A stretch of DNA of 54,786 bases, filler included, from Sluysia triapertura (GCA_046118255.1; 4 parts of 4 records of this genome joined end to end with filler, not necessarily neighbours in it), one strand, 5' to 3'. Counted from the first letter of the whole stretch, positions 1-54,786 are shown. Notes: generated from the letters alone by a model not told the origin. Made by a program: numbers and translations.

Positions 1-49
1 TAATTTGAAGATCAAGAATAAACTTGAATAATTTTGAACAATTTTGAAT

Positions 50-400
50 TCAAAAACCAATTATTTACCATTTATTTTTAATAATGCATTACAACAACCT
101 TATACGGATTCTTCTAATTCTTGTATTTTCGATTTACTTAATGACTTATATGATTGAAAGTCTGATAACACTGAAAACTCATTAATTAATTCTTTGTTTT
201 TTGATTTCAAATTCATAATTAATTCTGATACAGATGAACTTTGACACTTTCATTTCTTCCAAAAGCATTTTGAGACTTTGAAATACCGTTTTGATAATTT
301 TCCTTTATACGTAAAATATTATTCAAAATCGCATTTTTGTCAAATCCCAATAAAGTATGATCCGTAATCATAATCCTCTAAAAGGATACAAATCAAATCT
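50..400 (-). mobile_element. Decayed Mutator (MULE) transposase C-terminal fragment
   Basis: Broken minus-strand frames read YFIGI..RF..VYKGNYQNGISKSQNA..VSELIMNLK, resembling the MULE motif YIG..PxF..WNVY..GxPRTxNxxE. Multiple stops and frameshifts. Confidence 0.45.
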
Positions 401-3123
401 GTATATGTAAGATAATATTTAAACAAATATTTAAGTTTTTATTTTATAAAAAAAGCAAATTATATATAATTCAAACACTGTAATGCTTTCAGAGGTGATG
501 TTGAGACGGATTCAAAAGATGATATTCACAGAAAAAATTGTAGATATGTTTGATTATAATAGTTTAAATGTTAATGAATTTATTTGGAATTTGGTGCTTT
601 ACATGATATAAGATGAGGTTGTGAAGTATAGAAAATATTAGTAAGGGGACTGCGTGACTGTACGCAATAATAAAAGTAAAGTTAGAAAATGTTTGTCATT
701 TGTTATTTTAAAAATGAATTTAGTTTCTTATTAAATCGATTTAATAAGAATTTTCTGATTCTTTTAATGAGCGTGACTGCTTATCATATTGCAATTACGC
801 CAATATAGCTTTATATTTATTTTCACATAAATTGTTCGTTAATATTTAAATTATCTATTGGGTATTATTATTTCACTCGTACTTAATCACCATTTATTTA
901 AATTATTATTATTTTCCACTATCACTTTTATTAAATACTTATTATTAGGAATTATATTAATTGCATTGTTATTACTACCGTAAAGGGTTCATATTTACAT
1001 TCCAGCACTTCTGATTAATTTTTTCAAACTTACCTGATTATGAAATATGCTCAGATATTCGAGTGAATTCCGGCTATCTTATTACGATCATTACATTTTG
1101 TAATTTTTAAGTCAATTTATGTCAACAACTAAAACGAAGTATTTGAAAAGGCTAATAACTCCATATAAATAAATAGAATATTACTTAATTGATTCAGTAG
1201 CTGTTTTTTGAAACTAACTTCAATCATAGACAAGCATACAATATTCAATTGACAAAAAACTAAATGCTATAGCATTACAAATATTAAAATTTACTGTTAT
1301 TTTGCATTTATAATACAAATTAAAATGAATTACAAATAAAAAAAACCCAAAGAAATACACATTTCATAATTTTCTATTCTAACTAATGATGCCTTAGTTT
1401 TATCGGCGCCATTATGAAATAGGCACCAACTAAAATGGCTGCTTTATTTTTGTTAGTAGTAGTAATATTTAAACAAAAAAATTCAATCATAAAATATTTT
1501 TATTATAATTAAATTTTAATATAATAATTTTATTGATTTTACTAAAATAAAATTTTATTATATAATAAATTTTAATTATTTTTAATAAATAAAAATTATG
1601 TTACTACTTGATAATTTTATACAATTAGATTTTTCAATTTTTCTAATTTTTTCTACCTGAACAAAAAGACTATTAAATGAACGACGCTATTGTCTTTTTT
1701 TTGATTTCTTTATAATAGCTTTTTTGTGATTGCTTTTCTTCTTCTTATTCTTCTTAATCTTACTATTATTATTATTATTGTTGAAGAAAGTTTTATTGTT
1801 GATATAGGCTCATTTGACGAAAAAATTTGGCGCCTTTGTATTATTGTAATAATATTCTTATTATCAAGCTGTTTTAGGATTTAGTAATATTGATAACACT
1901 TAAAATTTATAATTAATTAAATTAATTTTGTATCTGTACAATTTTTGTTGGATTTTTCATTTTTTATTGTCGGTTTTTAGCATTGTTTTTATGATAAGTA
2001 TTAATAAAAGAATCTTAAAACATTAAAAGAATTTTAATTACTTATTCATATAATGTTTACCACAAATATAACGATGATATTTTATTTATTGATGCAGTAT
2101 TTAACTAAATAGTTAAATAAGTTTAAATAAAAATTACTCTTCTGTAAAAAATGAAATTAATGGAAACAATAAATAAATATTAAACAAATTCTTCATAATA
2201 GATCTATCATCTAGTTGCGCATCCAGGCATTGATGATATTTTAGAATTTGGTTTTTATTTTATAATTATTATTATTACAAAATCAATGATATGATAAATA
2301 ATAATGCTTTGAGATAGTTCTCTTGCAAAAGAAGAGGTCAGTTTATTATTTGGAAATATGACAATTGATATAATTAATTAACATTTAATGGTTATAGAAA
2401 ACAACTTACTTAATCTTAATGAATTCGCCTATGATCCAACGCTTACAGCAAATGGTTTTCCACAGAATTTGAGAAGATACTATCAGAAAAAAGAAATCGG
2501 TAGTCAGCCAATATTACTAACTTTCTATAAGAGTTTCAATGTCACCCTTTGCACAAGTTAATCGAAACAATATCTGCTTAAAATGTTCGTTAGTTTTTAT
2601 ATCTGTAACTTTGACGCCTTTTACATAGTGTCGTAAAATCGGAGATAAAATATTTTAATCTATTTTTTAAAAGGTGTACAAAAACATTTCTAAAATTACT
2701 GATTTAGAAGTATTTAACGATAAATAGTCTTGTGATGGTTCACTTGATTAAATTTTTATTTTTTTTCAGTTTTATGATATTAATTATTTGACTGTTTTGT
2801 TGCTAACCCTTTAAACTTCAGAATTATAAAATAATAAGTTAAAATTATCTAAACTTTAATTAAATTTTTCAACTCTCATTTTAAATAGGCTTAATATTTT
2901 AATTGCAATATAATATAAAATAGAGCAGTCAAAAATTATTAAATTAAAAAGGAGCTTCCAAAAGAAAAACAAAAATATTCAATATTGTAACCCCCAAATA
3001 TTCAAGATTAATAATTAATCTATTTTTGGACATTCTTATTTTATACTTAAAGGTTTTGTTAAAGTTTGATACTGTGAGAAATTGAGTCTTATATATTTAT
3101 TTTTTATTTTGTATTTATGCTTT

Positions 3124-3165
3124 GTGAGTCCCCTATGATTTAGTTAAGGGCTAACTTTATAATCT
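3124..3165 (+). repeat. Short (internally deleted) copy of the 56-nt structured motif
   Basis: GTGAGTCCCCTATGATTTAGTTAAGGGCTAACTTTATAA shares GTGAGTCC, TA(T/C)GA and AAGGGC-AAC with the copies at 4787 and 7064. It has an inner TTAG/CTAA stem. Confidence 0.55.
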
Positions 3166-3859
3166 TTAACTAATGATGTTAATTTATAAGTGAAAACACT
3201 TGTTATTATACGTATATTTTATACTTTTAAAAATCTATGTAATTTATTGAACTTCGAGAAAGGGATTGAAAATACTTATTCAAAATAATTGATGTGTTCT
3301 AAGATAAATTAAAGTTGTAATCTGTTTTTTAACTAAGTAATCAAAGATGTTAAAAATATTCAACTAACGAGTAGTCTATTAAATAAAATGTTGATATTCA
3401 AAAATTTGGCTTATGATTATTGATCCGTCAAGTAGTATTCCAAGAATGATTTTTCAATGTTATGTCAAAAATGTATTAGTGCTTACGTCTTGAATAACAT
3501 TTTTAAAGATGGTTCTTTGTGTCTACAAATGATTAACAATCGTCTATTTATATTATTTTGTCTTCTAAGGTCATTGACCTTAAACAGATGTTTTAAATAA
3601 ATGTATTTATGTACTTATGACTAACTTAATATAACTTTTTAATTTAATATAACTAATATAATTTAATATAACTAATTTAATTGACTTTTTAATAATAAAT
3701 TTAAAAAATAAATGTTTAAAAAGGATCTGAAATTGTAGAAATTTAAATAAAATATAATATTAATAATACAATAAAACTATTTATTTATAATTATTTGATA
3801 TTGTACATTATTACAGCGGAATATACATTAAATTATTACAATGAAATATACATGTACAT

Positions 3860-4274
3860 TACATTATTACTATGAAATATTCACAGTACTTTATGTGGAA
3901 CTAGATGCTTTCACCTTCACCACTTTGATTTTTTCTTTTCTGTGTTAACTATTAATGTATCAAATTTTCTTTAATGATTTTATTTCACAAATATTTTAAA
4001 GATTTCAAATACTCTACCAGGTTATTCAGAGATCTTAAAACAAGTCTATTAAATGTTTAAAATATCTCAAGGTTCACAACTTCAAAACGTTATCAAGCTT
4101 CCATTACAATAATATGTGGAACACTAAGGTATTGTTCAATTCTCAAAATTATTAAAGATGTTTTCATCTTCATTATTCTCACACTAACAATGTTTTGTTA
4201 TATTTTGTATTTATGTGATTTTTCTTATTTTTAAATGAAAGCCAAAATTATGTTTTGGCGAGTTCGGCTGCAGT
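3860..4274 (+). mobile_element. LTR-like repeat (same family as 49448-50048) followed by a PBS-like TGGCGAG
   Basis: CTAGATGCTTTCACCTTCACCACT (3901-3924) matches the reverse complement of ~49989-50015, and the downstream similarity continues. TGGCGAGTTCGGCTGCAG lies at 4257. Confidence 0.5.
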
Positions 4275-4786
4275 ACAAGGCTTAAAAAGTGATTGTAATT
4301 AAAAGTTGGCGATTAGTTTGTAATTTGTTTTATCTTAAATCGATGGTCCAATCTTATCTTTATCAAGGAGATGTTCTGTCTTGAGTTATTTATAAAAATT
4401 CTTCAGTAATTTACGTCAATAATTCAAAATAAACACGCATACAATTACTTTTTATTAAGTAATAATCACAAAATAGGTACAAATTCTTAGTTATTCATTA
4501 ATCACGATATGCTCTTATTAATTGTAGATTAAATACAAATTTTCAAGTATAAATCAATGTATTTGCATGATAAATTAACAAAATACAGATTCAAAATCCA
4601 GAGGTGACACAACACGCAAAATGTTAATAAAACAAATATAACAATAGCGTGAGTCACCTCATTCCACTAATAATAATAATAATAAAACATCACAAAATTT
4701 AATCAGTTTCTGAAAACAGAGCCTCAGTCACAATTGTTGAAATACTTTTATATACATAACTTTTAGTTATATTTTGTAATAAGTTT

Positions 4787-4842
4787 GTGAATCCCTTACG
4801 ATATTGGACTTACTCAATTAAGGGCAAACTCGTAAGTGTCAG
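4787..4842 (+). other. 56-nt structured motif, copy 2
   Basis: GTGAATCC-CTTACGA-TATT-GGACTTAC-TCAATTAAGGGCAAAC-TCGTAAG-TGTCAG, with stems GTGAATCC/GGACTTAC and CTTACGA/TCGTAAG. Confidence 0.65.
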
Positions 4843-6593
4843 CAGAACGTTAAATAGAAAGAAGGGAAGTCAATCATTCACAGTACGTTAATTGACTGTT
4901 AGGTGCTGTATGCAAACAATATTCAAAATTCCGCTTTTATAGAGTTTAGATCAAATATTTTATGTACGATCCTAATGTTTAAAAAGGATCTGAAATTCTA
5001 GAAATTTAAATTAATATATTCAATGTAATTGTTCTAGATTTTTTGTACTTCTGTTAAAACTATATAAGTTAGCTCACAAAGTATATTCAAAGCATATGTT
5101 TATAACTTCTCTAAATTTTATTAATATCAAAATCAAAAACTAAGTTACACTTGTTAAAGCAAATACTATATATAGTAATTTTGTAAATTATCGTACACTC
5201 GTTATAATAAATACTGTTATTAATTAAATAAAATTAATTAAAAAATTAATTAATTAAAAAACTTTATCAATTATCGCAGAGAGTTGATAAGGGATATATG
5301 TAAATTCTTTTAAAAAAATTAGTTATATAAGTAATATTACTAAACAATTACTGAAAATTAAATTGAACAATTTAAATCGTAATATTATAAACTTTAATTA
5401 AAATATTTTGACTAATAAAGTTGAAGCTAACGAATATTTACAAGATCCTGGATAGAAAAATTAATTGAACCGTGAAAATTAGTTGAAATAAAGTTTTTGT
5501 CTCATTTATTTATTGTGTTCTCATAATTATTATAATACTCTTGAATTGTGCTTAATGAGAAACTGCTATTTTTAAGGTTATGAACTTATTTAATAAATTG
5601 CTTATTTAACAAATAATTTGTAAAAAATAGATAATAATAATAATATTACTATTAGTAATTTGATAATAATAATTAATATTAACAATTTAAAAAATTATAC
5701 TAATAGATTAGAATATGACGACTATTTTATTTTATATTTTGTTGAAATTTACATTATTAAACTTAATTTATAAAATATTTATTCAATTTACATAAAATAT
5801 TTATTACATACATTATAAAAGTTTGCATAACACAATGTTTACTACAAAAGTGTTGAGGTGGCTTTACTTTAGCAAGAGAAGTTTTTTCTTTACTAGATTA
5901 TTCTGCTACTTATGTCCGAATATTTTGTAAAATGCGATTGCTTATATAATAGTTTGATAATTTGCTAAAAGATTAAAAATTAGAAAGACAAAGTAATTAC
6001 TTTGAGTTGGTTATAAGCCGACTAATTTTACTTATTACATTTCGACGATAATAGTTGAACTTAATTTGACTTCCCTTTTATTATCTCTAAGCAATTACTC
6101 AAAAATAATGACGAATAAAACCCTTATTTTATTAACAAAATTTAACACGATTAGTGTTTAATGTTTAAATAATTTATCCACTTATACTATACAAAAAAAT
6201 TTTTCCAACAGTTATTTTTTATACAATGAGTCATACATTAACCGCACGTTACACCTCGATTTCAATAACCTGTTTGATTTAGTAGCTTAGTGAGGATTAA
6301 TTTAATATAAATTTTGATTATGCTTAAACATAATGTTAGTATACTTGACCAAAAACTCAACAATTGTAGATTTTATTATGAGATTTTTAATAGCTTAACT
6401 GCGGTACTCACGAATAAAAGTTTATTCTGCTATTGTTTTTCTGACCCTGGTCTTACGAATGAAATGTGAGTTCACCAACGTACTAGGCTTGCAGTTGGAT
6501 TTTGAAATTAAAAACGTAACGTTTGTGGAGGTTATAGATTAATGCTTTTCTTCAAAAACCAAAAATTTTAACAAAAGAATTTTAATTGAACAC

Positions 6594-6720
6594 TATTTTA
6601 ATTAGGTTCTTAAACCGAAACTTTTAAATTTTAAACAATAATGATTTTAATAAGGTTCTAAAATGAACCTTAAGTTTTACTTTTAAGTGATTTTAATTAG
6701 GTTCTGAATTGAACCTTTAA
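6594..6720. repeat. Three ~50-nt-spaced units ATTTTAAT(T/A)AGGTTCT...GAAC(C)T with internal palindrome
   Basis: Direct reading. AGGTTC...GAACCT is an inverted pair in units 2 and 3. Confidence 0.7.
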
Positions 6721-6814
6721 AAATTGGTTGTTCTTCTTGGTGAAAAATCACTTTATGATGTTTATGATGAGACAAAGAACACGTCTCAGATTTACATTAT
6801 AGACAAACACAAGT

Positions 6815-6970
6815 TATGAATGTTGAACTTAGGTGTGTCGTTTGTGCAGTGGTGGTCCTAGGGTTGGCATAAGATCGAAATGGTAAGGAACTGAATAATG
6901 GTTGTTATAAATGTCAGAATGAAATTGGAAATATACATATGATTAACAAAGTTAGGAAGGGTCATTTTTG
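6815..6970 (+). pseudogene. Decayed gag-like zinc-knuckle region
   Basis: LRCVVC... *DRNGKELNNGCYKCQNEIG..GH, i.e. two degenerate CxxC knuckles. Confidence 0.35.
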
Positions 6971-7063
6971 AGAATTTCGAAAACCGTTGTTTTCTTTTTT
7001 ATTCCTTTAAAAACACAATTTAAATGTTTTGTGGGAATTTTATTTTTATTTGTGTTTCTATTC

Positions 7064-7119
7064 GTGAGTCCTCTATGATACCGGACTTACAAACTCAAGG
7101 ACCGATGCATAGATGTCAG
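7064..7119 (+). other. 56-nt structured motif, copy 3
   Basis: GTGAGTCC-TCTATGA-TACC-GGACTTAC-AAACTCAAGGACCGATG-CATAGA-TGTCAG. Same length as copy 2, with compensatory changes in stem 2. Confidence 0.65.
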
Positions 7120-9180
7120 AATTTTAAAGAAAATGAAAGTAATTGAGGTTTGTAGTTCTGCTCTAATGCTAGTTTAATTAGTTTAAATATGATCTAAAAA
7201 GATTTTTTAAATCGAATTTAAGTTTATCATAAGAAATTATCTTTGATTGTATTCTAGTTTAATTTATTAAATTATAGTTATAAAAGTTGGTTAGTTACGT
7301 AGGTATGATTTTTAATTTCTTGAATTATTAAAAATAATTAAAGATTATTAAAAATAAATTTAATTCGCCTTTTTAGAATTTCGTATTTTTTAATTTGAAC
7401 AGAGTTCTTTTGCAAGTATAATTTAATATAAAACTTTTTATATCTTGCTTTTTAAAAATAAAAAAATCAATTTATTAATTAATATTAAATATTAATATAA
7501 AATTATACAAAATAATAATAAATAATACAAAACTTTAAAATACAATTTTTACAATTATAAAGTCTGAAAACAATTATATAGTTATAATAAAAATACTCTT
7601 TTAAATATTATTATTACTTGATGATAATAATAATTTCGTGGCAAAATTTTAAATATGTTAATAAAGTTTACTTTAAAAAACGTTTAATGTATATGTTATT
7701 AAATAATTTTTTAAAAATAATTTACTTAATAATTGAATATATACTAACGTTGCAAAAAATTAATTCTTAAAAATGATAACTGTATCAATTTTTCGGTTTA
7801 ATGATAATCTTTCCAGGCACTGACGATAATTCAAATTTAAAACAATTGTAAAATAAATTCAAAAAATTTGTCTGATTTACTTAAAACGTTCTATTTATAT
7901 TTAATTTTGAATGCAGCTCATTTGATCTCAAACTAATTCGATGATTGATGTACTACGCATATTTGGAACTGACCTTTACTTTATTAATAATATTTATGAT
8001 AATTTTACTAATACAATTGTAAGGTTGTAAAGTAACATTTTTCTTTGTTTGTAGTTATTTATATTTTATTATTTATTTTATATGCATTTATTAAAAATTA
8101 TAAAAATTGAAAATATTATCTAAATTATAAAAATTTATAAATATTATTAAAATTACAAAACATTACTATTATTATTCTTTAAAAAATGCAATTAATTATA
8201 TTAGAAAATTATAAATAAAGTTTAATTATTTAAACTTATTTAAATTTAACTACCAAAAAAGAATCTTCTAGAACAAATTGTTTTAACAGATTAAATTTAT
8301 TAATATGATTCTTTATAGTCATAATACTACATATAGATACAAAATTAGAATCGTCATACTGATTAATTTTAATTTTGATATCAAACAAATTAATCACAAA
8401 GTAGAATCAATGAACAATATAATCACACAAACTGATTCAGTCATTATTATGCATCACAGAAGTTGATTTCTGGTACATATTTAATATGCAAGTCCATTTC
8501 ATCGTTAACAAATTTGGCACAAATTATTTACACTAACGTTCAAGGAAGACGATCCTGAAATTCATTATATTATCATAAAAGACAAGTAGTAAGTTTAATT
8601 TCTATAGCTTTGCATACTCTATAGAAATATAGAGTTAAAATATTTATTTAAAATACTTGATTTTCAGTTGGTCATTAAGGCCAATTATAAAATAAAATTA
8701 AGTTGATCGAAACTTGGGGTTAGGTCATTTGCTTGAGATAAAATTATTATTATTTATTAAATTGATTGATACTTGTATCATTTGTGAAGTTTTAATCTAT
8801 TTAGTTTTATATTTTAGTTTTTGTAAATTTAGCTTTTTCAATAACGATTGTTATTTTTTGATATAATATTAACATTTGCATTATTGGAATTTATATCTAA
8901 CGATGTTTTTACTGTTTTTAAGATAAATAAATAATATAAAGTTAACTGTAACATTATTCTATTAATATATAATTAATTAATTACTTTCCTGGATATGGTA
9001 ATCAACATAAAGTTTCTACTTAAACTTAGATATAAACACAAACGTTGGGCATGTTATTATTGCCTCTTAACACATAAGTTACTTACGATATCTGTCTAAT
9101 AACGTTTCCTATGATTTGTCCTTTATATTTCACTTTGAAGCAAAAAAAAGTATTTTTATATCGTTATTCTTTAGGCATAC

Positions 9181-9297
9181 CTTTACGTTATTTACAGATA
9201 CGCCATTAGTAAGTCGTATACTGTAAGCGGACTCGAAATAATAATTTATTTTGCTGTTAGATAAGTTTTAGAGTTTAAAAGAAAAACAACCCAGCAC
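9181..9297 (+). repeat. Left arm of a long inverted repeat (partner 13186-13300)
   Basis: TACAGATACGCCATTAGTAAGTCGTATACTGTAAGCGGACTC is near-identical to the reverse complement of 13245-13287. Similarity extends to ...GAAAAACAACCCAG. Confidence 0.85.
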
Positions 9298-9479
9298 AAT
9301 AATAGTCATAATAATGTAATTTATAATATTTAATATATAATTTAATAATAATATAATAATAATAATAATTAATTTTAATTTTTTCAACTATTTTACATTA
9401 AATTGCAGAATTAAATTATGAAATTACTATACAAAATTAAAATATTACATAAACATATTGACAGTTTCAGAAATTCATC

Positions 9480-9760
9480 ATTTAGGTAGTAAGTCTGAAC
9501 TAATTTCATTTAGATAGATTTACTAATTTATTTATAAAGATTACACTAATTATCCAGGCACTAATTATTGTTCAAAATTGTAATCCTTTCTTCGGTATTT
9601 AAATTGTAAAATTCACGATGTTCTGATTTGAAAACCTGGTTATTACAATGTGAAGATGCCACCACTGTTCAAACTAGCAGAGGTATTAAATGTCTATTGT
9701 GAATGGATAACTTAATGTTTTGTCCTAGAGTAATTACATAATAGATTGTCAATACTACGT
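9480..9760 (-). mobile_element. Decayed MULE transposase C-terminal fragment (related relics near 2221 and 7812)
   Basis: RTKH.V..FN....GIFTL..FKSE resembles RTNNxVE.HxxFN..HPxIFxLIxxLKxE. The CCAGGCA(C/T)T core recurs at ~2223, ~7813 and ~9554. Confidence 0.45.
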
Positions 9761-10193
9761 AAAATATTGTAAATATTAGTAATGGTATCTCATACATTTC
9801 AATAATTTCGTTTAAAGATGTCAATAAGAGCATTGTTTATGCTAGAGGTATTCACTAATAAATAAATTAGTTGACGTGGTTTTACTAGAACCTACTTCCT
9901 ATTTTAAGTTATGCTATTTGGCATTTTTAACCTGTGTATCTTTGTATGATTCTTGAAAATATCATATTCATAAACCAAACACTTCTGTAAATTCTCGAGC
10001 ATTATCGCAGCATATTCCGGAATTTCTAAGTATTGTGAAGTCAGTGGAATCAAGGAGTATTTTTTGTTCCTGCTATACATTAAGTATAAGGATGAACTGA
10101 GCTTCTTTAAGCAAACAAGTAAGGTGAAATAAAAAACACCGATTCAGTTTGTTTATCATTTAGATTTCAGCATGTTAGTTAGAGTCCTACTAA

Positions 10194-10326
10194 CACTAAG
10201 CGTACCATGACGGGTCAAATGACCTTTTTTAGTTTTTACTTTAAAAAATGCTTTGAAATTGTATTACCATTTTATAATATGACTTAATTTTAAATAAAGG
10301 TACATCAAACATTGGTACGTTTAGTG
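10194..10326. mobile_element. piggyBac-type MITE
   Basis: TIRs CACTAAGCGTACCA / TGGTACGTTTAGTG (13/14 match), flanked by CTAA and TTAA. Subterminal GGTCAAATGACC. Confidence 0.75.
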
Positions 10327-11128
10327 TTAAATCTCTCGACAAGACCATCAATTTGTGGATGATAAATTAATAATTTTAAAAACTGATTTTGCCTCTCATT
10401 AAATTTGGGTTAACAATTATTATTAAGAGATTTTTAGTTTAATGTTTTAATTTCGAAAGTTAAATAAAAATAACTTACTAAATAATTTACTGACATCCAA
10501 ATAAACGTTAGATTATTCACACAGAATAACTGTAACATATAGTTTTAGGGGGAAATCACATAAAATTCACCACACTTCACATAAAAACATCACTTACTTA
10601 CACAGATTATTAAACAAACTACTTGACTCATTCAAAACACAAACATAATCATTGTACATAATTATCACTAACTATAACTATTGCTATTACAGATCCAATC
10701 GTATTAAAATATATAATAATTATTAGTATTATTATCGTATAATATAATTGCCACGATTGTCACATAATAACTTTCATATTAACATCAACAAATACCATTA
10801 TTTTTAAACATATAATAATCACGTTATTGTTACCATTATCATTTCTTTTTGTTCTTTTGTTTTTCCCAGTTTATATATATTTATCTTTGTGTTAATCAAT
10901 AAATTATTTGTATATATGCTTGAAACTAATTATCATTCGTCCAAGACTGCACAGAATTTGGAAGTTCTAAAAGAAAACATTGATGACTTCGAAAATCAAA
11001 TTAAATAAATGTTGTTTACATTTGGAATGATGTCCAAAGATGGCACTCAAGTTGATCGCAAAAATGATTTGAAATCTAAAGTCTATAAATTGCAAAAGGA
11101 ATATTGTTAAGAAATAAATTTAACATCT

Positions 11129-12255
11129 TTATAGTGTTCGCTAAAGCCAAAAAATGCGTAAAACATTTTAGCAATTGAAAAATATATCAAATATTTATCT
11201 TCGTGGTCTACAGATGCACATATTGGTCGTCATTGGTCGTTTTTTTTACTCGAACTAGCCACGACATGCCAAACTGGACCTAATTGTTCATCTAAAAGTT
11301 CTTTAAATTCACGCTCTGCGTGTCAATTTTACAGGCTCGGATTTATGTTTAATTTCTTCATACCTTTCAATAATATCACGACATGTTTCGATAAGGTGCA
11401 CTATTACTCATGCACGCTGTGTAAACTTGAATATCACGGAATTCCAAATAGTTGTTACTGAAATAGTCTGCCAATCTAGGTCGACTTGATCTATGTAATC
11501 TAAAAGAATATTTTCCTTCAATATGATTTGTCAGATGTTTATGAATTAGTAAAAATATATAATGATTAATTAAGTAATGTTTAGTTTACATTATGTATTC
11601 AAAATATACTGTGTTTTCGTCTCCTATTGCCTAATTATGAACAAAAAGTACGATATACAATATAATATATGATAAAATTCAATATAGTTTCTAAGCTATT
11701 CAATTGTAGCTTTGTAGAAGATTAATTAATTATGTAGAACTGAAATAGTCAAGATCGTAGTAGTTGAGACCAGATTATAGATATTTTAATTCTTTTCGTC
11801 AAATTTCATATGGAACATGGACTAAAGATGAATAGAGTATTTTGAGTTAATTAAAAATAGTTTATTTGTAATTTGTAGTACATATCTAGGTATATCTTAA
11901 ACAGGTTCATTTTACAAATCCTAAATAATTAAAAAACAAAATATTTTACTAAATATTTAGTAACATAAGTTAAAAACTTTCATTTTATCTTTATTCGTAC
12001 CTCGAATATCTAATGCTATAGAGTACTCTTCCAGTGCTATAATACCATCACCGTTTATATATAAAACAAATGGAAAAAGTTCTTAATTGTACAATTTTAT
12101 TAATTAAATCTAAACAATCTAACCTCCATAAAATGTCCATTACATTGTTCTCGAATTATAAACTTCCTTACTTCATCCTTTGATATTATTATTCCTCGAC
12201 CATCAATATCAATATCGTTAAATGCAGTATTAACAATAGTAACATTAGTAACAAA
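11129..12255 (-). pseudogene. EF-hand + dynein light chain (tegumental allergen-like, TAL) pseudogene, at least 3 exons
   Basis: Exon A: AFNDIDIDGRGIIISKDEVRKFI...FME. 42-nt intron 12082-12123. Exon B: NFFHLF(Y)I/NGDGIIALEEYSIALDIR. 501-nt intron 11500-12000. Exon C: DIQVYTACMS..FKELLDEQLGPVWHVVA..ASVDHEDKYLIYFSI..L*RTL* (degenerate WRTP). Splice phases are compatible. Several frameshifts and stops. Confidence 0.8.
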
Positions 12256-12915
12256 TCAACTTGTAGTCGTACTGTTAATGAAATTAATAATTGTATTTGA
12301 TTTGATTGTAATTTTACGAACTAAGAAAAACATTTATTTTGATGGAGTTAAGTAAATAAAAATATTTTTTATTACAGAGTAATTTAAATTATACTTATTT
12401 ATACTCGTTAACATACCATGAATAATCTATATAAATTATTATCAGGTAATATATGTTTGAATTCGAGTTCAAAATCATATTTATCAATTATCAGCCCGCT
12501 AATGTGTCGTAGAATGTGTTTAAAATGTTTGTTGGAATTGTAATAGCTACCAAATAACAAATATGAATTTTGATTGATAAATAAACTAAGTAAAACTTAT
12601 GTTACTACTTATTGTGCTGACTGAATGCGGCAAAAGTTGATATACGAATTGAAAAGTATTTCTAGTCCTTATTCATGCGATTTAATAAAGACATATCGTA
12701 ATAGAACCTAATTTAACATCTAAATCAATTCCTATGAAACCTGAATTAGAAACTGAAACTTGAATTTTTATTTTATTATTTTCTAGCTAATAATTTCTAA
12801 TAATATCTTTTATTGTATTATATTATTTCATAAATATATACATGTTATGGTTAATAAAAAAATTAATACGTTAACTACAGTGAAAACTTGTATAACCAAA
12901 ATGTTAAATCACGTA

Positions 12916-13100
12916 ATGCTAATATCGTTATTTATTGCTTTATGTATACAATGTAATATGACTGCCGAATGCTTCATGTGTAAAAATTGCAATGAACTAC
13001 CTAAATCGGATAATGTCACTACCGTCTGTTGAATCTGGCATTGACAGAATTTGTTCTCATGTAAAATGTTCTCACATTTCATCACTTGGAGAGTATTCTA
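12916..13100 (+). pseudogene. Possible small secreted Cys-rich (Ly6/three-finger-like) gene remnant
   Basis: MLISLFIALCIQCNMTA-ECFMCKNC...C then RICSHVKC: a hydrophobic leader followed by xCFxCxxC. Confidence 0.25.
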
Positions 13101-13185
13101 CTGTCCGATGTTCAAAAATTTTAGAAAATATGAAATTTTTAACTGTGACTATAGTGATGTGAGTGCTTTTATATTTTTTTTCGTT

Positions 13186-13300
13186 ATTCTGGGTGTTTTT
13201 CTTAACTTAAAAACTTAACTTACAGCAAAATAATTAATTATTATGAGTCCGTTTACAGTATACGACTTACTAATGGCGGACCTGTAAAAATTACGTGAAA
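13186..13300 (-). repeat. Right arm of the long inverted repeat (partner 9181-9297)
   Basis: See partner. Confidence 0.85.
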
Positions 13301-13391
13301 GCAATTATCAAAAGTAACTCTTTAAAAGATGCTTCGTCTCAATTTAACGATAATAAGCAAAATCGTTATTTTACAACAAATAACTTAAAAA

Positions 13392-13491
13392 NNNNNNNNN
13401 NNNNNNNNNNNNNNNNNNNNNNNNNNNNNNNNNNNTTAATTAATTAANNNNNNNNNNNNNNNNNNNNNNNNNNNNNNNNNNNNNNNNNNNN
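13392..13491. other. Artificial contig spacer (N44-TTAATTAATTAA-N44)
   Basis: Exactly 100 nt. The linker has stops in all six frames. Confidence 0.97.
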
Positions 13492-14119
13492 GAAATGAAT
13501 CAGGATCCACAAGTCTCTTCAAAGATAAATCACTTCTAAAATTTTTTGTTACAGAAACGGGAGAAGTTGATTGAATATTTGTATCATGGCTTGTGTCTAT
13601 TTTTTGTTTTAATGAGAGTAAATCAGCTTTCAAAAATCTTATTTCTGCGTTTACGTTTTTAATAGTAGTTTCTTTCTGTTTCTATTGCTGTTATTTTATT
13701 TTCTAATTCGAAGATTGCAGCATTTTTTAGACTAATGAATTGTTATTTATTTGCTTTTTCAGCTGATAATTTACCGCTTAATACAAATACTTTCTCTTTT
13801 AAAGCATCTCTCTCTTGCTTTACATTTGTAAGTTCACATTCAAAGTTATTGGTAAAAAGAAGTAATTAGGAAATTCAAAGTTTTAAAAATTACAATAATA
13901 AATACAATAAAAAGGTAGTGTTGCAGTGATGATGAGGTGACAATAAACGTTACATATAAGAAAATGTTAATAAAAAAGATTTTATTACGCATCTGTGATT
14001 TGCCGGGGGAAAAGTGTGATAATGCGAATATTGTGAATGAATTTATTTTTAATATGGTTTTTGTTTGTGATGAGGTTTGTGTGGTTGATGATGGTAGTGG
14101 ATAAGATGTATATAATATA

Positions 14120-14380
14120 GTGGGGAGTAACACCAGACTGACAAACTCAAGGAATTGGCACCACTCTATTTCACAATGGACGGATATCAAAGGAAAAATA
14201 ACTTTTGCCCAAGTTACAAAATCCGAGAAACTGTCCCACCTGCGCCATGAGAAGCAACTTCGGGCGGGTTATACAATGGACACGCCAAGGCTATATACAA
14301 GAGGCGTCCTAAAAGGTTAGGTATGATCGATCTGGACCTCAATAGCGCGTAATCTTCAGGTGCTAGTCCAACTATATGAA
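14120..14380 (+). mobile_element. Non-LTR retrotransposon RT thumb fragment
   Basis: GC-richer island. PRLYTRGVLKG/(L)GMIDLDL matches the LYxxxxxGGLGxxD motif, with a frameshift. Confidence 0.5.
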
Positions 14381-15019
14381 TGAAAAGAAAAAACATTCAA
14401 ACCCAATTGTAACGTATTATATATTGATATTTGATTTACTATAAAATTTTATATTTGGAATACTTTAATTATTTATGATATTGATTTAAAATTTTATTTG
14501 GTTGAATTTAAAAAAAATTTTATTTGGAAAATAATATTTGTTTAAAAGTAAGATTTTATTATATTTTTTTAATTGTTTAAATTTTTCTTAATTGATTTAT
14601 TTTATAAAATTTATTTTTGATAATATAATAATATTTGGAAAATAATATTTGTTTTTGTTCAATTGTTTAAATTTTTATTATTTAAATTTTTATAAATTAC
14701 GTGATTTTTACAATATTTGATTTTTAAAACAACTAAAACAACTATATATACAAGTTTATATTTTTGTAATCTCACACAAAACAACAAATTAGCTTAACAA
14801 TTATTTTCATAAATCTTTATTCAAGTTCCTGAACAAATTCTCTCAAAATTTTTATTTATTAGAAAATCACGTTAGTTTAATCACTGTAAGTCAAGATATT
14901 ATTAAAATATCAAAAGTAAAATACAGATAAATTAATAATAAAAACTTGGGATCCTATAGACTATCCAAAGCAAACTCATTTTTTAAAATTTGAATTTATT
15001 TATTTATTTTATTCTAACT

Positions 15020-15450
15020 TCACACATACATTGTGCGGTTTTGTAGTGATTTAGATCGTTTAAATACTTAGTTGATGTTATGTCAGTTGAATAATCATCA
15101 TATATGATTATTACTTTGATTTCTTCAAAACGTCCATCATTTTCAGTTTGTTTCTTCTCTAATTCTTTACACTAGCTTTCCTTATCATATATTTTATTCA
15201 GTGCCGACTGAAGTCCCAGCTGCAAATAAATTATCATTTAACAAAGAATTTTCAGGTTCTAGTGATTTTACTCGTGTCATTAAATTAATCATATTATCAT
15301 GAATTTCAGTATTTTGTCGATGAAAAACTTCAAATGCTTCATTTTTTTTCTTTATATCATCTGTTAAATTACGAGTATTTTCCATTAATTCCAGAACTGC
15401 TTTTTTTAACGTGGTTGATAAAGTTATCTGAATCTCTCAGTATCATTATC
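15020..15450 (-). pseudogene. Coiled-coil + truncated CCCH zinc finger remnant (paralog of 27168-27950)
   Basis: Coiled-coil-like ORF 15194-15385, then HYKTAQCMC. DNA homology GTGCGGTTTTGTAGTGAT with 27254. Confidence 0.55.
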
Positions 15451-15521
15451 TATTTATTTTAAAATAGCGTAATAGCTTAAAACACGAAATTATTAAAATA
15501 TTTTTAAAATTTGTTTACTAT

Positions 15522-15716
15522 TGTTGGGGTAAAAGGCCTAAAAGTGCCATTTGGGAAAATTGAATATAATAAAAATGAAATTGTTAGATGGGTCTGATAG
15601 CTCAGTGATAGAGCAGTCCGACTGCGCAGACGATGGTCCCGGGTTCGATCCCCGGTCAGTCCATTTTACGAAGTCTAACACTATTACAATAATTATTTTT
15701 ATTTTTAAACCCGACA
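15522..15716 (+). mobile_element. Short LTR-like element containing a tRNA-like module
   Basis: Ends TGTTGGGGTAAAA...TTTTAAACCCGACA. Internal tRNA-like sequence at 15591-15663. Confidence 0.55.
15591..15663 (+). pseudogene. tRNA-like sequence (Pol III A/B boxes), anticodon arm broken
   Basis: 73 nt. Acceptor GGTCTGA/TCAGTCC-A, D arm GCTC/GAGC, T arm CCGGG-TTCGATC-CCCGG, followed by TTTT. Confidence 0.85.
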
Positions 15717-16088
15717 TTAATATTTTTCATTATTTTTAAATTTTCTTTGTGGAGTCAAACCAATGCTCGTTTAAGTTTACCACTAAAGTCATCTAACGAT
15801 TTCCTTCGTTTATATGAAAACTCATTTTTATTAGTATAGTTTATCAGATTACAGTAGACATTTTAATATGATATCGCTGATTGATTCACTACGAGAAACC
15901 ATAAAACTATCCTTAATTATAGTAATGTTAAATTAAACTTGAATAAATAAAAATTAATTGCTTACATTTCTGTCACAATGATTCATGCAAACAAATTTGT
16001 TTTATCTCAAATAAATATATCATACGCTAGTTAAAGAAAATGATTTGAAATTTTAGCTTAATTATCTAAACACATCAAATTAAATTCT

Positions 16089-16207
16089 ATCTGACTGTGA
16101 AGTGAACATTCCAGGGTTCGAGTTCTAGTCGATCTATTTTGTGAAGTTTAACAAATCAAATCGATTAGTTCTTATTATCAACCATAATTATCTAAATTTA
16201 ACCAACA
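16089..16207 (+). repeat. Degenerate 3' half of the same tRNA-like family
   Basis: CTGACTGTGAAG...GGGTTCGAGTTC...ATTTTGTGAAGTTTAACA and terminal ACCAACA. Confidence 0.55.
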
Positions 16208-18257
16208 CTAGCTACCGAGTAAAAATTACATTATAATGAAGGAAAAATGAACTCAAATATTTGATTAATTTATACATTTAAAATACAGGAAAATATAAAT
16301 TTAAAATACACCTTTATCTTGTCAAAAATTAATCAAAATCAAAATAATAATGTCACAGCCTTTATAATAAAATCATCACTTAGAAGTCTATAATTAAATT
16401 TTGATTAAACTCATAAAAAAATTATTAATGTCATTTAATATGGAACAAGTGTTTTCAAATTCTCTGATGCACAGTATTTCGTACACAAATCATATTTAAA
16501 AATTGTTTTTCATAAAAAGTAAAAAGTCGTGCATTATAGAAACGGTACTAATGTTTACTCCACCAATTTAATAATTATATTTGTAAGTTTAAAATTGATT
16601 TTTTTCCAATAAAAAAATCCAATAAGAAACAAATGATTTTCATAAAGCAACCAATATTAATTATGCAAAAAACAAAAAAATGACATGTAAAATGATAACT
16701 GTTCAAAATAAATAATTATATTTTTTAATGAAAAATGTACATTCATAAATTGATTTTTACTACTTGAAATATAAATAACCTTAAAGTATTCATATTTTAG
16801 TAATGATTTTATGTATAATTAAGTATCGAAAATGCAAAAATAAACTTTCAATCAATATAAATGCACACTAAATTACAGAATTAAATATTTTCCTGACATT
16901 TTTAATTTTTGAATAAACTTAAAACAAGAATTCAATAATGAATTTCATTAGTTAAAAAATAATCATGTATTGTATCAGTTGAATATCGATTAAATACTTA
17001 TTAAATAGATAAAATCAAATACAGTCAATTTGTTATCGAATTTTGTTTAATTTAAATGACATTTTATTATAAGCTGAAAATGTAAAGCTCAAAAAGATAC
17101 AGCAAGTCTATATTTACCATGGAATATTAAAATATTAGAAAGAACACAAATCCACATCAAAAATGAAAATATCACAATAAAATAAATATGACGCAAAAAA
17201 ATTGCAAATAAGGCTTGAATTGATACAATGAAATAATAAAATAACAATCCATTTAAAATTAGTCAAAATAATTTTTTAAATATATATATTACATAAAATT
17301 GAAGGCCTCATATAAATATAAAAATTATATATAATATACAAAACGCAAATAAAAAGATGAGACCAACTTCCTGGTAATAAAAGAAATCGACAAAAAATAA
17401 TTGTTTCTTTTTTTACTAAAAAACCAAATTTGAAAATCAATAAAACCGAATATATAAGAAATATAATTATTTTGATATTTTCGTTATATTTTCTCTTACA
17501 AAAGTTAATCTTTCCTTGGGATTGCGTTTGAAAGACACAAAACATTAGAAAAAATTAAGATAAATCAAATTACTTCCTATACAATTTTAAGAGCAATAAA
17601 ATTCAATCATGTTCGACACATTCAAAGAGTGCAGGAACATGTTTATTTGGGCTAACATTTCAGTAAAATTTCTGAAAGAAATTCATAATTTTCAGTAATA
17701 CATGTAGAAATCAATGAGATTTTCGTTTACAACTCTAAGCTTTTGTTGATTATGTTAATAAGTTTTAACATTCAACATACTGCGTTTAAATATCACATGA
17801 AATATAAATATAGAAATTTTGAATGTTTACACTCCAAAAATTGACAGTAATAGTAATAGTAATAACAATAATAGTTAGATAGATAGACAGAAAACTCGTC
17901 ATAAAATAATTGGTCACATAATTTTATCTATTTCTTAAATATTCAAAAGAAAAAATTTATTTTCGTGGTCAAGTTAAGATTAACTTCAAGTAAAACAAAA
18001 TTTATACGACTAAAAACAAAAATAATTCTAATATAACATATAGCAAATTCTATCACTTTGCGCATTTTTTTAAAAATAATTTGAAGATAAATGTTAAATC
18101 AATGTTTATTATATATTAATGTGAACAAATAAACTACATGTATTATTGGTAAATAAAAATTTTGATGAATTTTAATGCCAAATTTCATTGGTTTATTTAA
18201 ATGAAACTGTTCAAATTGAGACATCCAATTATATTCTATCAAATAGCTAATATAGTA

Positions 18258-18588
18258 TTATAATTCGATAGGGAAATTGGCAGTTTTATCTACCACATAT
18301 TGACAAAAACGCTTAATGAATCTTGGATATTCACGACGAGCAACTGTTCTTAATACAGAAGCTGGTGCCCATCCTCCAGGATTGATACTACTAGCGTATA
18401 ATATGCGACATTTGATTTTGTCACGTGTCAATTTGCTTGTTTGATCAAGTTTATTGTAGTTATGGATATTGAACGACCCTCCAATATCATTAACATCAAC
18501 ATCGTCCTTAATTACGGTCTGGCATATAAGAGCAACATCTAATATCAATCGAATCATATGATTTGATGATTCATCAACTTCAGAATCA
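18258..18588 (-). CDS. CERT1: Final exon of ceramide transfer protein (CERT/STARD11)-type START domain
   Basis: VALICQT...RDKIKCRILYASSINPGGWAPASVLRTVARREYPRFIKRFCQYVVDKTANFPIEL* matches the CERT C-terminus. Acceptor TTTTTTTAG at 18589. Upstream exons not found in this contig. Confidence 0.9.
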
Positions 18589-18842
18589 CTAAAAAAATTA
18601 TATAAATTATAAAATAAATATTAAGTAAAATTTTGTTACTTTAACCTCTTTAAGTTGTGAATTTTCTATCCGTATTTTCAACTTTGTAAATTCGAAGTTA
18701 CAAATGAAATAAAAGAAATTAAAATTTTGAAAAAAATATTTTTTGTTATTGAATTACAAAGCATATGTAGTATATGTACAATATTTTGTCTAACTATATA
18801 TTTACATTAAATTGTAAGCCATAATCATTTAACACTTGTTTT

Positions 18843-19195
18843 TGTTGGAATTCTAAAAATAATCACTATTTGAATACGTTTTCATATGAAAAACAATCGT
18901 TTAGGTCGATCTTATTGTAGAGCTACAATTGTGTCATTAATATTTATTGTATTGTTAATATTAATATTGAACAAAAAAATAAAAATGAATATGTTGAAGT
19001 ATAAATCTAAAAAGTGCCTTTAAAAATTGTAATGAAAATAAATTGTTAAATTGGACTGATAACTCAGTGGTCAGAATATCGATGTAATCAGCGAGAAGGC
19101 ATATGCTCCAGTCCCAGCAAGTCAATTTATTTCTTCAAAGTTTGCATGTATGTAATCAATCATTAATTTCCTGTCTTTCTAATAGAATTTCAACT
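18843..19195 (+). mobile_element. LTR-like element with internal tRNA-like module
   Basis: Ends TGTTGGAATTCTA / TAGAATTTCAACT (11/13 inverted match). GGACTGATAACTCAGTGG...CCAGTCCCAGCAAGTC at 19053-19123. Confidence 0.55.
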
Positions 19196-19498
19196 ACTAC
19201 TCCATTATTTGATATCACATCAGTAATCATATTTTGATTGCTTTAATAGGATATTTTCATCATAGATCCGTTCTTAACTTTTGAACTTCGATGGGTTCTT
19301 TTTCATTATCATAATACTTCTCTTTGACCCTAAAAATCTATTGCAGCATCATTTATTATCATAAATTCATTTTTTGATATTATGCACATAGCTCTGATTT
19401 CCTGGTTAGTCAATATTTAATATTAATTTTATTTTATAATTAATTTATTTGCATTTTAAATAAAAATAACTTCATTTATAAATTGTGAACAATCACTT

Positions 19499-19615
19499 TG
19501 TTAGGCATTAAATATGATAAGGGTTCAATAAAAAACAAATCATTATACTAGGGCTTATAGCTCAGAGGGAAGAACATTAGCTGTGTAGCAAAATAGTGTT
19601 GGTTTGAATCAATTT
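19499..19615 (+). repeat. Further degenerate tRNA-like family copy
   Basis: Starts TGTTAGG. GGGCTTATAGCTCAGAGGGAAGAACA...CTGTGTAG...GGTTTGAATC. Confidence 0.5.
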
Positions 19616-21533
19616 CAATAAATATAAAAATTTAAAAGAAATATGATATACAGCTTACTTGCAGGAATAAAGTATCATTAGATAATGTCAATTGACGTTA
19701 CTACATCTAGAGTAATATTTCGCTTCTATCTAGAAAGATTACATATAATTTCTGATGTCGTACAATCCTCTCGATATTAAAATTTCATGTTTTGTTATTT
19801 ATTACCCTTTATTTGTTACTTCAGAAAACATGATTATAAATCAAAGCAATAGTTAACAATGAATATTTAATGAGTAATAACACATTGATTTGGTTTGCCA
19901 TAGTATATAAATTGCCACTGTCATTTAAGGACAATCGGAACAATACTAATACAGTACAATAACCATGTGATTCTTTTATGAAGCAAGCAATAATAATATT
20001 TTGTGTATGCAATTATATTTTATTAGCAATTTTCATAAAATTTTAAATAAAATAAATTAGCAAACCTTCAAGTATGGAATCTTTTTAGAGACTTGAAATC
20101 TTAAAATCCTTTCTAAGTGTTATACAACGGATTTTTGAAACACAATGACCATAATAAAATCAAGTATTTAAATGTATTGCAAGAATATGTAAACGATAAA
20201 CAATTTATTTAAATTAAAAACAAAATTTGTTAATTGTAAATAATTAAAATTATTTTTATAAATAATTATAATAATCAATAAAAATTTACTTATTAAATGA
20301 ATATTATATTTGAAATATTATAAATGATTTATAAATGAAATTAAATATTTTTTCAAATGATGAAATCCCATTAATTCATTAAGATAATGGATGTTTAATG
20401 TTCACAATAGAAAAATTATATTCATGTGATTTGTAAATGAAATTAAATATTTTTGATAATGGATTTTTAATGTTCAGAATAATTATTCTAAAAAGAAAAT
20501 AAATAATGGATTTTTAATGGATTTGTGTGACTAAGATAATGAATTGTGTATAAATAGTTATAAATTTTTAGAAATACACAATAAGAAAATTCGACAAAAC
20601 AGACTAATTCACAAAATAAATTTCGGACAGTTTAAATTTCCGGATCTCATTTGAATTTTATCTCGATTGATTAAGTAGTAAGTTTAGTTTCGTTAAGATC
20701 CCTCTCGATTTCACGGGAAATATAAACTATTAAAATTACTAAAAACAAAAGTTGTTCACTGACCAATTATAAAATCTTTTTAAAATTTAACATAAAAATA
20801 AATAAAGCCGAAACAACTTTATAATTATTTTATTATTATTCTTAAATTTTGATTCTTAGAATTACATTTTTTGATTTAAATTGTTTTGAATATTTTGGCT
20901 AAACTGTAACTAATTGTTTAGTTAGTTATTTAAGTTATTTGATTTAATAAACTTTAGTAGTGTTTTAAATTAATTCTTTGTCTAAAGCAAAATTAACTAA
21001 AAAATAATTAAGGATTTTTTTAAAATTAGCACTAGGATGAAAATACGTACATACATATATAAAGTTCATAAAGAAAGAAACCGCTACAACATTTCGACCC
21101 TTAATTATTGTTTTTCTGTAGGAACGCATCAATAAGTCGTGCACTATGGACGAACCCATTATAAGAAAAGTCATTCTGTAAAGTTAGTCTTAAACGCAGC
21201 AGTATATATAATAAGTGTAAATAAACAAAACAATGCGCATCGCATTCATTTTAGTGCCTAAAACACAGTTTGTACTTTTATAGTATGACATAGAATGATT
21301 TTACTTAACACGTGTGAAATGGTAACAATGAATACAACAATATATCTACTCGCTAAAGATAGTAATTAAAACAAAAGAAAATGTTAATTGACAGAACATA
21401 AACTTTTAACAATTTCACAAATAGTCGAAATCCGCAATAACTAACGCATAATTATAAAACGATACAAATTTCTACAAAAACCTTCAACTTAAAAATACGA
21501 AGTTGAAATTGTATATTATTATGCAGAATTTCA

Positions 21534-21534
<1 letters not shown>

Positions 21535-21576
<42 letters not shown>
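21535..21576. repeat. (AAT)n microsatellite
   Basis: Direct reading. Confidence 0.95.
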
Positions 21577-21577
<1 letters not shown>

Positions 21578-21837
21578 TTTGTAAAAACAATTGCAACTAT
21601 TTTTATATTATTATTGATAAGAAATATGATAATTGTTATTTTACTGTAATATGCTGTATTATTCTATGAATGCAATATGCTGACATAATACACATTTTAT
21701 TGTTTATGTAAAAACACATTTCTTACCTATTTTTATATTTCTGAATTAAATCTTACTTATTTATTTCAAAATATAGAGTACATTTTATAAATCTTTATAA
21801 ATCGTGTACAAATTTATTAAAGCTTGTATAACGATTA

Positions 21838-22243
21838 CCGTATTTTCCGGATTATAAGGCGCATCCTAAAAAATATTTTTATGAGACACAGCCTAACAAT
21901 GAATTGACTCATTAATACATTAAATTAAATCAAAATATAATGTATAATTATATAAATTTTCAATATTCTCAACATGATCCAATGGCATTTGCTGTACGAT
22001 TATGACTCCTGCACGGATTGATAGAGATTTCCTGTTCATAAATCTTGAGCACCGGGAAGATCTACCTTTGAAGTTGTTGATCCCTTTAGATTGAGCTAGT
22101 TCTTCCGCAGGTATTCACTGCTCAAGCAAATTTTCAAGCTTGAACCATCTCTCTTTATTTCCCGAAAGCTGCATTTGGTCTTTTTACTTGCCAGGGATCA
22201 TCTTCTTGCTTGCACCAATTTCTAATCATCGATTCGTTTACAT
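21838..22243 (-). mobile_element. pogo/Tc2-type DNA transposon remnant
   Basis: TA + TIR CCGTATTTTCCGGATTATAAGGCGCA. Minus strand reads VNESMIRNW..RWFKLENLLEQ*I..GINNFKG..RFMNRKSLSIR (CENP-B HTH). Confidence 0.8.
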
Positions 22244-23265
22244 CAGTGATGTCAAACAGGCGGCCCGCGGGTCGCATGCGGCCCACAAGAGCTTGAGATG
22301 CGGCGAGAGGCTTGATAACAACGTATAAAATAATTTTATTTTAGGATTAGATTGAAATTTTAATTTAAACTATTTTTAAGCATTTGAGTACACAGCCTGT
22401 GGCATTTACGCACCCATTTTGATTCATGTTGTCGCTAAGTCGGTAACATCGATAAAAGAGATCGTATTTAAAAATAATAAAGATCAATGCGAGACGAACA
22501 AAGAATTTTTAAACCAAGATGGGGGTTAAATTACTTTTTTATAGAGCTAAAAGATAAAGCTTAATGTTTAATTTGTAAACAGACTATAAATGTTTTGAAA
22601 GAATATAATTTAAAACGCCATTATGAAATGTATTCAGAATAATAAGAGAAGACATGTTAAAAAATTAAAAAGTGAACTTAAGTCACAACAATCATTTTTT
22701 AAAAAATTGTTTGAAAACTCCGAAGGTCAAGTTTTCAAATGTTTCACAGACGGTGATTTTGTTAAGGAGTGCATGTTAAAAACCGCAGAAGTATTTTTTC
22801 CCGAAAAAGTCAAAACTATTCAAGACATTTCACTATCAAGAAATTGTGAAAGCTGAGATAATTAATGATATCGCTACTAATATTATTCAAAAATTCAACA
22901 TTTTCAATTGCAATTAATGAAACTACAGATATTACCGACCAAGCGCAACTTGCTGTCTTTATTCGTGCTTGTGACAAAGATTTTACTGTGGCTGAAGAAC
23001 TCCTCGACATTTTATCTCTTAAAAACACCTCTACAGGTCAAGACATTTTTGAATCCGTCGACAAGCTTTTAAGTAAATATAATCTTTCTTTATCTAAATT
23101 ATCTAAAAATGGATTTGTATCTACATTATTAGCTAAGCAACACGATATTTCTCCCGATAAACAATTTTACTATGTTCATTGCATCATACCTGAGGAGATT
23201 CTGTGTTCCAAAGTAATAAAAATGGAAAACATCCTTCAATTTGTCAATAAAACGATAAATAAAAT
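22244..23265 (+). mobile_element. hAT (Charlie/Buster, GTF2IRD2-like) transposon remnant
   Basis: 5' end CAGTGATGTCAAAC + CGGCCCGCGGGTCGCATGCGGCCC. Transposase pieces CLIC..LKEYNLKRHYE, FTDGDFVKECM, FSIAINETTDITDQAQLAVFIR, HCIIPEEILC. Frameshifted. Confidence 0.92.
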
Positions 23266-23535
23266 GACCATACGAAAAGTTTTTGTTAAATTCGTTAGAT
23301 AATTTACAAAATGAAATAAATTAATCATTATTTAAGAATAGTAACATGGTGTGCCTTGTTAATTTATTAAATAGTTGTCGGATTAAATAAATTTAAAGAG
23401 CTTATCGACACAACTGTAATTAAATAACTTCTTTATGTATTATAATATTTAAATTGAAGCACTTTTATATTTAAAATTATGAATTATTACATTTAAAACA
23501 ATCTTTTAACATCTGATAAAATTTTTACCTTAAAA

Positions 23536-23740
23536 ATGAATAACAATTCTGATGATAATACCAATAATTTTACCAATAACCACAAAGTTCCTGGAAAAAG
23601 AAAAAGTATTCTTGAAATCATTAAAAGAGTTGGAAAATGCTTCGAAAAAATCATAGCATCAAAGAAATTTCAGAAGATGTCGATGTAAATTATAAAATTA
23701 TAGGTAGAACTGCGGAATATTTGTCTAATGAAAGTATTTG
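23536..23740 (+). pseudogene. Frameshifted HTH-like ORF (probable transposase N-terminus)
   Basis: KRKSILEIIKRVGKCFEK/NHSIKEISEDVDVNYKIIGR. Confidence 0.35.
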
Positions 23741-24009
23741 ATCTTTTAAAAAGATAAAAATAGAACTTTAAATTTAAATACATAATTTCAAATATAATAA
23801 TAATAATTTATTCGAGTTAAGGTGAACATTTTGGTTTTGTATTTTCGTGACATTACAATTCTACTCGCGTCATTCCTCATTTTACTTTTGCGTCTTTTTA
23901 TATATGTACTCTGTATTAGAACCAGGGCCCTCTCGCTGCGCAATTCGATGAAATGAAAAAAAAGTATTAATATATAGTGTTTAGAACTATTCCCTATTTA
24001 GGGAAAGAA

Positions 24010-24200
24010 GGTCTTCTTTGTGTCTATGGGAATCAGGGATTTCTTTCTAAACTTTGTGTCTTCGATATGGTCTTCACTGAGACTTACGAAGCTTCACTAC
24101 AGTCTTTTATGTCTTCACTGTAGACTTGAAAGGTTTCGCTACAGACTTGTTGTATTTTCCATAGAGGTGTTTACTTCACTATAGTTTATAACTGTAGTCT
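24010..24200. repeat. ~20-nt degenerate minisatellite (GTCTTCACTRYAGACTT)
   Basis: Repeated CTTCACT...AGACTT units. Confidence 0.7.
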
Positions 24201-24283
24201 TTGTTATTTGTTCCTGCTATGGACTAGTGAAGGATTTTTAGGGCATTATTTATTTTACATATAATTATATGTATTTGTTTCCA

Positions 24284-25560
24284 TCATTGCAGGATATGGT
24301 CTCGGTACGCATTAGTTGATGACTCCACAGCCACTCTCAGACACTGCTTTGTTAGGGTATTGATTTGAACTTAGTGGAAACTTAGTGATTTGAACAATGG
24401 TTCATGATCAGGATCTCATGATCTCAGGGCACCAACAATAAACGTGTAACTTTTATTTAACTTTTCTCGCAGGTCTTCACACTTGTATGTGTTGGTGGAC
24501 CGAGCAATTTCAAAGTTTTCCATTAGGTCCATTGGTGTTTTGACGTCGGTGAGGAACAATTTGGCTTGTACATCGGGTCGCCTAGGGTTATCTATGATTG
24601 GTGTGGACGAGTCTGTGATGTGGCAGTGCTTATATGTGGCACAGTTCATGGAGAATGGACACCATCGGCACGACGTTCGGAGATGTAGGCGGATGTTCTT
24701 CGGATTGAAATTGAAGCTGATTCTGTTATTCCTCGCTTTGATCATGAATAATCAAGCCTTATTTTTCAAGTCGAGTGTGAGACATTTGTTGGATAATAGG
24801 TTCTACATCAGGCACTCGACGTAGATTCTTTGGCATTTCCGTGACTTTAAGTGTGTTTTAAGTACTAATTAACTCATGGAAGTACTTGCCAATTTTGTTT
24901 TTATGGTATTGGTTAATAATGATGGGGTTCTCTCCCAGGATTGTAGTGATAACTGGATATCATTGGAGTCGTTGGAGTAGACGAATGAAGCTTTGGTTTT
25001 CTATTTCCGTTCTAGGTTCTTGATTGAAATACGGATTTTAGACCACATTTGTCTGCAGATTCTCCAATGAGCCATAGAAGTGCTATGGCTATAGTTTTGA
25101 TGTTTTCATTAATTCATTTTTATGAACCCGTGATGAGCCAGAGTGCGTATAATGGGAGTGTGGCTGTTGAGTATGTCGAGGTCAATCCAAGTCTGCCATG
25201 CATTTTGTGTGTTAGGTAGAAGCACCTGTTGAGAGGATTATAGCATGTGCGTTTGGAATGAGTCATGCTGAGTGTGTATACGTTGACATCCAAGTTCCAT
25301 AGATGAAACGGGAGTGGATGAAGTTTCGATACGTTATGAACTTGTTCCTGGATTGGCCTATTAATTCAATGAACTTGATATTTTTGTTCAATAGATCATC
25401 AATGGACTGGCGTTTGATGGCAAAAAGGGATGCCAAGATGAAATGTCTGCTTCGTTGTGAAACGAGGGATAGGAGTTTTCTCAATCAGAAGGGAGTGAGT
25501 CGAACTGGGCACATTTGGAAGGCCGGAATATCAGGTTCGTGGATTTTGTACATTCAACTT
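24284..25560 (-). mobile_element. 5'-truncated RLE-type non-LTR retrotransposon (NeSL/R5/Utopia-like)
   Basis: In order: FYLTHKMHGRLGL (RT thumb), CRWC..E(T)VPHI..C knuckle, RPD..LTDVKTPMD..ENFEIAR..YK (PD-D/ExK nuclease), FIVGALRS*DPDHEPL, ...NAYRDHILQ*. Confidence 0.88.
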
Positions 25561-39300: not shown

Positions 39301-41283
39301 ACGTAAAACAATGATTTTCATAAATATAAAACTTAACTTAATTCTAAAAGTCTGGACTAATTCTTATTAGATAAAAGAATCAAAATCAAGTGCTCTTAAC
39401 AAGTTTTAAACAATTACATTTTTAATGAAATAAACAAATACTAATGAAAGTATCTTGCGTGACAACTATTTTTATATAATAAAATTATTAACTGAATAAA
39501 AAAATTAACTTTTTATTCAGTTTATTTTCCATTTTGTTTAATATTATTATTCATCCTGTGTCTATGATGAAATTCGAATTACTGAAATTTCTTGGAAAAT
39601 AATTTCATACCTTTCTTGTAATAAACACTATGATTATTTTTAAACTAATCGATTTTTAAACTAAACCACAGTACTATTAAAAGTACTGGCATCGTTTATA
39701 TTAAATCAGTGACAAAGCACATAAATTGTAGGATTCAAATATAGATATAAAATTACTTGAAAATAAGCTTTCCAATCCACAATTTTAGAATTTGTCCTTA
39801 TATTGTTTTACTGAACGGATAGTGTACATATATATATTTGCGCAGAATTTGCAGCATTTATAATTAGCAAATTTTACTTATAAATGCTTTTCATTAATCT
39901 AGTTTGTAAGTACAATAATCTATAAATTTTAATTTGAATAAACTTCAAATTTATTAGTGATACTTTTTTGAACTACAATTCTTTTAAACAAAAACATATA
40001 ACCCTGTCAAATAAAGTGTACTTGCATTTTTCATTTTATTCATAATCGCTTACACCTAATACCTATTCTTACTTTCCTACTTTTCAACGATTTCTTAAAT
40101 TAAGATCATTTCCGTTCTTATACAAAATCTCAATTTATTACGCCCTTGTGGCAAAGTGTCAGGTCTAATTTTTGAATTTAACATTAAACTTTTATTTTAA
40201 TATCTGAAATCATTAATCACTTTGTAAATTAGAATGTTAAATGAAATTATATCACAAACTTTTAATATATTTTGAATTATATTTTACAAATGCAACATAT
40301 TTTCTAAAATAAATGAAGGTACGTTATAATTTGTAAATTTAATTTTTTTTGGTAATATTAAATATAACTTGAAGGATTACTTGAAGTCTGCAACATTAAA
40401 CTAGGTTGCATTAACCGCTGATTATTTAAAGGTAATTGATTGTTGTTCGCAGAATTAACAGGAGTGTTAATTGGGTTTTGTAACATTAAATTTTGATTGC
40501 GATTAATATTATGAAAATTTTGTAAATTCATTAACAAATTTTGACTGAGAGCAGGTAAATTTGCTATAGATAAATTTGGCATTTTTAGTGTTCCCCCATA
40601 AGTATTTACAGGCATTTGATTTGTTATATTGCCCAAATTTCCACCATAAGTGGTTCCATTGTTCTTGTTGGAATCTAAAACTAAGTTTAACTTTTAATAA
40701 AATACCTGTTTTTGATTTATTTGAATTACTAGAACCAGCTGCAGCTTGCTCAAAGTAATTTAAATTTTGTTTAGTGCAATATGTTACGATAGGTGCTAAT
40801 CCATGTATTTCTATTTTTGGCAGTTTCTCAATTGCTTCTTTTGCTGATTTATCTGATTTAAAAACCATCACACAAAACCTAATATTTTACATATAAATAA
40901 AACGTTATACCCCTTAGATTGACCGTTCTGTCTATTTTCATGAAATTTAATTTCAGAAACATCTTTTATGCCTAGCTTATGAACTGCATCTAATAAATCT
41001 TGATCAGTAGTCCACTAAATGATAGAATAAAAACTTCAATTAGCATACCCATCTAAGATTTCCGACATATGTAGCAATTTTTCGGCCAGCGTTTGATGAA
41101 TGAACAATCTAATAAGATTATGCAAACTATTTATTATTTTACTTCTTTCGATTGTTCATTTGATTGATCGAAATCCTCATAAATTTCCATATTCTCTCTC
41201 TTTAAAATAATTAAATATAAATTGTTGCTAACCTTCCAATTTTCATCCATGTCATATATATCTACTTCATCTTCAGTAGCCAT
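36395..41283 (-). CDS. CPSF6: Cleavage and polyadenylation specificity factor 6 (CFIm68), ~471 aa; exons 41233-41283, 41143-41199, 41049-41108, 40911-41014, 40706-40878, 40369-40674, 38457-38630, 38174-38423, 36395-36635
   Basis: [34 protein letters not shown]; PHINPNFF; [58 protein letters not shown]; RS-rich tail. All introns are GT-AG and phase-consistent (total 1416 nt). Confidence 0.95.
36688..36869 (+). repeat. tRNA-like family copy inside the CPSF6 last intron (antisense)
   Basis: GGTCTAAAAGCGCAGAC...AATTCGAATC..GTCAGTGCA..AAGTCTAA tail is shared with 15656-15678. Ends TGTCAACA. Confidence 0.45.
38812..38870 (+). mobile_element. hAT (Blackjack-like) terminal sequence in a CPSF6 intron
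   Basis: TAAGGTGACCAGA...CGGGACA resembles TAGGGTGACC...GGGACA termini. Confidence 0.5.
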
Positions 41284-41796
41284 ATTACTTAAATTGTCGC
41301 TGTAAACATTAAAATCGTTATAACAAAAAAATAGTAAATTGTATAATAAAACAAAAGAAACAGATATATTCAATATTCAATAATTTCGTAATAAAAAATA
41401 CAAAAACAATAATTCAATATTTTCATATATTGTGAAATAATTTAATAAAAAAGTAAAGTTAACAATTTGCTTAATCCAGTATTACATTAAAGTAAATATT
41501 ATTTTAAATTACGCCAAGTAAAAATTATCTTTCATTTTAACACGAAAAGCATCACAGTATAAGCTATATTATGGATTACATTTTTGAATAAATTTACTGT
41601 ATTTAGATATATCGAATTAGATGTAAAAATTGTATAATTGACGACAATGAAAATTAATTGTTAATTTGAATGAAGCGAAAATTAAATCGTATAATATTGT
41701 AGGAAATATTAATTAGTTTTCAAATATATATTGTGTAAATATTCTGAATATAATTTACTTTTTATTGAATAATATGAAGTCAAATGAGGTATAATA

Positions 41797-41945
41797 AAAG
41801 TATGGAGTTCCTAAGTGATCAATACTTGGTCCGTTATTGTTTATAACATATATATTAATGATGTTTCAATTGTAATCGAATTGTATGGTTTTAAATACCT
41901 TATATATGCTGATGACGTGCAAATATATATTGAATTTGAAATGAA
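41797..41945 (+). mobile_element. L2/CR1-group reverse transcriptase fragment
   Basis: YGVPK*SILGPLLF/..YINDV...LIYADDVQIY. Confidence 0.85.
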
Positions 41946-42596
41946 CATAGAAAATACTGTAAAGTTTAAAAATGTAACTCTAATTTTAAATGTCATTAAT
42001 TATGTAAAGTGTGGAAGTGCAGTTTTAAAATGTAAATTAGTTGTTTTCGTGTGAAATTAATATTGTAAATATTAAATGTGTTATTTAATTTAATTTATAA
42101 AATTTAATTATACAAAAAATATAAATAGTTGATATTTTACTGGAATTATTATTATTGTATTAATTAATTGTTAAAATTATTATTAATATTAAAATATTAT
42201 AAAATTATTTATTAAACGTACAGAAAAATTATTATTAATTCCATTTTTATCATTATTGTTAACTCTATAAAAGTCCTTATGATTCACTGCAATTAAGTTT
42301 ATGATTTTACACTCAACTTTATGATTCATTTTTCATAACCTTAAATCTCATAAATCTGCTAGTATTTCCTTATACTTAACAAATTATCTGAAAGGTCAGT
42401 TCGCCTAGTATATACGCTTTATACCAAACTTGGAGACGTATTACTAGGTTTTAGAATTTTAAAGCTTAACTTAAAGACTAAGTAAATTGATCAGTTATCT
42501 TTTGCGCTTACACGATAAATTAATTCTACACTTAACGTTTAGTTTATATTGAACAACTAAATAAAATTAACTTTTGTTGTATTTTAGATACGTTTC

Positions 42597-42715
42597 ACAA
42601 CCCTTTTATTAAGGTGTTGTTAAAATAAAAGTAAATTGCACAACTCTCTTAATGAGATGTTGTATGAAAAGAATTATTTTAATATTTACACAACCCTTTT
42701 ATTAAGGTGTTGTTA
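42597..42715. repeat. Array of ACAAC-stem-loop-TGTTGT hairpins running into the gap
   Basis: Units at 42597, 42640 and 42690. First and third are identical. Confidence 0.75.
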
Positions 42716-42815
42716 NNNNNNNNNNNNNNNNNNNNNNNNNNNNNNNNNNNNNNNNNNNNTTAATTAATTAANNNNNNNNNNNNNNNNNNNNNNNNNNNNN
42801 NNNNNNNNNNNNNNN
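42716..42815. other. Artificial contig spacer
   Basis: N44-TTAATTAATTAA-N44. Confidence 0.97.
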
Positions 42816-42829
42816 AATCTTTATACAGA

Positions 42830-43420
42830 CCTTAAGTCTGGTTTTGCTAATCATAATATTACAATTACTAATATTAAATTTCTAAAAGTTAACCATAAAT
42901 CAAATGCATATATATCCCGGCCATCACAAACTCCTTGTCAACGTTATGATGTTTTGAGTTGACAACATTTGAACTGAATTTAGACATTTTTTGTTACTTG
43001 AGCAACTTTACTTGGGATAAAAAGTGAATCGATATCGATAAAAAATGTAAACGATTATATTTTATAGTTAATAAAATTTTCAATAAAATGTGATCCAAGA
43101 TTTGATGTTTAAATAACATAGTTTCCATAATGGGTACTTTGTGCATGAATTTGATTAAAATTTGATTAAATTTCACTTTTGTAGAATTAACTGTAAAATA
43201 TTCACCACACGAAGCCATACGAATCATTCGTGCGTCTGAAATAAGTTTCGTTACAAATTGTTCTAAAATTGTAGCATGCATATGGAGATCGTTGATAGTT
43301 ACTCCAAAACCAAAAGATTGTGTATAAAGTATTTTCGATTAATTGACAACATTGCTGCAACAGCTTTACGAGATTTGATATATTCTGACTCTTATATGCT
43401 TGGCCGGTAGTTGCATATTT
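42830..43420 (-). pseudogene. Possible decayed fragment of a viral-type multisubunit RNA polymerase largest subunit
   Basis: INRKYF/QSFGFGVTINDL, ~75 aa later YNRLHFL, then frameshifted DGR/GY..LIYG and ..SKT. Intronless. Confidence 0.4.
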
Positions 43421-43710
43421 TTGAAAATAAGAAACAAATAAACAAAATGTTGAATGTAATAAACTAACACGATAAATATAATTTCTTAACTTTAAACTTT
43501 TTTATTTTAATACCATAAATTATAGGACCTATATTCAATAGAAGTCTTAATTGTATAACTGTTCACACTATTAGTTTTAAAATCTACAAGGCAAAATTGT
43601 GAACAAAAAAATAAACACTAAAATTTTCTATTATAGTTACGTTAAAAATCTTTTTTGACAGTTTTTGCACTAAATTGTGTTACTAACTTATTTTAATTAT
43701 TTCTTTATTT

Positions 43711-44998
43711 TGTGGTTGGCTGACCAATAGACGTGTAAGTATTGTAAATTGTTCATCACCTGTATTAAGAGACGTCTATTGGTCAGTTGGTATCAAACTG
43801 ATTGTGAAATAAGTGAGGTGATAATGTGAGTGTATGTTATCGGTGGGCAGTGAGCAAAATACATTAAATTATTCTAATTAAGCTCTCTACCGATGGCAGG
43901 TAAAGTAATGAGAAAAGCATAATAGGTAAGGGCAGTGACTAACATTTCACATATCACACTGCTACTTGACAAAATGATGATGACAATGAATAATGATAAT
44001 TATAGTAAAATAATTATACTACTGTATTAAAATTAAATAATAATGATTATAATAAAATAATATAACGAAATTTAAATACATGAATTTCTTAAGAATCGCC
44101 TAAACACAATCTTTCTTATAATTTCTTATTATTTTCTTGACATTAAAATTTCTTTAAAATGATTGAAATTAAAATCCTTTTAGCTTAATACCTCTGATAA
44201 AGTTATTTCTAGTTCTTTTATTTGTTGATTATATGAATAATTCATTTCTTTCTTCGAATGCTTTTGAAATATTGGTTGTTTCTTATTTCCTTTAAAAGAG
44301 ATTGTTTGGTTATTACAAAGATATAAGTTATGGAAGGGTTAATAAGAAAATGTTTGAAAGAAATGATCGATACGAAAATGTTTAAGGAATGTTGCTCAGT
44401 GTTTTCAATAATATTATGGATTGAATGGTGAGGATTATGAATTTGAAATGTTTTAAATTGATTTGAAGATGTCTGTCGGTTAATTTAGGATGTGATTGTG
44501 GTTCTAATGTTATAAAATCCTTTATACATATTTTAGAAGAGTTTTCAGATATAGATTGATAATTTTAAAAGAACGTTTAAGTAAACATTGATGGCTTTGC
44601 GAGTCGTTATGATTTGGATATTGTAAGCTTGTGGAATTGAGATGTTTTAAATAAACTTTAAATTGTAAATTGATGGTTTAAAATGTAATTGTAATTTTGA
44701 TATTATGAATTATGGGTTGAAGTGTTTTAAGTAAAATTTAATGTGTGCTAATGGTCTGATCGTGAATGTAATTTTTCTGTTATAAAGTATAAAATAGAAA
44801 TGTTTTGAGAAATTTGTGATAAAGTTTTATTGGAAGTAAAGGAGATAAAATATGAAAAGGTTTAGATGTAAGAGTATTTAAAATGATATGAAATTTTATG
44901 TTTACATGTTTTATGGTATTTAGGGTTGTGAAATGTAGAGAATGGTTTTGTTATGTCAACAAAATAAAATTTGTTGAAGTAATAGGTTGGCCACCACA
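43711..44998. mobile_element. Solo-LTR-like element TGTGGTTGGC...TGGCCACCACA with a subterminal 15-bp hairpin
   Basis: Imperfect inverted termini. CTGACCAATAGACGT / ACGTCTATTGGTCAG at 43720-43786. Confidence 0.55.
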
Positions 44999-45389
44999 GT
45001 GATTAAAATATCAAATTTGATAAAATTTAAAAACAGCAATAGAACTTTGATTTTAATTAACGATCATCCAAAATATTTTTTACAACGTAACACCGAAATA
45101 TTTATCATGTGCTGTAGAGATTCAAATTTATTCAGTAAATAATGAAATAAAGTGTAGACTGCAGAAAGAAGTTATATTCTAAAACACCAAACACTAAATC
45201 TTAAATTTTGTTATAAATCATTATTCTTACATTCTGTAATAAACAATCGATCGTGTTTTTAGAATTCTATAAGAAAAGGCCATTTAATTATTTTCATATT
45301 CCCTATAATAAAACTACAATACCTGAGGATAGAATATTGCAAGTGGGTAGTAACCACGAATTTTTATTAGGATTTGAAAACGTTAAAGA

Positions 45390-45871
45390 ATGATTGTTAT
45401 TTTTAGATGCTGAATTTATTCAAGTAGAAAACAAGAAGCTAGGATTAGCCAGTATAGCGATACTAAATTACGAAGGACAAGAAGTGTTTGTTACTAAAAC
45501 TACTCCCCGAAATTATGTGACAGATTACAATACTAAATTACCAATTTTACTGAAACAGACTTGATTAATCAAACAGATGAACGATCTGTTATCGCTTACA
45601 TAAGATTATTGTTGAAAGGAAAGATATTGGTTGGACACGGTTTGGATAATGATTTACTAGTTTTGGAGATAAATAAAAATCATTTATATGGCATGACTGA
45701 TTTAGCAGTTAACAAACAATTACTGAGAAGATTTAAACATCCAGTTCCAAAGATTGCATTAAAGAGAGTAGTGAAAGGATTATTCCAACAAGATATACAT
45801 ATAAATAACGTGATAGTCTTCAAGACGCTCAGTATATCCGTCGAACTTTTATTGAATTAATACCTCATTAA
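45390..45871 (+). pseudogene. Stand-alone DEDDh 3'-5' exonuclease (REX4/ISG20/AEN-like) pseudogene
   Basis: FLDAEF..LASIAILNYEG..VTDYNTK/..LKGKILVGHGLDNDLLVL..TD..LKRVVK..QDI/RDSLQDA. At least two frameshifts, and the catalytic His codon reads CGT. Confidence 0.88.
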
Positions 45872-46392
45872 ATAAAGAAAAACAATGTCCAAGAAAAACA
45901 AGCTAAGCAATGTAATGAATGTTTCGGTAAAGTAATCATTAAAAAAAATTTTTTTAATAATTTAAAAAATTGATCGGTAAGCCTTGTATTTAAAAAATGC
46001 ATCTTATAGTACGTATAGTAAGATATTAATGTATTTACTTTAAAATAATTTTTAATATTTTATAAAAAAAAGTGATGTAAAACTATTATAGAGTTAATCC
46101 TTTATTTTCTTTCACTTTCATTCTTTTTATTAAGTCTTATCAAAGTTTCTCAACCGCCATATTGTATTTACAAAAATTTGAAATTGTTAATCGATAAAAC
46201 AAAATATTAAACTTTTAATTTTTTAATATAGCAAAATCTTTTAAATATTAATTTTAAATTTTAATTACTTTTTAAATTTTAATTCTTTATAATAGCGGTA
46301 AATATTTTAGATAATATTTTACACATAATCAATAAATTAAATTATTAGGACACAATCAAATTATTATTCAACAATAAAGTAAATTTTCAGGT

Positions 46393-46550
46393 TACCGGAT
46401 CACAGTTTACAGTTCTCACACATGTCCAGACTTTAGTGTGTGCCGAGCAGTTGACTACATGCTACATTAATGACGATAAAAATATCTTGTGGCTTACTGG
46501 ATCATAAGGATTTTGCCGAATTGCTAGTTTTTTGTCAAGAGCGCCGCAAA
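46393..46550 (+). mobile_element. Gypsy RNase H remnant
   Basis: GSQFTVLTHVQTL...NILW...ASFLSRAP resembles FTVxTDHxPL..RW..ADxLSR. Confidence 0.4.
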
Positions 46551-47879
46551 CAAAATTTGTCTTCACCAGCTCAGTAAAAATCTGTAATGCAATTTGGAAT
46601 GGTCTATTCTTTTGATAAATATTTTGCACGCGCTTTTTCTTAAGGTCTAAAAAGTTACATATAATCTGATATCTTTATTGAATAATTAATTATGAAAGAT
46701 AAAAATAAGCACACATTAAAAATTATTATTTGTAGTTACAACTCTTAGTCGTTTACTGTAGTTGTACTCTGCTAAAGTTATTTTGCAGTGAATTAAGAGT
46801 TAATAGAAACATAACACTATGTATAAATAATAAGTTATTTAATACAACGGGTAGTACATAACAAAAATAATAATAAATCTTAAATCGTTCTTAAAATAGG
46901 AGTGATACAGTAGTATCAATTTATGAATATGAAAAGATAATTTTTTTTAACATAAGATGACTATTAAATAAAATGAGCTTTTGGAACAAAGATAATTTAG
47001 ATATTGATCCTTTAGAAGAAGTTAACTTAGTATTATTGTTGCTTGTGTAATTGCAGACGCTCCTCGTACTATAAATGTTGAATGTTACATCATTTTGTTA
47101 CTATAATTGTTTTAAAATGTTCATTAAGAATACTTAAAATCATTTAACGGTCCCTAAACTTCTCCACTAAATTGAAACAATAAAATTAAAGATTGATTAA
47201 CGAAGTTTGACTTTTTGTATAAAAACAATTAAGTTTAGCATTATTTATTGAATCCAAAAAGCTTAAATGTAATTTAAAAAAACAAAAGAAAAAATATTTA
47301 TAAAATTTAGATTACTTATTAAAATACACTTTAAATTTTGTAACTTGAAGTTAAGTTAAAAGGATACTTGTTTACTTGAAGAATTGAACTGCTTTAAGTG
47401 TTTACAGTCTTACAGTGATTTACGTATAGGAAATAATGCAATTAGAGACTATCATAGATTATAAAGTTATGTGATTTGAAGTTAAATTACAAACTTTTAT
47501 TTAAAATTAATTTGGATTAAACAGTTTAATCCTTAGGTGCTTATTATAAACGTGCTCGTAAATAAGGGTAAAAAAATTTTTATAATCCATTACTAAGATA
47601 CATTTAAATTTATTTAAATTTAATTTATATTTTGTATAATTTGTAATCTCATATCAAATTAATTCTTAAAAGAATAAAAGTTATGCAACTGAAATCAACA
47701 TGAAATAATTAAAACGATGAATTAAGAAATTTAATGAAATTTTTAAGTATTTTAAAATAATTGTAAAACATTTAAATATAAATTAATATATATTATTATT
47801 GTTATAAATCGATATTATTAGTGAATTTTGGTCAAGTATGGATGAGTGAATCCAATTTGGTTGGAGCATGGAGAAATTA

Positions 47880-48150
47880 GGTCGTTTTGTCTCGGCGCTT
47901 AGAATAAATCATTCAGTATAAACAGAAAGAACTTTTCCTAATCTTTCAGTAGCTGGATGTATATTTTTGAAACATAAACGATATATAACCTAATGTGGAT
48001 TCTATTTAAGTTATGTCTCAATGAAATATTCATTCTGGTTTCCGAATTTTTTATTATTTCCAAAAGATATTCAGGATCTTCGTAACACAAGCACTTCGAA
48101 ATTATTGTCATTATTTTGAATTCTATTCTTGCCTTCATTGGCAACGTTTT
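47880..48150 (-). mobile_element. L2 LINE 3' fragment
   Basis: LPMKARIEFKIMTIISKCL...PEYL, followed by GAATGATTTA..TAAGCGC, which is shared with 54768-54786. Confidence 0.75.
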
Positions 48151-48714
48151 CTTAAATAAATCTAATAAATATACGAAATTAGAAATAATTAAAATTTAAT
48201 CAATAACTTTTGAAATATACTAAAAACTAACTCAGGCATCTCTTGTGGCAATAGTAACATCTCCAAAGGATATTGACGTTTTCTTTGGGTAGTCCCATTT
48301 GAATTGTATTCCAATTGGAAATAATTAATCGAAATAATATTATTAAAACCAATTTTTTCAAATTAACATAACTGATAAATTATGATCAATTATTTGATTT
48401 CATTTGTAATTAATATATTAATTAGATTTAACTTTCAATAAAAATCTTTTATATAAAATTAGTGCATTAATATAAAAATAGGGAAATGATAATATAATAA
48501 TGATAATAATAATTGAAAATTATGGCATGCATGGAATGAATTGAAACAAGTTATTATCATTTATGAAACAAGTTATGAATTGTCAAACAATAATGATACT
48601 ATATACGTAAACTGATAGTATCTTCTGCGTTTCTTAGCAGATTTACTTAGTTCATTTTCTACAACATTCAAGTTCCAAGTCTAAAAATTTCGTAAAAATT
48701 GAAAACCTATTATT

Positions 48715-49203
48715 TTAATCGTAGGTATACTTAACCCACCGGCATTTATTTGCATATTTGAAGTAGCTCCGGTGTTTCCAAAAACATTGTTTAAGACATG
48801 GTTTATTGTCAGTTTGAGACCAATTGTTTTCAGCATAATTTGTGTTCGATTCCGAGTCGAGAGGTTGATTGGTTTTTTTAGACCAGTATAATTTTAGAAT
48901 CATCACTATTTTCGGAAATGTCACTGAAATCTTTTCTGGATCACTCTATTCTTCGTTGCAGGGTGAAACATCTGCTTGGTTTCTTCGTTGTGGCGTATCG
49001 ACATTCTTTCTGAAACAATTATTTAAAATAATTAGGAAAAATTCATTTACCTGTGAAATGAATCACGTGTGTGAACTCATATATGAGTGTACACGAAGAG
49101 GCTGAGTGTGCATAGGAGAATGACTCAGTGTCATTTCGGCTGGTGGGATAAAACATGTAGGATACGTTGTTGGCAACCCTGGTGGTTTGAGTTTTGAAAT
49201 AAT
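48715..49203 (-). pseudogene. Gypsy gag remnant
   Basis: KLKPPG..P.CF..AE at the N-terminus and CFWKHRSYFKYANKC (cf. CxYHxxFGxxAxKC). Internal stops. Lies downstream of an LTR and PBS. Confidence 0.5.
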
Positions 49204-49447
49204 CTGATAAATATTAATTGACATTGCAACTATTAGCTAAAGTCGAAATTGTTTTAATGATTAAGAATGTGATGTTTAATGCTTATGCAGTGACTTTATT
49301 ATGATAAATTAAAGAATAACAAAAGACAATGAATTGTAATAAAATAATAACAATAATAGTAATAATAACATTTAAGTATTCAAACATTGTATGAGATCTT
49401 ATTATTTGGAAAATTCATTCGTACTGACTTTCTTGTAACTTTGCCAC

Positions 49448-50048
49448 TGTTAAAATCTAAGTTACAAACTCTTTTGTTTGCTATATTTTGTTTCATATTC
49501 GTTTGATATTATTTTGAATGTCTGAGGACAGACATTTTCTTCGGGGATGAGATATGTATAGAATTTGAAATATGTAAGAAAAATGATATAAAATATCTGA
49601 AATATGATAATATATACATAATTAAATATTTCTAGAGCAAGAATAATAAACAGTAAAGTGTTTATCATCATTTTGAAACCGAAGAATACCTTGGAGTTCC
49701 AAAGACTTTTGTAGGGTATTAGACCCTTCTGAAGACTTAAGTAGGATTTGGAAAGATGTCTTGAAGTTTAAAGATACCTTTGACTTCGGAACCTTGGAAT
49801 CATTTGAGGCCTTGTTGATCTGTTGGAACCTTCTAAGACTCTTGAGACCTTAATAAACTTTGAAGACCTTCAAATAACCTTGTAAAAGGTTTGGAACCTT
49901 TGAAATGTTCAAAGATTAAAATTACGGTTAATGATATTAAAGATAAATTTAATACATTAATAATTAAACTAAAAAAGTAGAAAAGAAATTAGAGTGGTGA
50001 AGGTGAAAACATCTAGAACCTCCAGAGTACCTTTTAACGTATGTAACA
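49448..50048 (-). mobile_element. LTR (TGTTAC...TTAACA) followed by PBS-like TGGCAAAG
   Basis: Canonical TG...CA termini, TGG one base after the end, and homologous copies at ~3900 and ~33000. Confidence 0.65.
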
Positions 50049-50170
50049 ACTTTATAGCCTTGATAAAACCTTTAAACTTAGAATAACATAAGTTAAAATA
50101 ATTAATTAATTAATTAAAATCTTAATTAACTTAATTAAGGAAAATTACGTTTGTGTGAATAACATAATGA

Positions 50171-50369
50171 TCAACTGCATAAAGTTTAAAGATATTAGAA
50201 TTAATAAGTTTATCCGTATGAACATATTCATCTTGAGAACTTCTCTTATTAACTTTATTTATACCAATAGACCTAAAAATGTTTACTTCAAAGCAAAAAG
50301 TATAGTCAATTGCATAAATTCAAGGATATATGAATTAATAAGTTTATACTTATGAACATATTCATCTTG
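50171..50369 (+). repeat. ~65-nt direct duplication (50171-50235, 50307-50369)
   Basis: TCAA(C/T)TGCATAAA...GAATTAATAAGTTTAT...TATGAACATATTCATCTTG occurs twice. Confidence 0.85.
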
Positions 50370-50587
50370 TGATCCTTTGGTCTGCACTACACTAGTTACT
50401 TCACGATCTTCTATTAATGGACCCAGATGACAATGTAAAGAGGTGACAATGTGTAAAGTAAATTTTGTAATAAAGCTGTAATAAAGTTATTATCAATGGT
50501 AGAGACACTACAAGAACTTATGAAACTTATAAGAATTCTTTACAATAGAAGATAATCATGTTGTCAATGTGCAGTGACATCGATTTG

Positions 50588-50588
<1 letters not shown>

Positions 50589-50654
<66 letters not shown>
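50589..50654. repeat. (AAT)n microsatellite
   Basis: Direct reading. Confidence 0.97.
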
Positions 50655-50657
<3 letters not shown>

Positions 50658-52202
50658 TGTCTTAATTCATTTAATTCATACATTAAGTATGATAAAGCGA
50701 TTATGATAATGAAATGAATTATAATCCACTACTTCTTTTGTCATGGTTTCCATTCATCAAAAGCTATCAGTAAAGTAATACGAGAATAAAATCTAAGAAC
50801 TCTTGTTATGTTTTAAATATTCTAATTCACAAAAATTAATGCAAAGAAAAAACCAGTAAAATTCTTATTCCAAGTACATATTTATATTAGATTTTATTTT
50901 TTTAAATATATTAAATTTTCATAATAAATTTTCCATTAATTATTGTTTCATGATAATTGATTTCCAAATTATAGTAAAAATAAATAAAATTTTTAAATAA
51001 ATATTTATCGTAGGCCCTAAAATAACTTTACTAATATATTTTCGAATTAATTCTAAGACTGATAAAATATTGTGTTTTAAATAACCAAATTTAAGTCTAG
51101 AAAAATAATGCTCATTTTTAAAAACTCTCAAATGAAGTTATACAAAATATTAAAGGTTTCAAAAGATATTTTAATTTGTTATTTTACTTAGGATCTCTAT
51201 CTTCAAGATGTCTTTATGTTAATTGTTATAAAGTTTGCTTCGACATCTAGTAATATATGTTGGGTGGTGGTAATAAATAACGAGACTAACGTGAAGAACA
51301 TTGAAAAATTAATCGACATTATTTTATTATAATGTGTGACAGTGCTAAATTATTTTATTAGACATTAATATGATTATTTTTAGTATTTTATTATCAGAAA
51401 ATGATGTTTTATTTTTATGTTATTAATATTATATTATTTATCAAAAAATTATTAATATTACATTTATTAAAAATATTAAATATTACATTATAAATAGAAT
51501 TAGGAAACACTTTGTTTTAATCTTCTAATATAATATTTTGTTTTAACCTAATATAAATTATTTGTTTTAATGAAGTAAATTATTAAATTATACGAAACAA
51601 AATGGAGGTTAGTAAATTTAGTATAAATAGTAAACATGTTTAGCATAAAAGATAAGAAGAAAATAGTTGAGAACTCAAGACAGTTTATAACACAAAATCT
51701 GACGTTGGATCCAAAGAAGACATTCAGACTAGACATATAGATCCATGCAAAAGTAATTGTTTCTTATATAGGTTGCAAGCATCCTAATTTTAAATATTAG
51801 GATCGGTAAAATACACTCAAAATATTTTTAAGTATTGTCAGACTGTAAAAGGGCTGACTTAACCTTCTACTTAAAATTAATTCAGTCTAAGGGAAACCTT
51901 AAGATTTTAAATTTTATCTTTATTATAGTTGTAACTAAAGTGTTGAGGGCAAATTTATTGCTATTAATTTATAAAGTTTAACTTTGACCGAATAAAAATA
52001 ATTAAAAAGAAACCAATTTTATCTATTTTATTATTAATTGCTAGCAGGGGCTTAAGGCCCAGATTTATTAATAATAAACGAATATTTAAAGCGCATAAAA
52101 ACATAACAAGATAAACCAACTTGGTGTAATTGACAAAAACATTTATTAAAAATAGTTCGTTTAAATAAAAGTAAAAAAATAAACGAATACGAATATACAT
52201 AC

Positions 52203-52977
52203 GTGATATATCATACATATCTTTGTTAACTTTGCTCATAAATTGTTCCTTTTCTGCTTTATCTACGTCTTTCAGGATCGTATCGAAAGAATCATCATCT
52301 ATGGGCGAGACAATGTCGTAAAGTATGCATTTTCTCATTTTAGAAGAACATAATGCCAAACAGATGAGGAGAATAACGAATATAATTGATAATTGATGAT
52401 GTGCCATAATTGTACCATGAAATAACGTTTGAGACGTTTCTACTAAATACGCTGATACTATAACGATTGTTAGTATAGCATTTATATATGATATAGAACG
52501 GTTTATAAACGAAAACACAATATTCATCTTTACAAAATTTAAAACTATAAAAGAACCAACAATAACTCCAATTAAAACATTGATCAACGAACTCTTTTTT
52601 TGAATAAAATGATCACACATAATACTAAATAAGAAATCATCTGTTGTTCCACATTTAGTAAATGCTGCTATTACATTAACATAGAGAGCAGTGACTTGCA
52701 TTTCCATTGCGTTCATGACAATAACTTCAATCTCGCTACGTGCTTTATGTGAGCATCTTACTCTTTCATCCAATTCGTATAATGTCGTGGAAACATGCGA
52801 AAAATTCATGGAAGAACCAAAGCATATTGCTAGAATTAGACCAAATAGTGACGCAGTGATGAGGAGCTCTTTACTCCTAAACCAAGACGGCTGTAATATT
52901 GACAAATTCTGCATTAAGATTATCCAAACCAATTTTAATGAGATGCGTCCCCAAGCATTGGACGTGTATTGATCCAT
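52203..52977 (-). CDS. Multi-pass membrane protein exon, possibly a divergent CPA1 Na+/H+ exchanger (SLC9C-like)
   Basis: Several hydrophobic segments. FGS..VSTTLYEL..K..IE...N spacing recalls FGxxxSATDPVxVxxLxEL..IEGESxxND. Donor GTATGT at 52202. Possible next exon near 51548-51762. Confidence 0.5.
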
Positions 52978-54198
52978 TATTAATTATTATTTTATTATTT
53001 TTAATAATTTCAGGTATGGATATGTTCTTTCGACAATTATGGCAATGAATGTGAATAGCGTATGATGAAAACTGTTTACCACATAAGTAACAAATAATTC
53101 TACAATTTCCAGAATTGATCGGTACATCCAATGCAACTTGCGAATGGAATACACCTATTTTATCATTTTTACAAAATTTTTAATTGCCATACTATCTAGC
53201 TTTGTAAATAAAGCATTGAATAAAAGTGGTATGCAAACTTCTGCTTTAATTAACGTATTTGATTGAGTTAAAATATTTGGTTTAAATTCTTTTAATGACT
53301 CAATACGAAATAATTCATAGAAATGATGTAAGTAAATGATGGCAAATTCAAAAATGACTAATAACCATATTTGAATTATTATCAAATATAAAATTTTTCA
53401 TTATTTTATTGTCGCCTTGCATTGAAGTATGATTTAAAATATCAAATATTGTTTGGTTTTTATTATCATTTGTAATATAATTTGAATTATCTTTGCTAAT
53501 ATTAATAGTATTAATTTTAACAAAAAAAATAATTTTTTAATAGATTCATTTAAATTTTCCTCTTTTGTATCAATAGTAATGTTGTATGGTTTAAAATCAG
53601 TATCATTAACAGATAATTTTACTGGATTAATTAATGGTTTGTCAGTTATAAGTTCTGCTTGCATAAATTTTCGTGATTTTTCTTGCATTGAATATATAGA
53701 CTTATTAAAACAAATATGAGATCGTAAAGCTAACTTGTGTTCATTGGGCATCGAATGTTGAATGCCCTTACGTGCATAAACTGACGTTTTTTTATGATAA
53801 ATAGTTCTATATAAAGTACTTTTATTATTGTTTGATTTATTGACATTTGATCTCAACTTCCTTTTCACAATAGTTTTATTTGTAACAAACTTAATTTTAT
53901 TATTTTTGAATCGACGAACTTCAATTATTTTTGAATTTCCATTGTTTTTATTTTGATTATTTTTAACATTAGAGTAACGCTTTAGCTTTTTCAATATTAG
54001 ATCACATTCATTTTGACTAAACGATGAAATTATATTTTTAGTTGATAGAACACCAGAATATTGTGAATTACATGTCTTTAATGTTTTTGAATGAGATTTT
54101 TTCCAATTAATAATTCGATATTCAAAGTTTTGAATAAATTTATGTTGTATATCTTTGATTTTCAGTATACAATTAACAAAATTGTTCTTTTTTAACAT
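52877..54198 (-). CDS. K/N-rich protein with C-terminal C2HC zinc finger (ZNF474/ZC2HC-like); exon structure partly uncertain
   Basis: 254-aa ORF, in-phase 38-nt intron 53155-53192, then IICYLCGKQFSSYAIHIHCHNC. Joins near 53500 and 53300-53370 are unresolved. Confidence 0.55.
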
Positions 54199-54721
54199 AA
54201 TATAAGTAATGTTTAATTAACCATTGATTGTTTTTAAAGCATTAATTTTTTTATATTTATTTTGTATTATAAATATAATAACTTTAATTATATTAATTGA
54301 CTTGTAGAAAGTTATTCGGATTGTCAAATTTGTCTTTAAGGATTAAGAATACATAAAAATGTACTCCTACATCTTAGTCAATTATAAATAGTGTCTGTTC
54401 ACTACTGAATTGATAAAAATTTAATGTAATGTTTCCGTTGAGAAGAGAATAAAACCTTATTCAGTAGAAGAATTAGATGTTAATGGAAAACATAAAAAAT
54501 ATGTGTAGAGCAACTGCAAATTGAATATTGTTTTTTAAATGCTCACTTTCATAGGTGTTCTATGCATGGAGCAATTAGGTAATCTAGTAGTGTCTTTACT
54601 GAAATACTGGATAGGTGTTTGAGGTCGCAATAATGATCACAAAAGAATTTAAAGTTAGGTACTCCAAACGAACTAGGAAATCCATAATGATTGAGTAGAA
54701 GATTTTCTGAATTTAATAATA

Positions 54722-54786
54722 TATTAATTTATATTGCGCTCATATCTACCGCGAAAGTACTCAAAAGCGCTTAAGGTAAATCATTC
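54722..54786 (-). mobile_element. L2-type 3' tail
   Basis: TAAGCGCTTTTGAG...GAGCGCAATATAAAT stem-loop tail. Confidence 0.6.

What the first reader, a model, noticed from the sequence alone, without database searches (positions are those of the whole stretch)
4787..7119. Repeated 56-nt pseudoknot-like motif with compensatory substitutions, bounded by splice-site-like ends
Seen: the copies at 4787-4842 and 7064-7119 are both exactly 56 nt but diverged. Stem CTTACG/CGTAAG in one is TCTATG/CATAGA in the other, i.e. three compensatory pairs. A weaker inner stem also varies (TTGG/CAAA, CCGG/CCGA, and TTAG/CTAA in the short copy at 3124). GTGA(G/A)TCC can pair with the invariant GGACTTAC, giving an H-type pseudoknot. 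Both full copies start GTGART, end TGTCAG, and have a CTAAC/CAAAC-like word upstream. ACTTAC equals the U1 snRNA 5'-end sequence that reads 5' splice sites (established). Inference: a selected RNA structure carried by a mobile element. Copy 2 lies after an LTR+PBS and before a purine run; copy 3 lies after a gag-like knuckle. Candidates are a new self-cleaving ribozyme, a self-masking intron/introner, or a packaging or recoding signal. I could not fit it to canonical hammerhead, HDV, twister or pistol cores.
Basis: partly seen in the sequence, partly recalled or inferred. Interest (0 to 1): 0.8.

Follow-up and report, generated by a model that had tools for sequence, protein, structure and literature searches.

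The report
Short dispersed repeat with conserved hairpin
The "56-nt motif" is the core of a short repeat scattered at least five times, in both orientations, through this AT-rich, gene-poor window; its 12-bp stem keeps pairing while its letters change, which is what mobile repeats with a recognition hairpin look like, and nothing supports an intron, a pseudoknot ribozyme or an LTR/gag setting.

Summary
The two 56-nt copies are real: 38/56 bases are identical, and they are the best composition-weighted 56-mer pair in the window. The three compensatory pairs are also real. The arms of the window's strongest inverted repeat (13243-13295 +, 9186-9236 -) carry the same core with yet another compensated stem, and two weak candidates exist. 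Across four copies a 12-bp hairpin is 85% paired, and 7 of 12 pairs change on both sides. Stem letters differ by 42-58%, but the loop (GACTTAC...) and the 5' word GAGTCC differ by only 20-30%. The proposed second helix (GTGAGTCC/GGACTTAC) never covaries; every change breaks a pair, and it competes with the inner stem. The GT...CAG ends occur only in one subfamily. No Rfam family, protein domain, LTR pair or reverse-transcriptase/gag remnant was found. Best reading: the conserved stem-loop of a SINE-like or truncated-LINE-like interspersed repeat, probably a cis-recognition hairpin. The source genome could not be reached, so element class and function remain inferred. Interest is modest.

The parts
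4787..4842 (+). Hairpin arms 4795-4807 and 4825-4836; loop 4808-4824 with GACTTAC; 5' word GAATCC.
   Evidence: R1 71.9 bits
7064..7119 (+). Hairpin arms 7072-7084 and 7102-7113; loop with GACTTAC; 5' word GAGTCC.
   Evidence: R1 69.0 bits
3124..3182 (+). Copy c1, degenerate. The head is 15/16 identical to c3. The apical part with GACTTAC is missing, the basal stem is not kept, and the flanks are homologous to c2/c3.
13243..13295 (+). Copy c4 of the core (second subfamily), inside the right arm of the inverted repeat. Stem TTTACAG/CTGTAAA.
9186..9236 (-). Copy c5 of the core (second subfamily), inside the left arm of the inverted repeat. Stem of 10 bp plus one bulge.
9458..9507 (-). Possible degenerate copy c7. 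It has an exact GACTTAC, a shorter compensated stem (TTCAG/CTGAA) and a TGTCA end. It lacks GAGTCC.
   Evidence: (8.3 bits, E 1.6)
938..990 (-). Possible very degenerate copy c6 (the head resembles c2, the rest has decayed).
   Evidence: 9.5 bits, E 0.73
4757..4875 (+). Approximate extent of the subfamily-1 unit around c2: T-rich stretch, core, purine-rich stretch.
7034..7150 (+). Approximate extent of the subfamily-1 unit around c3.
13189..13334 (+). Subfamily-2 unit around c4 (right arm of the inverted repeat).
   Evidence: I1; 132 nt, 77%
9148..9294 (-). Subfamily-2 unit around c5 (left arm of the inverted repeat). An (AAT)n-rich stretch follows at 9300-9380.

Best explanation
The motif is the conserved core (about 55-70 nt) of a family of short interspersed repeats. 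The family has no detectable coding capacity in this window.

- a conserved single-stranded word, GAGTCC;
- a 12-bp stem (7 bp, one bulged T, then 5 bp) whose letters are free but whose pairing is kept;
- a 12-17-nt loop with conserved sequence (GACTTAC ... TAA-G/T-GG);
- a short conserved tail word (ACGT-N-AAAG).

Two subfamilies share this core but have different flanks.

Shown: the core is repeated, dispersed and found in both orientations; the stem covaries; the loop is conserved.

Inferred: the hairpin is the cis element by which the repeat is recognised by the enzyme that copies it. This most likely happens in RNA form, as in the about-60-nt stem-loop tail shared by stringent-type LINEs and their partner SINEs. 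Copies in the window would then be old insertions decaying at different rates (c1, c6 and c7 the most decayed).
For: Real repeat:
- c2/c3 are the best 56-mer pair in the window.
- The bipartite signature GTAAGTC-N10-15-GGAYTC is found 4 times against 0.00 expected.
- GACTTAC is found 5 times against 0.86 expected, always inside a copy.

Covarying stem:
- 85.4% of cells are paired and 7 of 12 pairs change on both sides.
- 0 of 500 shuffles reach the covariation score.
- With the 3' partner slid, only 21-38% of cells pair.
- RNAalifold finds the same hairpin on its own, on both strands.
- Stem columns differ by 42-58% between subfamilies. Loop and flank columns differ by only 20-30%.
- Random substitutions of the observed number and type keep at least 10 of 12 pairs with P of about 1e-3 to 1e-5.

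Strand hint:
- In the reverse orientation, c1-c3 are followed at once by 57-73% A, against a 37% background.

Precedent:
- An about-60-bp conserved stem-loop tail is shared by a LINE and its SINEs. The stem is recognised generally and the loop specifically (PMC1636434; PMC4176376).
Against: - There are only four informative copies, from three lineages.
- Most double changes are transitions, the commonest mutation type.
- No reverse-transcriptase, endonuclease or other domain was found beside any copy.
- I recognised no target-site duplications in the printed flanks; no formal search was run.
- No tRNA-like head was found.
- In subfamily 2 about 60 nt of conserved sequence lie between the hairpin and the end of the unit, in either orientation. 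The hairpin is therefore not strictly terminal.
- The thermodynamic signal is modest: z is -0.6 to -3.1.
- The source genome could not be searched, so copy number and ends are unknown.
Confidence: 0.45

Rival explanations
1. DNA-level element. The core is a subterminal hairpin or palindromic binding motif of a DNA transposon. c5 and c4 would be the inverted ends of a decayed element of about 4.2 kb (9148-13334). c7 would be an inner subterminal copy, and c1-c3 would be solo ends or tiny derivatives.
For: c5 and c4 lie in a 132-nt inverted repeat of 77% identity, 3.9 kb apart. c7 lies 220 nt inward of c5 in the same orientation. The GC-richest stretch of the window (11160-11590), with overlapping ORFs, lies between them.
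Against: No transposase or any other domain or homologue was found for the inner ORFs. Spliced EF-hand-like exons lie inside. I recognised no target duplication and no terminal inverted repeat in the printed unit ends; no dedicated search was run. c1-c3 are solo and all face one way. The one-sided mismatch types (A.C but no G.T) are not expected for a double-stranded site.
Confidence: 0.2
2. A neutral palindrome. The repeat is mobile or duplicated, but the hairpin has no function. Complementarity would be created and restored by intra-strand template switching during replication, which rewrites one arm from the other in a single event.
For: Template switching is reported to create and maintain hairpins and to mimic compensatory substitutions (PMC8794818). 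Clustered multi-base differences lie in both arms. The folding-energy z-scores are weak.
Against: It does not explain why the loop and the GAGTCC word are far more conserved than the stem. It also does not explain why three lineages each keep 10-11 of 12 pairs, or the G.U-type asymmetry.
Confidence: 0.15
3. A host-used RNA element. One version is a hairpin that displays a 5'-splice-site-like word (GUAAGU on the reverse strand) or a U1-5'-end-like word (ACUUAC on the reader's strand) in its loop, acting on splicing or on the spliceosomal snRNP U1. Another version is a small-RNA gene family.
For: The hexamer sits in the conserved loop of four to five copies.
Against: No Rfam family matches. A 12-bp stem is too short for a microRNA precursor. 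The copies lie in both orientations in gene-poor DNA and decay (c1 lost the loop). No expression data are available.
Confidence: 0.08
4. One reading: a 56-nt self-masking intron or introner, or a new pseudoknotted self-cleaving ribozyme.
For: c2 and c3 begin GTGART and end CAG, and are 56 nt long. GTGAGTCC/GGACTTAC can form 7-8 pairs.
Against: The GT is absent in c4/c5, and CAG is absent in c1, c4 and c5. Homology continues about 25-30 nt past both 'junctions'. The flanks have stops in all frames and no shared frame. The helix has no covariation and 6 broken cells, and it competes with the covarying inner stem. No ribozyme family is matched.
Confidence: 0.04

Closest known systems
Conserved 3'-tail stem-loop shared by stringent-type LINEs and their partner SINEs (eel UnaL2/UnaSINE1-2, zebrafish ZfL2; PMC1636434, PMC4176376)
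   Same: A block of about 60 nt is shared by repeats that otherwise differ. The stem is kept by pairing with a bulge or hinge. Loop sequence matters. An A-rich stretch lies next to the block in one orientation.
   Different: No partner element with a reverse transcriptase was seen. The block is not shown to be terminal. No short terminal tandem repeat is present. The loop is much larger (12-17 nt), and an extra conserved single-stranded word (GAGTCC) is present.
Conserved central domains of SINE superfamilies (PMC4758252, abstract seen)
   Same: A central block is shared by families with unrelated flanks.
   Different: No tRNA-, 5S- or 7SL-like head was found. The units are only about 120-150 nt. 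No sequence comparison with named domains was possible with the tools.
Hairpins kept by template switching (PMC8794818)
   Same: Multi-base, both-arm differences preserve complementarity.
   Different: Here the loop is more conserved than the stem, and three lineages keep the pairing.
Introner-like elements and mirtrons (from general knowledge)
   Same: Length of about 56 nt, GT...AG in two copies, hairpin potential.
   Different: The ends are not conserved in the family, there are no exons, homology crosses the ends, and the stem is too short for a microRNA precursor.

Membership tests
LINE/SINE shared 3'-tail stem-loop | Conserved block of about 60 nt shared by otherwise different interspersed repeats | tested here: met
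   Two subfamilies share the core but not the flanks.
LINE/SINE shared 3'-tail stem-loop | Stem maintained by compensatory change | tested here: met
   7 of 12 pairs change on both sides and 85% of cells are paired.
LINE/SINE shared 3'-tail stem-loop | Block lies at the 3' end, followed by a tail (short repeats or A-rich) and a target duplication | tested here: inconclusive
   In the reverse orientation an A-rich stretch follows c1-c3. Subfamily 2 has about 60 nt more before its end. I recognised no target duplication in the printed flanks; no formal search was run.
LINE/SINE shared 3'-tail stem-loop | An autonomous partner with reverse transcriptase carries the same tail | tested here: not met
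   No domain was found in any ORF piece beside the copies. Only this window could be searched.
Spliceosomal intron / introner | GT...AG ends conserved in all members, with exons on both sides | tested here: not met
   The ends are present only in c2/c3. The flanks are non-coding and homologous across the 'junctions'.
Known self-cleaving ribozymes and other Rfam families | Match to a curated covariance model | tested here: not met
   There are 0 hits at E<=1 on the whole window. Only chance-level hits (E>0.6, far below the gathering scores) appear on 200-460-nt pieces.
   Covariation is zero, and 4 of 8 pairs vary only by breaking. The helix shares its GG with the covarying inner stem.
LTR retrotransposon context | Paired long terminal repeats, and gag/pol remnants | tested here: not met
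   The longest direct repeats are low-complexity stretches of 49 nt or less. There are no Pfam hits.
MITE / TIR DNA transposon | Terminal inverted repeats of the unit plus a fixed target duplication | tested here: inconclusive
   I saw no TIR in the printed ends of the 120-150-nt units, but ran no dedicated search. The c5/c4 pair could itself be the ends of a larger element.
microRNA precursor / mirtron | Continuous stem of about 30 bp or more with a strongly negative z-score | tested here: not met
   The stem is 12 bp. With flanks z is -0.5 to -0.9.

The most novel reading that the evidence does not exclude
The conserved loop word (ACUUAC on one strand, GUAAGU on the other), the invariant GAGUCC next to the stem and the covarying hairpin could together form a new small functional RNA carried by a retroposon. 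Examples would be a decoy for, or mimic of, the spliceosomal snRNP U1, or a new self-cleaving fold that uses the 5-bp invariant part of the second helix.
Probability: 0.05. Interest if true: 0.75.

Novelty: new member of a known kind. Interest (0 to 1): 0.3.

Why it matters
If confirmed in the source genome, this would be a compact, well-defined recognition hairpin: a covarying stem plus a conserved loop. It would be useful for annotating a probably very abundant repeat (5-7 copies in 13 kb) in an unusually AT-rich, poorly annotated genome, and for pairing non-autonomous repeats with their autonomous partner. It does not open a new class of RNA, and the intron, ribozyme and pseudoknot readings that made it look exciting do not hold.

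Tried and rejected
Source genome and more copies:
- Four exact-product look-ups of window ORFs found nothing.
- One exhaustive protein search with an exon gave only two long, many-stretch (repetitive) proteins of 26-29% identity, not usable as relatives.
- Two word-based protein searches found nothing.
- Six DNA pattern scans of the metagenome, prokaryote-genome and viral collections, using two family patterns, gave 0 hits. The window's own contig is therefore not in any scannable DNA collection.

Genome-type ideas rejected:
- A ciliate or other genetic code: ORF lengths fit chance.
- A RIP-mutated fungal repeat: the indices do not fit, and CpG observed/expected is 1.04.

Other element types considered from the sequence and rejected:
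- microRNA or mirtron: the stem is too short.
- C/D snoRNA, spliced-leader RNA, recursive splice site and Helitron end: their expected features were not seen, or were not conserved among the copies.
- A signal-peptide first exon: there is no shared reading frame.

Unverified or unproductive:
- A piggyBac-like remnant at 11.2-11.6 kb was a guess from residue patterns and could not be verified.
- A literature string search was useless.

Slips I must declare:
- I also briefly imagined an ancestral state of the 6-bp stem to gauge mutation bias.

Steps left out or tool output not used:
- The joined-exon model of the EF-hand-like gene was not built. Its exons were searched one by one.
- The consensus lines printed by the alignment and covariance-model tools were not used.

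Full report
**Setting**

The piece (1-13391) is 23% G+C and has no ORF above about 100 codons in the standard code. ARAGORN finds no tRNA and Rfam finds nothing at E<=1. CpG is not depleted (observed/expected 1.04), and the RIP indices are not those of a RIP-mutated fungal repeat. Alternative genetic codes do not open long frames beyond chance.

The only gene-like feature is a set of three EF-hand-like exons with plausible splice sites on the minus strand, at about 11998-12548. One exon matches small calcium-binding proteins of Entamoeba in the PDB at E 4e-4. This is a generic EF-hand likeness and only a weak hint about taxon. The exons were searched one by one, and the joined model was not built. 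The window is therefore repeat-rich, gene-poor eukaryotic DNA of unknown origin.

**The observation**

- The two full copies are real. They share 38/56 identities without gaps and form the best composition-weighted 56-mer pair in the window (62.0, against 43.6 or less for unrelated pairs).
- The head of the 3124 copy is 15/16 identical to copy 3. This copy has lost the apical part of the hairpin and does not keep the basal stem.
- Homology between copies 2 and 3 runs about 25-30 nt beyond both ends of the 56-nt stretch: a T-rich stretch upstream and a purine-rich stretch downstream. The 56-nt bounds are therefore not the bounds of the repeated unit.

**More copies**

A profile of the three copies weakly picked up both arms of the strongest inverted repeat of the window. 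Alignment shows the same core there: c4 at 13243-13295 (+) and c5 at 9186-9236 (-).

- The bipartite signature GTAAGTC-N10-15-GGAYTC occurs four times (c2-c5) against 0.00 expected.
- GACTTAC occurs five times against 0.86 expected. Every occurrence lies in a copy, including a further degenerate one, c7.
- c4 and c5 share about 145 nt with each other (77% over 132 nt), but share only the core with c1-c3.

The family is thus dispersed, occurs in both orientations and has at least two subfamilies. This is the pattern of an interspersed mobile repeat, not of a gene-specific signal.

**Structure**

On the four informative copies (alignment A6) I named one hairpin of 7 bp, a bulged T and 5 bp.

- 85.4% of the 48 cells are standard pairs.
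- 7 of 12 pairs change on both sides.
- No shuffle of 500 reaches the covariation score.
- Sliding the 3' partner by 1-3 columns drops pairing to 21-38%.
- RNAalifold, unprompted, predicts the same hairpin on either strand.
- Stem columns differ by 42-58% between subfamilies. Loop and flank columns differ by only 20-30%.
- If the observed number and type of substitutions are placed at random in the stem, at least 10 of 12 pairs survive with P of about 1e-3 to 1e-5 per comparison.

Caveats: only three lineages are involved, most double changes are transitions, and the structure was chosen after seeing the data. Folding energies alone are unremarkable (z from -0.6 to -3.1).

**The second helix**

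GTGARTCC can pair with GGACTTAC, but nothing supports this as a conserved helix.

- Across the four copies there is no covariation at all.
- The four pairs that vary do so only by breaking, giving six broken cells.
- The GG of GGACTTAC is also used by the covarying inner stem.
- With no linker between the two 5' strands, the H-type knot would be strained. This last point is my inference.
- The invariant 5-bp middle of the helix says nothing either way.

**Ends and context**

- 'GTGART' is present only in c1-c3, and 'TGTCAG' only in c2-c3. c4 and c5 have other letters there.
- The flanks have stops in all frames and no shared frame.
- There is no long direct repeat that could be an LTR pair.
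- Thirty ORF pieces gave no Pfam family at useful significance. These include every piece beside the copies and the short Cys/His stretch upstream of c3.
- Small-window Rfam searches gave only chance-level hits.

The intron/introner, known-ribozyme, LTR+PBS and gag readings are not supported.

**Which strand?**

- On the reverse strand the four A.C cells become G.U, raising pairing to 45/48.
- The consensus energy is better on the reverse strand: -11.95 against -8.8.
- In that orientation c1-c3 are followed at once by a stretch of 57-73% A.

Four to nil is only p of about 0.06, so this is a hint and not a result.

**Explanation**

A covarying stem capped by a conserved loop and flanked by a conserved word, shared by repeat subfamilies with different flanks, is what a cis-recognition hairpin of a mobile element looks like. 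The best-documented parallel is the about-60-nt stem-loop tail shared by stringent-type LINEs and their SINEs. There the stem is read generally and the loop specifically (PMC1636434; PMC4176376). A shared central domain of SINE superfamilies is a second parallel (PMC4758252).

I commit to this reading at 0.45. The 'interspersed repeat with a maintained hairpin' part is much firmer than the 'RNA-level recognition by a reverse transcriptase' part.

Rivals are:
- a DNA-transposon end motif, since the c5/c4 pair could bound a 4.2-kb element;
- a neutral palindrome kept by template switching (PMC8794818);
- a host-used RNA;

**Limits**

No public DNA collection that I could scan holds this contig or the family. 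All protein routes to the source genome failed. Copy number, exact ends, target duplications and an autonomous partner could therefore not be examined.

This was against the rule. None of it was used in a call or as evidence, and none is written here.

Noticed in passing
window 9148-9294 and 13189-13334: This is the strongest repeat in the window: an inverted pair (132 nt, 77% identity) 3.9 kb apart. It encloses the EF-hand-like exons and the GC-richest stretch. Each arm carries a copy of the core.
   Followed up: partly
window 11998-12548, minus strand: Three EF-hand-like exons with GT..AG borders. One putative intron is about 42 nt by my reading, but the reading frame did not close across that junction, so the splice model is unresolved. 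The best solved-structure matches are Entamoeba calcium-binding proteins (E 4e-4), a generic likeness. No homologue was found for the first exon among 1.8 billion representatives.
   Followed up: partly
window 6578-6717: Three tandem units of 46-49 nt. Most carry a palindrome of the type AGGTTC-N6-GAACCT. They lie about 350 nt upstream of c3.
   Followed up: no
window 3711-3751 and 4974-5014: A 41-nt block that is 95% identical in two places, with nothing similar around it. It lies 530 nt after c1 and 130 nt after c2.
   Followed up: partly
window 2222-2248, 7812-7838, 9553-9579: A third short repeat (27 nt, 78% identity). Each copy starts with the same G+C-rich word TCCAGGCA. All three are on the plus strand.
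   Followed up: no
window 11160-11590: The GC-richest stretch (33-37%), with overlapping ORFs of 60-99 codons on both strands. There is no Pfam family and no homologue. It may be a decayed gene of a mobile element.
   Followed up: partly
window 725-750 and 11942-11967: A perfect 26-nt palindrome centred on ATCGAT, and a second one that is 92% perfect.
   Followed up: no
window 9300-9380: An (AAT)n-like microsatellite directly beside the c5 unit.
   Followed up: no
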